Shown: positions 1 through 64,000 of the stretch, one piece after another
Position numbering within the stretch: position 1 is the first letter of the stretch
Layout of the letters: every line of letters begins with the position of its first letter
Notes under the pieces: generated by a model
Seen by the model: the letters and a program-made list of their open reading frames with translations, nothing else
Databases searched by the model: none
Told to the model about the DNA's origin: nothing
Assembly: GCA_027491435.1 (NCBI GenBank)
Contig: JAOZFG010000017.1
Coordinates: forward strand, 1 to 64,000
DNA: 64,000 nt
From: Thermoproteota archaeon
GTDB lineage: Archaea; Korarchaeota; Korarchaeia; Korarchaeales; Korarchaeaceae
Direction: 5' to 3'
Translations under genes and position numbers: made by a program

Positions 1-76
1 TGGGGTAGGCGGCAGCAGGCAGAACGGCCGCCCCCAGCAGCACTGCAGCTATCAGTACTACCAATACCTTTCTCAT
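1..76 (-). CDS. Secreted or surface protein, 5' part only (runs off the window)
   Basis: Manual translation MRKVLVVLIAAVLLGAAVLPAAAYP..: basic N-terminus, hydrophobic core and AxA cleavage site (Sec signal peptide). SD GGAGGTG lies just upstream of the ATG. Confidence 0.8.
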   Translation of the reverse strand, partial: MRKVLVVLIAAVLLGAAVLPAAAYP

Positions 77-86
77 GTTAACACCT

Positions 87-141
87 CCATTTGCCGCCGG
101 TGCGGCAAATGGCTGTGGGTGGTTACCAGCGGCTATATAAA
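87..141 (-). promoter_or_regulatory. TATA box and 5'-UTR hairpin of the secreted-protein gene
   Basis: TTTATATA on the minus strand at 141-134. Perfect 11-bp inverted repeat CCATTTGCCGC-cggt-GCGGCAAATGG at 87-112. Confidence 0.65.
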
Positions 142-338
142 ATTATTGTTCATGATATAGTTGCAAAACGTTTCATAACTTTCAAAAGAGATGAATCTCC
201 TACCTAATTGTTGTTTAAGTCGATATATCGCATCTAACTCGCATTTTCTCAACAACGAACTCCCATACTACGTTATAGTCAGAAATCCCAGTAGAGAAGT
301 CATTAGACCATCGCCTAAAAACAATCAGCTTAGAAAAT

Positions 339-375
339 TATAACACATTATATAACACATTATATCTCACTATTA
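339..375. repeat. Tandem 12-mer TATAACACATTA x2 plus one degenerate copy
   Basis: 339-350 and 351-362 are identical; 363-375 reads TATCTCACTATTA. Confidence 0.8.
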
Positions 376-507
376 TTTAGTTAAGTAACTCCTAAGTATG
401 GCCTTTTTCAAAATTGGGTGGGGTGAGGAAGTAGGATTCCCACAAATGGGACATAATTCCTTAAAAGTGTATATCCAACACACATCACACCTTCTCATCT
501 GGAGCAT
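373..507 (-). CDS. nop10: H/ACA RNP protein Nop10 with divergent C-terminus (44 aa; not in ORF track)
   Basis: MLQMRRCDVCWIYTFKELCPICGNPTSSPHP.. matches the Nop10 Zn-ribbon pattern RxCxxCxxYTxKExCPxCGxxTxxPHP. Canonical position directly after aIF2a. Confidence 0.85.
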   Translation of the reverse strand: MLQMRRCDVCWIYTFKELCPICGNPTSSPHPILKKAILRSYLTK

Positions 508-508
508 C

Positions 509-1324
509 TCACTGTAACCTCTTTCTATACTCCCTCTCTTCTAACACTTCCATGTACCCCTTATGTTCTAGCTTCTTCGAGATGGCCTTGATTATGGACG
601 TAGCAGCTCTCTTTATGAGCCTAGGATCTTTAGACTTCACCGAAACGACGTACCTAGGAGCTCCAGCTGTATAGATATCTACCTCCACCTTATCTGATTT
701 AAAGGCATTTTTACCGTTGATTAAGGCATTTCTAATTATCTCTACACCATTAGGTTCAAGTGAAACCAATCTCAACACTATGTTCTTGACGTATATTGGG
801 GTCTTCAACTGGGTCTTCACTATGTCCGCTATATACTTGGCGTATTCCTCTTCTATACCTGCCGCCGTCAGGATCTCCGGACCTTCGTGGAGGACGTCCT
901 CAAGCACGTCCATGGGGTTCTTGTAGTATGAGGTGAGCTTATACCAGGCCTCCTTTGCTTTTGCCTCCGGGTTTTCATAACCGGCCCTCTGGGCCGCTAC
1001 CCTGAGAAGAGAGAGTACCCTTACCCTCTCCTTCCACTCCTCTAATTTTCTCCTCCTCTGTTCCTCGGTAACGTACCTTAGCGACACGTCCACCTGACCC
1101 TTCTTTTTAATTGACCTGATTACCCTACCTACTACGGTGTCCCCTTCCCTCACGTAATCCCTTATGTCCTTAATCCTCCCAGAGGCCACGTGTCCCCTGG
1201 GTATGTAGGCCTCAAGGTTATCATACTCTAGTAGCTCGATGATTACTCCGTGATCCTCTATCCTCTTGACCAGCCCAATTACTAGGTCGTTTCTTCTGGG
1301 AAAATCTTTCACCGACATTTCCAT
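509..1324 (-). CDS. eif2a: Translation initiation factor aIF2 alpha subunit
   Basis: N-terminal S1 domain (LLEYDNLEAYI..GRIKDIRDYVREG), C-terminal GAPRY motif, synteny with S27e/L44e. Confidence 0.96.
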   Translation of the reverse strand: MEMSVKDFPRRNDLVIGLVKRIEDHGVIIELLEYDNLEAYIPRGHVASGRIKDIRDYVREGDTVVGRVIRSIKKKGQVDVSLRYVTEEQRRRKLEEWKERVRVLSLLRVAAQRAGYENPEAKAKEAWYKLTSYYKNPMDVLEDVLHEGPEILTAAGIEEEYAKYIADIVKTQLKTPIYVKNIVLRLVSLEPNGVEIIRNALINGKNAFKSDKVEVDIYTAGAPRYVVSVKSKDPRLIKRAATSIIKAISKKLEHKGYMEVLEEREYRKRLQ

Positions 1325-1328
1325 TCAC

Positions 1329-1535
1329 TCATTCCATCTTTCCGTAAATCTCCAAGACAGTAGCCTTTATTTTAGCCTTACCCCCGGTGGGCTCCGCCAG
1401 CACTTCGTCACATACCCTGCACCTAACTGTCCTAGAGGCATGGGAAAATATTATCTGCTCATTCCCGCATGACGGGCATTTAACCTTAACGAAGTATGAT
1501 CTGGGAAGGGGTACCAGCACTTTCTTCCTCTTCAT
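1329..1535 (-). CDS. rps27e: 30S ribosomal protein S27e
   Basis: [33 protein letters not shown]. Confidence 0.97.
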
Positions 1536-1539
1536 AATA

Positions 1540-1818
1540 TCACCTCTTTATCTCAGCCCTGGACAGCCTACCCAAGTTCCTCCAAACCTTCCTGCCACAC
1601 TCGTTACAGGTCAGTATGATGACAACCTTCTTTGTAATCTTAGCCTTCCTCCTTAACCTCCCTCTGGGCTCCCCTCCATAGCCCCTTCTCTTCCTCTCCA
1701 ACTGCCTCTGACCCCAGGATAAAGTCCTAGCCTTACCTTGTTTGTACAGGGAAACCTTATGGGGGGTGTGTTTGTTGCACCTTGGACAGTAGGTATTTAT
1801 CACTTGAGGGATCTTCAC
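1540..1818 (-). CDS. rpl44e: 50S ribosomal protein L44e
   Basis: [31 protein letters not shown]. Confidence 0.97.
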
Positions 1819-2345
1819 GCTACCACCTCAATAACGCCCCTCTTCTCAAGTATTTTAACGTTACCCTCCGGGATCCAAGCGACGTCACCTTTAGAGAAGG
1901 GACCATAAACCTTTAGGTCCTCTCCCACGAATTTAGGGACGTCTTCCCTGAACACTACTAATAACAGTTTAACGGGAGTATCTTTAGGCCTGTATTCTCT
2001 GGCTTTAGGTGTAGAGGCCACTTCCTCAGCTACCTCTTCAGTTGGCTCCTCGACCCTCCTCCTCAACTTCTCTTCAATTATTGCCGGTGAAATCCCCAAG
2101 ATGTACCGTTTAAGGGCCTCTTTAAACTCGTAATAACTTCTGACCTCGTCTACGATCAAATTTATCTGGTTGATGGCCTCTTTATATAACATCTTTTCTA
2201 TATAATCGCCACTATCTTCATCTATTTTTTTCTGAATTTCCCCCCTCAGCTTGATTAATTTCTCAAGGTATGACGGCGGGGGGTCCTTACCCTCTAATAT
2301 GTAATTCACCAGCAACTTAATTAGCGCCCTGAGATTTTCCGCCAC
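1815..2345 (-). CDS. DNA replication complex GINS subunit Gins15 (Gins51)
   Basis: C-terminal B-domain VPKFVGEDLKVYGPFSKGDVAWIPEGNVKILEKRG. Conserved position between priS and rpl44e. Confidence 0.85.
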   Translation of the reverse strand: MAENLRALIKLLVNYILEGKDPPPSYLEKLIKLRGEIQKKIDEDSGDYIEKMLYKEAINQINLIVDEVRSYYEFKEALKRYILGISPAIIEEKLRRRVEEPTEEVAEEVASTPKAREYRPKDTPVKLLLVVFREDVPKFVGEDLKVYGPFSKGDVAWIPEGNVKILEKRGVIEVVA

Positions 2346-2368
2346 ATAACTTGAAGTCCCCCCTTATA

Positions 2369-3514
2369 TTAAAGGATCTCTGCCCTCCCACTCAGTATCA
2401 GGAAGATGGCCGCGTTGGCCGGTAGAGATAACCTCTCACCCTCGGAGTAGGGTCCAAATAGGTTCCTGTGGATTCGGAATTTAGGAACGGGATACCTAAC
2501 CTTCAGCGTTATCTCCTCAGTTATTGGGATGGGCGAAGCCCTAAAGGGATCAAATTCATCTATATCTGATGGGGTGAGCAGTAGGGCCCTGAAACCGGTC
2601 TTCCCGTGAAGGCTGTTAGGTATCCTGGTAAACCTAGAGGTGTCCATGGTGACCATCCAGTCAATTTTAGGAGATACTTCTTGAAGGGATTTACTAATCA
2701 ACGAGGAAATTAGGGAGAGTTCCCTGCTTGAGAGCCTAGTGGGCTTTCCCTTAATCATGTCAGACACTTTCCTCTTTAGGTTTTCGCTGGCCTTGATGGT
2801 GAACAAGTTCTGCATGGCCCTCTTAGCCTGACCGGATGGCGGATCGAATACGTAAAGGGCACCTATTTTGCGAAACCACAACCTTACGTCGGCGCCGGAT
2901 CCTATCACGTAGAGGGCTAACTCCCTTCTAGCGTCTTTGCTTAATGATGAGTACTTCTCTGAGACTACCCTCAGATGAAATCCCCTGTTGCCCGTGTAGG
3001 AAAGAATCATGTCTTCCTCCTTGATGCCCAGGTCCTCCCTTAGCAAATTTATCAGTTTCTTCAGCTCGTTTTTAGCGGCTATCATGCACTTTTCGTCCAA
3101 CCAGTGCAACAACTTTACGTCTTGACCTCCACATTTAGGGCATTTTTTGGGTTTGTCGCCGTGGCCGTAGGCGCCGCACCTCTCACATACCCATATGTCC
3201 TCCTGGCCACACCCCTCCAGCTCTGTGGCGTCAATATCAAACAGTAGATCTGAGCTTATGGGCCCCTTCTCCTCCATAGGCGCTGAGGGATCCCTATATT
3301 TGGATACCGAGTAGTAAGCATGCCTTGGGGCCTCCCTGACTAGCCCTTCCCTCAGGGACTTCGCATCTTTAAAGGTGAAGTGCCTCCTCACCTTTCCGTC
3401 GAAGGTCATGAACATGAACTCTCTCTCGCTGGGATTCCTCACGTAAATGGTATCGCCGAGCTCCTCGTAATACTTCCTGAAAAAGGACCTAACTATCAGG
3501 AGATCCCTCTTCAT
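2369..3514 (-). CDS. priS: DNA primase small (catalytic) subunit
   Basis: REF, HAYYS, DLLFDIDA, YTGNRGFH and IDWMVT.D..R..RIPNSLHGKTG motifs; CxxC..CxxC Zn insert. Confidence 0.95.
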   Translation of the reverse strand: MKRDLLIVRSFFRKYYEELGDTIYVRNPSEREFMFMTFDGKVRRHFTFKDAKSLREGLVREAPRHAYYSVSKYRDPSAPMEEKGPISSDLLFDIDATELEGCGQEDIWVCERCGAYGHGDKPKKCPKCGGQDVKLLHWLDEKCMIAAKNELKKLINLLREDLGIKEEDMILSYTGNRGFHLRVVSEKYSSLSKDARRELALYVIGSGADVRLWFRKIGALYVFDPPSGQAKRAMQNLFTIKASENLKRKVSDMIKGKPTRLSSRELSLISSLISKSLQEVSPKIDWMVTMDTSRFTRIPNSLHGKTGFRALLLTPSDIDEFDPFRASPIPITEEITLKVRYPVPKFRIHRNLFGPYSEGERLSLPANAAIFLILSGRAEIL

Positions 3515-4448
3515 ACTTCAATCCTTCCGTTAAGTACCTCCTACCGCACTCTCCAGGGCAGAGTCCCCACCCCCTCATCGTCTCGCATTTAGGTGGGCTA
3601 TATCCTTTTGACGCTATGTGGTGCACTTGGTAGCGGGCTATCTTCTCATTGAAGTCTGGGGAGTTCCTGAACAGATCTACTATCTGGTCTTCAGACCATC
3701 CTACCTTAAGTAGGAAGGTGGTCAAAGCGAACCTGGCTTGATGAGGTAGGTTTTCTCCCCTCCTTAACTTCTCCATTATCTGTTTTATGCATGGGGGGAA
3801 GTCCTTTACCTTTCCTCTCTTAGACTTCCTTGAAACCTTCTCTTTCAGCATTAAGGAGATCTGGGAAGCCATCTCCTCTAGAGGCTTTGGAAGGGAGCTC
3901 ACTTCAGGGACACTAGTTAGAACCCTGGCCCTAACTAGTTCACTGAGCATCCTCCTGAAATCGTCTATGGGCAGTTGCACGAACCCCTTAGAAATCTTCC
4001 TGTTTATTATCCTCCATTTAGCCCCTCCTATCCTAGTGGACGCCTCTAAGTAATCTGGCACCTCTACAACCACGTTGTCACCACTAATCCTGACTTCAAG
4101 CGAGAACGCCTCCTTAGCTACGTAAATTAGGTCATCCATGGAGAGATTTTCAGTTATTATCATGAACCTCTTGGCCTCGTGTTCGGCTAGCCTGTTCAGC
4201 ACGAACCTCCCTAGGTAAGCGGCCACTGCCTTGGCTATTATATAGGAGTAGATGGTGAGCAAGGCGTTCTCGTACCTCGGGACGTGAACTCTTCCAGCTA
4301 TGGCCGCCATTAGCTTGTACTTAGCTAACTCTCTAGCATCCCTCAACAGGGGATCATACGCTAAATCCTCTAGGGAGAGCCCCTGCTCCTTCACAATGTT
4401 CTTGGCAGCTTCTGAAAATGGGAGTAGGAGTAGTAACCTCTCCTCCAT
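3489..4448 (-). CDS. priL: DNA primase large subunit
   Basis: FPPCI..G.NLPH.ARF.L.TFL, F..SPDFNEKIARYQV.HI and Y.PP.C..GLC (Fe-S C-terminal domain). Confidence 0.93.
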   Translation of the reverse strand: MEERLLLLLPFSEAAKNIVKEQGLSLEDLAYDPLLRDARELAKYKLMAAIAGRVHVPRYENALLTIYSYIIAKAVAAYLGRFVLNRLAEHEAKRFMIITENLSMDDLIYVAKEAFSLEVRISGDNVVVEVPDYLEASTRIGGAKWRIINRKISKGFVQLPIDDFRRMLSELVRARVLTSVPEVSSLPKPLEEMASQISLMLKEKVSRKSKRGKVKDFPPCIKQIMEKLRRGENLPHQARFALTTFLLKVGWSEDQIVDLFRNSPDFNEKIARYQVHHIASKGYSPPKCETMRGWGLCPGECGRRYLTEGLKYEEGSPDS

Positions 4449-4452
4449 CCTC

Positions 4453-5208
4453 TCATGCCACGCTTATGTGGGCTAGGTAGTAGACTATCCTAGCTCCCTC
4501 AACTCCGCCAAGAGGGTAGGTAAGCTTCATGGGTGACTGAGACGATAGCTCTATTGACGCTTCTTCGGCTATTTTAGCTGGTTTAACCATCTTCTCCAGG
4601 TAAGCAAGGCTATAGTAACTGCTAGAGGGCTCATCAGCCCATATGTCAATTACCATGATGTCCTCTTTGCTCAGCTCTACAGTGCTCTCTCCCTTGTCGC
4701 TTTCTGCCATGAACTCAACCTTGTCAGGGTCTATAGAGACCTTAACCTCGTTGCTGATTAGTTTGAGGTCCTTAACTACATCTGGGAGGACCTTACTGTC
4801 TAACCTGGCACCAGCCTTGAACTGAACCTTTAGCTCCCTCAGCTCAAAGCTTTCTCCAGCTAAGAGAGGCATTGAGAACGTCCTCTTGTAGTCCCCTATC
4901 GCCTTCAAGACTAACCTGGACTCCTCGAATGCCAGCTCCACCCTATCCTTAGCCTTGACTCTCTTCAATATTCTGGCTAGTTCTGTAAAGTTAACCCCGT
5001 AGAATCCCTCATTATCCACTTCAAAGTCGACAAAGTACGATTTGGGCAAGATAAGTTGTATCATTGCAGTTTTTGAGGTGTCTAGTGCTGAGAGGCTCAT
5101 TCCCTCTTCAGGGCTTATTTTCACAGAGGCCTCCCCTATTAAGGCCTCAACGGCATCTACTATCGCCTTTAAAACCTTACCTTCCTCAAAAACCAGCCTG
5201 TTAACCAA
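4453..5208 (-). CDS. pcn: DNA polymerase sliding clamp PCNA
   Basis: 251 aa; ALD.SK.AM, G.N, SYYSLAYL..M.K and YYLA motifs. Confidence 0.95.
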   Translation of the reverse strand: MVNRLVFEEGKVLKAIVDAVEALIGEASVKISPEEGMSLSALDTSKTAMIQLILPKSYFVDFEVDNEGFYGVNFTELARILKRVKAKDRVELAFEESRLVLKAIGDYKRTFSMPLLAGESFELRELKVQFKAGARLDSKVLPDVVKDLKLISNEVKVSIDPDKVEFMAESDKGESTVELSKEDIMVIDIWADEPSSSYYSLAYLEKMVKPAKIAEEASIELSSQSPMKLTYPLGGVEGARIVYYLAHISVA

Positions 5209-5530
5209 TCACATCACCCTTTTCCAACACGAGTCTTGTGGACATTTCCCTTATCATCTCAACCCTCTTTAGTAACTTTATATCTATGCCCGAGACGTCG
5301 GCTAAGGCATCTGCCTTCATCTCCTTAAAGGACTGGTCCACCGATATTATTATACCGGCCGCCATCACTATGGATTTCAGGTGTACCCTCCAAGGCTCAT
5401 CGTAGTACACCCTAAGCTTGCCCGTCCCGTCATCTAAGATTATCTGATTCTCCATGACGTTTATCACCACGCCAATGACTAAGGCTCTTTCCCCCTCGTT
5501 CTCTAGTTCGGCTATTCTCTTCCATAGCAT
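5201..5530 (-). CDS. Small OB-fold protein, RPA small-subunit-like
   Basis: RIAEL..ALVIG.V..IILDDGTG OB-fold signature with a C-terminal helix (SGIDIKLLKRV). Lies between DP2 and PCNA. Confidence 0.7.
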   Translation of the reverse strand: MLWKRIAELENEGERALVIGVVINVMENQIILDDGTGKLRVYYDEPWRVHLKSIVMAAGIIISVDQSFKEMKADALADVSGIDIKLLKRVEMIREMSTRLVLEKGDVIG

Positions 5531-5539
5531 AGTATCATC

Positions 5540-8500
5540 CTACAGAAATTCTAGAAGATCCCCTCCCTTCCCCTTACTCCCTTCACGGTATTCCCTCTCC
5601 TCCACCTCTGACTCATTTGGGCCCATTAGCAGTACGTGTTCTAACCCGTGATCCTGAACCATGGATGTGTCCTTAACCCCCTTGAACAAGGACTCGGCCT
5701 CCTCAAATAAAAGCTCTATCCTTTGTGAGAGATAGCCCCTTATCCCGTACTTTCTCAAGGCCTTCATCGTAGGCTCCAAGTACTTTAAGGCGGTTCCCTT
5801 GTGTATCGTTAAAGTCAGATCACCACCACACTTCTCACACTTGCCCGTAAGAGGGGGCCTCCTATACTTGGCGTTACAGGACAAGCACCTGAACTCCTGT
5901 TGTCCGAACTTCCTCAGGTTTCCCATTATATCCCTGAGGAAGTGGGATGAGATCGCCCTTGCCAGCGCATCCTCCACGTCTACTGCCCTTATCTTTTCCT
6001 CTAGGCTGAAATGAGCGGCTTTCTTTTCTTCCATCGTCTTGAGCTTCCTGTAAGTCGTCTCCAGAGGGCCTTTATCTATTCTAGATGTTGGGACCAAAAA
6101 GCCTATCCTAGGTAACGAGTTCCCCTCGGCAATGCCGTCGCCTACAGTTAAAACCAACGAAGTTAGCTCCTTAGGATCAGGGTACTGGTAAGTAAGCTCA
6201 TAGAACTCTGGGGGGAAGCTGAACGGGACCTCCATGTTGTAGACTTCGTCGTCTATGTATTCCGTGTTTATCTTAGTGACCATTATGAGGGGGGCGTCCT
6301 CCCTGCCTCCTGGGGTGGAAGGTAGAAACTCCCTAGAGAAGTTAATTAACGCATCTAAAGCCAGCATTATCGAGTCTTCGTCCCCATCAACGTTTCTCCT
6401 CTTAGCTGCGTGGAGATATGGGTGGGCGAAAAGCACGTCAGCATCTGTAAACCCTATTATCCTAGCCACGTTAGCCACGAACGTGTGCGGGGAGATGGTC
6501 AGGACTATTTGGCCCACCAGATCCTCTTCACTTCTCACGTTGTAGAAGGGATCCAAGCCGTACACCTTTACTAGGAGGTCGTCGATGAACTTGGCCACTT
6601 TTATCAGGTAATCTGCTGCCTTTCTGGGAATTATTATGTCCTGAGGCATCAGATCCACGAGCTGGTCTTCATTGACCAGGTCGTTTCCTTCTACATCCTT
6701 AGTGTAACCCAGCTTCCTCAATTTTTCCACGGATACCCCAACTTCAGAGGGTTTGAACTGTGTTAGAGCGGCGTTTACGGCGTCAAACCTTATAGTGCCA
6801 TCTTTAAAGACATATAACCCATACTTAGCCCTTAGAATTCCTTTCTCCAGCAGTTCCGCTGACTTCGACTTGCTAGTTAATCCTTTCACCCCTTTGAGCT
6901 TGCTTAAAACGTCAACAGGTTCTCTGAGCTTTGATAAGGTGTTATCCAGTTCCTTCCTTATGTTGAGCTTAACCCTCTTGTAGGGAACAGGCTCCACCTT
7001 GGGGTGCTTCGGACACCTGCCGTTAACCTGCCTCCCGCATACCGGACAATAGTTAACCGGCTCCGTTCTGACTCCGCAGGTGGGACAGAGGTACCTAAAA
7101 GTATATTGACCGCACCTAGGGCACTTTCTGTAAGCCACTTCGACCTCTACGACTGATTGCTCGTAGGCGTTGGCCATAGACCTGCTCATCCCCTTTAGAT
7201 TGCCCACTGGAAAGAGAGAGTTTACTGGAGGTTTCATTTTTCTAGGTTTAGCTTTTTCAGGTCTCCCAATCCTCATCCCTATTCTAAAGGGGCCTTTAGG
7301 CATTATTTTAACGGGAGATAAGGATTTAAGAAGGGAAAAGACGTCGTACTTCGACAGGCTCTCCGGGTTGACAGACGTTCCGGCGGACAAGACCGTCCTC
7401 AAAACCTCTAGATGCTCACCTTGGAGTAAAACCTGACCGTTTACCACCTTATGAGGGACGCCAAGCTTTTCTAACACTTGTTTAACTTCTCTGGTAAGTA
7501 AGAGCCCTCCAGAACTTTTAGCCCCCTTTTCAATGGACTCTTTGAGTTTGAGCACCTCGTCTACGGTGAGATCCTCCCAAAAGTAAGTCCACCTGGGATG
7601 AAGGGGTATACCATATCTTTTGCTCAACTCGAGGGCCTGCTTGAACGATACCTTATCGTAGGGGCCAACTCTAACCTGGTCTCCCGCTTCTCTCGCCCTC
7701 TTCACGAGCAGGGAGTGCCACCATTCCTCAACCCAGGAGGAGGGAAGGATCCTGTGATTATTCTCAAGGAACTCGCCGAAGCCAACTAGCACATCCCCTA
7801 AGTGGAGTATCTTCTCAACTTCCTTAGCCACCTTCAGGGCCTCTTCAAAGCTGTCTATCCTCACGACGCTTCCGTCCTTTAGCCTAACTACAGGCCCCTC
7901 TATGTAATCTACGGGCATGACCACGGCGCTCTTTCCAGGCCTTTCAGTCCTGACCTGAGTTCCCACTGCTATGAATCCATCCAATATTACCATTGTAGCC
8001 GGGTGTACTCCTATAGATGCTAACCCCGTATGCCTTGATCTGCCATACCTCAGCCTGAATCCACCGGGTCTGAGTGGATAAGCCAAAACAGGCCTGCCTA
8101 TCACGGAGTCCTTCAAGAACTTGTAAGAAGGTTGTATTACAGGACACCCGAGGCTTTCACCTTCCTCCTCAGACCCATCGTCACTCGATTTTCCTCCCTC
8201 TAACCATTCCCAACTTGAGTCGTCGAATTTTACTATATTTTTTATCTCACTTATAACTTTTTTAAGTTTTTTAGCCTTTTGTATGAGGCAATCATTTATG
8301 ACTAGGATGGCCCCTCCCCTAAGCCTATTAGTCTCAACGCTCTCGATGTTCCTGAACGAAGATACCTCCACCTTCTCCGTTGGAGGCCCGGTCACCTCTA
8401 CCGGCAGGTTTTTGACCACTGTCCTGACCTCCTCTGGGTCCGAGTTGTATTGGAGGTGGGCTACCCTCTTGTAGAGGTTTACCTCCTCCACGTACCTCTC

Positions 8501-9043
8501 CACCTCCATTTCAGTGGCCTGATACTTAGACAGGCCCAACCTCTGCCTAATGAAGTCGGCTAGGAGGACGCTTATCGCTCCCTCAGTACCTCCCGCCGTC
8601 CTTATAGGACCATTATAGTAGACCGAAAGGAACCTACTGCCCTTTCTCTGCTTTATCACTACTTTGCTTATGCCCTCTATGGGAGCTGACACCGTAGCGT
8701 CCGTAATTATGGCTAGGCCCACCCTCAAAGCCACCTCAGCTAAGTATTCCTCATCCCCCTCAACTTCTATGATGGGTTTTCCTTCATCCGGGATCATGTC
8801 AGAGATTACACGAAAGGCCAGCTCGACTTTGCTACCCACTTTGTCCAACCAGAAGTTCACTCTTTCACCTATCTTCTCAATTCCGAAGAGGGCCACTAGC
8901 CTTTCAGATAGGGTGTTGGCCTTCTTTATCTCAACCTCGGTGGAGGGATCCATTCCCCTGGACCTAACTTTCTCTGCGATTGAGTAAAGCTCCCTTATCC
9001 TCTCCTCCAGCATCTCGTAGTATTCCTCTATCCTATCCCACAT
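5540..9043 (-). CDS. polC: DNA polymerase D large subunit DP2
   Basis: GPIRTAGGT, GGFRLRYGRSR, RIGRPEKA, HAAKRRNVDGDED and the QEFRC..C Zn finger; no intein seen. Confidence 0.97.
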   Translation of the reverse strand: MWDRIEEYYEMLEERIRELYSIAEKVRSRGMDPSTEVEIKKANTLSERLVALFGIEKIGERVNFWLDKVGSKVELAFRVISDMIPDEGKPIIEVEGDEEYLAEVALRVGLAIITDATVSAPIEGISKVVIKQRKGSRFLSVYYNGPIRTAGGTEGAISVLLADFIRQRLGLSKYQATEMEVERYVEEVNLYKRVAHLQYNSDPEEVRTVVKNLPVEVTGPPTEKVEVSSFRNIESVETNRLRGGAILVINDCLIQKAKKLKKVISEIKNIVKFDDSSWEWLEGGKSSDDGSEEEGESLGCPVIQPSYKFLKDSVIGRPVLAYPLRPGGFRLRYGRSRHTGLASIGVHPATMVILDGFIAVGTQVRTERPGKSAVVMPVDYIEGPVVRLKDGSVVRIDSFEEALKVAKEVEKILHLGDVLVGFGEFLENNHRILPSSWVEEWWHSLLVKRAREAGDQVRVGPYDKVSFKQALELSKRYGIPLHPRWTYFWEDLTVDEVLKLKESIEKGAKSSGGLLLTREVKQVLEKLGVPHKVVNGQVLLQGEHLEVLRTVLSAGTSVNPESLSKYDVFSLLKSLSPVKIMPKGPFRIGMRIGRPEKAKPRKMKPPVNSLFPVGNLKGMSRSMANAYEQSVVEVEVAYRKCPRCGQYTFRYLCPTCGVRTEPVNYCPVCGRQVNGRCPKHPKVEPVPYKRVKLNIRKELDNTLSKLREPVDVLSKLKGVKGLTSKSKSAELLEKGILRAKYGLYVFKDGTIRFDAVNAALTQFKPSEVGVSVEKLRKLGYTKDVEGNDLVNEDQLVDLMPQDIIIPRKAADYLIKVAKFIDDLLVKVYGLDPFYNVRSEEDLVGQIVLTISPHTFVANVARIIGFTDADVLFAHPYLHAAKRRNVDGDEDSIMLALDALINFSREFLPSTPGGREDAPLIMVTKINTEYIDDEVYNMEVPFSFPPEFYELTYQYPDPKELTSLVLTVGDGIAEGNSLPRIGFLVPTSRIDKGPLETTYRKLKTMEEKKAAHFSLEEKIRAVDVEDALARAISSHFLRDIMGNLRKFGQQEFRCLSCNAKYRRPPLTGKCEKCGGDLTLTIHKGTALKYLEPTMKALRKYGIRGYLSQRIELLFEEAESLFKGVKDTSMVQDHGLEHVLLMGPNESEVEEREYREGSKGKGGDLLEFL

Positions 9044-9151
9044 CCCCTATTCATGGTGAGGGTGATGTATAAAGGTGGTCACCTCCATACAACTCCCGGC
9101 GACGGGGGTAATACTTATCTTTTCAAGTGGACGGCATGATAGGTGATTCTG

Positions 9152-9400
9152 TTGGGAAGAAGGAAAAAGAGGACCACCATGAGGGTTACCAGAAGGAGGA
9201 GAAAGAGTGCCTTCTTTAGGTGTCCGAGATGTCAGCACAATTCGATTACCGTAGAAATCAAGGAGAAGGAAGGGGTAGCTGTCATTAGGTGTTTCAACTG
9301 TGGCCTGGTTGAGGAGGTGAAAGTTTATAGTGGAGATACTAAAGTCGACGTTTACACGAGGTTTTTTGACTCTTACATAGAAAGGATGGAGAGTGAGTGA
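9152..9400 (+). CDS. Transcription elongation factor Elf1
   Basis: (M)GRRKKR..FRCPRCQH..CFNCGL..VDVY.RF.D. The TTG start at 9152 follows SD AGGTGA. Confidence 0.88.
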   Translation: MGRRKKRTTMRVTRRRRKSAFFRCPRCQHNSITVEIKEKEGVAVIRCFNCGLVEEVKVYSGDTKVDVYTRFFDSYIERMESE

Positions 9401-10003
9401 TCACTCTCCTAGAATCTCGGGCCTGTACTTCGGACTGTCCACGACCACGGCCCTTTCATAGGCCCTCTTAAGGGCCTCTAGGTTCTTTTCCCTTAGCCTC
9501 TTTAGCAGGGACTCTGTAGCTTCTATCGAGCTCTTCAAGCTTATTATTCCAGTCCCCTTGACGAAGGCTCCTACCATGGCCGTATTTGGGACGGGTAGAC
9601 CCGCTACCTCTAATCCCAAGTCCAAGGTAATGCCCGTAGCGTCAACCACGGCCAGTTTTCTCACTCTTTTTGGTAGGAACAAGTTATCGGGATCGAGGTC
9701 TGAGTTGAGAATAACTATGGTTTTCTCGGATACGCCCCTCCAGGCCGCCTCCAAAGTTAAGAACATGGGATCCAGTAGAACGAGGACGTCCGGTTCGTAT
9801 ATCTGACTCCTTAATCTGACCGGCCTCTTAGCTATCCTAGTGAAGGCCATTACAGGAGCTCCTCTCCTCTCAGCTCCGAAGAAGGGAAACGCCTGTGACC
9901 ACATGCCGTCTAAGAAGGCGGCCTTAGCTACTATCCTAGAGGCCATAACTGCCCCCTGACCACCCCTGCCGTGCCACCTTACTTCAATAAGCTCCTCGTC
10001 CAC
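9401..10003 (-). CDS. porG: 2-oxoacid:ferredoxin oxidoreductase gamma subunit (stand-alone)
   Basis: EVRWHGRGGQGAV, FPFFGAERRGAPV and PNTAMVGA motifs. Confidence 0.93.
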   Translation of the reverse strand: MDEELIEVRWHGRGGQGAVMASRIVAKAAFLDGMWSQAFPFFGAERRGAPVMAFTRIAKRPVRLRSQIYEPDVLVLLDPMFLTLEAAWRGVSEKTIVILNSDLDPDNLFLPKRVRKLAVVDATGITLDLGLEVAGLPVPNTAMVGAFVKGTGIISLKSSIEATESLLKRLREKNLEALKRAYERAVVVDSPKYRPEILGE

Positions 10004-10094
10004 TTCAATCCCCTCTCATATTCCACACTAAAACTTTTAAAGCCACTTGCCCTAGGTCGAATTGAATGAGCTTTCCTCACTTGGGGGTGCACGG

Positions 10095-10475
10095 TTGGTA
10101 GCGGAGGATATTCCTATTAAAGATGGTGTTCATACTGATGACGAACCTAAGAAGAAGGTTAAGAAAAAGAGTCGGAAATCCAAGAGTTCGACTGATAAAA
10201 AGAAGAGGGGTAAGAAGGCCGCGAGTAAGTCCAAGAAGAAGGCAGTTAGGTACGACCCCCTGGAGCACGTTCTGGTTCCTAAGCACGAAATAGTTAGTGA
10301 GGAAGAAAGAAAAAGGCTTATAGAGACTTATGGTGATCTGGAGCTGTTTCCTAAGATATTCGCTAATGATCCTGTGGTCCTTAGGCTAGGGGCTAAGCCC
10401 GGAGATGTTATCAAGATTACTAGGCCCGGGGACACGCACCCTTATTATAGGCTAGTTATAGTTAGGGAGGTATGA
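10095..10475 (+). CDS. rpoH: RNA polymerase subunit Rpo5 (H) with Lys-rich N-terminal extension
   Basis: HVLVPKHEI..FPKI..DP..LGAKPGDVIKITR..YYRLV. TTG at 10095 follows SD GGGGTG; the ORF track starts at 10062. Confidence 0.93.
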   Translation: MVAEDIPIKDGVHTDDEPKKKVKKKSRKSKSSTDKKKRGKKAASKSKKKAVRYDPLEHVLVPKHEIVSEEERKRLIETYGDLELFPKIFANDPVVLRLGAKPGDVIKITRPGDTHPYYRLVIVREV

Positions 10476-10479
10476 TTAA

Positions 10480-13400
10480 ATGTCTAAAGTTGAACAAACT
10501 TCTGTAGATTTTTATCCAATAGTTAAAGCTTACTTCAGAGAGAGGAAATTATCTGATGTTCAAATAAAATCTTTTAATAGATTTTTAGAACATGGTATTC
10601 AAGAGGTCGTTGACGCGTTCAAGGAGATAGAGCTCGTTGAGAACTACAAGATAGTCTTAGGTAGGGTCTACGTGGGCAGGCCTGAGATAGATGAGTACGA
10701 CGGCGCCGTATTGCCTGCAATGCCGATGGAGGTCAGGCTTAGAAACGCCCATTACATGGCGCCAGTAGATCTGGAGGTCAAGGTATACTCCGGCGGGATG
10801 GAGATAAAGAGTGAGAGAATAAGGATAGGGCATATACCCATAATGGTCAGGTCAAAGAACTGCTACCTCTATGGGGCTAGCGAGGAGGAGCTCATAGAGA
10901 AGGGGGAGGATCCCCTAGACCCGGGCGGTTACTTCATAATAAACGGTTCTGAGAGGGTTCTCGTGATAAGGGATGACATAGCTCCAAACAGGGTAATAGT
11001 GGAGCAAACCACCGCTGAGAACAAGCCATACTCACATGTGGCCCAGGTCATATCCGCCAAGGCAGGCCTTAGGACTAGGCTTTACTTGGAGTACTACATG
11101 AGGGACGGTACCATAAAGGCCTCTGCCGGGGCCTTCAGAGGGGTGCCGGTAGCTATCCTGATGAAGGCCTTAGGTCTCGTCAGGGATGAGGACATAGTAG
11201 ATGCTGTCTCATCAGATCCGGAGATAAGGAGCGAATTTTTATACAGCCTAGATGACGTACAGAGGAGGGTTGAGGAGGAAGGCGGGTCTGGCTTTATCAC
11301 ACAGGAGGAGGCCCTAGACTTCTTGGGCAGAAGGCTCGTTCAAGCGGTTCCTAAGAAGGAGAGGGTCAAGTACGCTAAGGAGTACCTCAAGAACAACTTC
11401 TTACCTCACATAGGGACCAGTGAGGAGGACAACATCATAAAGGCCTACTACCTGGCAAAAGTTGTGGAAAAGTTGTTGAAGGTGGTCAGGGGCAAGTTGG
11501 AGCCTGATGACAAAGATCACTTCTCGAATAAAAGGCTGAGGCTCTCCGGAACGCTGATGCAGGAGGTGTTCAGGGATGCCTTCTATCAATTGATAAGGAG
11601 GCTGAAAGAGAAGGCTGACGAACAACTCAGCAGCGGGGTTTACGACGTAGAGCTGAAGAGGCTCATAACTAGTCAGAGAATGATAACCCAGAGGATTCTA
11701 AGGGCCTTAGCCACAGGCGCTTGGCCTAGTGGTGACCTAGGAGTCAGTCAGAACCTAGAGAGGACCAATTACGTCGCCACAATACACCACTTGAGGAGGG
11801 TGAACTCCCCTCTACCTGCAGGACTTCCATTACATGAAGCTAGACAGATTCACGGTACCTCCATAGGAAGGCTTTGTCCCATGGAGACTCCAGAGGGCAC
11901 TAACGTAGGCCTCGTAAGGAGCTTGGCCATGTTCGCTGACGTTACCTTTGGCACGGATCCAGAGCCCGTGATAGACCTAATACTGTCTTGGGGAGCTAAA
12001 CCGGCTAAAGAGGCTACCCCCAAAGAGGTAGGTAGCTTAACTCCGATATACGTGGATGGGAGGTTAATAGCTTTCACCGACTCACCGAGGGAACTAATAA
12101 AGTTCCTGAATGAGAGGAGAGGGGAGCTCGATCCGGAGATAAACTTCACCTATAACGAGGAGGAGAACGCCGTTTACGTGAACGCTGATGCTGGTAGAAT
12201 CAGGAGGCCTGTGATACCAGTTGAGAAACTCAAGGAGGCAATAGAAATTCTGCCTAAGGTTGAGAGCGGTGAAGTGAGCTTCTCAGACTTGGTTAAGAGG
12301 GGTATAGTCGTGCTCTTAGACGTTGATGAGGAAGAGTCCGCCCTAATCGCTTACAGCCTAGACCAGCTAACCGACAAACATACTCACTTGGACTTCGCCC
12401 CTTACATGATGTTCGGAGTTGCAGCCGGTCAGATACCTTACGCTGAACACAACAACATACCCAGGGACATAATAGGAGCCAACATGGTCAGACAGGGCCT
12501 GGGAGAATACGCCGCTAACTGGAGGCTGAGGTTTGACAGCAGGACCTACATGATGTTCTACCCCCAGAGGCCCATAGTCAGAACTAGAGGTGCTGATATC
12601 CTGGGGTATGATTACAGACCCTCCGGGCAGAACCTGGTCGTAGCCTTAATACCTATGGACGGCTACAACATGGACGACGCTCTGGTCATGTCCAAGGGGG
12701 CCATTGACAGGGGAGCCGCCAGGGCCGTGTTCTTCAGGACTTATGAGGTAGAGGCTAGGAGGCAGGCAGTGGTGGAAGGAGATAAGTTCGAGAACCCATT
12801 GCCTCTCAAGAAGGTGTCCAACAAGAAGAATGAGATCTACTACAGAAAGCTCGGGGAGGACGGGATAGTAGATCCGGAGACCTATGTGGAGGGGGGAGAC
12901 GTACTGGTAGGAAAGACCAGCCCCCCGAGGTTCTCACAAGACCTGTCCATGGTGGGCTTTCAGTACGCCTTCGAGAGGAGAGATACCTCAGTGACCATGA
13001 GGGCATGGGAGAGGGGGCTTGTCACTGACGTGTTGTTGGCCACTAAGCCTGGTGGTGAAAAGCTAGTTAAGGTCAAGGTGAGGGACACGAGGCCCCCGGA
13101 GATAGGCGACAAGTTCGCCACCAGACATGGTCAGAAGGGAGTTATAGGGATGATATACAGGCATGAGGACATGCCGTTCACGTCCCAGGGAATAGTCCCT
13201 GACATAGTGCTTGACCCCCACGCAATACCTTCTAGGATGACCATAGGGCAACTCTACGAGATACTGGCCGGTAAAGTTGGGGCCCTGGAGGGCAGATTCG
13301 TGGACGGCACTCCTTTCTTCTCAGAACCCGTAGAGGACTTGATGGAAGCTCTAGAGAAGCTCGGATTCGAGTACAGCGGAGAAGAGATCATGTACGATGG

Positions 13401-13842
13401 AAGGACCGGGAAGATGATAAAGGCTCCCATATTCGTAGGTGTTGGCTATTATCAGAGGTTAAAGCACATGGTCAGGGACAAAATACACGCCAGGGCCAAG
13501 GGACAGAGGCAACTGCTTACGAGGCAACCGGTCGAAGGCAGGGCCAGAGGAGGGGGGCTTAGGCTCGGTGAGATGGAGGGAGAAGTCCTCATGTCCCATG
13601 GAGCTGCCTCAGTCATAAGGGACAGGTATGTGGAACAGTCAGATAAGGAGATAGTGTATGTCTGCAAGAGGTGTGGCACCCTAGCGTTTTACAACCAGAA
13701 GACCAGCGAGTTCTTCTGTCCTAGATGTCAGAGCAGCGTAGAAGTGACGCCACTGATCACAAGTCATGCCTCAAAGCTATTCGTAGACGAGCTAATGTCA
13801 GGGCTGATAGATGTGAGGTTTGATGTGAAGGAAGACCTGTAG
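10480..13842 (+). CDS. rpoB: RNA polymerase subunit Rpo2 (B), unsplit
   Basis: DPGGYFIINGSERV, CPMETPEG, GDKFATRHGQKG and GGLRLGEME motifs; C-terminal Zn ribbon. Confidence 0.98.
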   Translation: MSKVEQTSVDFYPIVKAYFRERKLSDVQIKSFNRFLEHGIQEVVDAFKEIELVENYKIVLGRVYVGRPEIDEYDGAVLPAMPMEVRLRNAHYMAPVDLEVKVYSGGMEIKSERIRIGHIPIMVRSKNCYLYGASEEELIEKGEDPLDPGGYFIINGSERVLVIRDDIAPNRVIVEQTTAENKPYSHVAQVISAKAGLRTRLYLEYYMRDGTIKASAGAFRGVPVAILMKALGLVRDEDIVDAVSSDPEIRSEFLYSLDDVQRRVEEEGGSGFITQEEALDFLGRRLVQAVPKKERVKYAKEYLKNNFLPHIGTSEEDNIIKAYYLAKVVEKLLKVVRGKLEPDDKDHFSNKRLRLSGTLMQEVFRDAFYQLIRRLKEKADEQLSSGVYDVELKRLITSQRMITQRILRALATGAWPSGDLGVSQNLERTNYVATIHHLRRVNSPLPAGLPLHEARQIHGTSIGRLCPMETPEGTNVGLVRSLAMFADVTFGTDPEPVIDLILSWGAKPAKEATPKEVGSLTPIYVDGRLIAFTDSPRELIKFLNERRGELDPEINFTYNEEENAVYVNADAGRIRRPVIPVEKLKEAIEILPKVESGEVSFSDLVKRGIVVLLDVDEEESALIAYSLDQLTDKHTHLDFAPYMMFGVAAGQIPYAEHNNIPRDIIGANMVRQGLGEYAANWRLRFDSRTYMMFYPQRPIVRTRGADILGYDYRPSGQNLVVALIPMDGYNMDDALVMSKGAIDRGAARAVFFRTYEVEARRQAVVEGDKFENPLPLKKVSNKKNEIYYRKLGEDGIVDPETYVEGGDVLVGKTSPPRFSQDLSMVGFQYAFERRDTSVTMRAWERGLVTDVLLATKPGGEKLVKVKVRDTRPPEIGDKFATRHGQKGVIGMIYRHEDMPFTSQGIVPDIVLDPHAIPSRMTIGQLYEILAGKVGALEGRFVDGTPFFSEPVEDLMEALEKLGFEYSGEEIMYDGRTGKMIKAPIFVGVGYYQRLKHMVRDKIHARAKGQRQLLTRQPVEGRARGGGLRLGEMEGEVLMSHGAASVIRDRYVEQSDKEIVYVCKRCGTLAFYNQKTSEFFCPRCQSSVEVTPLITSHASKLFVDELMSGLIDVRFDVKEDL

Positions 13843-13851
13843 GGTGATCCC

Positions 13852-16800
13852 ATGCAGATATGGGGACCTGTAGCAGATGAGGAGGCCATTCCCTACTCAC
13901 TCAATAAACTCATGTTCGGCCTCCTCTCTCCTGAAGACATTAGGAAGATAGGTTTCATAGAGATAACGGAACCCACAGCCTACGATGAGGCTGGACAGCC
14001 TGTTCAGGGGGGCGTGCTAGACCCCCGGTTGGGGACCATAAACCCGAAGAGGTTGTGCCCCATATGCGGAAACAAGCCAGCTTTTTGTCCGGGACACTTC
14101 GGCAGGATAGAGCTGGCCATGCCCGTAGTTCATATAGGATACGTCAAGAGGATTAAGGACATCCTGAACACTACTTGTCCTAAGTGCGGCAAGGTCCTGT
14201 TGCCTGAAGATCAGAGGAGAGAGTTCATAGAGGAGGCTAAGGAGTTCATGAGAAAGAACCCCAACGTGAAGATAAACGATAACTTGGCCAAGAGGGTCAG
14301 GGACGAGGTTAAGAAGTACCTAAAGAAGAACAAGACGTGCCCCCATTGCGGAGCTCGGGTTGAAAGGATAGAACTTGAGGAGGCTTACAAGTTCATAGTC
14401 AAGGAGCCCGAACCTAGGAGGCTCAGGCCCACGGAAATAAGGGCTAGATTGGAGAAGATAAGCGACGAGGATGCTATGATCCTTGGCTTTAACCCAGAGA
14501 GGGCGAGGCCCGAGTGGACCGTCCTCACCGTGATGCTAGTTCCTCCCCTCCCGGACAGGCCTTCTATTTACTTGGAGACTGGGGAGAGGTCTGAGGACGA
14601 CCTGACTCACATCTTAGTGGAAATTTTGAAGGCCAACAGGAAGTTAATGAATTCCAAGAAGCTGGGGGCCCCTAACAGCGTAATTGAGAGCGAATGGGAT
14701 CTCCTTCAGTACTATGTGAGCGTGTTCTTCCACAACGCCGTTGCAAACATGCCAGTGGCCACACAGAAGGGGACAAAGAGGCCGCTCAAATCCCTGTTCC
14801 AGAGGTTGGAGGGTAAGGAGGGCAGGCTCAGGAAGAACCTGATAGGAAAGAGGGTAGACTTCTCGAGCAGGACTGTGATCTCCCCTGATCCCATGCTGGA
14901 CATAGACGAGGTTGGGGTCCCAGAGGAAATCGCTAAGGTGCTTACAGTGCCAGAATACGTCAACGAGAGTAACATAGAGAGGCTAAAGGAGATGGTGATG
15001 AGAGGGCCCGATGAACACCCAGGGGCTAACATAGTAAGAAAGGGAGGGAGGACCCCGATAAGCTTGGGAGTCCTGAAGAGGAAGGGCAAAGAGTACCTGA
15101 AGGAGATAGCTGATCAGCTAGAGCCCGGAGACGTGGTTGAGAGGCACCTCATCGATGGAGACTATGTGATCTTCAACAGACAACCCTCGCTGCACAAGCT
15201 ATCCATGCTAGGACACAGGGTTAGGGTGTTGCCCGGGGCCACTTTCAGGCTACACCCCGCCGTTTGCGTTCCTTACAACGCTGACTTCGATGGAGATGAG
15301 ATGAACCTGCACGTGCCTCAGATAATGGAGGGAGCAATAGAGGCCAAGGAGCTCATGGGCGTCATCAAGAACATGCTCTCTCCCAGGACTGGAGGATCTA
15401 TAATAGGGGCTAGACAGGACTTTATAACGGCCCTCTACTTGATAACCAGGAAAGACGCTTTGTTCGATAAGTCCGAGGCCTCTAGGATTATGGCTAGAGC
15501 TGGAATAACAGAGCTACCCGAGCCAGCTATAAAGAAGCCCAAGCAACTTTGGACCGGCAAGCAACTAATATCTATGCTTTTCCCTGAGGACTTCGACTTC
15601 ACCTCCGTAGCCAAGTCCGCCAAGGGAACCGAGTGCAACGATCCAAGCTGCCCTTCCGACGGTTACGTGTTGATAAGGAATGGGAAGCTTCTCTCAGGGG
15701 TGTTGGATGACGACATAGTGGGGACCCTGGTTAAGGGTAAGCTAACAATAATAGACGTCTTGATCAGAGACTATGGGGAGGAGGTAGCTGCCGAGTTCTT
15801 GAACAAGCTGCTTAAGATAGCGGCCAAGGAGATACTGCTTCTGGGAGTGACGACATCGCCGAGAGAGTTAATAATGCCTAAGGAAGCCTACGAAGAGATT
15901 AGATCTCTCTACGAGGAGCTAACAAAGAAAGTAGAGGAGAAGATAAAGGAGAGACCGATAACCAAGAAGATACCTATATTCAGGACGAAAGAAGAGCTTC
16001 TGAGGGCAATGAGGGAAGAGCAGATGCTTGAGTTCGAGATAGTGCAGGTGATAGATGAATCGTGGAGCAAGGTCAGCGATATAGTCTCCAAGTACCTAGA
16101 TCCAAAGTCTAACGTTGCCATAATGGCTAAGACAGGAGCTAGAGGGTCTATAGCCAATTTATCCCAGGTTATGGGTCAGGTGGGCCAGCAGAAGGTCAAA
16201 TCCAGGATAGGCTTCGTCTTGACTAGCGGGAGGCCCAGAAAGGGGTTCAGGAACAGGGTGTTGTCCTATTTCGAGAGAGGGGATCTGAGCCTGGAGGCCA
16301 AGGGATTTGTTAAGAGCAGCTACGTTACCGGACTGAACCCCGCTGAGTTCATATTCCACGCCATGTCCAGCAGAGAGTCGCTCATAGACAAGGGAAGGAG
16401 GACAGAGGACAGCGGGTACTTTTACAGGAGGGTCGCCAATAGCTTGAAGGATATATACGTGTATTACGACGAGACTGTCAGAGATTCACAGAACAGGATC
16501 ATACAGTTTAGGTTTGGGGGAGATGGGTTCGATCCCACTAAGCTGTTCAGGGGAGAGCCAGTGAACGTAGATAAGGTGATAAGGAAGGTAGTCAAGCAAG
16601 CCAGGAAGAGGGGCGTGTCTAAGGCAAAGATAACCGATGCCCTTAAGAAGGCGGGCCTTCCCGAGGCTTTAGTCGATAAGATATACGAGTACAAGCCTAG
16701 GGAGCAAGAGCTACAGGAGATTATAAAGGAGCTTAAGGCTGGTTATGAGAACGCTAAAATAGAGGTCTTGACCCCAATAGGGATAATTAGTGCCCAGAGC

Positions 16801-17805
16801 ATAGCTGAGCCCACCACTCAAATGGTTCTTAGGACGTTCCACGCCCCTGGACTCTTGGCTGTAGACGTCACTCACGGGGTTGAGAGGTTTAAGGAGCTGG
16901 TGTTTTACGCTTCCACTAGCACACCCACCATGAAGATATACGTGCAGCCCGAGTGCGTTCAGGATGAGAGCAAGCTGAGGAAGCTCGTTAGAAGCTTAAG
17001 GGAGTTGAGGGTAAGGGACCTAATCGAAGAATACGCCATAGACAACTACCAGTACTTGTTGATAATAAAGCCAGATTACCAGGCCCTAGAGGTAAATCAG
17101 ATATCCCTGGATAAGCTGGTTAACACGATAAAGTCATCTGTCAAGGGGATAAAGGGTGACGTCCAGGTAAAGGACGGAGTAATCTACGTCAGCCTGTTAG
17201 AGGCCTCTAAGAGGGACAAGCCGCTACAAACCCTAAGGTCCTGGTCTTACAGAGTAATAGACAAGATGATATCAGGGATTAAGGGAATAAAGAGGGCTTG
17301 GGTTGAGATAGAGGATGGGGAATACGTGATTAAGACCTCAGGCTCTAACCTGAAGGAGGTCTTGAACATGCCTTGCGTCGATTACACTAGAACTATCACC
17401 AACGACTGTAAGGAGATAGAGAGCGTGCTCGGCATAGAAGCGGCTAGGAATTGCGTTTTAAACGAGTTGGCTAGGATCCTTGAGGAACAGGGCCTAGAGG
17501 TGGACAGGAGGTACATAACTCTAGTGGCAGATGCCATGGCCTACTGGGGCAGGCTCGAGGCCGTTAGGTTGCAGGCTGCAGGCGTGTCCTCAGGGCTGTT
17601 TAGTGTGATGAAGACCCCGTTAAGCAAGATGGCATTTGAGTGGACCTATCACGTGATCTTAAATACCGGGAGGAGAGGAGAGGATAACCCAATTGAGGGT
17701 CCACTAGATGCTTTAATAATGGGACAGACCCCACCAATTGGTACGGGTAAGGTCTCGATAAGGTGGGACCTCAGATCCCTACTGGAGAAGGGAGAGGGTG
17801 AGTGA
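13852..17805 (+). CDS. rpoA: RNA polymerase subunit Rpo1, A' and A'' fused in one polypeptide
   Basis: CPGHFG, GKRVDFS.RTVI, NADFDGD and the A'' motifs AQSIAEP.TQM.LRTFH and LGIEAAR all lie in one 1317-aa ORF. Confidence 0.97.
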   Translation: MQIWGPVADEEAIPYSLNKLMFGLLSPEDIRKIGFIEITEPTAYDEAGQPVQGGVLDPRLGTINPKRLCPICGNKPAFCPGHFGRIELAMPVVHIGYVKRIKDILNTTCPKCGKVLLPEDQRREFIEEAKEFMRKNPNVKINDNLAKRVRDEVKKYLKKNKTCPHCGARVERIELEEAYKFIVKEPEPRRLRPTEIRARLEKISDEDAMILGFNPERARPEWTVLTVMLVPPLPDRPSIYLETGERSEDDLTHILVEILKANRKLMNSKKLGAPNSVIESEWDLLQYYVSVFFHNAVANMPVATQKGTKRPLKSLFQRLEGKEGRLRKNLIGKRVDFSSRTVISPDPMLDIDEVGVPEEIAKVLTVPEYVNESNIERLKEMVMRGPDEHPGANIVRKGGRTPISLGVLKRKGKEYLKEIADQLEPGDVVERHLIDGDYVIFNRQPSLHKLSMLGHRVRVLPGATFRLHPAVCVPYNADFDGDEMNLHVPQIMEGAIEAKELMGVIKNMLSPRTGGSIIGARQDFITALYLITRKDALFDKSEASRIMARAGITELPEPAIKKPKQLWTGKQLISMLFPEDFDFTSVAKSAKGTECNDPSCPSDGYVLIRNGKLLSGVLDDDIVGTLVKGKLTIIDVLIRDYGEEVAAEFLNKLLKIAAKEILLLGVTTSPRELIMPKEAYEEIRSLYEELTKKVEEKIKERPITKKIPIFRTKEELLRAMREEQMLEFEIVQVIDESWSKVSDIVSKYLDPKSNVAIMAKTGARGSIANLSQVMGQVGQQKVKSRIGFVLTSGRPRKGFRNRVLSYFERGDLSLEAKGFVKSSYVTGLNPAEFIFHAMSSRESLIDKGRRTEDSGYFYRRVANSLKDIYVYYDETVRDSQNRIIQFRFGGDGFDPTKLFRGEPVNVDKVIRKVVKQARKRGVSKAKITDALKKAGLPEALVDKIYEYKPREQELQEIIKELKAGYENAKIEVLTPIGIISAQSIAEPTTQMVLRTFHAPGLLAVDVTHGVERFKELVFYASTSTPTMKIYVQPECVQDESKLRKLVRSLRELRVRDLIEEYAIDNYQYLLIIKPDYQALEVNQISLDKLVNTIKSSVKGIKGDVQVKDGVIYVSLLEASKRDKPLQTLRSWSYRVIDKMISGIKGIKRAWVEIEDGEYVIKTSGSNLKEVLNMPCVDYTRTITNDCKEIESVLGIEAARNCVLNELARILEEQGLEVDRRYITLVADAMAYWGRLEAVRLQAAGVSSGLFSVMKTPLSKMAFEWTYHVILNTGRRGEDNPIEGPLDALIMGQTPPIGTGKVSIRWDLRSLLEKGEGE

Positions 17806-17807
17806 TA

Positions 17808-18113
17808 ATGAGCTTGAACCTAGATTCGGAGCTCTATTTAGCTTTCAAGTCAGGTAAGGTGGTACTAGGGGCCAAGAAAGTTATTAAGCTCCTGAAGACG
17901 GGAGGAGAGTCCCCCAAAGCCATCGTATTGGCATCTAACGCTCCAAGCCCCATGAAGGAGGAGATAGAATACTTAGCTAAGCTGGCCAACGTTCCCTTGA
18001 TAAAGTATCAAGGCAAGTCCATAGACCTGGGCAGGGCCTTTAAGCGGCCATTTTTTGTTTCAGCTGCCGCAATACTTGACCCGGGAGAATCGAAGATTAT
18101 GGAAATGCTGTAA
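17808..18113 (+). CDS. rpl30e: 50S ribosomal protein L30e
   Basis: KSGKVVLG..LASNAP..DLG.A..RPF..ILDPGESKI; follows rpoA. Confidence 0.95.
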   Translation: MSLNLDSELYLAFKSGKVVLGAKKVIKLLKTGGESPKAIVLASNAPSPMKEEIEYLAKLANVPLIKYQGKSIDLGRAFKRPFFVSAAAILDPGESKIMEML

Positions 18114-18146
18114 TGGGGGGACGCTAGAATACCCAAGAGGAAAATT

Positions 18147-18599
18147 GTGATAACTAGTGAGCAGCTCAGGTACATGAAGATATTTGCTGACATGTTAGGT
18201 GTACAGCCTAAAGACGTGGTCGAGGATAAGGAGGAGAGCAGACTTATTTTCGTTGTTGAAAAGGGGGATCTGGGCAGGGCCGTGGGTAGGGGAGGGAGGA
18301 AGCTCAAAACCATGAAAAGGCTATTGAAAGATGACATCAACATGGACATAGAGGTTGTCGAGTATGACGACACGCCTGAGGGCTTCATTAAGAATCTATT
18401 AAGCCCAGCGAGGGTCCCTAAGGTAGAGGTTGTCAGGGACAGGGACGGCCAGTTGGTTGCCACAGCGTATGTGGCCGAACAGGACAGAAGCATAGCCATA
18501 GGTAAAAATGGGAGGAGGATTAAGAGGGCCAGATTGCTGGCCAGAAGGTGGTTCGACATAGACAACATTAAAATAGCTAATTGGAGAGGTCATAGGTGA
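18147..18599 (+). CDS. nusA: Archaeal NusA (KH domains); true start uncertain
   Basis: IFVV..G.AVGRGG and AIGKNGRRIKRARLLA motifs; conserved position between L30e and S12. Confidence 0.93.
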   Translation: MITSEQLRYMKIFADMLGVQPKDVVEDKEESRLIFVVEKGDLGRAVGRGGRKLKTMKRLLKDDINMDIEVVEYDDTPEGFIKNLLSPARVPKVEVVRDRDGQLVATAYVAEQDRSIAIGKNGRRIKRARLLARRWFDIDNIKIANWRGHR

Positions 18600-18608
18600 G
18601 GTGATGAT

Positions 18609-19049
18609 ATGGGAAAGAAATCCCCTTTAGGGCTGTACGCCGCTAGGATACTGAAGAGAAAGTACAAGGAGAAGAGGCTCCACAGCTGGAAGTATAGAAG
18701 GAGGATATACAGACTTAAGGAGAGGTTCGACCCCTTAGAGGGCGCGCCTATGGCTAGGGGGATAGTCTTAGAGAAAGTAGGCCTGGAGGCAAGGCAACCC
18801 CACTCGGGTCTCAGAAAGGCGGTGAAGGTGCAGCTTGCGAAGAACGGGGTCATCGTAACGGCCTTCGCTCCGGGAGATGGAGCTCTTAACGTGATAAACG
18901 AACACGATGAGGTCATAATAGAGGGTATTGGAGGTTCGAGGGGCAGATCGCTAGGGGATATACCAGGTGTTAGGTATAAGGTGATTAAGGTAAACGGGGT
19001 GTCCCTGCAGGCGATACTTACTGGAAAGAAGGAGAAGCCCCAGAGGTGA
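18609..19049 (+). CDS. rps12: 30S ribosomal protein S12
   Basis: [25 protein letters not shown] and [10 protein letters not shown] motifs. Confidence 0.98.
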
Positions 19050-19053
19050 TCTG

Positions 19054-19683
19054 ATGTCCGAGGCTGAAGAGGTTAAACTCCCTGAGATTAAATTGTTTGG
19101 CAAGTGGAGTTACGAAGGAGTTGAAGTAAAAAACATAGCGCTTAAAGGGGTAATATCGCTGAAGCCCGTTTACCTCCCACACACAGGGGGGAGGCATGAG
19201 CACAAGAGGTTTGGTAAGCTAAAGATACCGATAGTCGAGAGGTTGGTCAACAGGCTAATGGGGCAGGCTATAAACGCAGGAGTCAAAAAAGATCATGTCA
19301 ATAGCAAGAATTGTGGTAAGAAATTGAAGGCAATGAGGACGGTAAAGTACGCCTTCGAGATAATAGAGTTGAGAACTGGAAGGAACCCTATACAGGTGTT
19401 CATAGACGCCATTGAAAACGCTATAATAAGGGAGGAGGTTACCAGGATAATGTACGGTGGGGTCAGCTACTTCCATGCTGTAGACACATCCCCGAGCAGG
19501 ATGGTGGATCTGGCTATAAGGCACATCGCTCAGGGAGCCGCTCAAAAGGCGTTCAGGAGTCCTAGGAGTTTGGCCGAGGCTCTAGCGGATGAGATAATAG
19601 CCGCTGCTGAATACGACAGAAACAGGAGTCACGCTATAAGGAGGAAAGAGGAGATAGAGAGGATAGCCCTAAGCAGCAGGTGA
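19054..19683 (+). CDS. rps7: 30S ribosomal protein S7
   Basis: KLFGKWS, PHTGGRH, PIVERL, NPIQV and [11 protein letters not shown] motifs. Confidence 0.97.
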
Positions 19684-19694
19684 GGTGCAAGTTC

Positions 19695-19928
19695 ATGACC
19701 AAGGAGCCTCCAATATCCTTTCTGAAGAGGGCCCACGGCGCGGAGATAAGGGTTAGGCTGAAGAACGGCAATGAGATTGAGGGTAAGCTGCTTGTCTACG
19801 ATGAGATGATGAACTTGGTGTTACAATCGGCTAAAGAAATAAACCCTGAGACCAAAGAGGTCCTCAGGAACATGGGAACTTTGTTCATTAGGGGAAATAA
19901 CGTCCTTTTCATCACGCTGGAGCCCTAA
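19695..19928 (+). CDS. Sm-like (LSm/SmAP) RNA-binding protein
   Basis: Sm1 (V.LKNG..EGKL..YDEMMNLVL) and Sm2 (FIRGNNV) motifs; ATG at 19695 after GAGGTG. Confidence 0.93.
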   Translation: MTKEPPISFLKRAHGAEIRVRLKNGNEIEGKLLVYDEMMNLVLQSAKEINPETKEVLRNMGTLFIRGNNVLFITLEP

Positions 19929-19931
19929 CCC

Positions 19932-21752
19932 TTATTCTACCGTCACACTTTTTGCCAGATTTCTGGGCTTATCCGGATCCCTTCCAAGCTTCACAGCCGT
20001 TCTGTAGGCTAACAACTGGAGGGGCACGATGTAGACTAGAGGTGAGAGCTCCTCCGTGGGTCGGTCCCACCTGACCTTTATGACCGTCACGTCCTCCAGT
20101 TCCAGCTCCTCTGGTGTCACTGCTATTGTCATAGCGCCCCTAGACTTAACCTCCATGAGGTTGTAGATGATCTTGCTCTGCAGATCAGGGTTCACTGGCA
20201 TTAAAACGATAGCGGGGACCCCTTCCTCTATCAGGGCTAGAGGCCCGTGTTTGTACTCGCCAGCCGGATAGCCTTCAGCGTGTATGTAACTTATCTCCTT
20301 AAGCTTAAGGGCCCCTTCCAGAGAGGTCGGGTAGTTTATGCCCCTTCCTAAGTAGTACACGTCACGTTTCTTGCTTATGCTCTCGGACAGTTTAACGGAC
20401 ACCTCGTCCATGAACGGCAGGTTACTCTCCACTACCCTGGACACCTCCATTATCGTTTTCCTCACCTCCTCTGGGTTGGGGCTTCTCCCCTCTATGTAGC
20501 TCTCGGCTAGCTTTACCACTGAGTATATTACCGCTAGCTCAGCCAAATACGTCTTAGTGGCAGCCACTCCTATTTCAGGGCCAGCCATCATGTACACAGT
20601 CTCGTCAGATAGCCTGGTTAATGTGCTCCCGGGGACGTTCACTATGGAGATCACCTTAGCGCCCAGATCTTTGGCCCTTCTTACAGCCTCCAGCACATCT
20701 GCCGTTTCCCCTGACTGGCTTATTGGGATTACCAGATCGTCTACTCCTATGAAGTCTCCCCACTCTAAGAACTCAGAGGCCACGATCGAGTCCGATTGGG
20801 CTTTCAACCTCTTAGAGAAGAGGTATTTACCCACCAAGCTGGCGTGGTAAGAAGTGCCAGCCGCTACAAACGATATTCTTCTCCCGGTTTCTATGGACTC
20901 CGCTAAAATCTGAGAGAACTTCAAGTAATATTCCACGTTGTCGGCAATTTGTCTTAAAACGTGGGGTTGCTCGTATATTTCCTTCAACATGAAGTGCGGG
21001 TAACTCCCCTTATCTATTAGGGAGGGTGACCAGGAAACTTCCTTAACCTCCTTTTCCACGGGGATCACTTCTTGTCCCACTAACCTCCATACCCTGACCT
21101 CATCTGGGGAGATGACCGCTACTTCACCATCGTCTAGGAAAATGAATCGGTTAGTCAGGTGAAGTAGGGCTGTTATATCTGAGGCACAATAATTTTCGCC
21201 CTCCCCCAGTCCTATCACCAACGGGCTCTTGTTTCTGGCCAAGAAGATCTCGTTGCTCCCCGCAAACACAGCGGCAATTGCATAGCTCCCAGAAAGGGGG
21301 GCTATGGACTCGTAGAAAGCCCTTAGCCTGTCCATTCCAGACCTCACCTTATCCTCTATTAGATGAGCCACGACCTCTGTGTCTGTCTCTGACCTGAAGA
21401 CGTGACCCCTCTCCCTCAGCTTGTTCCTTAGATAATGGAAATCGTCCAGCGTACCGTTGTGTACTAGAGCCACCTTGTTGTCGCAGGACGTGTGAGGGTG
21501 GGCGTTATCATCGGTTACCCCGCCGTGTGTGGCCCACCTGGTGTGTCCTATTCCTGTAGTCCCATCCTCCAACTTAACGTCTGAGAGAACCTCGTCTATG
21601 GTACCTACTCCCTTAATCACGAATATTGAATTACCATTAACTATAGCTATTCCTGAAGAGTCGTAACCTCTATACTCTAGCTTCTTGAGGGCCTTCTTGA
21701 TTTCAGAGATTACTCCTCCCCTTTTTCTGGTGATCCCCACTATACCGCACAA
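19932..21752 (-). CDS. glmS: Glutamine-fructose-6-phosphate aminotransferase (isomerizing)
   Basis: MCGIVG, LEYRGYDS, GHTRWATHG, SQSGETAD, EGALKLKE and PRNLAKSVTVE motifs. Confidence 0.97.
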   Translation of the reverse strand: MCGIVGITRKRGGVISEIKKALKKLEYRGYDSSGIAIVNGNSIFVIKGVGTIDEVLSDVKLEDGTTGIGHTRWATHGGVTDDNAHPHTSCDNKVALVHNGTLDDFHYLRNKLRERGHVFRSETDTEVVAHLIEDKVRSGMDRLRAFYESIAPLSGSYAIAAVFAGSNEIFLARNKSPLVIGLGEGENYCASDITALLHLTNRFIFLDDGEVAVISPDEVRVWRLVGQEVIPVEKEVKEVSWSPSLIDKGSYPHFMLKEIYEQPHVLRQIADNVEYYLKFSQILAESIETGRRISFVAAGTSYHASLVGKYLFSKRLKAQSDSIVASEFLEWGDFIGVDDLVIPISQSGETADVLEAVRRAKDLGAKVISIVNVPGSTLTRLSDETVYMMAGPEIGVAATKTYLAELAVIYSVVKLAESYIEGRSPNPEEVRKTIMEVSRVVESNLPFMDEVSVKLSESISKKRDVYYLGRGINYPTSLEGALKLKEISYIHAEGYPAGEYKHGPLALIEEGVPAIVLMPVNPDLQSKIIYNLMEVKSRGAMTIAVTPEELELEDVTVIKVRWDRPTEELSPLVYIVPLQLLAYRTAVKLGRDPDKPRNLAKSVTVE

Positions 21753-21758
21753 GAGCGT

Positions 21759-23084
21759 TCACCCTTCCTCTCTTTCGATTCCCAGTCTCCCCCTCCACAA
21801 TCTAATGATAATCGTTGTCGTTGAAACAATTATAATCAGTAGTAACGGTATCATGGCTATGGTAATTGATTGAGCTTCCCTTCTAGCCTCCTCAACCTTA
21901 GAAGAGATTTCCTTATACAAGGAATCTAGCTCAGATCTGGCCCTCCTGTAGGCTTTGGAGGGATCCCCCCTCTTGAGGGAAGTTCTGTAGTCATACCATA
22001 TGGAATTAAGCTTCGAGATGTATGAATTAACGGTAGAGTTGCCTAGCAGGTTAGAGCTCTTATTCAACAAATCCTTTATGTCTTTCACGTATTCCCTTAT
22101 GGCCCTAGCATATCCCTCGACTATTAACCTTACAGCTGTAATGGATAAGTTTTCAGCGTATTCTGCCTTGCTTCTCGCCTTCATCACGTCAGCTAGGGTG
22201 ATCGGGTCCTTTGAAATCAACTTCTCCGCCTCCTTTATGTTGGAATCCGCTAAGGCCAGCAGGGAAGTTATGTTCTCTACGTTTAGAGGAATTGTGTCAT
22301 TAGACGCTGCTTTATAAAGGTTGTAGGCTCTCTCAAAGGCCTGTTTAGCTCTATCTATGGACTCCAGTGTCAATCCCTTATCTACTAAGGTCAGGGACTT
22401 CCTAACTACCTTAACCTCAACGCCTTTGCTGAAACACCCTATCAAGTAACAAAGCTTCAACGTCACGTTATGATCCCCAATCCCGGGGGAGGGTAAGCTG
22501 AAGGTGAGATTCCCACTGGATCTAGATAGGAGGAATTCCTCTATCGGCTCACCGTCCAAGGAAATTAGTAAGCTTAGAGGGGTTCCCTCTGGAACTCCCC
22601 TCACGACATAGCTGGCGATCATCTTTATAGGCTCGCCTTCCTCAAATTTTTCTTTTATAGGAGATAGGTATATACTAACATTTATTTCTGGTTTCTTGAC
22701 GAGTATTAGGGTTGTATTTCCCTGGTAGTACTTAAACCCTATCTCGCCCTCTTTGAGGTAAGCCAACACAGGGGTGATCATGCTGTGGCCTGACAGCGCC
22801 CCCCTTCCTACCTTTATCTCTAGGGGTATTTCCACCATTTCTCCTCTCCTCAGCTGTATCCAGTTGAGTTTCTTTGGGAACACCCCCCATGGAGTTATAA
22901 GCCTGGCATATGCTAGCTTTAGGTTGCCGTCCAAGTTCGTGACTTCGAGAAACAGCGTACAGTTAAACCCGGAGAGACAAACCTCTTTTTGAACTAGCTT
23001 GACCTTTACGTCATTTCCCTGGCCAGCCGTTTGGATTAACGGGGTTAATAGCAACATCAGGAGTATCAGAGGCTTTGTTTTCAT
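21759..23084 (-). CDS. Hypothetical secreted protein with C-terminal membrane anchor
   Basis: N-terminal signal peptide, beta-rich N-half, helical C-half, C-terminal TM followed by a basic tail, several N-x-S/T sequons. Confidence 0.7.
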   Translation of the reverse strand: MKTKPLILLMLLLTPLIQTAGQGNDVKVKLVQKEVCLSGFNCTLFLEVTNLDGNLKLAYARLITPWGVFPKKLNWIQLRRGEMVEIPLEIKVGRGALSGHSMITPVLAYLKEGEIGFKYYQGNTTLILVKKPEINVSIYLSPIKEKFEEGEPIKMIASYVVRGVPEGTPLSLLISLDGEPIEEFLLSRSSGNLTFSLPSPGIGDHNVTLKLCYLIGCFSKGVEVKVVRKSLTLVDKGLTLESIDRAKQAFERAYNLYKAASNDTIPLNVENITSLLALADSNIKEAEKLISKDPITLADVMKARSKAEYAENLSITAVRLIVEGYARAIREYVKDIKDLLNKSSNLLGNSTVNSYISKLNSIWYDYRTSLKRGDPSKAYRRARSELDSLYKEISSKVEEARREAQSITIAMIPLLLIIIVSTTTIIIRLWRGRLGIEREEG

Positions 23085-23141
23085 GTCAACAAAAACTCCC
23101 CGTCAAGTTTTATTAATCTGTCTAGGAGGTAGTGCCGGAGC

Positions 23142-25103
23142 ATGGACGAGGTAGTCCTGGGAGTTGACATAAGGGCCGGATCCCCTAGGTCTAGACAGCC
23201 CCCTGTTTACTCAGTCGTGATAATGAGCAGAGATGGGGTCTTATTAGAGAGGGAAGAAGCTGGCCTACAGGAGTTGATTTCCTTAGCTAGGAAGTATAAG
23301 GCCAGCGTAATTGCTGTGGATAACATCTACGAGCTGGCGAGGGACTACGACGACTTGGAGAGAATAGTATCTCAGTTTCCCCCAAAAGTTAGGATAGTTC
23401 AGGTAACCGGCAGCCCGGGGTCCATGAGGTCCCTAAAATCGTTGGCCAAAGAGGCGGGCATACAGGTCAGGAAGTGGAACTCATTGAGCTCTGCCAGAGT
23501 CGCTGCTGAACTGGCCCTCAGGGGATATGGGTCTGAGATCGTTGCAATGTTCCCGGAAACTAGGGTTCTGATAACGAAAAATAGGAGCATCAAGCAGGGA
23601 GGATCCGGCAGCGATAGGTGGAGGAGGTCCATTGAAGCCAGTATTTTGAGTGAGACCAACAGAATAGCCACGGCGCTGGACAGGGCTAACATGGACTATG
23701 ACCTCTACATAGAGAGGGCCTCAGGCGGGCTCAGGAGAGCCGAATTCATAGTTTACTCAGATGAGAGTGAAATCAAGAAAATTATAAAAGAGACAACCGA
23801 GTGGAGCCCTATAAGAATAATTATAAAGGGATCTTGGAGAAAGAAAGTTAAGTTCGTATCCAGCGAATCTGTTCCGGTCCCAAAAGCGAGGCCTCTGATA
23901 GTTGGGATAGACCCGGGCATGTCCGTTGGGTTGGCTGTATTAGACTTGAAGGGTAAGCTCCTCACCCTAAAGACCCTGAGGAAAGCCTCAAGATCTCAAA
24001 TCGTTGAGGAGATCCTCGAATATGGTTATCCTATCATAGTGGCCACGGACGTAAACCCACCCCCTAAGAGCGTGATTAAAATAGCCAGCCTCTTTGACGC
24101 CAGAGTTTACGTAGCTAAGTACTCCATGAAGGCCGAAGAGAAGAAGAAGATCGTTGACAAATTTGAGGAAGAGACGGGCATAAGGGTCAAGAGCGCCCAC
24201 GAAAGGGACTCGCTGGCAGCTGCCCTCAAAGTTTATTACAGCAGGGTGAAGAACCTGATATCTAAGGCCGATTCCAAGTTGAACGAGTTGAAGGTTCAAG
24301 TCGACAATTACGAGCTCTACGAGAGGATATTGAAGGGGGTCTCCATATCCCAGGCCATCGAGGAACTCTTATCCCAGAAATCGCAGGAGGAGAGACAGGA
24401 AGGTGTTGACAGGATCAGATCGTCTGGTGAGGGCTTCAAACCGCTTTTACTCAAGATATCCAAGCTCAAGATGGAGATTGCCAGGTTGAAAGCTCAATTA
24501 AAGGACAAAGAGTATGAGATAAGGAGGTTAAAGGAGAGAATTGATCTTCTAGAGGATAAGAGGCTTAGGGAGATAGAGAAGGACAGGAGGATCTCGCAGA
24601 AAAGCGAGAGGATAAAAGAGCTGGAAGAGGAGCTTATGAGGGTCAGGTGGAACCTCGAACTCGTTAAGAGTCAACTCGCTCAACTTTCTAAGCCTAGAGA
24701 GGAGGAGGTAGAGGGCATTGAAGTTGAACTCGTCCCCTCTTTGACTAAAGAAAATCTGGAGAAATTAGGCAACCTTGGCAGTCCCATACTGGTGTTGGAT
24801 GCCTCTGGGACTAGCCCTAACCTAGTGAGGAGGCTTAAGGAGTTAGGAATACCCGCCGTGTTTTACAGGGGAAACCCGCCCCCTTCCGAGGTAATCAGGG
24901 CCTCTTTCGAGCTAGGCATACCCGTAATTTCTGCGAACGATTTGAGGATACGCTGGAGGGGGATAAGGCCAGTTATACCCACTGAAGATGCTTTGAAGGC
25001 GATAGCTGAAGCGAAGGTTAAGGAAGTTAGGGTGGAGCTCAACTTAGCCGACCTCATAATGGATTACAGGAGGAGGTTGGCGAAGCACTTGATAGAGGGA
25101 TAA
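23142..25103 (+). CDS. DUF460/COG2433-type protein (RNase H-like folds plus coiled coil)
   Basis: VLGVDI N-terminus, IAVDNIYEL, GGSGSDRWRR, LIVGIDPG, IIVATDVNP and HERDSLAAA motifs, then a long coiled coil. Confidence 0.85.
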   Translation: MDEVVLGVDIRAGSPRSRQPPVYSVVIMSRDGVLLEREEAGLQELISLARKYKASVIAVDNIYELARDYDDLERIVSQFPPKVRIVQVTGSPGSMRSLKSLAKEAGIQVRKWNSLSSARVAAELALRGYGSEIVAMFPETRVLITKNRSIKQGGSGSDRWRRSIEASILSETNRIATALDRANMDYDLYIERASGGLRRAEFIVYSDESEIKKIIKETTEWSPIRIIIKGSWRKKVKFVSSESVPVPKARPLIVGIDPGMSVGLAVLDLKGKLLTLKTLRKASRSQIVEEILEYGYPIIVATDVNPPPKSVIKIASLFDARVYVAKYSMKAEEKKKIVDKFEEETGIRVKSAHERDSLAAALKVYYSRVKNLISKADSKLNELKVQVDNYELYERILKGVSISQAIEELLSQKSQEERQEGVDRIRSSGEGFKPLLLKISKLKMEIARLKAQLKDKEYEIRRLKERIDLLEDKRLREIEKDRRISQKSERIKELEEELMRVRWNLELVKSQLAQLSKPREEEVEGIEVELVPSLTKENLEKLGNLGSPILVLDASGTSPNLVRRLKELGIPAVFYRGNPPPSEVIRASFELGIPVISANDLRIRWRGIRPVIPTEDALKAIAEAKVKEVRVELNLADLIMDYRRRLAKHLIEG

Positions 25104-25148
25104 GAATAAAAAGGCGCCTCACCCCACTAACGGGGGAGGTGGCATAAA

Positions 25149-25316
25149 ATGCCGAGGGGTACTCACGGTGCGTTAAATAAGGCCGGCAAGGTCAGGAGCC
25201 TCACCCCAAAGGTAGAGGCCAGGCCCAGGAGGAGTGACGTGCCTAGGGTCAGAATAAAGAAGCTCTACAGGAAGAGGTACATACTGGGTAGGAAGCCGGG
25301 ACAGCACCCGATATAA
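25149..25316 (+). CDS. rps30e: 30S ribosomal protein S30e (55 aa; not in ORF track)
   Basis: Manual translation MPRGTHGALNKAGKVRSLTPKVEARPRRSDVPRVRIKKLYRKRY..; SD GGAGGTG. Confidence 0.95.
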   Translation: MPRGTHGALNKAGKVRSLTPKVEARPRRSDVPRVRIKKLYRKRYILGRKPGQHPI

Positions 25317-25329
25317 GAGAGGGATTTTT

Positions 25330-26475
25330 TTGACGAAGTACCTGGCCCTTCACCCAGCTGGGTTATTTTTATTCGACGAGAGCGGCAAGCTAGTTAAGGC
25401 TGAAGCCTTTCCTGAGGATCCGGAGATAGTCGTTAAAGTGGTGGAGGAAGGCTTGGAAGAGCTGGCTACAAAGCTGATGAAAGGCCTTGACGGGGAAGAG
25501 GTGGTAGTAAATTCCCAACCTCTTAAGGAAGCCCTGGATGGCAGGGGCTTCAGGCCTCTATTAGATCCATCGCACCCGATCTTCGTTAACCTCAGGAGAT
25601 CCCCTCACAAAGCTTACGAGCTTGTAGGGAAGAGCAAGTCCCTCAAAGAGTACAGGGAGTTCGTTAGGAACGTGGGAACTGAGCTTACAAGGGTGAGGAT
25701 AAAGGAGGCTCTATCATCGCCGGACCAGCAGGTGATAAAGATAGTTGACTACATAGACCACGTAAATAAGTCCTTGAACATACTGGCGCCAGCGATAAGG
25801 GAGTGGTACTCAGTTTACTTTCCTGAGTTAAACGACCTGGTTGAGGATCACCTGCTCTTCATGAAGATTGTGGCCTCAGAGCCCAACAAGGAGAACTTGA
25901 ATGAGGAGCTGCTTGAGGAGCTAGGGGTTCCTGAAGGTTTGAGGGAGAAGATACTCCAGTTCTCCAGAGACTCAGTGGGATACGATGCCTCTGAGCAGGA
26001 GTACAGCGCTGTGAGGAAAGTCGCTCAGGAATGGCTTGACCTCTATGAAACTAGGGTTGAGGCGGAGAAGTTCTTGGAGAAGTTAATGAGATCTTTTGCA
26101 CCCAATCTCAGCGCCGTCGTGCATCCTATCGTGGCAGCTAGGCTCATAGCCATCGCAGGTGGTCTGTATAGGCTTGCTAGCCTTCCAGCAAGCTCTATCC
26201 AGATATTAGGGGCTCACAAAGCCATATTCATGCATCTAACTAAGGGGACGAAGCCCCCCAAGCATGGAATACTGTTTCAAGCTAAGGAGGTTAGGACAGC
26301 CCCAAAGAAGCTTAGGGGTAAAATAGCCAGGCTACTCGCCACTAAAATAGCTATAGCTGCCAGAGTAGACGTGTTCGGTGGAGGCAAGTATATAGGAGAC
26401 GAGCTTAGGAAGGAGATAGAGGAGAGGATTAAGGAGATATATAAGGGGAAGAAGGATGAGAGTAAAGCCCCATGA
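25330..26475 (+). CDS. nop5: C/D box sRNP scaffold Nop5 (Nop56/58)
   Basis: REWY..YFPEL, APNL, PASSIQILGA.KA.F and PPKHG.LFQ..RGKIAR.LA.K motifs. Confidence 0.95.
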   Translation: MTKYLALHPAGLFLFDESGKLVKAEAFPEDPEIVVKVVEEGLEELATKLMKGLDGEEVVVNSQPLKEALDGRGFRPLLDPSHPIFVNLRRSPHKAYELVGKSKSLKEYREFVRNVGTELTRVRIKEALSSPDQQVIKIVDYIDHVNKSLNILAPAIREWYSVYFPELNDLVEDHLLFMKIVASEPNKENLNEELLEELGVPEGLREKILQFSRDSVGYDASEQEYSAVRKVAQEWLDLYETRVEAEKFLEKLMRSFAPNLSAVVHPIVAARLIAIAGGLYRLASLPASSIQILGAHKAIFMHLTKGTKPPKHGILFQAKEVRTAPKKLRGKIARLLATKIAIAARVDVFGGGKYIGDELRKEIEERIKEIYKGKKDESKAP

Positions 26476-27142
26476 AAGGATACCCGGAGTGTTCTGGATC
26501 CTAGACGGTAAGAAATTGCTGGCAACTAAGAACCTAGTTCCAGGGCATAGGAGCTACGATGAGGTGGTCAAAAAGTATAAAGGAGAGGAGTACAGAGTCT
26601 GGAGCCCCAAAAGGTCCAAGCTTGCCGCTGCGATAATGAATGGAGTGAGGACCTTTCCATTCAAGAGGGGTAAGAAGGTCCTTTACCTTGGAATAGCCTC
26701 GGGAACCACCGCCTCCCATATCAGCGACATATTGGGAAGGGATGGGATCATATACGGGGTGGAGGTGGCCCACAGGGTAATCAGGGAGCTGTTACCCGTG
26801 GCTGAGGCTAGGAAGAACATAATCCCCGTAATGGAAAGCGCTAGGAGGCCAGAGAACTACTCATGGCTTGTGGAGGAGGTGGACGTAGTTTATGAAGATG
26901 TAGCACAACCGGATCAAGCTAGGATACTGATTAATAACATGGATCTGTTCCTCAGGAAGGGAGGACATGGGGTGATAGCTGTTAAGGCCAGCAGCATAGA
27001 CGTAACGTTGCCGCCTAAGAAGGTCTACGCTATGGTTGAGAGGGAGGTCGTGTCCACGGGTAGGTACAGGCTAGTTGAGAGGGTCAATTTAGCCCCCTAC
27101 GATCCCAAGCACGCAATGATCGTGTTTAAGAAAGTCTCTTGA
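26456..27142 (+). CDS. flpA: Fibrillarin-like rRNA/tRNA 2'-O-methyltransferase
   Basis: EYRVW.P.RSKLAAAI, VLYLGIASGTT.SH and DVAQPDQ motifs. Confidence 0.96.
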   Translation: MRVKPHERIPGVFWILDGKKLLATKNLVPGHRSYDEVVKKYKGEEYRVWSPKRSKLAAAIMNGVRTFPFKRGKKVLYLGIASGTTASHISDILGRDGIIYGVEVAHRVIRELLPVAEARKNIIPVMESARRPENYSWLVEEVDVVYEDVAQPDQARILINNMDLFLRKGGHGVIAVKASSIDVTLPPKKVYAMVEREVVSTGRYRLVERVNLAPYDPKHAMIVFKKVS

Positions 27143-28235
27143 TCAACGTGAGCAGCTCCTCCGTTGGAGCATCTGTTTTAATGGCCACGGGATCTCCATG
27201 GAACCTAGAAGCTTTATAACCCAGATCTTTAAGCCGTTCAATCACCTCCTTAACGCTGGGCATTTTAACTTTGTACTTGGAGGCGATCTCATCCAGGGGG
27301 TAATAGTAGGGGGGCATCCCTACCTCATCCCTTAACTTTGAAATCAGCTCCTTTACCTCTCCTGAAGAATAGGTCAGCAGCTTATCTAAGACCTCCGGGT
27401 TCGAGAGGTCCCCTAACCATATTGGACCTAAACACTTTTCACAGGGGTTGTCGAGGACTTCCACCCTGAATCCGTCTGCCCTGATCCAGCCTAGCTCATT
27501 TATCATCTTAGATGCCGTGCTAGGACCTCTGTTGACTAGGAATAACACCCTGATGTAGTGGGCTGTTGTGTAGGACAGTAGGGGCTCCACGTAGAGGTCT
27601 AGCCTACCCGCCTGCCTTAACACGAAGGATATCAGGGCCCTTATACCGAACTCACGGAAGAATGGTACCTTAAACCCCCTTATCCCATAGTACCTGAGTA
27701 GCTTATCTGGGTACTTGCCGAACAGCGGTGGCGTGTCCGTGGCTGTAACCGCCAGCACGCCCCTCCTCCTAACGGCCCTCAGAAAAGGGTCCACGTAAGG
27801 GGCAGGTGACCCGAAGGGATCTAAATCTAAGTAATCCACCCTTCCCTCCAGAGAGAGCTCCTCCGCCCGGAGCCTGGCGTCCTTACAGGTTACGGAGATC
27901 CTGTCTTGAAGGCCGTTCAGCCTGACGTTCATCCTGATCACGTGACAGGACAGGTAATTCCTGTCGTTTGCAACAACCTCCCCTCCCCCCTCTACAGCCA
28001 ATCTTAGGGCCCTGACTCCCGAGGCAGCCATTAAATCCGCTCCAGTCCTCAGGGAAAGGGCCTTGAAGGTCAGCACCGCCGTGTCCCTGTTAAGCTTCAT
28101 TCTAGGGTTGTAGAAGACTGGTGCCTTCGTGTAAGCTATTCCCCTGGAGGTTAACTCCTCCAAGTCTGAGGCGTAGAACTTCACCTCCCCCTCTGTGTAA
28201 AGTTTAAGAGAGATGTTGATCCTCCGTCCCTGCAT
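27126..28235 (-). CDS. trm1: tRNA (guanine-N2)-dimethyltransferase Trm1
   Basis: VFYNPRM.LNRD, ASGVRALR, DLDPFGSP, VTATD and GPIWLG motifs. Start set at ATG 28235 (SD GGAGGTG); the track ORF extends spuriously to 28436. Confidence 0.92.
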   Translation of the reverse strand: MQGRRINISLKLYTEGEVKFYASDLEELTSRGIAYTKAPVFYNPRMKLNRDTAVLTFKALSLRTGADLMAASGVRALRLAVEGGGEVVANDRNYLSCHVIRMNVRLNGLQDRISVTCKDARLRAEELSLEGRVDYLDLDPFGSPAPYVDPFLRAVRRRGVLAVTATDTPPLFGKYPDKLLRYYGIRGFKVPFFREFGIRALISFVLRQAGRLDLYVEPLLSYTTAHYIRVLFLVNRGPSTASKMINELGWIRADGFRVEVLDNPCEKCLGPIWLGDLSNPEVLDKLLTYSSGEVKELISKLRDEVGMPPYYYPLDEIASKYKVKMPSVKEVIERLKDLGYKASRFHGDPVAIKTDAPTEELLTLIKRLS

Positions 28236-28773
28236 GACCCGCACCTCCAAGTTCCTGATCAGGGGGAGACCTGGTTCTGGTAAGTCAACAGCTCTTAACC
28301 TTATAGAGGAGAGGTTAAGAGATCTCGGAGTCAGGGTCGCCGGCATAAAGACGCCAGAAGTCAGGCTAGAGGGTAGGAGAATAGGCTTTAAGGTGGTTGA
28401 CATAAGTACGGGCGATAGCGCCATGTTTGCCTCCATATCTTTGAGATCTCAACACAGAGTTGGGAGGTATGGGGTAGATCTGAGTCTCTTCGAATCCGTT
28501 GCCATCCCGGCGCTCACCACTGGATTGAAGGAGGCTGATGTTATCCTCATAGACGAGATAGGTAAGATGGAGCTACTTTCCAAAGACTTCACTGAGATAG
28601 TGGGGAAAATCTGGGAATCCAGTAAAGCGGCTGTTGGAACAGTACCAGTAAGTAGATTACCTTTAGTAGAAAGGCTCGTAAAGTCATCCAAGGTGTTCTG
28701 GGTAGAAAGGGGTAAAGCTGAAAGGATTGCTGATGCTATAGTTAATATGATAGTTAGTCATCTTGGTATTTAA
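28234..28773 (+). CDS. Nucleoside-triphosphatase, THEP1/NTPase_1 family
   Basis: GRPGSGKST, EVR..GRRIGF, RVGRYGV and IDEIGKMEL motifs. Confidence 0.92.
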   Translation: MTRTSKFLIRGRPGSGKSTALNLIEERLRDLGVRVAGIKTPEVRLEGRRIGFKVVDISTGDSAMFASISLRSQHRVGRYGVDLSLFESVAIPALTTGLKEADVILIDEIGKMELLSKDFTEIVGKIWESSKAAVGTVPVSRLPLVERLVKSSKVFWVERGKAERIADAIVNMIVSHLGI

Positions 28774-29032
28774 TTAGTTTAAGTTCCTCCTTTCTGTCTA
28801 TTAAATAGACTTTCCTCCCTATCAAGTCGGAGGCCTTGTCTAGGGGAATCGCCACCTTTACCAGGGCGTAAGGCTCCCTGACGGGTCCTATTATATCAGA
28901 CACCACCCCTATAAAAGTAAGGTCATCCAGAACTACCTTCATGTCTTTGAGGTCTTTGTCGACTCTAACGTCTAGTTTAACCAAGAAGTTCCTAGATTTG
29001 GTGACCTTCGTTATGACCCCTAGGTGCCTCAT
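28754..29032 (-). CDS. gar1: H/ACA RNP protein Gar1
   Basis: MRHLG..IG.V.DIIGPV..PYALVK. Confidence 0.9.
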   Translation of the reverse strand: MRHLGVITKVTKSRNFLVKLDVRVDKDLKDMKVVLDDLTFIGVVSDIIGPVREPYALVKVAIPLDKASDLIGRKVYLIDRKEELKLIKYQDD

Positions 29033-29316
29033 TTACTGGCCCTCAACCTCCTGAGGTTTTGCCCGACCTTCTTCAACAGGTCCTCCTTGCTCCCCTCATA
29101 TCTGATTAGTATTCTACCTTCTCTCCTGTACCACCTTGAAGGCCTGGCTTTCTCCCTCTCAACTACGACCTCTCCTAAGGGGGAGGCGGCCTTAATTAGC
29201 TCATCTAAGTTTGGGTTTTTCACAGCCAACTCCTTAGGAACTCTTCTACCTTCGCCTCTGGTCAATCTACTGTCAAAATATGAGGGGTATAATACCTTTA
29301 TCCTCCTATCTCGCAA
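29029..29316 (-). CDS. srp19: Signal recognition particle protein SRP19
   Basis: YPSYFD..TR.EGRRVPK.LAV.NP and P..W...GRI motifs. Confidence 0.93.
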   Translation of the reverse strand: MRDRRIKVLYPSYFDSRLTRGEGRRVPKELAVKNPNLDELIKAASPLGEVVVEREKARPSRWYRREGRILIRYEGSKEDLLKKVGQNLRRLRASK

Positions 29317-29710
29317 CCTCTTCCCTCATCAACACGCCGTTTAACAGGCCGTGCTGTCCTGGCCTTGAAGTTATCCTGACTAGACCCAACTCAGTCCTAA
29401 CTATGGCTCCTCTAGTGATTATGCCCCTTCTAGTGAGAACTACGCTGGCTGGATTCTCAACTACCTCCAGTATCCTGACCTTCTTGGTCTTACCGTCGCC
29501 CAAGGCTACGTTGACCTCTTGATCCGCCAATAACCTTGACTTGTAATTGCCTCCCATCACTCTAACTTTCTTTAGCTTCCTCTGACCTAATACGGTGAAC
29601 GCCGGAAACCTACCGGCCTCTCTCTTCCTCTTACCCCTGCTCTTCCTTATCTTACCTCCGGTGGGCTTTCTACCACCTGGCATCACTGGACCATGGTAGT
29701 AGTAGGGCAT
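29306..29710 (-). CDS. rps8e: 30S ribosomal protein S8e
   Basis: RKPTGG..KRKRE.GR, R..GGN.K, IITRGAI and ITSRPGQHG.LN motifs. Confidence 0.97.
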   Translation of the reverse strand: MPYYYHGPVMPGGRKPTGGKIRKSRGKRKREAGRFPAFTVLGQRKLKKVRVMGGNYKSRLLADQEVNVALGDGKTKKVRILEVVENPASVVLTRRGIITRGAIVRTELGLVRITSRPGQHGLLNGVLMREEVAR

Positions 29711-29725
29711 TTCATCACCGCGAGA

Positions 29726-30955
29726 TCATCCCTTCACCCATTTAAAAAGTGTACTACGGGTGCCGGGATTAATCCTCCCAAGTCCCAGCGAGTTAAAGGA
29801 TGCAGCGGCAGCTATTAGGACTAAGTCCAGCTGGTTCATCCCTATCTCAGCTCTAGTTACCAAGAGAGGCCATATCAGGCTGTAGGGTAGTGGGTTCTCT
29901 CCACTCACAAACTTGCTGTAAGAGTTATATGAGAAGATCCCTACCAGAATCGAGAGCGTAACTAGGGAGGGAATGCCATTTACCACGAAGAAGCCACAGA
30001 ATAGCGATGTTGTGATCCCATAATCCTTGAGGAAAAGTGCCCTCCCGATCACCTGGGTTGGGTGCATCGGTACCGAGTATATCCACAAGGGGATCTTAGG
30101 AGCTGCCCCCCAGAAGGCGTCCACTACCTCGCTGGAGTACTCGTAGGTTGTAGCTAGCCTGAAGGGTATCCTTTCCACCACGGAGAGCTTCACTCCCCCC
30201 CTAATTACGTCAATTAACACGAATATAGCTAAAGCGACCAGAGTTAGTGTTAAAGCGTATTTTCGTTTGTTCTGGGCGATTAAGAGGATGACTGATGAGA
30301 GCATTATTAGGAGCGCGTCTGACCTGAATCCATGAAGGAGCATCAGGAGCGACGTCGCTACGAAGAACGAGGTGAATAAGATAACAGGTTTTCCGCTAAT
30401 CTCCCCCCTATACTTTAGCAAATTCCACGCCAAGGAGGGATATGTTATAAATATTAGGAACATCCCGAAGGCCCCTTCTTCTGGCACGTTGGGCAGGGAT
30501 CTTATCCTCTCCCACCCTCCGTTCATCAGAAAGGAGTGCAGAGTTAAGGTGGCTCCTAAAACGTATAAAGACGCGACGGCTAGCGCGTATCCTTTACTGC
30601 CAGATAATTGCTTGTGAAGGGCAGACGCCTGCAGGAACGTCATCAGCCATAGAAAAGAGGTCAGCGATGCCACTAGATCGCCAAGCACCCACCTGAAGGA
30701 GGCCCAAATTATAAGGAATATCGTGGCTATCGCCAAGTAGCTAACCTGCCTATCCCCCATTAACTTACCAAGGTAGAGACCTAGCGAGAGAGACGCCCCT
30801 CCTGTCAGGTTCACAATAACCCAGTTAACGTGAAAGCCGAACTTGGAATAACCTGCTAGGAATATTAGGGAGATAATGAATAAGGGGACGGCGGGATGAG
30901 TTACCTTCTGGATAAGCCCTATTAGTTGTGCTACCCTCCCTACTGGGTTGATCAT
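29726..30955 (-). CDS. Polytopic membrane protein, archaeal O-antigen polymerase (Wzy)-like
   Basis: About 11 TM segments; GFRS, FRL.TT and GITTSLF.G motifs parallel those of the upstream paralog. Confidence 0.6.
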   Translation of the reverse strand: MINPVGRVAQLIGLIQKVTHPAVPLFIISLIFLAGYSKFGFHVNWVIVNLTGGASLSLGLYLGKLMGDRQVSYLAIATIFLIIWASFRWVLGDLVASLTSFLWLMTFLQASALHKQLSGSKGYALAVASLYVLGATLTLHSFLMNGGWERIRSLPNVPEEGAFGMFLIFITYPSLAWNLLKYRGEISGKPVILFTSFFVATSLLMLLHGFRSDALLIMLSSVILLIAQNKRKYALTLTLVALAIFVLIDVIRGGVKLSVVERIPFRLATTYEYSSEVVDAFWGAAPKIPLWIYSVPMHPTQVIGRALFLKDYGITTSLFCGFFVVNGIPSLVTLSILVGIFSYNSYSKFVSGENPLPYSLIWPLLVTRAEIGMNQLDLVLIAAAASFNSLGLGRINPGTRSTLFKWVKG

Positions 30956-32253
30956 CCTCTCGGCCTCAGCGATAGGATAACCACTATGGCCGCAGTTAGC
31001 AGGTACAGGTAGACGTTCAGGTCCAGTATGCCCGTCTCAACTCCAACTACAGTGTAGGAGAGCAACGTAGCGTATGGGCCAACCAACGAATCTGACTTCT
31101 CAGAGGCCCTGTAAGATAGGGAAATCAGGTAGGATAGTGTGGAAACTGTGAAGAGAGCCCCTAGAAGGCCGGCGTCTAAAACTGGTCCTCCTAGAATTGT
31201 GGCTGTAGTAGAGATGTCCCTCCTGCCTAATGTATATATGCTGATCAGGGTCCTGGGCCCGTACCTGCTCCCCCTAACTAAGCCTAGGGAAGAGAGGGCC
31301 GCTAAGTGGAGCAACCCGTGGGTGACGGGGTACAGGCTATACCTCCTAACTATGGTATCTAGGGCAGCTACCGTTATGGTGGGCCTGTAAAGAACCGACA
31401 AGACCGGCTGAGCCGCCACCCCAGTAGTTACCGACCTTATCGCGCCGACCCCCACGAAGAGCGCTAGGGATATGAGAAAGCCCAGTAACAGGTGAACCCC
31501 CTTTATGACCCCCCTCCTGTACAGGACCAGGGACACCGCTAACACGTAAGCGATCATCTCTGTTCTAAACGCCAGAAACAAGGATGGAATGAAGCCTATA
31601 AGGGCCAGGGCCAGGGCTAAGCACCTCCTTTTCCTGATATCTCTTATCGCTGACAGTGTGAAGGCGACCCCGGGTACAGATGTCCAAGCCATATAGTTGA
31701 GTATTGGGGAGAGGCCCCTCCTTAGCCCCTCGTTAAGAAGGGGGAACCCCTTCACTCGGGAGACCTGTAGAACAAAGCCTACAACCCCTATCCCGAGCAT
31801 TGATAGTCCCAGAAATAGGATAACCCTCCATGGGTTGCTGACCCTCAGGTTTCTCAGATCCCACTTGCTGATCAGTATGAAAATCGCTGAAAAGATCACT
31901 GAGGTGTAAAGTAGGAGCAGAGTTAGAGGTGATGGCCTTACTTGGGCCGCCCAGAAAAAGGCTAGCAAAGCTATGGGAAACAGCCAGGGTGAGGTTAGCA
32001 GGTCCATGATCCTGTCGGGTTGATCCCTCTGACTAACTGGCCTAAGCGGACATAGCTTATTGCCGGCCCTCACTAGCGCAGATCTCTCATAGGAGGTGGA
32101 GACAGTCTCCTCTAACGTCTTTATAGTTTTGAGAAAGTTACTCTTACGATAGGATGCTAAGAGGAAGCTGTAAACTGGAAGTCCTTTGACCTTTCGGTAC
32201 GCCTTGCCCAAGAGAGAGCTCGGGATTGCGTTCACCAATAGGGCTATTAACAT
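30952..32253 (-). CDS. Oligosaccharide repeat unit polymerase (Wzy)-like membrane protein
   Basis: G.PLL...LR, AFRT, YRP.IT..LD, GPRTLI, STTATILGGP.LD.G and GVETGILD motifs typical of the archaeal putative O-antigen polymerase family. Confidence 0.72.
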   Translation of the reverse strand: MLIALLVNAIPSSLLGKAYRKVKGLPVYSFLLASYRKSNFLKTIKTLEETVSTSYERSALVRAGNKLCPLRPVSQRDQPDRIMDLLTSPWLFPIALLAFFWAAQVRPSPLTLLLLYTSVIFSAIFILISKWDLRNLRVSNPWRVILFLGLSMLGIGVVGFVLQVSRVKGFPLLNEGLRRGLSPILNYMAWTSVPGVAFTLSAIRDIRKRRCLALALALIGFIPSLFLAFRTEMIAYVLAVSLVLYRRGVIKGVHLLLGFLISLALFVGVGAIRSVTTGVAAQPVLSVLYRPTITVAALDTIVRRYSLYPVTHGLLHLAALSSLGLVRGSRYGPRTLISIYTLGRRDISTTATILGGPVLDAGLLGALFTVSTLSYLISLSYRASEKSDSLVGPYATLLSYTVVGVETGILDLNVYLYLLTAAIVVILSLRPRG

Positions 32254-32262
32254 GCCTCTCCC

Positions 32263-33147
32263 TCATGGCCTAGCTATGTAAGTCACCCTAGTGACGTCTA
32301 CCTGCTCCTGAACCTTTCTGGCGTTCTCCAATATATTGGGGTAGACGTTAACCCCTGTGAGTGGTCTCTCAGTTCCTATAAACAGGTAAGCGGCCTCCAA
32401 CGTGACGTTACTGTATTCTATTCCTAAGCCCTCTATGGCTTTACCTATCACCCTTATGTCATCCACGGTTAAGCCTGCTCTTTGAGTGTAATCGAACTTT
32501 ATAGTGATGTAAGAGTCGCCGAAGTAGAGGTAAGGATAGCCCCAGGGGATTTCTTTGTATAACCTCCACTTCAGCTTGCTGTAAAGGTAGGCGTTCGGTT
32601 TAAGACCTGGAGCATCCACTATGATGGACGATCTGACCTTTATGCTTCTCACACCGAATTCGCCAGCTAACACTTTGGATAACTCTTCCAACCTATCTGC
32701 CAGTTCATCTAAGCTCCTAGCGCTTATTGGATAAATATAGGCCCTTATTAAAGACGGAGCGGTTGTCTTGAAGGTTATCTTGGAGGCCGCAACGTCTTCT
32801 ATATACGCGTTAGGCCCTCCTATGGTTATCCTCTTCCCTTTATACCAGCCGAACAGCCTGGTTTCGTAAGCCCAGGTAATCAGTACGTCGTCGTCGAATT
32901 TAGACTTGTTCCCAGTCCAGATACCCTCAACCCTAGCCTCCACCACGTAACCCAGAGAGGATAGCCTAGAGTACTCCAGAACCGCGTTCTGTATGTTGAG
33001 ACCTGAGTAGGAGCTCACCTGAGAGGGCGGGGGTGCTAAGGTTGTGTATAAATAGTAACCAGAGACGGCCAGTATTAATAAAAGAATGAGGAGGTCAAAG
33101 GCATTTACACCTAGCACTTTGCCTTCCTTAGGGTCTATTAGTCTCAT
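32263..33147 (-). CDS. Membrane-anchored protein with DUF4330-like N-terminus
   Basis: MRLID..EGK.LG.N..DLL followed by a single TM, then a soluble alpha/beta domain. Confidence 0.6.
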   Translation of the reverse strand: MRLIDPKEGKVLGVNAFDLLILLLILAVSGYYLYTTLAPPPSQVSSYSGLNIQNAVLEYSRLSSLGYVVEARVEGIWTGNKSKFDDDVLITWAYETRLFGWYKGKRITIGGPNAYIEDVAASKITFKTTAPSLIRAYIYPISARSLDELADRLEELSKVLAGEFGVRSIKVRSSIIVDAPGLKPNAYLYSKLKWRLYKEIPWGYPYLYFGDSYITIKFDYTQRAGLTVDDIRVIGKAIEGLGIEYSNVTLEAAYLFIGTERPLTGVNVYPNILENARKVQEQVDVTRVTYIARP

Positions 33148-33155
33148 CCAGTGTT

Positions 33156-34820
33156 CTAGTCGAAGTCAGATTTAAACTCTCCGGGACCCCCTCCTTCCTC
33201 CTCTTCACCTTCCTTCTTTCCGCCCTTCTCCTCGTAGGGCTTAGCAGCTATTATGTCGTCGGTCTTTATTATCAATATTGCAGTCTCAGTGGCAGCCGTT
33301 ATGGCGTTCTTGACCCCTCTGTAGGTGTCAACCACGTCTAGCTTGCTCATGTCAGCCACCTTACCGTTTATAGCGTCGACGCCTACGTACGTCTGGCCGT
33401 TGGCGTGGGCGTTCCTTATCTCAACTAGGGCGTCCACTGGATCCATGCCCGAGTTTTCAGCCAGTATCCTAGGTATGCTCTCTAGAGCCTCGGCGTAAGC
33501 CTCCATAGCCAACTGCTCCTTACCCTTGACGGTGTTGGCGTAGTTCTTTAGCCTGAGGGCCAACTCGGCCTGTATGGAGCCACCTCCGTAGAAGACCTTA
33601 CCGTCCTCCACCACGTTCCTGGCCACGTAGAGGGCGTCCTTCAACCCCCTCTCGGCCTCGTCCAAGATAGTGTCAGCTCCAGCCCTGAGCAAGATCGTAA
33701 CAGCCTTCGGGTTCTTGCAGTCCTCCACGAAGATCATCCTGTCATCTCCTATCTTCCTCTCCTCAACTAGACCAGCGAAGCCCAGCTCCTCCTCAGTCAA
33801 GTCATCGAGGTTGTTGACTATCTTGGCACCAGTGGCCTTCTCAAGCCTCTGCATATCCTTCTCACTTACCCTCCTCACGGCCATTATACCGTGTTTAGCT
33901 AGGAAGTGCTGGGCTACCTCGTCTATGCCCTTCTGGCAGAACACCACGTTGGCCCCAGTTGCAGCTATCTTCTCAACCTTCTCCTTCAGTATCCGGGTCT
34001 CCTGCTCTATGAACTCCCTTAGCTCCTGGGGAGTTGATATCTGTATCTCAAGGTCTATCTCAGGCTTCTTTATCTCTAGAGACAAGTTGAGCAGCGCTAT
34101 CTTGGCGTTCTTCACGGATTTAGGCATGTCCCTGTGAACCACCTCTTTGTCTAACACGACCCCCCTTATGAACTGAGTCTCGGAGAGGCTCCCTCCCTTC
34201 TTCTTGACTATCTTTATGTTGTCTATGTCCACAACCCTCTTACCGTCCTTCTCCTCTTGAACCGCCTTAACGGCCTTGACAGCGATTTCAGCCAGCTTTT
34301 CCTTTTCAGCGCTAACAAGCTTGCTGCTCATAGCTGTAGCCGCTACCTTCTTTATCCACTCCTCATCCTCAGGGTCTACGGTGATAGCCAGTTTATCAAG
34401 CTCCCCCTGTATGAACTTAAGGGCCTTCTCAAACCCCTCAATTATTATGGTTGGGTGTATGTCCTTTTTGAGCAGGTTCTCAGCCTCGGCCAGGATTTCT
34501 CCAGCAAGGACTACGCTTGTGGTGGTTCCATCACCTACCTCCTTATCCTGAGCTTTGGCCAGGTTGACCATCAGCTTCGCAGCAGGGTGAGCGACCTCCA
34601 TCTCTTGAAGTATGGTGGCTCCGTCGTTGCTCACGGTGATATCGCCTAGAGAATCAACTATCATCTTGTCCATTCCCTTAGGCCCTAGAGTCGTCTTAAC
34701 AGCATCAGCTATGGCTCTAGCGGCCATTATGTTTATTCTCCTAGCCTCCTCACCCCTAGTCCTAGTGGTTCCCTCCTTAAGAATTAATACGGGCCTTCCA
34801 CCTATCGTCGCTAAGGCCAT
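33156..34820 (-). CDS. ths: Thermosome (group II chaperonin) subunit
   Basis: TTLGPKGMDKM, NDGATIL and GDGTTT motifs; ATG at 34820 after SD GGAGGTGA. Confidence 0.98.
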   Translation of the reverse strand: MALATIGGRPVLILKEGTTRTRGEEARRINIMAARAIADAVKTTLGPKGMDKMIVDSLGDITVSNDGATILQEMEVAHPAAKLMVNLAKAQDKEVGDGTTTSVVLAGEILAEAENLLKKDIHPTIIIEGFEKALKFIQGELDKLAITVDPEDEEWIKKVAATAMSSKLVSAEKEKLAEIAVKAVKAVQEEKDGKRVVDIDNIKIVKKKGGSLSETQFIRGVVLDKEVVHRDMPKSVKNAKIALLNLSLEIKKPEIDLEIQISTPQELREFIEQETRILKEKVEKIAATGANVVFCQKGIDEVAQHFLAKHGIMAVRRVSEKDMQRLEKATGAKIVNNLDDLTEEELGFAGLVEERKIGDDRMIFVEDCKNPKAVTILLRAGADTILDEAERGLKDALYVARNVVEDGKVFYGGGSIQAELALRLKNYANTVKGKEQLAMEAYAEALESIPRILAENSGMDPVDALVEIRNAHANGQTYVGVDAINGKVADMSKLDVVDTYRGVKNAITAATETAILIIKTDDIIAAKPYEEKGGKKEGEEEEGGGPGEFKSDFD

Positions 34821-34927
34821 TTTCTTCACCTCCTTAGTTAGCGGTACCCATCGTCGGGCAGCATGAGTTATACCACCATCGAGTTATAAAAATTAGCGGT
34901 TACATACGGCATCTGGGAGGTGGTGTC

Positions 34928-35746
34928 TTGCCGAGAATAGCAATAATTGGGGGCAGTGGGGTCTACAGGGTTATGGATGAGAGGAAATCCACCTTAGTGG
35001 ACACTCCTTTCGGGACTGTAGAGGTCTTCCTAGGGAACCTGTCAGGCGAAGAGGTGGCTTTTATACCAAGACACGGAGAAAATCATGAAATTCCTCCATT
35101 TAAGGTGAATTATAGGGGAAATCTTTATGCTTTAATGGAGCTTGGAGTTGAGAGAGTGATAGCCACCAACGCCGTAGGGTCTCTGAGGGAAGACTACCCG
35201 CCAGGAACCATACTAATACCTGACGACTTCATGGACTTCACTAAGAGGAGGGATTACACGTACTACGATGGTGGGGAGATTAAAGTCAGGGGGAGGGTAA
35301 TTAGAGGAGTTGTTCACGTCTCAATGACTCCCCATCCCTACTGTCCGGAGATAAGGGCTGCCATTAAGAGTGCTTCTGAGAAGCTGGGCATAGAGCTAGT
35401 TGACAAGGGAGTTTACTGTTGTATGGAAGGGAATCGCTTTGAGACGCCTGCAGAAATAAGGGCCTTGAGAATTTTAGGTGGAGATGTAGTAGGAATGACC
35501 GGTTGTCCGGAGGCCACGTTAGCGAGGGAACTGGAGATGTGTTATGCTTCAATAAACGTGGTCACTAATTACGCCGCGGGGGTTGGGGGAAATGTCAAGT
35601 TAACCCAAGACGAAGTGGCCGAGATATTTTCAAAGAGAATAGAAGACGTCATCGCCTTGATAGAGGAGACCATCCCTCTGATACCGAAGGAGAGGGCCTG
35701 CCCTTGCTCTAGAGCTTTAGAGGGGGCCGTCATAACCAAGAAGTGA
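34928..35746 (+). CDS. MTAP/PNP-family nucleoside phosphorylase, probably 6-oxopurine/methylthioinosine type
   Basis: GGSG, PRHG..H, AVGSL, RFETPAE and VVGMT motifs. VTNYAAG carries Asn rather than the MTAP TDYD motif. Confidence 0.9.
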   Translation: MPRIAIIGGSGVYRVMDERKSTLVDTPFGTVEVFLGNLSGEEVAFIPRHGENHEIPPFKVNYRGNLYALMELGVERVIATNAVGSLREDYPPGTILIPDDFMDFTKRRDYTYYDGGEIKVRGRVIRGVVHVSMTPHPYCPEIRAAIKSASEKLGIELVDKGVYCCMEGNRFETPAEIRALRILGGDVVGMTGCPEATLARELEMCYASINVVTNYAAGVGGNVKLTQDEVAEIFSKRIEDVIALIEETIPLIPKERACPCSRALEGAVITKK

Positions 35747-35840
35747 AAATTATTAACCGATAGCCCTAGCTGCATCCTCTATGCATGAAATCTTTTTTAC
35801 TTTTAGGCGCCAGCTGACCTGAGGTAGGCAAGGTGGAACT

Positions 35841-37046
35841 ATGAGGGTTAGGAAGGTCCTCACGCTGGATGACGTGGCCGTTGAAGGAAAGAAGGTCTTC
35901 CTTAGGGCTGATATGAACGTCCCCGTCGGAGAGGACGGGCAAATTATGAACAGTGAGAAGATTAAGCAGGCAGCAAAAACGTTAAAAGAGTTAATAGAGA
36001 GAGGGTCTGCCGTTATCGTGGGTACCCATCAAGGCAGGCCAGGTAGCAACGATTTCATCAGCACAGAAGCACATAGCGCCATACTATCAGAAATATTGGG
36101 AACTGAGGTCAATTACGTAGATGGCGTTATATCTAGAGAGGTCAGGGAGGAGATAAGTAACTTACAGGCTGGAGAGGTACTAATGTTAGAGAACCTGAGG
36201 TTTATGGCCGAGGAGAACATCGAGGGTGACCCTAAGGATTTGGTGAACACGCACTTCGTCAGGAGGCTAGCCCCTCTCTTTGACATTTACGTGAATGATG
36301 CCTTCCAGGCGGCCCATAGGAGTCAACCCTCTCTTGTGGCCTTTCCTTACATAAAACCATCGGCTGCTGGCAGGATAATGCAGAAGATGATCGCTGAAAT
36401 GGCTGAGATAGACGCTATAAAGGGCAAGAGAGTCTTCATCTTGGGAGGGGCCAAGGTATCCGACAAGCTCAAGGTAATAGTCCACGCCATCAAGAACAAC
36501 AAAGCTGCTGAAATACTGACGGGCGGACTTGTAGGCTCTCTAATGGCGTTAGCGGCTGGTCACAAGATAAATGGGGCCTTAAAGAGGTTGAGAGATTTGG
36601 ATTTGCTCCTCCCAGCTGCTAGGGACATACTAGAGAGGGCTTCAGGCAGGGTTTTATATCCAGTGGACTTCGTGGTCAAGGATGAAGAAGGTGAACTAAG
36701 AACCTACCCTGTGTACGCGATCCCTGAAGGCGGACAGATAGTGGATATAGGTCCGGGAACCATAGAAATATACAAGGAGAGACTTAAGGAGGCCGATTTA
36801 GCCGTGGCCAACGGTCCAATGGGCATATTTGAGAGGCCAGAGTCAAGGAGGGGAACTCTGGAGATTGTCAAGGCCATGGAAATGTACGCTAAGGAATCGG
36901 TTCTCTGTGGGGGTCACATGAGCACCGCTGCCAAGCTGGCAAACACAAAGGGGAGCAGGATATACACGGCCGGAGGAGCAGTTCTTTATGGGCTAGCCGG
37001 CTTGCCCCTCCCGGCTATCGATGCTTTGAGGGAAGGGGTCAGATGA
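35841..37046 (+). CDS. pgk: Phosphoglycerate kinase (divergent)
   Basis: RADMNVP, HQGRPG, LENLRF, NDAF.AAHR, GGAKVSDK, DIGP.T and NGPMGIFE motifs. Confidence 0.93.
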   Translation: MRVRKVLTLDDVAVEGKKVFLRADMNVPVGEDGQIMNSEKIKQAAKTLKELIERGSAVIVGTHQGRPGSNDFISTEAHSAILSEILGTEVNYVDGVISREVREEISNLQAGEVLMLENLRFMAEENIEGDPKDLVNTHFVRRLAPLFDIYVNDAFQAAHRSQPSLVAFPYIKPSAAGRIMQKMIAEMAEIDAIKGKRVFILGGAKVSDKLKVIVHAIKNNKAAEILTGGLVGSLMALAAGHKINGALKRLRDLDLLLPAARDILERASGRVLYPVDFVVKDEEGELRTYPVYAIPEGGQIVDIGPGTIEIYKERLKEADLAVANGPMGIFERPESRRGTLEIVKAMEMYAKESVLCGGHMSTAAKLANTKGSRIYTAGGAVLYGLAGLPLPAIDALREGVR

Positions 37047-37672
37047 TAGACGTCATGGTGATCTTCTCCCCGAGAAATCTTCCACTACTGGAAATTATCA
37101 AAGAAGATCCTTCGATCCGACCTTCTATTTTTCTAAGAGAAAAGGATAGTTTGATAAAGTTGTTTGATGAAGTTTACGATGTATACGTCGACGAGGGGGT
37201 CGTAGAATTCGTGAAGAGGAAGGGAGTTAAGGTATCTGGGCTAGCCCCCCGAGGCGCTTACTCTCTCGATCTTCATGAGGATCACCTCAGGATAAGGGGG
37301 AAATGCGTTAGAGACGTCGATCCCCTCACGGTTCTCAGGTATAGGATAGGGGATCTGGTGGACGTTAGTGACATTAATCCCTACTTTGACGGGATAATCT
37401 GGGGAAAGCTTCCCAGTCTAAGCGTAGGCGTCATTCACTTGCTGGCTTCCAGAGACAGGGTCAAGTTCTTGCCCAAGGTTGGCTTAAGTGCCATGAAGGC
37501 CCTTCTTAAGGAAGCCTGCAGCCCGAGCTTAGTTAAGCCAATTTACCTGTTGAAGGGGCATTATTTCGTTATGAGCCCCCTGTCCCTAGGACTTGAGGCG
37601 TTAGACTTAATTAAGGAATGTGAAGGTATCCCAATTAAGGCCTCTAGAAGAATTAAGTTAGTGGAGGGTTGA
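37043..37672 (+). CDS. Degenerate archaeal (type II) GAPDH-derived protein lacking NAD-binding and catalytic motifs
   Basis: Collinear by-eye similarity to archaeal GAPDH (MIDVMV, YV..GVKVSG, R..VR..DP, DV..D..P, IY, E.LD.I). Sits at the gap position after pgk. No GxGxxG and no SCNTT. Confidence 0.6.
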   Translation: MIDVMVIFSPRNLPLLEIIKEDPSIRPSIFLREKDSLIKLFDEVYDVYVDEGVVEFVKRKGVKVSGLAPRGAYSLDLHEDHLRIRGKCVRDVDPLTVLRYRIGDLVDVSDINPYFDGIIWGKLPSLSVGVIHLLASRDRVKFLPKVGLSAMKALLKEACSPSLVKPIYLLKGHYFVMSPLSLGLEALDLIKECEGIPIKASRRIKLVEG

Positions 37673-39870
37673 ACTTGAAAAGCAATTCTAAAGGCCCTTT
37701 CACGGTTAGGTCTGTTCTCCTATCTATCTTCTTCGGTTTATTCATGCTGTTCGCCCAAGGAATAATGGGGTCAGCCGCTGGCTACTTTTGGACGGGAGAA
37801 GCTGCCTTAGTCCTTATGATTGTGGGCTACTCCCTATCAACCCTAACTAGAGACCCCATGACGCCTTCGGAGCTGGGCGTCATATTCGGAGCTGTGGAAG
37901 TTATAACTGTACTCTTCATAGGATGGCAGTACTTCATCCCCTCTTGGGCTCTGGCCTTACTCTCCGATTCTATCCCTGCCGAGATCAAGCAGTGGATTCC
38001 TGACTTCTTGATCCCTAAGGACAAGGAAGCCCTCAGAACCCTCATAGTGGGCGGCAGCCTTAACCTCTCCATCTGGATAGTTCCTCTAACTTTTCTGATA
38101 GTGTTTGCCGTAGTGATATCGCTATTCGCCTACTTTAACATGATACCCTTCCACAAGTTCTACTTAGAGAAGGAGAAGCTCATATTCCCCGTAGCTACTG
38201 TAGCGTCCAGCATAGCAAAGAGGCTCAAGGAGGGAAGGGACACCAAGTGGATATGGCTTGGGGTACTGGCTGGGTTCACAATGAGCTTAATTCAGAGAGG
38301 TCATTTGCTCAACGTGTTATGGCCTGACTTTCCGGTGGCTAACCTCAACATCGACTTAACTCCCGCTTTACAGAAGGTTTTGCCAGGAGGCGCCTTCGGA
38401 ATGGACAAGGGAAGCCAAATCACGCCAGACCTAGTGGCTTGGGCTTACATAATTCCTTTGGAGGTACAGGCGTCCATGTGGATAACTGCCTTAATAGCTT
38501 ACCTGGCAATTCCGCCAATTTTAGTGAAGATAGGGCTGCTCCCCTACGAGCCCGGCGGAGACTTCCAGACGTATAGTTCAGTCGCCTCTCTGCATGGTCC
38601 TCTTCCATGGCACCATATATCAACGGGGCTCCTCGCGGCCATTGGTGTAGTTCCCCTGCTACTAGGTTATAAGTACATAAAGAAGTCGCTGGACGATTGG
38701 CAGGGACCTTTCAACAAGAGAATACTGTTTGTGGGGTGGGCTCTCACGTTTGCGGGTAGTGTGGCGTTGATCTCAGCGTTAGGACTCAGCCCAGGGGTAG
38801 CTATAGCGATCCTTATGCTACAGGTAGTTTACTGGCACGGATACGTGTGGACCATAGGCATGGGCAACTGGCTGATACCCACAGAGCTTGGAATTAGAGG
38901 ACTTGTGGACTCCCTCCTGTTTACTCCTGCGACTAGAATGTCTAGAGATGCCTTCTGGGCTGGAGCCTCAACGGCAATGGTATCCGACGTGGGATCGGCC
39001 CAGGCTACCTCCCTGATGGAGGGCTTCAGGTACTCCAGGAACATAGGGATGTCCCTCAAACACATGTTCAAGGCCCAGCTGATGGGGCTAATTATGGGAT
39101 CGGTGATAGGCGGCGTGATGCTATTGGCAGCTTACCACATCTGGGGGGCGGCTAAAGAGCCACTTAGAGCTGATAACGTGAAGTACCCGGCTACTGGCTT
39201 GCTTCAGATAACTGGACAGTTTGGAGGGTGGGAGCTCAGTTACTTCATCTTGGGATTCGCCTTTGGGGCGCTGATTTTCCTGATAAGGGGGGTCGTCCCT
39301 TGGTTAACCGTTAGCGCTGTAGGAGTCCTGTTTGGGCTAATGATACCGCATTACGCTGTGCTATACATGATGAGCACTGCTCTTAGAATTGTGGTGGATA
39401 GGACCAAGGGCAGGGAGTTCAACAGGAGGGTTATGATCCCCCTAATGGCTGGCTTCGCCGCCGGAGGTATAATAAACGTGATGGCCGCTGGCCTGGTGAA
39501 GATATTGAAGGTAATGGGCGCCGATGCCGCGGCACTTCTCTTAGGAGGCTTAATAATACTGGCCGTCTACCTGCTGTCCCTGAGAGCTTATCTTAGAGGT
39601 GAATCCAGAACTCGTGGCATTAGGGCAGTAGTTATAGAACCCTTCGGGATACTGGTAGACAAGGAGGTTGAGATAACCCCCTATGAGCTTGGAGTTGAGG
39701 GACTTGGATCCATCAAGCTATCGCCTGACGATGGCTGGACGCTGACCCCGATAGGAACTAGTGCCACTGTTAATGGTGAGCATGTTCCCGATGGATCTAG
39801 CTACAGGATTGATGGTGAGGCTGAGGTGTTAATCTGGGGAGTTAAGCTTAGCTTAAGGGTGGTAGAATGA
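37669..39870 (+). CDS. OPT-superfamily oligopeptide transporter-like protein with C-terminal FHA-like domain
   Basis: About 16-18 TM segments, EKEKLIFP motif. Soluble C-terminus W.L...T.VNG....L....V.IWGV.L. Confidence 0.72.
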   Translation: MNLKSNSKGPFTVRSVLLSIFFGLFMLFAQGIMGSAAGYFWTGEAALVLMIVGYSLSTLTRDPMTPSELGVIFGAVEVITVLFIGWQYFIPSWALALLSDSIPAEIKQWIPDFLIPKDKEALRTLIVGGSLNLSIWIVPLTFLIVFAVVISLFAYFNMIPFHKFYLEKEKLIFPVATVASSIAKRLKEGRDTKWIWLGVLAGFTMSLIQRGHLLNVLWPDFPVANLNIDLTPALQKVLPGGAFGMDKGSQITPDLVAWAYIIPLEVQASMWITALIAYLAIPPILVKIGLLPYEPGGDFQTYSSVASLHGPLPWHHISTGLLAAIGVVPLLLGYKYIKKSLDDWQGPFNKRILFVGWALTFAGSVALISALGLSPGVAIAILMLQVVYWHGYVWTIGMGNWLIPTELGIRGLVDSLLFTPATRMSRDAFWAGASTAMVSDVGSAQATSLMEGFRYSRNIGMSLKHMFKAQLMGLIMGSVIGGVMLLAAYHIWGAAKEPLRADNVKYPATGLLQITGQFGGWELSYFILGFAFGALIFLIRGVVPWLTVSAVGVLFGLMIPHYAVLYMMSTALRIVVDRTKGREFNRRVMIPLMAGFAAGGIINVMAAGLVKILKVMGADAAALLLGGLIILAVYLLSLRAYLRGESRTRGIRAVVIEPFGILVDKEVEITPYELGVEGLGSIKLSPDDGWTLTPIGTSATVNGEHVPDGSSYRIDGEAEVLIWGVKLSLRVVE

Positions 39871-41210
39871 GCCTAATATTCACGCCCTTGGGAATTAGAG
39901 GGGTCTTCGGTGAAAGCCTAACCGTCGGTGACGTGTTGAAGCTATCTAACATATTCGGAGACCATTTAGGCGAGGGATCTACCGTAGTGGTGGGCAGGGA
40001 TACCAGGGACAGCGGACCGGCTGTAGAGAAGGCCGTCGTATCGGGACTGCTATCCGCTGGAGTTCACGTGATAAACTTGGGAGTGGCTCCCACCCCCATG
40101 ATAGAGTGGGCGGTGGACAGGTTAGAGGCTGATGGAGGTGTGATAATATCGGCAAGCCATAACCCGCCTGAGTGGAACGCTTTGAAACTGGTAGGGGAGA
40201 GAGGGGTCCTGCTCCACCCAGATGAGATGGAGGCCCTCAAGGAGAAGTTCTCTAAGGGGGAGCCCAAGACCGTACCTTGGAACAAGGTCGGATCGTACAG
40301 GGAAGTCAACCTAGTAGACGAGTACATAAGTGAGATAGAGTCTTTAGTAGACGGAGATCGGATAAGAGATGCTGGCTTTAAGGTAGTGTTGGACCTTAAC
40401 GGAGGGGCTGGGGCTATAGTTACCCCCTACCTGCTTCATAGGCTAGGTGTGAAGGTGATATCTCTCAACTCCGCCCCGGGAATATTTGTGAGGGAGATGG
40501 AACCCAGGCCAGACACTCTGGGCGACTTGGCCTCCACTGTAAAGGCCGTTAGGGCGGATGTAGGCTTTGCCCACGATACTGACGCTGATAGGTTAACCCT
40601 AGTAACCGAGTGGGGGGAGATCCTGACTGAAGACATAACTCTGGCTTTGGTTGTGGACTACCTACTTCAGAAGGAGGGGGGTGGCTCCTTGGTAGTAAAC
40701 GTGGCCTCATCTAAGATGTTTGACGACATCGCATCTAGCAGAGGCGCCACTGTTTACAGAACCCCCGTGGGAGAAGCCTACGTAGCTCATAAGATGTTAG
40801 AGGTGAATGCCACCGTAGGGGGGGAAGGAAGCTGTGGCGGCGTGATCTACCCCAAGTTCCATGTAGGGAGGGATGGGCCTTTAGCTGCAGCCATAATACT
40901 GGAAAGGATGTCCGTTGAGGGAAAAACGCTTTCACAGCTGGTGGATGAGCTCCCCAAATACTACATGAGAAGGGAGAGCATTCCAGCGAGGGTTAACTGG
41001 GACGAAGTTAGTGAGAGGCTCATCAAGTTCGCTGAGAGTAGAGGTATGAAGGTAAGCACGCTGGACGGGGTCAGAATGGATACAGATGACCTTTGGGCCT
41101 TGATAAGGCCATCTAAGACGGAATTTAAGGTAAGGTTCGTCGTGGAAGGCAGGGATAAGGGTGAAGTGGACGGCCTGTTAGATGAGCTGATGAAGCTCGT
41201 CATGTCCTAG
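39867..41210 (+). CDS. Phosphohexomutase (phosphoglucosamine mutase or PMM/PGM)
   Basis: GIRG, GRDTR.SG, SASHNPP, HDTDADR, GGEGS and IRPSKTE motifs. Confidence 0.95.
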   Translation: MSLIFTPLGIRGVFGESLTVGDVLKLSNIFGDHLGEGSTVVVGRDTRDSGPAVEKAVVSGLLSAGVHVINLGVAPTPMIEWAVDRLEADGGVIISASHNPPEWNALKLVGERGVLLHPDEMEALKEKFSKGEPKTVPWNKVGSYREVNLVDEYISEIESLVDGDRIRDAGFKVVLDLNGGAGAIVTPYLLHRLGVKVISLNSAPGIFVREMEPRPDTLGDLASTVKAVRADVGFAHDTDADRLTLVTEWGEILTEDITLALVVDYLLQKEGGGSLVVNVASSKMFDDIASSRGATVYRTPVGEAYVAHKMLEVNATVGGEGSCGGVIYPKFHVGRDGPLAAAIILERMSVEGKTLSQLVDELPKYYMRRESIPARVNWDEVSERLIKFAESRGMKVSTLDGVRMDTDDLWALIRPSKTEFKVRFVVEGRDKGEVDGLLDELMKLVMS

Positions 41211-41646
41211 CTTCTCCTTTCTCCCCAGAAAATTTCAGTCTACCCTCCACTTTATCTATAAACCTCTTCCAGGCTGACCCTAGACTACTTAAAGCTATGA
41301 TCATGAAGGAGAAGGTGGTAAAGGGGCCGTCTGGGGGGCCTATCATCAGCCCGGCGATCAAACCTAGGATGGGGATCCCAACCCCCGATATGAGGGAAGC
41401 CTTCTTGTACAAGGCGGCCTCACTCCCTTGTGAGAAGAGGAGGTGTCTGACATATCTATCAGAGGCGAAGAATAAGATGAGGGCGGCTATCATCAGCATA
41501 ATGCTTACCAGGGATCCGGTCACTCTGTCGGTCAGTCTAAACCTCTCTACGGCAAAAGAGACTATAACCAAAGTAAACGCACTGAAAGAAGCTATCCAAG
41601 CTGTAAACTCCCTTAGTTTAGTGATCTCTTCTCCTCTCACGGTCAC
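41200..41646 (-). CDS. Hypothetical 4-TM membrane protein
   Basis: Four hydrophobic segments. Start trimmed to GTG at about 41646 because the track ORF overlaps tuf. Confidence 0.7.
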   Translation of the reverse strand: MTVRGEEITKLREFTAWIASFSAFTLVIVSFAVERFRLTDRVTGSLVSIMLMIAALILFFASDRYVRHLLFSQGSEAALYKKASLISGVGIPILGLIAGLMIGPPDGPFTTFSFMIIALSSLGSAWKRFIDKVEGRLKFSGEKGEART

Positions 41647-41728
41647 TGAGTACCCTTCATGGGTCGACACGTTTAGTTTAAAAATACATTCAAGGTCTTG
41701 GAAGTAGGGAGTGTACCCCAGTGAGGTG

Positions 41729-43000
41729 ATGCAAGTGGCCGAGAAGGAACACATCAACCTAGTATTCGTGGGCCATGTAGACCACGGTAAGTCCACCCTG
41801 ATAGGGAGGATGTTCTACGACCTCAAGCTGGTAGAGGACCTTCCTCCCGAGGAACAGGCTGCTGACGCCCAGTTCGCTTGGCTGGTCGACAGGCTTAAGG
41901 AGGAGCGAGAGAGAGGTATGACCATAGACCTCTTCCACACCAAGATAGAGACCCCTCATAAGATGATCACCATAATCGACGCACCAGGTCACAGGGACTT
42001 CGTTAAGAACATGATCACCGGGGCCAGCCAGGCCGATGCCGCTGTCCTGGTGGTTTCAGCTAAGTCCGGAGAGGGAGTCCAAGCTCAGACAATAGAACAC
42101 GTCTTCCTGATAAAGACTTTGGGAGTTAACCAGCTGGTCGTGGCTATATCCAAGATGGACGATCCAACCGTTAATTACAGCCAGGAGAGGTTTGAGGAGG
42201 TAAAGGCTCAAGTAGCAGAGTTGCTCAGAAAGGTAGGGTATAACCCGGACAAGATACCTTTCATACCCGTGAGCGGTCTCAAGGGAGACAACGTGGTTAA
42301 CAAGAGTGAGAACATGCCTTGGTACAAGGGTCCAACTCTCTACGAGGTGCTTGACACGTTTAAGGCTCCGCCCAAGCCTATTGACAAGCCTTTCAGGCTT
42401 CCGATACAGGACGTGTTCTCAATAACCGGAGTCGGAACCGTAGTCGTCGGGAGGGTGGAGACTGGAGTTCTGAGGCCCGGAGACAAGGTTATAATAGAGC
42501 CTTTGGGCAAGACCGCCGAGGTTAAGAGCATAGAGATGCACCACGAGAGACTTGACAAGGCAGAGCCCGGCGACAACGTCGGAGTCAACATAAAGGGAAT
42601 CGACAGGAAGGAGATAAAGAGAGGGGACGTCATGGGTCACGTGGATAACCCGCCCACTGTGGCTAAGGAGTTCACCGCCCAGATAGTGGTGCTTCAGCAC
42701 CCGACCGCCATAGCTCCTGGTTATACCCCTGTTATACACGCCCATACCGGCCACATGGCTTGTAAGATGGTGTCAATAGAGAAGAAGCTAGATCCCAGGA
42801 CTGGTCAGGTGATAGAGGAGAACCCGAGCTTCATTAGGAAGGGAGAAGCTGCTATCGTGAAATTCCAGCCACTCAAGCCCTTCGTCATAGAGAAGTATAG
42901 CGAGTTCCCGCCTCTAGGAAGGTTTGCCGTCAGGGACATGGGAATAACGGTCGCCGCAGGCATAGTGCTGGATGTCGTGCCGCTGGAGAGGAAGAAATAA
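41729..43000 (+). CDS. tuf: Translation elongation factor EF-1 alpha
   Basis: [33 protein letters not shown] and GRFAVRDMG motifs. Confidence 0.97.
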
Positions 43001-43034
43001 AAACCCTCTCCCTTTATTTATGGAGTGATTGAAA

Positions 43035-43346
43035 ATGGGGGAGACTCTAAGGATAGAGATGGTCAGCACCAACCCAAGGAGCCTGGACGAGGTATCTCGG
43101 AAGTTCAAGGAGATAGCTGTCCAGATGGGAATAAGGATAAAGGGGCCCATACCTCTACCCACCAAGAGACTCAGGGTTACAACTCTGAGGAACCCCTCTG
43201 GAGAGGGCACCAACAGATACGACAAGTTCGAGCTCAGAATCCATAAAAGGATAATAGATATACCTAATCCCGATGAAAGGTTCATAAGAAGTATAATGGG
43301 CCTCCCCATACCAGATGATGTTAAGATAAGCGTCGTTATGCTGTAA
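43035..43346 (+). CDS. rps10: 30S ribosomal protein S10
   Basis: GPIPLPTKRL...R.P.GEG...D.FELRIHKR.ID. Confidence 0.97.
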   Translation: MGETLRIEMVSTNPRSLDEVSRKFKEIAVQMGIRIKGPIPLPTKRLRVTTLRNPSGEGTNRYDKFELRIHKRIIDIPNPDERFIRSIMGLPIPDDVKISVVML

Positions 43347-43400
43347 TATGCGCAATACTTTTTCTAAACCTGTTTTTAAGGAGTAGCTATTCTTGTTAAG

Positions 43401-43487
43401 CGCCGGGGGAGGGATTCGAACCCTCGCGGCCCGGAGGGCCACCCGCTCTCAAGGCGGGCACCTTGGTCCTGGCTCGGCCACCCCGGC
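43401..43487 (-). tRNA. tRNA-Ser(TGA), no intron, CCA not encoded
   Basis: GCCGGGG acceptor stem, anticodon arm CCCGC-CTTGAGA-GCGGG, long variable arm, GTTCGAATC T-loop, G73. Confidence 0.96.
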
Positions 43488-43522
43488 TACAAGTATGATA
43501 GAAGGAGAGGGGTATAAAAAAC

Positions 43523-43921
43523 TCACTTGAGGGGGACGAACTTGCTCGACCTGGTGGCTCCCTTCCCTGGCTTTCCATGCCTCACTATCCTGTTGGTCAT
43601 GGCGAACTCCCCAAGGTAATGGCCTATCATCTCTGGGACTATCTCCACTTCAACGAATTCCTTTCCGTTATGTACTGCTATCTTCATGCCCACCATCTCC
43701 GGCAGGACGGGCATGTCCCTCCTGTGTGTTCTTATCACTTTGTTTATCCCCTTCCTCTTGTATTTTCTTATTTTGTCCAATAACTTCTTGTTCTCGGGTG
43801 AAAGCCCCCTCTTTAACGTCCTCCTCATTCTAGCTGGCATTATCTCAGCTAGATCATCTAAGGACATCTCCATCAGCTGTTCAAGGGTATAACCCTTGTA
43901 AGTGAAGGCCTTGGACGACAT
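43523..43921 (-). CDS. rps19: 30S ribosomal protein S19
   Basis: F.YKG, AR.RR.LKRG, RTHRRDM and [11 protein letters not shown] motifs. Confidence 0.98.
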
Positions 43922-43952
43922 GTTCCTCTCACCTCACATAGGGCGTGGGGGT

Positions 43953-44687
43953 TTATAAGCCTGCCCTTCTCTTGGCCCTGCCCGTCTTTCTGGCAGCAAT
44001 GTGTCCCACCTTCTGTCCTGGAGGAGCTGTCCTAGCCACAGTTGTCGGTTTACCAGGCCTCTTGTGCGATCCCCCGCCATGCGGATGGCTCACTGGATTC
44101 ATAGCAACGCCTCTGACCACCGGCCACCTCTTCGGGTGCGTTCTTTCGTGGTGATACTTGTTTCCTGCCTTTAAGAAAGGCTTCTCCGTCCTGCCTCCTC
44201 CGGCTACAACACCTATGGTGGCCCTGCAGTCGCCAGTCACCACCTTTTCCTTTCTAGAAGGTAACCTCAATATCACCTTATCTCCGTCGTGAGAGAACAC
44301 CAGCACATAAGTCCCGCTCCTCCTCGCTATCTTGCCGCCGTCACCCTTCCTTATCTCGACGTTGCACACCAATGTTCCATCGGGTATTTTTGACAGGGGT
44401 AGTACATTTCCTGTCTTGAGCTCGGCGTCTGGCCCTATCTGAATCTCCTGACCTACATAGACACCCTCAGGGGGTATGTAGTACATGACCTCCCCATTCT
44501 CCAGGACTACTTTAGCTAGGGGGGTGTGCCTCCCCGGCTCATGTATGAACTCCTTGATGATTCCCTTGATCGTGGAATTTATCCCTAGTTCAGCAGGGTA
44601 TTTGGCTGGAGCGACCTTAAGGTGGGCCCTTGACCTAAACTGTATGCCGCCCCTTCCCTTCCTCTGAACGAGGATCCGCTTCCCCAT
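43953..44687 (-). CDS. rpl2: 50S ribosomal protein L2
   Basis: MGKRI..QR.GRG, HEPGR..PLA and VRGVAMNP..HPHGGG motifs. Confidence 0.98.
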   Translation of the reverse strand: MGKRILVQRKGRGGIQFRSRAHLKVAPAKYPAELGINSTIKGIIKEFIHEPGRHTPLAKVVLENGEVMYYIPPEGVYVGQEIQIGPDAELKTGNVLPLSKIPDGTLVCNVEIRKGDGGKIARRSGTYVLVFSHDGDKVILRLPSRKEKVVTGDCRATIGVVAGGGRTEKPFLKAGNKYHHERTHPKRWPVVRGVAMNPVSHPHGGGSHKRPGKPTTVARTAPPGQKVGHIAARKTGRAKRRAGL

Positions 44688-44696
44688 TCAATCACC

Positions 44697-44972
44697 CTAC
44701 ACGAGTATGCCCAGTTTAGGAGCCACGTCTGAGGCTTTATACTTTGGTTTGAGCTTAACGTAAGCCTTCTTCCTTCCATCGGGAGTTATTAGAGTCCAGA
44801 CCTTATCTACCTTGACCTCCAGTATCTCCTCCACCGCCCTCTTTATTTCCTGCTTGTTAGCCCTTAGGTTAACGTAGAAGGTCAATTTATTCTCCTCATT
44901 TATCAATCTAACGGCCTTCTCGGTTGACACAGGACTTATTATAACATCATAAGGGTCAAACTTCTTATACAA
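44697..44972 (-). CDS. rpl23: 50S ribosomal protein L23
   Basis: P..TEKA..ENKLTF.V..ANK..IK.AVE and G.KKAYVKL motifs. Confidence 0.97.
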
Positions 44973-45756
44973 GCTTAACCACCTCCATAAGCTTGGAAAG
45001 GGCCTCGTTAGACCAGACGGTAAGCCTGCCGGGTACTCCTCCGGGAGCCAAGTGCATTACGCTTAGGTTTCTTAGGCTTACTACGTCGACGCCCGGGATG
45101 TTCCTGGCCGCTCTAGCTATGGGGGCTCCCTCATTCATGTAGACTATCAGGGGGCCCTTGGCCCTCTGCCTTACTCTTCCCCTCATCTTGCCCCTACCAG
45201 CTCTTATCTTCCTGAACCTATACTTAGTTCTCTCCAGTTCATCCTGAAGGCCCAGCGAGATTAGTAGGGAGTAAACTTCCTTAGTCTTCCTCAAACTCTC
45301 TAAATCGTCAATTACAACCAGGGGGAATTGATCTATTCCATCGACCCTGTGCCTAGCCCTCACCAATTCAGGCACTGAGGTGGCGGCTATAGCTGAAAGG
45401 AGAGCCAACCTCCTCTCCTTCCTGTTTACCCTCTCCCATATTGATCTGGGAGACCTTGGGGCCATTACCCTAACTCCCCCAACGGCCATGGCTGCCCTGG
45501 CGGCATTCCCGGCCTTCGGATACCCCCTTCCCTTAACTCTAGGGACTCTTGCCACTCCATGGCCAGCCCCCCAGGATTCGGCCGAGGTCCTCAGGCCAGC
45601 TAGGGGATCCCTATACTTTTGCTGAATTCTAGCGGTCAACTGGGATAAGTATACCCTTCTGATCACGTCGGGCCGTACTACGTAATCGAACACCTCTGGC
45701 AGGGTAACCTTACCTACTTCGTTACCGCTGAGATCGTAAAGCGGCACCTCTCTCAT
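44965..45756 (-). CDS. rpl4: 50S ribosomal protein L4
   Basis: [31 protein letters not shown] and LAPGG.PGRLT motifs. Confidence 0.97.
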
Positions 45757-45770
45757 TTTGATCAACCCCT

Positions 45771-46796
45771 TCACTTCTTCAGCCAGCCCACCGAGCTTAT
45801 ATAGGTTATCTCCGGAGCTGGCAGTTCATCGTAAGTGGGCCTTATCGGATCCCTCATCATGACGAACCTCTTGGCCGGCCCTGGAATTGAGCCGGAGAGC
45901 AACACGTAGTGCGTTCTAAGCACGCCGTAGTTCTTGAAACCTCCCTTGGGAGTTACGTCAATCGAGTCCTCCTTTGTGGGGTCTGCTATAAGCAATATCC
46001 TCTTGTTATACTCCGTCCTCTTGTGGTATCCAGTCTGCCCGGCCCTAGGAACCCTCCAAGTAACGTAGGGCGGATGCCTGGAGCCTAAGCTGCCGACCCT
46101 CCACCTGCCCTTCCCGGCTTTGTGTCTCAGCAGTTCCACGCCAAACCTCCTGACAACTCCCTGCCATCCGTGTCCCTTGGTAACCGCTGTCACGTCAACT
46201 AACTGACCTGTCTTAAACACGTCGAAGATGCTGACCTGTTTTCCTACGAGGGACTTGACATATGCAAACCTCTCGGCCATATCAGCTCCTTTTACAGGTA
46301 TTTCAAGGAATTCGGGCTTTTTCTTATGGATTCCTGCCAGATCTGGCCGTGTATAGGCTAAAATTCTAATCTCCTCCACTTCAGACAAGTTGTCCTCTAT
46401 CTTGGGAAGGGCCTTATCTAAGTTGTCTATGCTGTTCTTTTTACCCATGGTCAGCCTTATCCTAGGAATTACTTTATTTTTCTCTTCTTTAACTATTCTG
46501 AGGGCGGTGGTTATAGGTTTAAGTCCATAAGGCGTCCCTCTATAAGCCCTAACGCCCACTACATTTATTGGAGGTGATTCAACCACCGTCGAAGCTAGAG
46601 TTATGTACTGCCCCTGAAGCAGCTTGCCCGGCCTGTCCTCCTTCATGTAAACGTGAACCATACCTACCTTGTAACCTGGGAAGGCCACTAGCTTGGGATT
46701 TTCTATCTCCAGTTCAGGGTAGGACCTGAAGGTTGCCTTCTGGGTCCTAGCTCTTTTCCTAGGCCTGAACTGAAGAGAACCGTGTCTCCTAGGCAT
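45771..46796 (-). CDS. rpl3: 50S ribosomal protein L3
   Basis: PRRHGSL.F.PRKRA, GYKVGM.H, TKGHGWQG and RAGQ.GYH.RTEYNK motifs. Confidence 0.97.
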   Translation of the reverse strand: MPRRHGSLQFRPRKRARTQKATFRSYPELEIENPKLVAFPGYKVGMVHVYMKEDRPGKLLQGQYITLASTVVESPPINVVGVRAYRGTPYGLKPITTALRIVKEEKNKVIPRIRLTMGKKNSIDNLDKALPKIEDNLSEVEEIRILAYTRPDLAGIHKKKPEFLEIPVKGADMAERFAYVKSLVGKQVSIFDVFKTGQLVDVTAVTKGHGWQGVVRRFGVELLRHKAGKGRWRVGSLGSRHPPYVTWRVPRAGQTGYHKRTEYNKRILLIADPTKEDSIDVTPKGGFKNYGVLRTHYVLLSGSIPGPAKRFVMMRDPIRPTYDELPAPEITYISSVGWLKK

Positions 46797-46879
46797 TTCA
46801 CTTACACCCTGTCAATCCATACCAAGGTTTGATTTAGGTATATTAAATTTGACGGTCCTCGGGCCGGGCTTGAAATCAC

Positions 46880-47539
46880 TCACTTAAGCACCTTGCCCGT
46901 CTCCATGTACCAGAGGTAGAGATCTAGCTCCCCTAAGGGGACGCCTACCTCCTCAGCCACCTTCTTTAGGATGCCCTCTAACTCTAGGTACCTTCGTTTG
47001 GTTAGGGTCTTTGGCTTCTTTATTATCCCATACCTTTCGAGTAAGTCAAGTATGTGGTAATCGATTATGGCCACGTTCTCAAACCCCACGTTTCTAAGAA
47101 AGTGGCTCGCCTCTTTGTAGCCTAGGCCCTTAACGTTCTTAGCCAACCAATCCCTCAGGTTATTCACGTCTTTATAGGAGCTCAGTATTCTCTTAAGGTT
47201 GCCGAGCAATCTCCTAGCTTCGACTATATACTGAGCTCTAGCCTTAGGGTACCTGTGACCCATCTCCCTGAGCTTCTCCTCCAATTCCTCTTGGTTTAAG
47301 TATATAAATCCATTTCCCAATTTCTCTTGAATTCTTATTCCTCCCATGGCACTATAGTTAGCGGTTAATAGACAGAAGCAGAGTTCTTGAAATATTCTCT
47401 CCTCAGTACTCTGGCCGATCCTCTTGAACTCCCTCATCCTCTCCTTAACGGCCCTCTTTACCTTCTCATCGTTCATTACCCTCCTAAGGTCCTCTATTAA
47501 CTTACTCAGGTTGTTTAGGTTGACCTCCATGGGCATCAC
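46880..47539 (-). CDS. ogg: 8-oxoguanine DNA glycosylase/AP lyase (OGG2 type)
   Basis: F.ELCFCLLTAN.SA, KGLGYKEASHFLRNVG, AIID.HI and LDLYLWY..TGKVLK motifs. Confidence 0.94.
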   Translation of the reverse strand: MMPMEVNLNNLSKLIEDLRRVMNDEKVKRAVKERMREFKRIGQSTEERIFQELCFCLLTANYSAMGGIRIQEKLGNGFIYLNQEELEEKLREMGHRYPKARAQYIVEARRLLGNLKRILSSYKDVNNLRDWLAKNVKGLGYKEASHFLRNVGFENVAIIDYHILDLLERYGIIKKPKTLTKRRYLELEGILKKVAEEVGVPLGELDLYLWYMETGKVLK

Positions 47540-47950
47540 TTAAAGATCCACTATAACTGTTGCCCTCCAGAGGCCATCCTCTTTCTTAACTGAGAACCTG
47601 TGATAGGTTATCGCCTTGATCTCGGTCTTGGGATCGTGTTTCTCCGGATTTATTTCCTCACCCTTGCACACGGCTTCGAGCCTGTTATCCTCTATCTTAA
47701 CGTCAAACTGAGAGAATACTAGGCCCTCAACGTCTGTTATAAACAGGAGTTCTGAAAGCCATGAGTGCAATAACATGCTCAGGTCAGGGGCCTCTAGCCT
47801 TATCTCCCTGGAAACGATCGGCTCTACCTTACTCACGTCCACCATTATGTGGTAAAGGGCTAGCGCAGCTTCTTTGAACAACCCTTCGAGCGTCTCAGAC
47901 CAGACCTCGAAGCCTATGTCTGCCTCAACTTCGATGAGCCTCCTGCCCAT
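47540..47950 (-). CDS. Archease
   Basis: ADIG...W..TLE.LF..AA, LL..WLSELL and EIKAITYH motifs; C-terminal IVDL. Confidence 0.93.
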   Translation of the reverse strand: MGRRLIEVEADIGFEVWSETLEGLFKEAALALYHIMVDVSKVEPIVSREIRLEAPDLSMLLHSWLSELLFITDVEGLVFSQFDVKIEDNRLEAVCKGEEINPEKHDPKTEIKAITYHRFSVKKEDGLWRATVIVDL

Positions 47951-48814
47951 TCAGCCACCCTTAACAATAACGTACGCGCGATCATTAATCCTTATAGTCT
48001 TCTCCTTGAACTTAGCAGGCCTTTTATCGAATATGTCGTATCCTCTCTTTGCCCTAACCACGTTAAGGAGGTTTCCTACTGGGGATGAATCAACCTCGTC
48101 CAGGTTTATCTCCTGAGACAGTAAGATTACCCTGTAATTCTTGAAGTACACGCTGAATTTAGTGCCGTTGATGGCTACCTTAGAGGAGCTTCCATCTTCT
48201 ACCTTGACACCGTTTATGACTAAGGAGCCTTCCTTAACGGACATGTTAACTCCCTTCAGCAGAACGGCTATCGCGTTATCATCTTTAACGTCGTATACGC
48301 TGGAATTCGCTTGTATGGATAGAGAGCCCCCTTTAATCAACAAAAATACGTCCCTCATTAGGTATTTCCCTTCATCAACTCCACATAACCCTAAATAGGC
48401 CGCCTCTACCTTGGAGTTAGAGAGGGTCAGGTTAACGCAGTTGTACCCGCTAAGCCCGGTTAGATTGGGAGGGGCTAACGTCCCGTTCCTGAACTCTAGA
48501 TTATAGATTCCTGAGTTATTATGGGCCTTGACAAAAAGGATTGTAGGTCCTCCCCCCAACAGATTCAGTGAAATTATCCAGAACATTAACAGGGCTAAGA
48601 AAGATGAGCCGGCTCCCTCCCTGTAGATCTTCGTCAGCCCCATGTCCCCTAGCTTCGATCCCCAAGCCTTCAAACTCATTGGAACGGACAAAAAGAACGC
48701 TAACACGTAAAGGCTGAGTCCCTCAGCTGGACTTAGATTAAGAATTCCGCTTACCATGCCCACAATAATCGCTAAGGCTATTTTTAGTGAGAACACCTTA
48801 TTCTTCGGGTCCAT
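47951..48814 (-). CDS. EMC6/Rab5ip-like 3-TM domain fused to a putative extracellular domain
   Basis: AIIVG.VSGILNL...GL.LY..GAGS.FL..LMFWII.LNL pattern. The C-terminal ~200 aa are beta-rich with many N-x-S/T sequons. Confidence 0.6.
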   Translation of the reverse strand: MDPKNKVFSLKIALAIIVGMVSGILNLSPAEGLSLYVLAFFLSVPMSLKAWGSKLGDMGLTKIYREGAGSSFLALLMFWIISLNLLGGGPTILFVKAHNNSGIYNLEFRNGTLAPPNLTGLSGYNCVNLTLSNSKVEAAYLGLCGVDEGKYLMRDVFLLIKGGSLSIQANSSVYDVKDDNAIAVLLKGVNMSVKEGSLVINGVKVEDGSSSKVAINGTKFSVYFKNYRVILLSQEINLDEVDSSPVGNLLNVVRAKRGYDIFDKRPAKFKEKTIRINDRAYVIVKGG

Positions 48815-48866
48815 CGGGTTGAATGATAGCTTCTATTTAAAAAGGGGACCCTCTTTTACCGGGACC

Positions 48867-50759
48867 ATGAGGCGGCTGACTGGCTTGGACTTACGTCACC
48901 TCGTCAGGGAACTGGTCGGTCTCCAGGGTAATATTGTTAAGAAGATTTACTCTAGTGGCGATAAGTTATTAGGTATTTCAATCTATCCAGGAGTTACAGG
49001 GAAGAGAGACCTCATAATAGACCTCAGGGGGTACTCCTTCCTGAGCGATAGAAAGTGGAGCTGGCCGCAGGTCCCTCCTGCCATAGCCATGGGGCTTAGG
49101 AAGCACTTAGTTGGTAGGAGGATAGCGTCAATAAGGCAACCCAGGATGGAGAGAATACTTGAATTTGAATTCGGATCCAATATTAAGTTAATAGTTGAGT
49201 TGTTTGGCGGGGGAAATATCATACTTGTAAAGGATGGAAGCATAAAGTTGATAAAGGAGAGGGCCTCTTTCTCCGAAAGGGTTCTTAGGGAGGGCGTCGA
49301 GTACACCTATCCACCGTCACGATCGATTGATATTAGAGGCCCGGACGATGTGTTAGACGCTTTGAAGGAGTTTCGGGGAGAGGTGTGGAGGGCTTTAACT
49401 AACTTGTTCGGCATAGGTCCCCCTTACATAGACGAGGTATGCTCATACCTGAGAGTAGACCCCAGGAGTCCTCTAAGCGAAGTTAACTTGGAGGAGTTGG
49501 CCCATCAGGTTTACTCTTTAATTTCAGCTGAGTCCAGGCCCACAATTTACCTGAAAGGCGGTAAAGTCGTCAACTTCTCAGTAGTTCCCTTAAGCACGCT
49601 AGAAGGGTTTGAAGTTAAGGCCGTCCCTACACTTTCAGAGGCCGTAGAGATGTACTACCTAGATAACGCTATTACCCAGATTGAAGATAGGCGTGTGGAA
49701 TCTTTAAGACACGAGATAGAGAGACAGAGATCGCTGAAGGAGGGCTACTTGAGGAAAGCTGAGGAGCTTAGGAGAAAAGGGGATCTAATCTATCAGAACA
49801 TCTATTACCTAAAAGGGGTTCTAGAGGATGTGAGGAAGGGGTTAGCCCCTAAGGGAGTCGTCTCCCTGAATAAAAAGGAGCACAGAGTGGTAGTCAGCGT
49901 GAATGGTGTGAACGTTGAGATGGACTTCCTGAAGAGCCCGCAGGAAAACGCCGCTGATTACTACAACAAAGCCAAAAAGCTAGAGGAGAAAGCCTCCAAG
50001 ATAGATGGAGTGGTTGAGTCCTTAAGTAAGAGAATGGAAGAGCTTGCCAGGGAAGTTGAGGAGAGAGCTGAGGCTTATAGACCTAAGAAGAGGAGGAAGA
50101 AGAGGTGGTTTGAGAGGTTCAGATGGTTCTACACAAGCTCGGGAAAGCTGGTTCTCATAGGCAGGGATCAACAGACTAACAGTGAGCTAGTATCCAGATA
50201 CTTAGAGGATGAAGATCTTTTCTTTCACGTTGACATGCCTGGCGGGGCTGTGGTCATACTAAAGTCCTCGGGCGAACCTGATGAAGACTCCATAGAGCAA
50301 GCAGCCGCTGCTGCAGGAGTTTACTCAAGGGCTTGGCGAGAGGGCCTCTCCGTCGCCGACGTTTACTATGTTACAGGTAAGCAGGTCTCCAGACACGCTC
50401 CTTCCGGCCTTTACGTGCCCAAAGGAAGCTTCTACATATCAGGAAGGAGGAATTACGTTAGAGTAAAGTTAGTCATATGCGTCGGCTTTCAAGAGGTTGA
50501 AGGGGAACTTAGGGTGACAGCCGCCCCGCCAGGAGTTCCTCTGGTAGGCAAAATATGTCTAGCACCGGGCTTTATCAGTAAGGAGGAGATCTCAAAATTT
50601 TTAGTAAAACTCCTTAATGAAAAACTCGGACGTGTGATGCATGGGTCAGCCACTGATAAGTCTAAAAGGGAGACCCAACAGATTAATGATGGGATCATAG
50701 TAACAGTAGATGATGTGATGAGGATCCTTCCATCAGGTAGATTCAAGGTCTTGGAGTGA
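48867..50759 (+). CDS. rqcH: Ribosome quality-control factor RqcH/Rqc2 (NEMF/NFACT family)
   Basis: LRKHL.G, Q...ERI, LIVELFGGGN, ENA..YY.KAKK, WFERFRWF, GRD...N and PSG.Y.PKGSF.I.G motifs. ATG at 48867 follows TATA TATTTAAA. Confidence 0.93.
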   Translation: MRRLTGLDLRHLVRELVGLQGNIVKKIYSSGDKLLGISIYPGVTGKRDLIIDLRGYSFLSDRKWSWPQVPPAIAMGLRKHLVGRRIASIRQPRMERILEFEFGSNIKLIVELFGGGNIILVKDGSIKLIKERASFSERVLREGVEYTYPPSRSIDIRGPDDVLDALKEFRGEVWRALTNLFGIGPPYIDEVCSYLRVDPRSPLSEVNLEELAHQVYSLISAESRPTIYLKGGKVVNFSVVPLSTLEGFEVKAVPTLSEAVEMYYLDNAITQIEDRRVESLRHEIERQRSLKEGYLRKAEELRRKGDLIYQNIYYLKGVLEDVRKGLAPKGVVSLNKKEHRVVVSVNGVNVEMDFLKSPQENAADYYNKAKKLEEKASKIDGVVESLSKRMEELAREVEERAEAYRPKKRRKKRWFERFRWFYTSSGKLVLIGRDQQTNSELVSRYLEDEDLFFHVDMPGGAVVILKSSGEPDEDSIEQAAAAAGVYSRAWREGLSVADVYYVTGKQVSRHAPSGLYVPKGSFYISGRRNYVRVKLVICVGFQEVEGELRVTAAPPGVPLVGKICLAPGFISKEEISKFLVKLLNEKLGRVMHGSATDKSKRETQQINDGIIVTVDDVMRILPSGRFKVLE

Positions 50760-50765
50760 TAAAAT

Positions 50766-51257
50766 ATGTGGGCCCTGATACCCCCTGATGAGGATGAGGA
50801 GGCGAGGGTTAGGCTTACAGTATCAGATATAATGAACAGGAACATAGTTTACGTGGAGCCAGAGGACAGCGTGTACAAAGCTGCAAAGCTAATGAAGGAG
50901 CATGGCATCGGTTCCGTTGTGGTCCTCAAGAGCGGAGAGTTAAAGGGATTAGTCACTGAGAGGGACCTCATAACAAGGTACATAGCTAAGGGCGATGGGA
51001 GGAGGCCTGAAGACGTTAAGGTAAGTGAGGTCATGACGTCTAACCCGGTAGTAGTTAAGGAAAACACGGAGGTGGACGAAGCCGCCAGGCTTATGGTGGA
51101 GAAGAATATAAGGCGTCTCCTCGTGGTTAACTCATCTGGAAAGCTTGTAGGAATAGTATCAAGTCGGGACATAATCAGAATAGCTCCTCACATATGGTTT
51201 ATCCTATCGGAGAAGCTTAGGATGGCCAGGTCCAAGAGGGGGTGGAGCCTTATCTAA
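50766..51257 (+). CDS. CBS-domain pair protein
   Basis: V.DIM, IGSVVV..GLVTERD and IRRL.VV..GIVS.RD motifs. Confidence 0.92.
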   Translation: MWALIPPDEDEEARVRLTVSDIMNRNIVYVEPEDSVYKAAKLMKEHGIGSVVVLKSGELKGLVTERDLITRYIAKGDGRRPEDVKVSEVMTSNPVVVKENTEVDEAARLMVEKNIRRLLVVNSSGKLVGIVSSRDIIRIAPHIWFILSEKLRMARSKRGWSLI

Positions 51258-51273
51258 CCCCCACGATCCCCCT

Positions 51274-52119
51274 GTGGAGGGTGGTGTCTTGAGGAAGGTT
51301 AGGGATTACATGAGTAGGAATGTCGTTTTTGTCAGGCCTACAGACACCTTGGGAAAGGCCAGGAATTTAATGTTAGAAAACAGGATAAGGCGTCTCGTGG
51401 TGGTCGATAACGGGAAGGTTGTGGGGATAATCACTGCCTTTGACATAGCTAAAGCCCTCTCTAGGAGGGGAGCCCCCTGGAGGTGGAGGAACCCAGAGAG
51501 CTCCCTGGTGGAGAGGTTTATGGCCCCAAACCCCGTGACGATAGAGCCTGAGTCCAGCGTGTTCTCTGCTGCCGAGCTAATGCATGAACGCAGAGTAGGA
51601 GGACTACCTGTTGTGGATAACGGCACCCTGGAGGGCATTATAACTGAGACCGACGTGACTCGGTTCTACGCTGAAAACTTGCACGGCAGGTTTAGGGTTA
51701 GGGAGCTCATGGACGAGGACTACGTTACGGTCACGCCCAACGCTAACCTGAAAAGGGTAGCTAAGCTGATAACCAAGGACAGGAAAGGTCATGTCTTGGT
51801 GGTAGACAGCTCAGGAAGGCTTCTGGGAATAGTGACTGAGGGAGATCTAGCGTTGTGGGAACCTTCGCTAGCTAGGAAGTACGTGCTTATCCCCTCCAAG
51901 ACTGGAAGGATGTCCAAGGACTTGAGGGCAAAGACGGTGGAGCAGATAATGAGAAGGGTTGACGTGACTCTATCCACGGAAGATGACGCCAGTAAGGCGG
52001 CTAGAATGCTCATAGAGTGGGGATTAAACGTCTTTCCAGTTGTAAACAGTTCTGGGAAGATAGTGGGCGTTATAGATAAGAAGACTATAGTGAGGGGTGT
52101 CGTGAATGCGTCTAACTGA
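51274..52119 (+). CDS. Four-CBS-domain protein
   Basis: Repeated CBS motifs (RRLVVV..GIIT..D; GGLPVV..GIITETD; GIVTEGD; FPVV..G.I). Confidence 0.92.
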   Translation: MEGGVLRKVRDYMSRNVVFVRPTDTLGKARNLMLENRIRRLVVVDNGKVVGIITAFDIAKALSRRGAPWRWRNPESSLVERFMAPNPVTIEPESSVFSAAELMHERRVGGLPVVDNGTLEGIITETDVTRFYAENLHGRFRVRELMDEDYVTVTPNANLKRVAKLITKDRKGHVLVVDSSGRLLGIVTEGDLALWEPSLARKYVLIPSKTGRMSKDLRAKTVEQIMRRVDVTLSTEDDASKAARMLIEWGLNVFPVVNSSGKIVGVIDKKTIVRGVVNASN

Positions 52120-52897
52120 TCCCGTATCATCTGTGATGAGGAGCCCTGTTATAACCATTGATAAGGGATCTGAGGTGGGAGAGGCCCTAGAGCTCATGGA
52201 GAGAGAGGGGATAAATCACCTGGTGGTAACCTCAGGCGACAGGGTAGTGGGGGTCGTAAGCGTTAGGGATATAATGGAGGGCCTTGGATCTTCCAGATTT
52301 GGCAAGATACCGGCTAGAAGGATTTACGTGAGCTCCGTGATGACTGAACCGCCGATCACTATAGAGGTGAACAACAGCATAAGGGAGGCGATAGAGACCA
52401 TGTTAAGCAAGGGTATTAGCTCCCTACCAGTGATAGATGACGGTCAGCTGGCAGGCATAGTCACCGAAACTGACCTGATAAGGTACATGGACAGGGATGA
52501 TGATATATCAGGCCTTGTAAAGGCAGACCATCCTAAGGTGATGCCCACTGACAGGATAGTGCATGCCAGAAACATAATGTTGGAGAGGGGTGCTAGAATC
52601 CTGCCAGTGGTTGATCAGGGTAAACTGGTGGGGCTTGTGACTGAAATTTCATTAGCCAAGGCGTTTTATGATATAAGAGAGGAGATAGACCCAACTTATA
52701 TGGATAACGTGGCCAGAAGGGTTCTTGTCGAGGACATAATGGTTGAGGCTCCTAAGAAGGCTGTAAAGGGACAAAGGCTTAAGGCTGTGAGGGACCTGTT
52801 CGTGAAAACGGGACTTCCAGCTATACCAGTGGTCGGCGAAGACAACTCGGTGGTTGGGGTGATAAGCAGGAAGAGCCTCCTCAGGCTCCTGTTATAG
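52106..52897 (+). CDS. Four-CBS-domain protein
   Basis: Repeated CBS motifs (SSLPVI..GIVTETD; ILPVV..GLVTE; AIPVV..GVIS). Confidence 0.92.
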   Translation: MRLTDPVSSVMRSPVITIDKGSEVGEALELMEREGINHLVVTSGDRVVGVVSVRDIMEGLGSSRFGKIPARRIYVSSVMTEPPITIEVNNSIREAIETMLSKGISSLPVIDDGQLAGIVTETDLIRYMDRDDDISGLVKADHPKVMPTDRIVHARNIMLERGARILPVVDQGKLVGLVTEISLAKAFYDIREEIDPTYMDNVARRVLVEDIMVEAPKKAVKGQRLKAVRDLFVKTGLPAIPVVGEDNSVVGVISRKSLLRLLL

Positions 52898-53720
52898 GGT
52901 CCAGCAGCATGCCCAGAAGGCCTAAGAACATCGCCAATTTCAGCATAGAGCTCACATTCCTCGCATTTTCTACCCTCAGCTCCGCCCCCTTAATTGCGAC
53001 TTTTATCAGAATAAGTGAGGAGAGTACCACAGAGAGTATTGCGTAAGTCATGCCGACCATGCCCATTGCCAGGGGGATTGCTGATAGAAATGCTGAAGCT
53101 ACCGCCAGCAGGGCCACAACCCGCCCTGACCTCTTAAAGCCGTACCTTACTGCGAAGGTCTTAAGGCCATAGGCCTTATCTCCCTCTATATCTTCTACAG
53201 TTTTCACTATCTCTCTGGCCAAGTTTGAAGTGAAGGCCACCGAGGAGAAGAGGACTACCTTGAGGTTTAACTCTCCAGCGGCCAAGGAGCCGAATATTAA
53301 GGTGAAGGCTACTCCCAAGCTCACCAGCACGTTACCAGGCAATCCGGTTCCCTTCAGCTTCCAGGCGTAAATGTACCAGGCTATTGAGAAGAGCGCCGCT
53401 ATGACCACCTCCTCCAGGCCAAGAGTAACAGAGGTTAATACTCCTGCGATAGAGAATATCACGTATACTAGCTTAGCTTCCTCTAAGGACATTTGCCCTG
53501 AGGGTATTGGCCTGTCCGGTTTGTTAATTTTATCTATGGGAGCGTCGAAGTAGTCGTTTATCGCGTTGCCTCCCATCAGCACAAGGGGAGGAACCGCTGC
53601 AGCTAATAAGAGGCGCCAGTTTAATTCTGTAGTTACAGCAAGCCAACCAACAATTACGCCTATAGCAGACATTATAGCGTTCTTAGGCCTTAAGAGTCTC
53701 AGCAAACCCTTCAGAGTCAT
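52881..53720 (-). CDS. Digeranylgeranylglyceryl phosphate synthase (UbiA family)
   Basis: RPKN, GNAINDYFD..IDKINKP.RPIPSG, YAWKLK..GN and REIVK.VEDIEGD motifs. Confidence 0.92.
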   Translation of the reverse strand: MTLKGLLRLLRPKNAIMSAIGVIVGWLAVTTELNWRLLLAAAVPPLVLMGGNAINDYFDAPIDKINKPDRPIPSGQMSLEEAKLVYVIFSIAGVLTSVTLGLEEVVIAALFSIAWYIYAWKLKGTGLPGNVLVSLGVAFTLIFGSLAAGELNLKVVLFSSVAFTSNLAREIVKTVEDIEGDKAYGLKTFAVRYGFKRSGRVVALLAVASAFLSAIPLAMGMVGMTYAILSVVLSSLILIKVAIKGAELRVENARNVSSMLKLAMFLGLLGMLLDPITGA

Positions 53721-53781
53721 TTTCCAATAGAACGTTGAGAACTTATTTTTATAATAACCATTAGTTTCGAGGTGTCCTCAG

Positions 53782-54723
53782 TTGGTAGTCAGGGTAGGAG
53801 TTATAGGTTGTGGTTGGTTCGGGTCAGCGCACGCTAGGGTCTACAGGCAGATAGGCGAAGCTGAACTAGTAGCCGTAATGGATAAGGATCCTGTAGCCGC
53901 TAGGAGGTTGGGTGAGCTTTACCACATAAATTATTACACGTCCATAGAGGAGATGTTCCGTAAGGAGGAGCTAGACGCTGTTAGCGTGGTGGTTACTCCA
54001 CAGAAACTGTTCGAAACTTCTATGAAGGTTATAGAGCATGGAGCCTCTCTGCTAGTTGAGAAGCCGGTAGTCGTCAGCAGGGATGAGCTATCTAAGTTCG
54101 TGAACGCTGTGAAGAGGAGTGACGTGATATTCATGCCGGGCTTTATTGAACTCTTTAACCTAGCGGTTGTTAAGGCTAAGGAGCTGATGGATAGGGGTGA
54201 GATTGGCGAGATACTGGCCTTGTGGTCCAGGAGGGTAGGGAGAACTCCTAAGAAAAAGCTAGGATGGAAGATAGGCGTCTCTCTTGACTTAGCGGTGCAT
54301 GAAGTCTACGTTTACAACAGATTAATGGGGGGTAGGCCGAACCACATCGCCTCCTTCACCGCCAAGGTGTTAAACGAGGGAGGTGAGGGCGAAGACTTGG
54401 CCATCTTCATAATGGAATACGGAAGAGTTGTGGGCAGCATAGAGACCAACTGGTTAACCCCCGTGGGCATAAGAGAGCTCCTAATATCTGGAGAGACAGG
54501 TACCTTGATAGTTAACTACGTGAATCAGGCTGTTGAGGTGAACAAGGGTGACGTAAGCGTGATCCCTAAGTACAGGAAAAAGGAGACTCTCTTGAGCGAA
54601 TTAGAGTATTTCGTGACTCACGTTAAGATGGGTGAGAGACCAGATATAGGCATAGAGATGACTAAGGAGGTTTTAGGAACGTTATTTGACGGATTGGAGA
54701 GCAGCATACCGCTGGGGAAATAA
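53782..54723 (+). CDS. Gfo/Idh/MocA-family NAD(P) oxidoreductase (possible sugar-nucleotide dehydrogenase)
   Basis: VGVIGCG..G..H, LLVEKP, GV.LDLAVH and NWLTP motifs. Confidence 0.88.
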   Translation: MVVRVGVIGCGWFGSAHARVYRQIGEAELVAVMDKDPVAARRLGELYHINYYTSIEEMFRKEELDAVSVVVTPQKLFETSMKVIEHGASLLVEKPVVVSRDELSKFVNAVKRSDVIFMPGFIELFNLAVVKAKELMDRGEIGEILALWSRRVGRTPKKKLGWKIGVSLDLAVHEVYVYNRLMGGRPNHIASFTAKVLNEGGEGEDLAIFIMEYGRVVGSIETNWLTPVGIRELLISGETGTLIVNYVNQAVEVNKGDVSVIPKYRKKETLLSELEYFVTHVKMGERPDIGIEMTKEVLGTLFDGLESSIPLGK

Positions 54724-54724
54724 C

Positions 54725-55780
54725 ATGAGGGGGGTCTTAGTAGGTAAGTACGTGTACGTGGAGGAGAAGGTGGATAAGCTCTATAAGCAGGGGTTCGGAG
54801 AGCTATCTGGAGGTAAATTAGAGCTCCACGTAGCTGAAGCTACTTACTTAGCTCATACAGGCAGGTTGAAGGTGTATGAAGGCGACAGGGAGTTGGGTGT
54901 ATCGGACCTCCTGTTGATGCTTGAGGGAGACCAGTTCGTCAAGTACGTGGCTTATTCAGATCTCCGTAGGAAGGGAAGGGTTGTCGTTTACGAGAGGGCC
55001 ACTGAGTTCCTCAGGTTGTACCCAAAGGGGAGGAGGGTTGGAGATGCACCCGCCAAGGAGCTAGTCTTTCCTCTATCAGAGGACAGCCTAGTTAAGCATA
55101 AGCTCATACTTGACGTCGTGGAGAAGGTGGCTAGGTTGAGGAAGAGGCTTGTGCTGGCTGTGGTTGATGATGAGATGAACGTCACCTACTACACGGCTGA
55201 GAACTTCATGCCGGAGAAGAGGGAGCCTAGCTGGAGAGTCCCGGAAGGCGAGTTTCGAGGTTACCTTGTGGGAGATAGAGTCTTAGTGGTGGATGGCGGG
55301 TCTCTATACAAAGAGGGCTTCTGGGGCCATCCCCTGGGAGTTGAAAAGCCAAGGCCCGGGGAGTTGTATGATGCTCCTTTGCAGCTCACCCTGATAGAGG
55401 CTATTTACCTCATCAGGAAGGGGGCTTTGACTGTTTACTCCGGAAAAAAGGTTATGACCGCTGAGGAACTCGGTAAACTGCATGAGAAGATAAGGGAGAG
55501 GGGCAAGGTTAAGGAGAGGGTCTTCGCCTACTGGAGGGACTTGGGTTACGTACCAAAGGCAGGATCTAAGTTCGGGGCGGACTTCTTAGTTTACGAGAAG
55601 GGACCCGGGCTAGAACACGCCCCTTACCTGTGCATCTCTGGGGGTGTAGAAGAGGAAGTCAGGCCAGTGGACCTAATAAGGGCGGGAAGGCTAGCCACGT
55701 CCGTCAGGAAGGACTTGGTAGTGTCTTTGATTTCAGGTAACAGGGTCATCAGTTACAGGATTAAGTGGTTCAAACCCTGA
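54725..55780 (+). CDS. endA: tRNA splicing endonuclease, two-unit fusion (structural plus catalytic)
   Basis: The C-terminal unit has G.KFGADF.VY..GPG.EHAPY and RLA.SVRK (Tyr/His/Lys triad); the N-terminal unit is a degenerate repeat. Confidence 0.93.
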   Translation: MRGVLVGKYVYVEEKVDKLYKQGFGELSGGKLELHVAEATYLAHTGRLKVYEGDRELGVSDLLLMLEGDQFVKYVAYSDLRRKGRVVVYERATEFLRLYPKGRRVGDAPAKELVFPLSEDSLVKHKLILDVVEKVARLRKRLVLAVVDDEMNVTYYTAENFMPEKREPSWRVPEGEFRGYLVGDRVLVVDGGSLYKEGFWGHPLGVEKPRPGELYDAPLQLTLIEAIYLIRKGALTVYSGKKVMTAEELGKLHEKIRERGKVKERVFAYWRDLGYVPKAGSKFGADFLVYEKGPGLEHAPYLCISGGVEEEVRPVDLIRAGRLATSVRKDLVVSLISGNRVISYRIKWFKP

Positions 55781-56197
55781 TAGCGTCTTCTGCTTCCCTA
55801 TTGCTATGGAGGCGAAAGTCCTCGCATCTATCCCCTTACTTTTCGCCGTTTCGAGGTCGACTATAGCGCCAGCATTAGTTATTCTAGCATCTTCCAGTTT
55901 TACCATGAAGAACTTACCCCTCTCCTTAGAGAACTTGATAGCTATCCAGCTCTCAGCTCCCATCATGGCTGATAACTTCTGTAGGGAGTCAACCTCTTCC
56001 TTCCTTATGTAAACGTAATCCTTAGAGGTCGTCTTAACCTCTATCACGAATATCCTGCCGTCAACGGCTGCTATCAGGTCTGTTGATGGGTGGCTTGTGG
56101 AACCGCTTCCCGCCACCCTTAGGGTGGCCAGCCCGCCCCTCCAGAAGAGGTCCATTAGCTCCCTTTCGGCCCTTATGCCTTTGGCCTTCCTCCTCAT
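55733..56197 (-). CDS. hjc: Holliday junction resolvase Hjc
   Basis: KG...ERELM..R.AGSG..DLIA..IEVK.T. Confidence 0.93.
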   Translation of the reverse strand: MRRKAKGIRAERELMDLFWRGGLATLRVAGSGSTSHPSTDLIAAVDGRIFVIEVKTTSKDYVYIRKEEVDSLQKLSAMMGAESWIAIKFSKERGKFFMVKLEDARITNAGAIVDLETAKSKGIDARTFASIAIGKQKTLSGFEPLNPVTDDPVT

Positions 56198-56198
56198 T

Positions 56199-57098
56199 TC
56201 ATTCGCCCGTCAAGCGAATGGCGCCTTCCGAGGTCACTAGTACAGTGTCCTCGTATTGAGCCACCACTTTACCGGAGTGTTCCACCAGGGGAGGGTAAGC
56301 TATAAGAGCCCCCCTCCTTACTAGCCTGAGCAGGGCGTAATTAACCCTGTGTCCTAGCTCACTCACCAGCCACCTTTCACAAAACGGAAGCTTTGAGAAC
56401 TTGTTTATTGCTAGCTTTTGAATCTTCCTTTCAATCTCATCCCTAGTACCTACCTTCTTCCTGATGGAGAAGATGTACGGCTCCCCTTGCTGTACCACCT
56501 CACCCCTAGCATTTGGAAGCGTTGCGAACGGCTCTATAGCAAAAACATCCCCTTCTTTAAACTTGTAGACTCCTCTGACAGGGACGTTAGGTATATCTAC
56601 ACCTGCATGAAGCTTGAAAGGCTCTATCTTGTGCCCTGACAGGTTTCTTATCGGCTTGAAGCCCGCTGATACTATGGTATCGTAGATAACCTCGCTGACA
56701 TCCCTCACCCTAACCCCAGGCTTAATAACGCTTATCGCCTTATCCAAGGCATCCCTAACGACCTCGGATAGCTCAACTAAGTTGTCATCCAGAACAGCCG
56801 GCCTCGCCATGTCCACGATTAACCCTCCTGAGTGGGCCCCAGCGTCCAGCTTAATTATCCCGGGTATTATTCTGAGGTCGTCTTCTGGAGGAGAGGTGTA
56901 GTGGGCGGCCGTCTCGTTAATTGACAGGTTCGTTGGAAAGGCTGGTTTGAATCCAGCCTCAACTATCCTCCGTTCCACCTCTTCAACTATGGAGATTACT
57001 AGATCGCCCTCTTGTATTCTGGAGGCCACGTCTTTAACGATGTAACTTACCACTTCCCCCAGCTTAAGGTAATTATTCAGGGCGTCTTCATCTAACAT
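56199..57098 (-). CDS. map: Type II methionine aminopeptidase
   Basis: AFP.NLSINE.AAHY, KLD.GAH..G.IVD, NLSGH, AIEPFAT and AQYE.T motifs. Confidence 0.95.
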   Translation of the reverse strand: MLDEDALNNYLKLGEVVSYIVKDVASRIQEGDLVISIVEEVERRIVEAGFKPAFPTNLSINETAAHYTSPPEDDLRIIPGIIKLDAGAHSGGLIVDMARPAVLDDNLVELSEVVRDALDKAISVIKPGVRVRDVSEVIYDTIVSAGFKPIRNLSGHKIEPFKLHAGVDIPNVPVRGVYKFKEGDVFAIEPFATLPNARGEVVQQGEPYIFSIRKKVGTRDEIERKIQKLAINKFSKLPFCERWLVSELGHRVNYALLRLVRRGALIAYPPLVEHSGKVVAQYEDTVLVTSEGAIRLTGE

Positions 57099-57115
57099 AC
57101 GGTGTGTGAATCCTG

Positions 57116-57766
57116 GTGGAATTTAAAGAGGTTGTGGGGAGCGAAATGCTGTGGGTAAAGGTACATGAACGCTGTGAAAGATGTTACGAATTGGCTATCA
57201 ACGTTTTAGAGAAAGGAGGTCTCATAATATATCCCACTGACACGGCTTACGGTTTAGGAGCCGATATAAGACAGGAGGACGCCGTGCTTAAGGTTTATAG
57301 GGTGAAGAGGCGCCCTTTAAGTAAACCCCTGACCATAGCTTTGGCCAGCGTTGAAATGATACCTGAGTACGCGGAGGTGGATGAGAGGCTCCTCAAGTTC
57401 ATTTCCAGATTTCTCCCTGGCAGGGTCACTTTCATATTGAGGAAGAAGGGCTCTGTTCCTGACCTAGTTAACCCCAAGGCAATAGGGATCAGGGTTCCAG
57501 ACAATGAAGTGGCGCTAGAGCTTATAAGGAGGTTTGGAAGAGCCATCACAGCTACTAGCGCTAACTTGAGTGGAAGGCCCCCTAAGTATAGGGTCAGCGA
57601 CGTGGTGAAGGAGATAAGGGTAGATCTAGCCCTAGATATTGGTGATCTAGGGAGGACGGAGCCCTCCACCATAGTCGAGCTTATTACTGGGAAGCCCAAG
57701 TTAATCAGAGAGGGGCCTGTGCCCTTTCAGGAGATAGTGAGGGCCTACAGGGAGGAGTTCTCTTGA
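57116..57766 (+). CDS. Threonylcarbamoyl-AMP synthase (TsaC/YrdC domain only)
   Basis: YPTDT.YGLG, KRRP..KPL, IRVPD, TATSANLSG and PSTIV..REG motifs. Confidence 0.93.
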   Translation: MEFKEVVGSEMLWVKVHERCERCYELAINVLEKGGLIIYPTDTAYGLGADIRQEDAVLKVYRVKRRPLSKPLTIALASVEMIPEYAEVDERLLKFISRFLPGRVTFILRKKGSVPDLVNPKAIGIRVPDNEVALELIRRFGRAITATSANLSGRPPKYRVSDVVKEIRVDLALDIGDLGRTEPSTIVELITGKPKLIREGPVPFQEIVRAYREEFS

Positions 57767-58740
57767 TAGCCCTGGGCATTGAGTCTACCGCTCACACTTT
57801 CGGGGTTGGAATAGTGGATGAGGAGGGTAACATCCTAGCCAACGTTTACGACACTTACAGATCTGAGACTGGGGGGATGAGGCCCTTCGACGTAGCTGAA
57901 CACCACTCCAAAGTCGCCGTTGAGGTGATAAGAGAAGCCTTGAGAGAGGCTGGAGTTACTTTGGACGAAATAAGCGTTATAGGGTTCTCTAGAGGCCCGG
58001 GAATAGGACAACCACTTCAAATAGGGGCTGTAGTAGCTAGATCTCTTGCTATAACAGCTAAAAAGCCGTTAGTAGGCGTTAATCATCCCCTCGCCCACGT
58101 TGAGATAGGAAGGAAGGTAGCCAAGAGCTACGATCCAGTTGCTCTGTACGTTTCAGGAGGAAATACACAGGTTATAACCCACTCCGGAGATAGGTACGTA
58201 GTTTTAGGGGAGACTCTGGATATAGGGATAGGTAACGCTCAAGAGAAGCTCGGGAGGGAAGTAGGACTCCCCTTTCCAGCGGGCCCTCACTTAGATAGGA
58301 TAAGGGGGAGCTGGGTTCCCTTGCCTTATGTAGTCAAGGGTATGGACCTCTCTTTTAGCGGGCTGGTCACCGAGGCGGTGAGGAGGATAAAGAAAGGGGA
58401 AGGAGTAGAAGACGTGCTTTGGAGCTTTATGGAGGTGGCCTTCTCCATGTTAATAGAGGTAGCTGAGAGGGCCTTGGCCATGACTGATAAGAAGGAACTT
58501 TTGCTGGTAGGAGGAGTAGCGGCCTCTCCTAGACTTAAGGAGAAGGCAGAGATCATGTGCAGGGAGAGGGGAGCTACTCTGAAGACTGTACCTCCTAAAC
58601 TAGCCAGGGACAACGGAGCTATGATAGCGTGGACCTCGATACTAGCTTATAAGGTATTCGGGGCTGATAGGCCGGAGCGCACCCACGTGCTCCCGGACTG
58701 GAGGATAGACGACATAAGGTGGCCTCTATTGGAGGTGTAG
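57763..58740 (+). CDS. kae1: tRNA N6-adenosine threonylcarbamoyltransferase Kae1
   Basis: LGIESTAHTFG, GPG, VNH..AH.E, YVSGGNTQ, GETLD, DLSFSG and DNGAMIA motifs. Confidence 0.96.
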   Translation: MIALGIESTAHTFGVGIVDEEGNILANVYDTYRSETGGMRPFDVAEHHSKVAVEVIREALREAGVTLDEISVIGFSRGPGIGQPLQIGAVVARSLAITAKKPLVGVNHPLAHVEIGRKVAKSYDPVALYVSGGNTQVITHSGDRYVVLGETLDIGIGNAQEKLGREVGLPFPAGPHLDRIRGSWVPLPYVVKGMDLSFSGLVTEAVRRIKKGEGVEDVLWSFMEVAFSMLIEVAERALAMTDKKELLLVGGVAASPRLKEKAEIMCRERGATLKTVPPKLARDNGAMIAWTSILAYKVFGADRPERTHVLPDWRIDDIRWPLLEV

Positions 58741-58742
58741 AG

Positions 58743-59318
58743 ATGAGAAAGTTCAACATATGTCTATCTGGACTTACTGGAAGCGGTAAGAGCACTTTAG
58801 CCAAGAGGTTGGCCCAGAAGTATAACCTAAGGAGGGTCTCCGGCGGGGACATATTGAAGCAATTGATAGGAGGGAAAGAGAGCTTAAGAGACCCGGGCTG
58901 GTGGGAGAGAGATACAGGAAAGGCGGCCATGGAAGTTAGAAAGAGGGATCACACGATAGACTTGGAGGTAGACAGGAGGCTCTCCATGCTAGCTGAAGAG
59001 GGGGGATATGTGCTCGACTCGTGGACCATGGCCTACTTGCTCAAAGGCGATAAGTGTGTCAAAATATTCTTGAAGGCTGACATTGAGGTCAGAGCTAGGA
59101 GAGTATCTAGGAGAGATGGAATATCTTTTGAGGAAGCTCTGGAAAAAATAAGACAGAAAGATGAGGAAACCTACATGATATACAGGGAAATATACGGGTT
59201 CAGGTTAGGGGAAGATTTGACACCATTTCACCTGGTATTAGACACCTCTAAGCTGGGACAGGACGATGTGTTTGAAATAGTTACTAAATTTGTGGACGCC
59301 TGGTTGAGGAGGGCGTAA
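58743..59318 (+). CDS. cmk: Cytidylate kinase (archaeal type)
   Basis: I.LSG..GSGKST, S.GD, ID..VD, R..RV..RD and Y..IYG..D motifs. Confidence 0.88.
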   Translation: MRKFNICLSGLTGSGKSTLAKRLAQKYNLRRVSGGDILKQLIGGKESLRDPGWWERDTGKAAMEVRKRDHTIDLEVDRRLSMLAEEGGYVLDSWTMAYLLKGDKCVKIFLKADIEVRARRVSRRDGISFEEALEKIRQKDEETYMIYREIYGFRLGEDLTPFHLVLDTSKLGQDDVFEIVTKFVDAWLRRA

Positions 59319-59357
59319 TTTATTACCGGGAAAATTTCGATTAATAGTGAAGGGATC

Positions 59358-60230
59358 ATGACGTACCAAGACTTGCTAGATGAGGTAGAGACCCTCTGTT
59401 CAAAGGAGGGAATCGTAGGCAGAAGGGAGGAAATAGCTAAGATCCTGCTGGCAGCTAAGGCGGGGAAGCACGTGTTGCTTGAGGGACCAGTAGGGGTTGG
59501 AAAGACGTTCCTAGCCAGGGCCGTCGCCAACTACTTGTCAAGGGATTTCATAAGGGTTGAGGGAGACGAGAGAATAACCGAAAATAAGTTAATAGGTTAC
59601 TGGGATCCGCCGATGGTCTTAAAAAAAGGATACGTTGAGGAGGCCTTCGTGCCCGGCCCCCTGACCAGGGCTGCGCTATCCGGAGGGGTACTATTTATAA
59701 ATGAACTTAACAGATTGCCCGAATCCGCACAAAATGCCTTACTTCCTGTAATGGACGAGGGGATAATTTACGTGCCTCATCTAGGCTCCTTAAGGGCCAG
59801 AGATGGGTTCTTAATAATAGCGACTCAAAACCCTGAGGAGAGCGTTGGGGTTACCAGGCTCTCAGAGGCCTTGAGGGACAGGTTCATCTACATATCTCTA
59901 GGGTACCAACCAGCCGAGGAGGAGAAGGATATAGTCATGCAAAACGTGCCGATAAGCGAAGATGAGGCTTGGATAAGCGTTAAAATTGTGAGAAAAACTA
60001 GAGAGCACCCTAGGATAAAGAGAGGAGCTTCTGTGAGAGCTTCTATCGACATAGCTCATCTGGCCAGATCCCTCGAAGGGGACCCGGATAGATGGCTTAA
60101 GTCATCTCTGATGGTCCTTCCTCAGAGAATTGAGCTTAAGGAAGGGCAGAGGGTTAGGGTAGAGCAAGTTATAGAGGAGATAGTCAGGGAAGTCCTTGAG
60201 GGGGAAAGCAGGGAAGAATTTTTTCGATAA
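59358..60230 (+). CDS. MoxR-family AAA+ ATPase
   Basis: HVLLEGP.GVGKT, GPL..A, FINELNR, IATQNP.E and LSEALRDRF motifs. Confidence 0.92.
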   Translation: MTYQDLLDEVETLCSKEGIVGRREEIAKILLAAKAGKHVLLEGPVGVGKTFLARAVANYLSRDFIRVEGDERITENKLIGYWDPPMVLKKGYVEEAFVPGPLTRAALSGGVLFINELNRLPESAQNALLPVMDEGIIYVPHLGSLRARDGFLIIATQNPEESVGVTRLSEALRDRFIYISLGYQPAEEEKDIVMQNVPISEDEAWISVKIVRKTREHPRIKRGASVRASIDIAHLARSLEGDPDRWLKSSLMVLPQRIELKEGQRVRVEQVIEEIVREVLEGESREEFFR

Positions 60231-61230
60231 ATGGGAAGATATCCAGGCGCCTGACTTAATCCCCGCACTTTTTTGGAAGGATCTTGAGAAAATGGATTAC
60301 GAGAAGCTTAAAAAGGTGGTCATCAGGGCGCTAAGCCTCTCTAACACTAAGCTGTTGGTCAAGATAGCGGAGATAAATCATGTGGTGGTGGCTAGGGCCC
60401 TCTCAGAGAGCCTGCATGAGAACTTGCTTGACTCCATCGTAGAGAGGGATCCAGAGTCCTCAATCAGGCTGTATAGGTTAGTCAGGTGGAAGTTAAATGA
60501 GAGAGCCAGGGCATTGTTCAGGAGCTTGCTAAGTAAGGTCATATTAAGGCGCTCGAGGGTATCGATGAACCTCTTTGAGGGCAATGGGAGGGGCAGATAC
60601 TACGGCAGGTATGAAGCAGGGGACGACTTCGAGGTCGAGCTCACCATAGAGAGGTTGATCTCCTCGGGAAAGCCGATAGATCACGTGAGCTACGATGACG
60701 TGGTGGCCATAAAAAGGGGGAAGAGGAGGGGCGGGCTAGTGATAATATTGGATGCCAGCGGCTCCATGTCAGGCAGCAAGATCCTTAGGGCTGCGACGAC
60801 TGCCGCAATAGCCTCGCACTTTGTAGATAAGAGGGAGTTATCTGTGATAGGGTTCAACAATAAGGCATTTTTCATAAAGTCCATTAATGATAAGAAGAGC
60901 ATCAAGAAGGTTGTGGAGGAGATACTGGATATAGTTCCCCTGGGCTATACCAACATGTACGACGCCCTCAGGCTGGCGTTAGAGGAGGGTAGGAGGATGA
61001 AAAACCCATCTTACATACTGTTAACTGATGGAGAGTACAACGTCGGCGGGGATCCCTATGCTCTGGCTGAGAAGATTAGGCTTAACGTCATCTATTTATC
61101 GGATAACAGGAAGAGGGGCAGCAAGACATGTAAAGAATTAGCTGAAGCCGGCGGCGGCAGGTATTACGAGGTGAGAGATGTGAGGAGGATTCCTCACATA
61201 CTGACGGAACTTCTATCGTATGAATATTGA
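60196..61230 (+). CDS. VWA-domain protein (MoxR partner)
   Basis: MIDAS motif DASGSM, GYTN..AL and LLTDG. Confidence 0.9.
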   Translation: MRGKAGKNFFDKWEDIQAPDLIPALFWKDLEKMDYEKLKKVVIRALSLSNTKLLVKIAEINHVVVARALSESLHENLLDSIVERDPESSIRLYRLVRWKLNERARALFRSLLSKVILRRSRVSMNLFEGNGRGRYYGRYEAGDDFEVELTIERLISSGKPIDHVSYDDVVAIKRGKRRGGLVIILDASGSMSGSKILRAATTAAIASHFVDKRELSVIGFNNKAFFIKSINDKKSIKKVVEEILDIVPLGYTNMYDALRLALEEGRRMKNPSYILLTDGEYNVGGDPYALAEKIRLNVIYLSDNRKRGSKTCKELAEAGGGRYYEVRDVRRIPHILTELLSYEY

Positions 61231-61294
61231 GGAAGGCGTCGACACGTGGCCTCTTATAAAAGTTTATATGGACGAAACCATCACAGACACAAGG

Positions 61295-61384
61295 GCGGGG
61301 GTGGCCGAGATAGGCCTAAGGCGCCAGCCTTAGGAGCTGGTGGGCGTAAGGCCCGCGAGGGTTCAAATCCCTCCCCCCGCACCA
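61295..61384 (+). tRNA. tRNA-Leu(TAG), CCA encoded
   Basis: GCGGGGG/CCCCCGC acceptor stem, CCAGC-CTTAGGA-GCTGG, long variable arm, A73-CCA. TATA TTTATAT upstream. Confidence 0.96.
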
Positions 61385-61430
61385 AAAACTGGTTGTCTAA
61401 TTTTCTCTGGATGTTTTAAGAAAATCTGGA

Positions 61431-61507
61431 TGGTGCGGCCGCCGGGATTTGAACCCGGGTCGCCGGCTTGGGGGGCCGGCATCCTGTCCAGGCTAGACCA
61501 CGGCCGC
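61431..61507 (-). tRNA. tRNA-Gly(CCC), CCA encoded, C at position 33
   Basis: GCGGCCG acceptor stem, CCGGC-CCCCCAA-GCCGG anticodon arm, GTTCAAATC, A73-CCA. Confidence 0.93.
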
Positions 61508-61512
61508 TAAGG

Positions 61513-61590
61513 TGGCGGGCCCGGGGGGACTCGAACCCCCGACCTGCGGCTTAGGAGGCCGCCGCTCTATCCTTGCTGAGCTACGGGCCC
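61513..61590 (-). tRNA. tRNA-Arg(CCT), CCA encoded
   Basis: GGGCCCG acceptor stem, GCGGC-CTCCTAA-GCCGC, GTTCGAGTC, G73-CCA. Confidence 0.96.
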
Positions 61591-61805
61591 AGTAAGATAG
61601 GTAGACCAGGGATTTTAAAAGTTTAGGGTCTGCATATCAGTAACACATATAAAGTAAATAGGAGTTATACGGGTAAATTATTCACTTGACATTTCTATAG
61701 TTCTAATTAACACGAGTTAAGGCTTTATTTGGTTTTATTCCTTTGGTCAGAATGTAAGAAGGGGTCCAGAACGCTTATATCCTTCGTTGGGGTAATATAC
61801 ATGCG

Positions 61806-61877
61806 GCCGGGTTGGCCGAGTGGTTTAGGCAGCGGGCTGCAGACCCGTGGACGGGGGTTCGAATCCCCCACCCGGCT
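61806..61877 (+). tRNA. tRNA-Cys(GCA), CCA not encoded
   Basis: GCCGGGT/ACCCGGC acceptor stem, GCGGG-CTGCAGA-CCCGT, U73. Confidence 0.95.
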
Positions 61878-63104
61878 CTACTTTAGCCTAAACCTCCCCT
61901 TTATAACCCCTGCCCTTCTTCTCTCATCTTCTGTGGCGTAAAAAGCCCTCTCTAACAGGAGCTCTTCGATGGGATCGGGTTCGACGCCCCTTCTAGGGCA
62001 CATCCTCCTATAAGTCCTTATGACTGAGTCTATCTCCAGCTCGTACATGCCGACCCCTAGGGTCTTAGCGTATATGGTAAAGGGAGGTACGTCCTCAAAG
62101 GCAGTTCCGTGTAGGTGGGCTGCGATCCCCAAGGATACTCCGGCATAAGTCTTGGAGCCTATCGATAGCTTAGAGTGATCGCCTATGAAGGCCCCTACTT
62201 TGTTAAGGCCTGTGTCCGTCCCTCTGACCTTTACGTTGCCGTACGTGTTTTTCAAGTTGGAGGTTATCATGCCGGCCCCTATGTTGACCCACCTCCCAAC
62301 GTAGCTGTGACCTAAGAAGCCGAAGTGATACTTGTTTGAGTACTCCATTATTATGGACGTGGATATCTCGCCGCCCGCTCTAACAGCCCTTCCTATATAT
62401 GATCCTCCTATCCTAGCTCCAGACACTATTAAAGCTCCTTCCTCTATGTAAAGAGGACCTTTCAGGTAAGAGAAGGGCTCTATGGTTACCTTAGGACCGA
62501 TGTAGACAGGACCTTCCCTAGCATCCACTACGGAAGGCCCGATCACCTGAATGTCCTCTGATATACAAGCGTTGCCCCTGTCCCCAACTATTTGGAGGCC
62601 AACGTCCTTCCAATCGCACTTAGGTATGTCCCGCCTAAGCTCCTTTATTAGGGATAGGGGGGAGAGATCCCACAAGTTTTCCACTAAGGGCAATCCCTCT
62701 ACCCTCTCGACCTGTAACTTAGAAGCCCATTGCCCGCTCATCACAGCTTCAAGCTCTTTAGGTGAGACTAAAGCGGCGATAAGGGTTTTTCCCTGGACCA
62801 GGGCCTTGCCTAAGGGGAGGCTTTTTATACGCTTGTACAAGTTGGGTTCGGGTATCACCCTGGCGTTTATTAGCAGCAGGGGTTCATCATCTGTGGGGCG
62901 TCTGTCCTCGCTCACCCTCTCCTTGACCTCCTCTCTAACCAACCAGAAAGTCTTTTCGCCCAGTGCCTCCTCATGTTTCGAGAAAATCCTCTTGGAGCCG
63001 TAAACGAGTAATTGAACTGGCAATAACGTTGTTAGAGGTCTCAACCTCAGGGAAGCTTCGTCCTCGAAGAGAGTAGGTTGGACCATCTCTCCTCCTTGAC
63101 CCAT
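61878..63104 (-). CDS. Putative sugar nucleotidyltransferase/acetyltransferase (GlmU-like, left-handed beta-helix)
   Basis: LFED...LRPLT..P..L N-terminus, D...GPVYI hexapeptide region, SNKYH.GFLGHSYVG.WVNIGAG.ITSNLKN.Y. Confidence 0.85.
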   Translation of the reverse strand: MGQGGEMVQPTLFEDEASLRLRPLTTLLPVQLLVYGSKRIFSKHEEALGEKTFWLVREEVKERVSEDRRPTDDEPLLLINARVIPEPNLYKRIKSLPLGKALVQGKTLIAALVSPKELEAVMSGQWASKLQVERVEGLPLVENLWDLSPLSLIKELRRDIPKCDWKDVGLQIVGDRGNACISEDIQVIGPSVVDAREGPVYIGPKVTIEPFSYLKGPLYIEEGALIVSGARIGGSYIGRAVRAGGEISTSIIMEYSNKYHFGFLGHSYVGRWVNIGAGMITSNLKNTYGNVKVRGTDTGLNKVGAFIGDHSKLSIGSKTYAGVSLGIAAHLHGTAFEDVPPFTIYAKTLGVGMYELEIDSVIRTYRRMCPRRGVEPDPIEELLLERAFYATEDERRRAGVIKGRFRLK

Positions 63105-63158
63105 AACGTCGACACTTTATAAGCCGGCCTAGCCCACTATTTCGAAAGGGGTGAAAAA

Positions 63159-64000
63159 TTGTCAACTACGTACGAGCTCTATGAGTTCAGGAAGTTAATT
63201 AAGGAGCTTAAAAATAAGAGGGGTAGGGGTACTGAATTAATATCGTTGTACATACCACCCGGAAGAAATGTTTATGATGTTATCAAGTACCTGAGGAACG
63301 AGTACGACCAAGCGAGCAACATAAAAGATAAGCTCACCAGGAAGAATGTACAGAGCGCCATAGAAAGCATAATACAAAGGTTGAAACTCTACAAGAAGAT
63401 CCCAGAGAATGGACTAGTGATATTCTGTGGTGCCATACCTAGGGGAAAGGATAGGGGGACTGAGAAGCTGGAGATATACGTAATAGAACCCCCTGAGCCG
63501 GTAAGGTCCTTCACTTACCTGTGCAGTCATGAGTTTCACTTGGAGCCCCTAGAGGAGATGGCTAAGGAAAAGAAAGCTTATGGGCTGATAGTCATGGACA
63601 GAGGAGGGGCTGTGCTAGCCATACTCAGAGGAGCTAACTACAGGATTGTGGACGAGGTAACTTCTGACATCCCACCAAAGCACAGCGCTGGAGGGCAATC
63701 TCAGAGGAGGTTCGAGAGGATAAGGGAGGAGAGGGTTCATGACTTCTTTAAGAGAGTTGGCATGAGGGCCAATCAAGCCTTCCTACCCTTGGGAGATGAC
63801 TTAGAAGGCATCATAATAGGCGGGCCAGGGGACGCCAGGGAAAAGTTCGAGGAGGGTAACTTCTTGGATTACAGGCTTCAAAAGAAGATAATAGCCAACT
63901 TACCGCTATCATACACTGAGGAGCAAGGGGTTAGAGAGCTCATCATGAAAGCTGAGGACGTTCTCTCAGAGTCAGCCCTTTATAAGGAGAAGAGGGCTGT
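63159..64000 (+). CDS. prf1: Peptide chain release factor aRF1, 3'-truncated by the window (not in ORF track)
   Basis: Manual translation from TTG 63159 gives RGRGTELISLYIPP, ASNIKDK.TRKNV, YLC...F and KHSAGGQSQRRF. Confidence 0.96.
   Translation, partial: MSTTYELYEFRKLIKELKNKRGRGTELISLYIPPGRNVYDVIKYLRNEYDQASNIKDKLTRKNVQSAIESIIQRLKLYKKIPENGLVIFCGAIPRGKDRGTEKLEIYVIEPPEPVRSFTYLCSHEFHLEPLEEMAKEKKAYGLIVMDRGGAVLAILRGANYRIVDEVTSDIPPKHSAGGQSQRRFERIREERVHDFFKRVGMRANQAFLPLGDDLEGIIIGGPGDAREKFEEGNFLDYRLQKKIIANLPLSYTEEQGVRELIMKAEDVLSESALYKEKRA

Follow-up and report, generated by a model that had tools for sequence, protein, structure and literature searches.

A shrunken, probably non-catalytic descendant of archaeal type II GAPDH encoded after pgk in Candidatus Korarchaeum

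It is proposed that the gene directly following the phosphoglycerate kinase gene pgk in the 64,000-nt window (the whole stretch of DNA analysed, from contig JAOZFG010000017.1 of a Thermoproteota archaeon) encodes a reduced form of the native archaeal glycolytic enzyme GAPDH. The 209-aa product, here called mini-GAPDH, almost certainly descends from archaeal type II GAPDH, and from the residues it has lost it very probably lacks GAPDH activity. On balance we favor its interpretation as a folded, non-catalytic pseudoenzyme that has shrunk from the native type II gap located after pgk. Intact orthologues are present in all 20 other Candidatus Korarchaeum genomes, whose form of the protein is about 251 aa long and under strong purifying selection.

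The pgk operon and a proposed replacement of GAPDH in the genus

In the window, pgk (35841..37046, + strand) encodes a 401-aa phosphoglycerate kinase (Pfam PGK, E 6.7e-101) that is 73-80% identical to the pgk products of 18 same-genus genomes. The mini-GAPDH gene (37043..37672, +), assigned as a non-catalytic type II GAPDH descendant from its ORF, its relatives, hhalign comparisons and an AF2 model, follows directly. The initial annotation had described it as an uninterrupted 209-aa frame starting on the pgk stop codon, and this is confirmed: it runs without an internal stop, and the ATG that opens it (37043-37045) overlaps the TGA of pgk (37044-37046) in an ATGA junction (37043..37046, +) that can be read directly from the DNA. 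Its own stop overlaps the TTG start (37669) of a gene for a 733-aa DUF6785/OPT-like polytopic membrane protein (37669..39870, +; Pfam DUF6785 E 6.5e-19, OPT E 1.3e-07), the stop of which overlaps the start of pgm (39867..41210, +), encoding a 447-aa phosphoglucomutase/phosphomannomutase with Pfam PGM_PMM domains I-IV. The overlap is 4 nt at each of these three junctions. The ATGA junction with pgk recurs in 15 of 16 same-genus loci, the exception being L017, where the ATG comes right after a TAG stop. In the sister genera the pgk-gap junctions likewise overlap or nearly abut, and in sister genus g5 a pgm homologue lies directly 3' of the full-length gap (loci L042 and L044). The ATGA coupling was inherited from an ancestral pgk-gap operon and is therefore no evidence for a new, PGK-directed role.

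Used as a query against the genomes of 40 relatives, the 209-aa protein had no match beyond the window's own genome; the orthologues were identified by synteny. All 18 same-genus pgk loci carry an ORF of 250-254 aa directly 3' of pgk, and in two more genus genomes the same weak match falls in open frames of 252 and 259 aa. The 250-254 aa proteins (P0006-P0027, hereafter the 251-aa family) are orthologous to the window form by position, their genes lying 3' of pgk, with the ATGA overlap, and 5' of the DUF6785 gene. They contain no Pfam domain, are annotated only as 'hypothetical protein' and are unnamed in the sources consulted. In the sister genera g2, g3 and g5 the same operon slot after pgk is occupied by an intact type II gap of 339-345 aa, with the GYGTIG and SCNTT motifs and PSHH or SHH.

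The type II model TIGR01546 scores above its cut-off in 14 of 15 sister-genus genomes and in none of the 21 genomes of the genus, the window's genome giving no match at all; the type I model TIGR01534 matches 19 of the 21 and none of the 15, and the two genus genomes without a match are 63% and 70% complete. A check for a full-length gap elsewhere in the window's genome, which the initial annotation had called for, did find an intact-looking gene, but of type I (bacterial type) and not type II; its product keeps INGFGRIGR, SNASCTTN and WYDNEWGY. The DUF6785 membrane gene is found in 20 of the 20 other genus genomes and in none of the 15 sister-genus genomes, so that the relic and the DUF6785 gene, always neighbors, occur together in 21 of 21 genus genomes and neither is present in the sister genera. 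DUF6785 genes outside the genus lack any such neighbor. A generic DUF6785 partner was sought at two loci of other Korarchaeota and rejected: the 212-aa ORF upstream at L059 is unrelated (hhalign 0.2%), and L060 offers no candidate.

From these distributions, we propose that catalysis passed to a type I, bacterial-type GAPDH in the ancestor of Candidatus Korarchaeum. The original gap gene would have been stripped of the NAD-binding loop and of the catalytic cysteine (replaced by Pro). The Rossmann domain would have been cut to its first half, and the S-loop removed along with a portion of the catalytic domain, giving a protein of about 251 aa, from which the lineage of the window may have shed some 42 residues more to reach 209 aa.

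Descent from type II GAPDH and loss of the catalytic features

The 209-aa protein is linked to GAPDH through its relatives and its predicted structure, not by direct sequence similarity. Single-sequence searches of Pfam, NCBIfam and the PDB (phmmer) yielded no GAPDH match, and the protein scores nothing against TIGR01546, Gp_dh_N or Gp_dh_C; the sole Pfam line, a sub-threshold match to the SSRP1 PH domain (E 0.0073), was set aside as chance. A profile of four 209-type proteins aligns with full-length korarchaeal GAPDH at 17% probability over 39 columns and retrieves only weak, unrelated rows from the PDB, and a protein atlas search with the 209-aa protein gave no usable match. The homology is instead transitive, running from the 209-aa family to the 251-aa family and from there to GAPDH, with the shared slot after pgk as additional support. 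By hhalign, the 209-aa family matches the 251-aa family at 94.5% (E 7.7e-8) over the N-terminal residues 1-114, and the 251-aa family matches sister-genus GAPDH at 99.0% (E 4e-18, 248 columns). The 251-aa profile also matches PDB 1b7g in its N- as well as its C-terminal part (E 1.7e-14), and further 1cf2, 2czc and 2yyy. Its members score 17-28 bits against TIGR01546 (cut-off 232.9), and for one of them the nearest protein atlas clusters are type II GAPDH (scores 0.83-0.87), which we take as a lead only. No library family or solved structure beyond GAPDH-type dehydrogenases fits well. The type II ancestry put forward in the initial annotation is thus borne out by the profiles of the 251-aa family and by structural matches. 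Its by-eye collinearity with a crenarchaeal enzyme is real by way of the relatives, although some pairings (e.g. IRGKCVRDVDP with the VRRAAD strand) lie off the alignment, and the archaeal strings it quoted agree with segments of 1b7g except for a single wrong letter near the N-terminal end.

The AF2 model of the 209-aa protein (pLDDT 82.2, pTM 0.77; pLDDT 69-73 for the other four of five models) is predicted to adopt the GAPDH two-domain fold, with residues 2-60 forming strand-helix-strand-helix-strand-helix. Foldseek places archaeal GAPDH at ranks 1-3, 5 and 7 (probability 0.99-1.00, TMq 0.57-0.64), the top matches being 2czc, 1cf2 and 1b7g, with 2yyy at rank 7. The same four structures rank top in VIA, with 200-202 of 209 residues aligned at Z 12.1-12.3 and rmsd 3.4-3.5, against Z 8.4 for type I GAPDH and 6.9 for ArgC. 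The alignment supplied to AF2 took in the 251-aa family, so the GAPDH-like fold of this model is not independent of the link to that family. The 251-aa form itself is modelled at pLDDT 93.5 and pTM 0.90 and matches 1b7g in Foldseek with E 3.3e-15 and TMq 0.79. A complex prediction for PGK (16-row alignment) and mini-GAPDH scored 0.00 in two runs, made without controls, and speaks neither for nor against binding.

Mini-GAPDH shares ancestry, the two-domain fold and the C-terminal helix motif with the type II enzymes (1b7g, 1cf2, 2czc, 2yyy; TIGR01546), but has 209 aa where these have 333-345. The fate of individual residues was read from an E-INS-i alignment of 209-type, 251-type and full-length sister-genus proteins. 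The alignment and the model assign residues 1-92 (37043..37318, +) to the N-terminal half of the NAD-binding (Rossmann) domain without its glycine-rich loop. The column of the sister-genus GYGTIG loop reads FSPR, FSPN, FSPE or FSTV in the 209-aa family and GHDPY in the 251-aa family, in agreement with the initial annotation, which had noted the loss of this loop. The column of the catalytic Cys of SCNTT holds Cys in all 7 full-length sister GAPDHs, and Pro takes its place in 3 of the 4 209-type and 5 of the 6 251-type sequences shown; in the window this column corresponds to codon 94, CCC (37322..37324, +). The PSHH column is deleted in the 209-aa family and CCP in the 251-aa family, and deletions have also taken the S-loop and one half of the Rossmann domain. 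Relative to the 339-345 aa enzymes, about 90-130 residues are missing in Korarchaeum and about 130 in the window protein. The initial estimate of a deletion of roughly 130 aa was therefore right in size and in the removal of PSHH; the catalytic segment, however, was not excised whole, for the helix after the catalytic Cys is retained and the Cys column is occupied by P94. The window form and the 251-aa family have in common the loss of the NAD loop, the Cys-to-Pro exchange and the main deletions. They differ in length, the window form being the shorter by about 42 residues, and in the conserved Cys/His of the 251-aa family, which the window form lacks. By these sequence features mini-GAPDH is a homologue of an active enzyme without its catalytic and cofactor-binding residues.

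Selection, alternative explanations and proposed role

The 251-aa family is under strong purifying selection. Its NG86 dN/dS is 0.046-0.149 in 21 pairs from 16 loci, restricted to pairs with pgk dS below 1.3; it is thus not a pseudogene. The corresponding values for pgk in the same 21 pairs are 0.007-0.065. Across the two deep clades, where dS is saturated, the dN/dS of the 251-aa family is apparently higher (0.13-0.46). Together with the intact orthologues in 20 of 20 other genomes, these values uphold the initial view that the gene is not in fresh decay.

For the 209-aa subfamily, the support for selection is at the protein level, consisting of three intact relatives and uneven conservation. 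P0002 (74% identity), P0003 (65-66%) and P0004 (41-42%) keep an intact frame of 209-217 aa; since a database protein is an intact ORF by definition, any broken copy of this type would escape notice. Scans of metagenome and genome contigs with the 209-family alignment revealed no locus encoding P0002-P0004. The most conserved block, residues 180-200 (37580..37642, +), is invariant in 18 of 21 columns among the four 209-type proteins, which was matched by 1 of 20000 shuffles. In the alignments it is homologous to the PENIDAIR C-terminal helix motif, pairing with PE.ID..RE in the 251-aa family and PENIDAIRA in the full-length enzymes. The block sits 25-90 nt upstream of the DUF6785 gene and could in part mark a DNA-level signal. 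All considered, the 209-aa form of the window is likely to be a functional protein still under selection.

Careful comparison of the two forms also allows a less favorable reading of the window's copy, namely that it is a late-stage decaying relic of a protein that is functional elsewhere in Korarchaeum, with constraint relaxed, more of the gene deleted and the ORF kept open by recent history or operon position. Identity between the 209-aa form and the 251-aa family is 21-26%, compared with 73-80% for pgk, and about 42 residues have been lost beyond the 251-aa form. Residues invariant or nearly so in the 251-aa family are missing from the 209-aa form, among them Q23, D25, the C51/S52 pair, the CCP motif and C177, losses that fit relaxed constraint or a changed function in this lineage. 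Its model is less confident (pLDDT 82 vs 93.5, with four of five models at 69-73), and the 209 type is missing from all 20 of the genus's other species-representative genomes. Uniform decay does not, however, predict conservation as uneven as that of residues 180-200, nor does it sit easily with three more proteins that hold the frame at 209-217 aa or with a model that is still compact and superposes almost throughout on GAPDH. We regard decay as unlikely.

Two other explanations concern the family as a whole. The ORF might act as a translational relay to the DUF6785 gene and pgm, its frame kept open and the protein itself irrelevant, as would be allowed by the 4-nt overlaps at all three window junctions and by the corresponding junctions in the relatives, which overlap or have short spacers. 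A relay predicts a dN/dS near 1, and for the 251-aa family it is disfavored by the observed 0.046-0.149; the 24 invariant columns among the 24 proteins of that family, the very confident globular fold of the 251-aa form and a length of 209-254 codons, more than a relay needs, all speak against it, and we consider it very improbable. Alternatively, mini-GAPDH may be an enzyme or small-molecule binder with a new activity in the remnant cleft between its two shrunken domains, for example a triose-phosphate or 3-phosphoglycerate sensor, or a protein with a metal or thiol-based function. The location within a sugar-phosphate operon is consistent with this idea, as are the polar and Cys residues GHDPY, C51-S52-x-S54, C132-P133 and C177 of the 251-aa family, the conservation of which is not simply structural, and C88 and C193, invariant in the 209-aa family only. 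The conserved Cys/His of the 251-aa family are not common to the 209-aa family, which leaves no obvious shared active site; mini-GAPDH has neither the glycine-rich loop nor the catalytic Cys, both the PSHH segment and the S-loop have gone, and nothing besides GAPDH-type dehydrogenases matches well among families or structures. A new activity seems improbable. Nucleic-acid binding by charge was also considered and rejected, as there is no consistent basic character (pI 4.95-8.67 in the 209-aa family and 5.1-6.0 in the 251-aa family).

Returning to the pseudoenzyme interpretation, the retention of an intact mini-GAPDH across related genomes implies that it probably has a new job. It would be made along with PGK through coupled translation and would work by binding rather than by chemistry; a look-up of sequencing runs, RNA or DNA, found none for the locus. 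Its most likely role may be a non-catalytic (moonlighting or structural) one of the ancestral GAPDH in the triose-phosphate module, exercised with either PGK or type I GAPDH, or else it may serve the co-transcribed membrane protein. Any one named partner is doubtful, and the part of scaffold or regulator of PGK or of the membrane protein, suggested in the initial annotation, is only a candidate role. In particular, it is rather unlikely that mini-GAPDH, as a new protein family, was re-purposed upon insertion of the DUF6785/OPT-like gene to become a cytoplasmic partner of its product, for example a sensor or gate linking uptake to the state of the triose-phosphate pool. Genus-wide adjacency fits such a partnership, and so does the shrinkage to 209 aa beside a membrane protein that in the window lineage has about 90 additional C-terminal residues; since DUF6785 genes outside the genus have no such neighbor, the pairing would be a genus-specific invention.

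Comparison with known pseudoenzymes and significance

The flagellar TbGAPDHL of Trypanosoma brucei is judged to be catalytically inactive yet is retained (PMC4106842); it is accompanied by a degenerate PGK-like protein, and the discussion there is of a remnant from a pathway since lost, or of a moonlighting protein that has degenerated. TbGAPDHL is a eukaryotic protein localized to the paraflagellar rod by experiment (PMC4106842), whereas the korarchaeal protein is known from sequence, goes back to the type II GAPDH of archaea, is shortened by 25-40% and is encoded in a pgk operon. The vertebrate ALDH16 pseudoenzymes, as described in PMC12041015, are aldehyde-dehydrogenase-type proteins without catalytic residues for which protein-protein interaction is proposed; they belong to the unrelated ALDH superfamily, are eukaryotic and are not similarly truncated. 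A full-text literature search returned no description of a truncated korarchaeal GAPDH, and the terms GAPDH, glyceraldehyde and phosphoglycerate kinase are absent from the text of a 2026 Korarchaeota genomics paper; in both cases supplementary tables might list the family.

The locus records an enzyme replacement whose aftermath can still be seen: the native archaeal GAPDH gave way genus-wide to one of bacterial type, and the displaced gap was not lost but shrank to 60-75% of its length, without cofactor site and catalytic residue and, in the 251-aa form, under strong purifying selection. It is a clean natural experiment on the origin of a pseudoenzyme and informs the non-catalytic roles open to an archaeal glycolytic enzyme, and the 251-aa form, with its very high predicted fold confidence, is tractable for structure and binding studies. 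Naming the mini-GAPDH family improves the annotation of Korarchaeum genomes and prevents wrong calls of the gluconeogenic route, because the working GAPDH of the genus is type I.

Organization of the pgk operon and ancestry of its second gene

The phosphoglycerate kinase gene pgk (35841-37046, + strand; Pfam PGK, E 6.7e-101) is directly followed by the mini-GAPDH ORF (37043-37672, +), which comprises 209 codons without internal stops and whose ATG shares an ATGA with the pgk TGA; both these coordinates and the coupling signal, re-read in the sequence, are as the initial annotation described them. The mini-GAPDH stop in turn shares bases with the TTG start (37669) of a gene for a 733-aa DUF6785/OPT-like membrane protein (37669-39870, +; Pfam E 6.5e-19 and 1.3e-07), and a further overlap joins the stop of this gene to the ATG of pgm, which encodes a phosphoglucomutase/phosphomannomutase (39867-41210, +; Pfam PGM_PMM I-IV). 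This organization suggests that 35841-41210 is a single tightly coupled operon of four genes. The start-stop overlap is 4 nt at all three junctions. Upstream of pgk, at a distance of 95 nt, is a gene resembling MTA phosphorylase (34928-35746), and a thermosome subunit gene (33156-34829, -) is divergently oriented.

Descent of this protein from type II GAPDH, earlier read from a by-eye alignment, could not be recovered from the lone 209-aa sequence, for which Pfam, NCBIfam and phmmer against all PDB chains gave no GAPDH match, but it is borne out by profiles and synteny of a related family. The protein has only three database relatives (74% identity, 209 aa; 65-66%, 209 aa; 41-42%, 217 aa); the database proteins of the genus to which the window organism belongs carry the label Candidatus Korarchaeum, and the family is entered as 'hypothetical protein' with no Pfam domain. 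TIGR01546 (type II GAPDH) has no match across the whole window genome (99.46% complete). In other species of the genus, an ORF of 250-254 aa (the 251-aa family) follows pgk in 18/18 loci, nearly always with an ATGA overlap, and the two remaining genomes have the same weak TIGR01546 match within 252- and 259-aa open frames. A profile of 13 proteins of the 251-aa family matched the four archaeal type II GAPDHs with solved structures, PDB 1b7g (E 1.7e-14) and then 1cf2, 2czc and 2yyy, at both ends, positions 1-88 corresponding to residues 1-89 and 136-253 to 219-339. By hhalign, this family aligned with ten full-length GAPDHs of other Korarchaeota (99.0%, E 4e-18, 248 columns), and the 209 family (the window protein and its three relatives) aligned with the 251-aa family over residues 1-114 (94.5%, E 7.7e-8); joint alignments also place the C-terminal motif of the 209 family in register with the 251-aa family and GAPDH. 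The 209-family profile matched GAPDH directly only weakly (17%, 39 columns). The link to GAPDH is made by the syntenic 251-aa family as a bridge.

Loss of the catalytic segments and the predicted fold

Losses were mapped by aligning (E-INS-i) the four 209-aa proteins with six 251-aa proteins and seven full-length GAPDHs from sister genera. Where the full-length enzymes have the GYGTIG loop, the 251 family reads GHDPY and the 209 family has FSPR-like residues, and some 33-38 residues preceding the catalytic Cys are missing. Both families have Pro in the SCNTT Cys column (P94 of the window protein), and the helix that follows it is retained. At the S-loop and PSHH region CCP remains in the 251 family and nothing in the 209 family; another ~26 residues are also missing, and the 209 family has undergone additional deletions. 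The annotated loss of catalytic segments thus applies to the NAD loop, the SCNTT Cys and PSHH, but not to the helix behind the Cys. The Cys-to-Pro change and the deletions common to both families indicate that the 251 and 209 forms derive from a single truncated ancestor. In the PGK tree the window genome branches deeply within the genus as a lineage of its own, forming a trichotomy with two clades that both have the 251-aa form.

AlphaFold2 predicted the 251-aa form (24 sequences) with pLDDT 93.5 and pTM 0.90, and Foldseek ranked 1b7g first against this model (E 3.3e-15, TMq 0.79), followed by other archaeal GAPDHs, with type I GAPDHs at ~1e-6. A 28-sequence alignment gave a model of the window protein with pLDDT 82.2 and pTM 0.77, the four remaining models reaching a pLDDT of just 69-73; in its Foldseek list archaeal GAPDHs occupied ranks 1-3, 5 and 7 (probability 0.99-1.00, TMq 0.57-0.64, E 1e-3 to 1e-2). 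VIA-align of the window model with archaeal GAPDHs gave Z 12.1-12.3 and rmsd 3.4-3.5 over 200-202 of 209 residues; type I GAPDH reached Z 8.4 and ArgC 6.9. Since the 251-aa family was part of the alignment behind the window model, the resemblance in fold does not count as evidence separate from the sequence link. The predicted structures of both forms agree with the proposed GAPDH ancestry. Mini-GAPDH has the fold and ancestry of type II GAPDH but, judged by model score, NAD loop, catalytic Cys and length, none of the sequence features that define that enzyme; it should be filed, by its sequence, as a GAPDH-derived pseudoenzyme and not as a GAPDH.

Proposed replacement of GAPDH in Candidatus Korarchaeum

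Type II GAPDH exceeds the TIGR01546 cut-off in 0/21 genomes of the genus and in 14/15 of the sister genera g2-g5. The full-length gap sought elsewhere in the window genome exists, but is bacterial-type: a 338-aa type I GAPDH on contig C43 (65062-66033, -; locus L049:1471-2487), the only intact GAPDH of the genome, with glycine-rich loop, catalytic Cys motif and C-terminal WYDNEWGY intact. Its neighbours are a class I tRNA-synthetase fragment and an AAA ATPase. The occurrence of type I GAPDH (TIGR01534) in 19/21 genomes of the genus (the two misses being 63% and 70% complete) and in 2/2 genomes of g7, a genus further removed, versus 0/15 in the sister genera, suggests that the archaeal GAPDH was xenologously replaced by a bacterial-type enzyme. 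An intact gap lies immediately 3' of pgk in g2, g3 and g5, and in g5 a homolog of the window's pgm comes next; the ancestral operon was therefore pgk-gap-pgm. The DUF6785 gene occurs in all 21 genomes of the genus (window genome and 20/20 others), in 0/15 of g2-g5, and also in the more distant genera g6, g7 and g8. We propose that in Korarchaeum a bacterial-type GAPDH arrived and the native gap shrank; the membrane gene now stands between it and pgm.

Several observations accompany this comparison. A full-length type II GAPDH match in one sister-genus genome (G044:C84:3812-4813, +) has four TAG and one TAA stops, which could reflect gene disruption, an assembly problem or recoding. In g7, a DUF6785 homologue (G027:C57:13375-15290, +; L062) with four internal stops (two TGA, one TAG, one TAA) lies ~7 kb from the type I GAPDH gene, which adjoins a PNP/MTAP-like gene and ribosomal L3-L4-L2 genes. 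PGKs from other orders, classes and families of the phylum (L027-L033, G025-G031) are just 28-34% identical to the window PGK, and those from archaea of other phyla (L024-L026, G032-G034) 37-40%; there seem to be two distinct PGK lineages inside the phylum.

Selection and putative role

Whether the gene is decaying or retained was assessed for the 251-aa family by Nei-Gojobori dN/dS on codon alignments of 16 loci (L022 and L023, with pgk cut by a contig end, were left out). Among locus pairs whose pgk dS was under 1.3 (21 pairs), dN/dS was 0.046-0.149 for the relic and 0.007-0.065 for pgk; more distant pairs gave apparent values up to 0.46 at saturated dS. Together with intact ORFs in 16/16 loci, these low values rule out an ordinary pseudogene in this family, and they likewise rule out a frame kept open solely for translational relay. 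The annotated retention is upheld by dN/dS for the 251-aa family; for the window's 209 form the data are of protein-level conservation. Its three relatives are intact down to 41-42% identity at near constant length, and conservation varies sharply along the protein: 18 of the 21 columns at residues 180-200 are invariant, as matched by just 1 of 20000 shuffles. In type II GAPDH the segment homologous to this block is the C-terminal motif with the highest conservation. Evidence on the other side is that identity between the 209 form and the 251 family is 21-26%, by contrast with 73-80% for pgk, and that Cys and His positions conserved in the 251 family are lost; the function of the 209 form may have changed or weakened in the window lineage. 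The 251-aa family keeps C51-S52-x-S54, C131/C132-P133, C177 and GHDPY, with no counterpart in GAPDH or the 209-aa form.

The data support a folded, non-catalytic protein co-transcribed, and probably co-translated, with PGK, which would act through binding; the charge of the mini-GAPDH proteins does not hint at nucleic-acid binding. Most economically, the protein would have kept some function, other than catalysis, that the ancestral GAPDH had in the triose-phosphate module. That it pairs with the DUF6785 membrane protein, specifically in this genus, is a bolder, putative alternative that we consider improbable. No comparable neighbour was found for DUF6785 genes outside the genus. The window DUF6785 protein carries ~90 extra C-terminal residues (~645-733; 39601-39867) without a Pfam family, a stretch left uncovered by the matches in its relatives, which end at query residues 604-659; a weak paralogous stretch (33% identity) lies at G000:C5:114601-114870.

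Trypanosomes have inactive GAPDH-like proteins (PMC4106842); those are eukaryotic, and the archaeal relic differs in its extensive truncation and operon context. No description of the korarchaeal family was found in the main texts of the literature searched, a term search of a 2026 Korarchaeota genomics paper included. This kind of pseudoenzyme is already known, and its GAPDH-derived korarchaeal form was not found described. The history of mini-GAPDH is unusually clean, and it is a tractable target.
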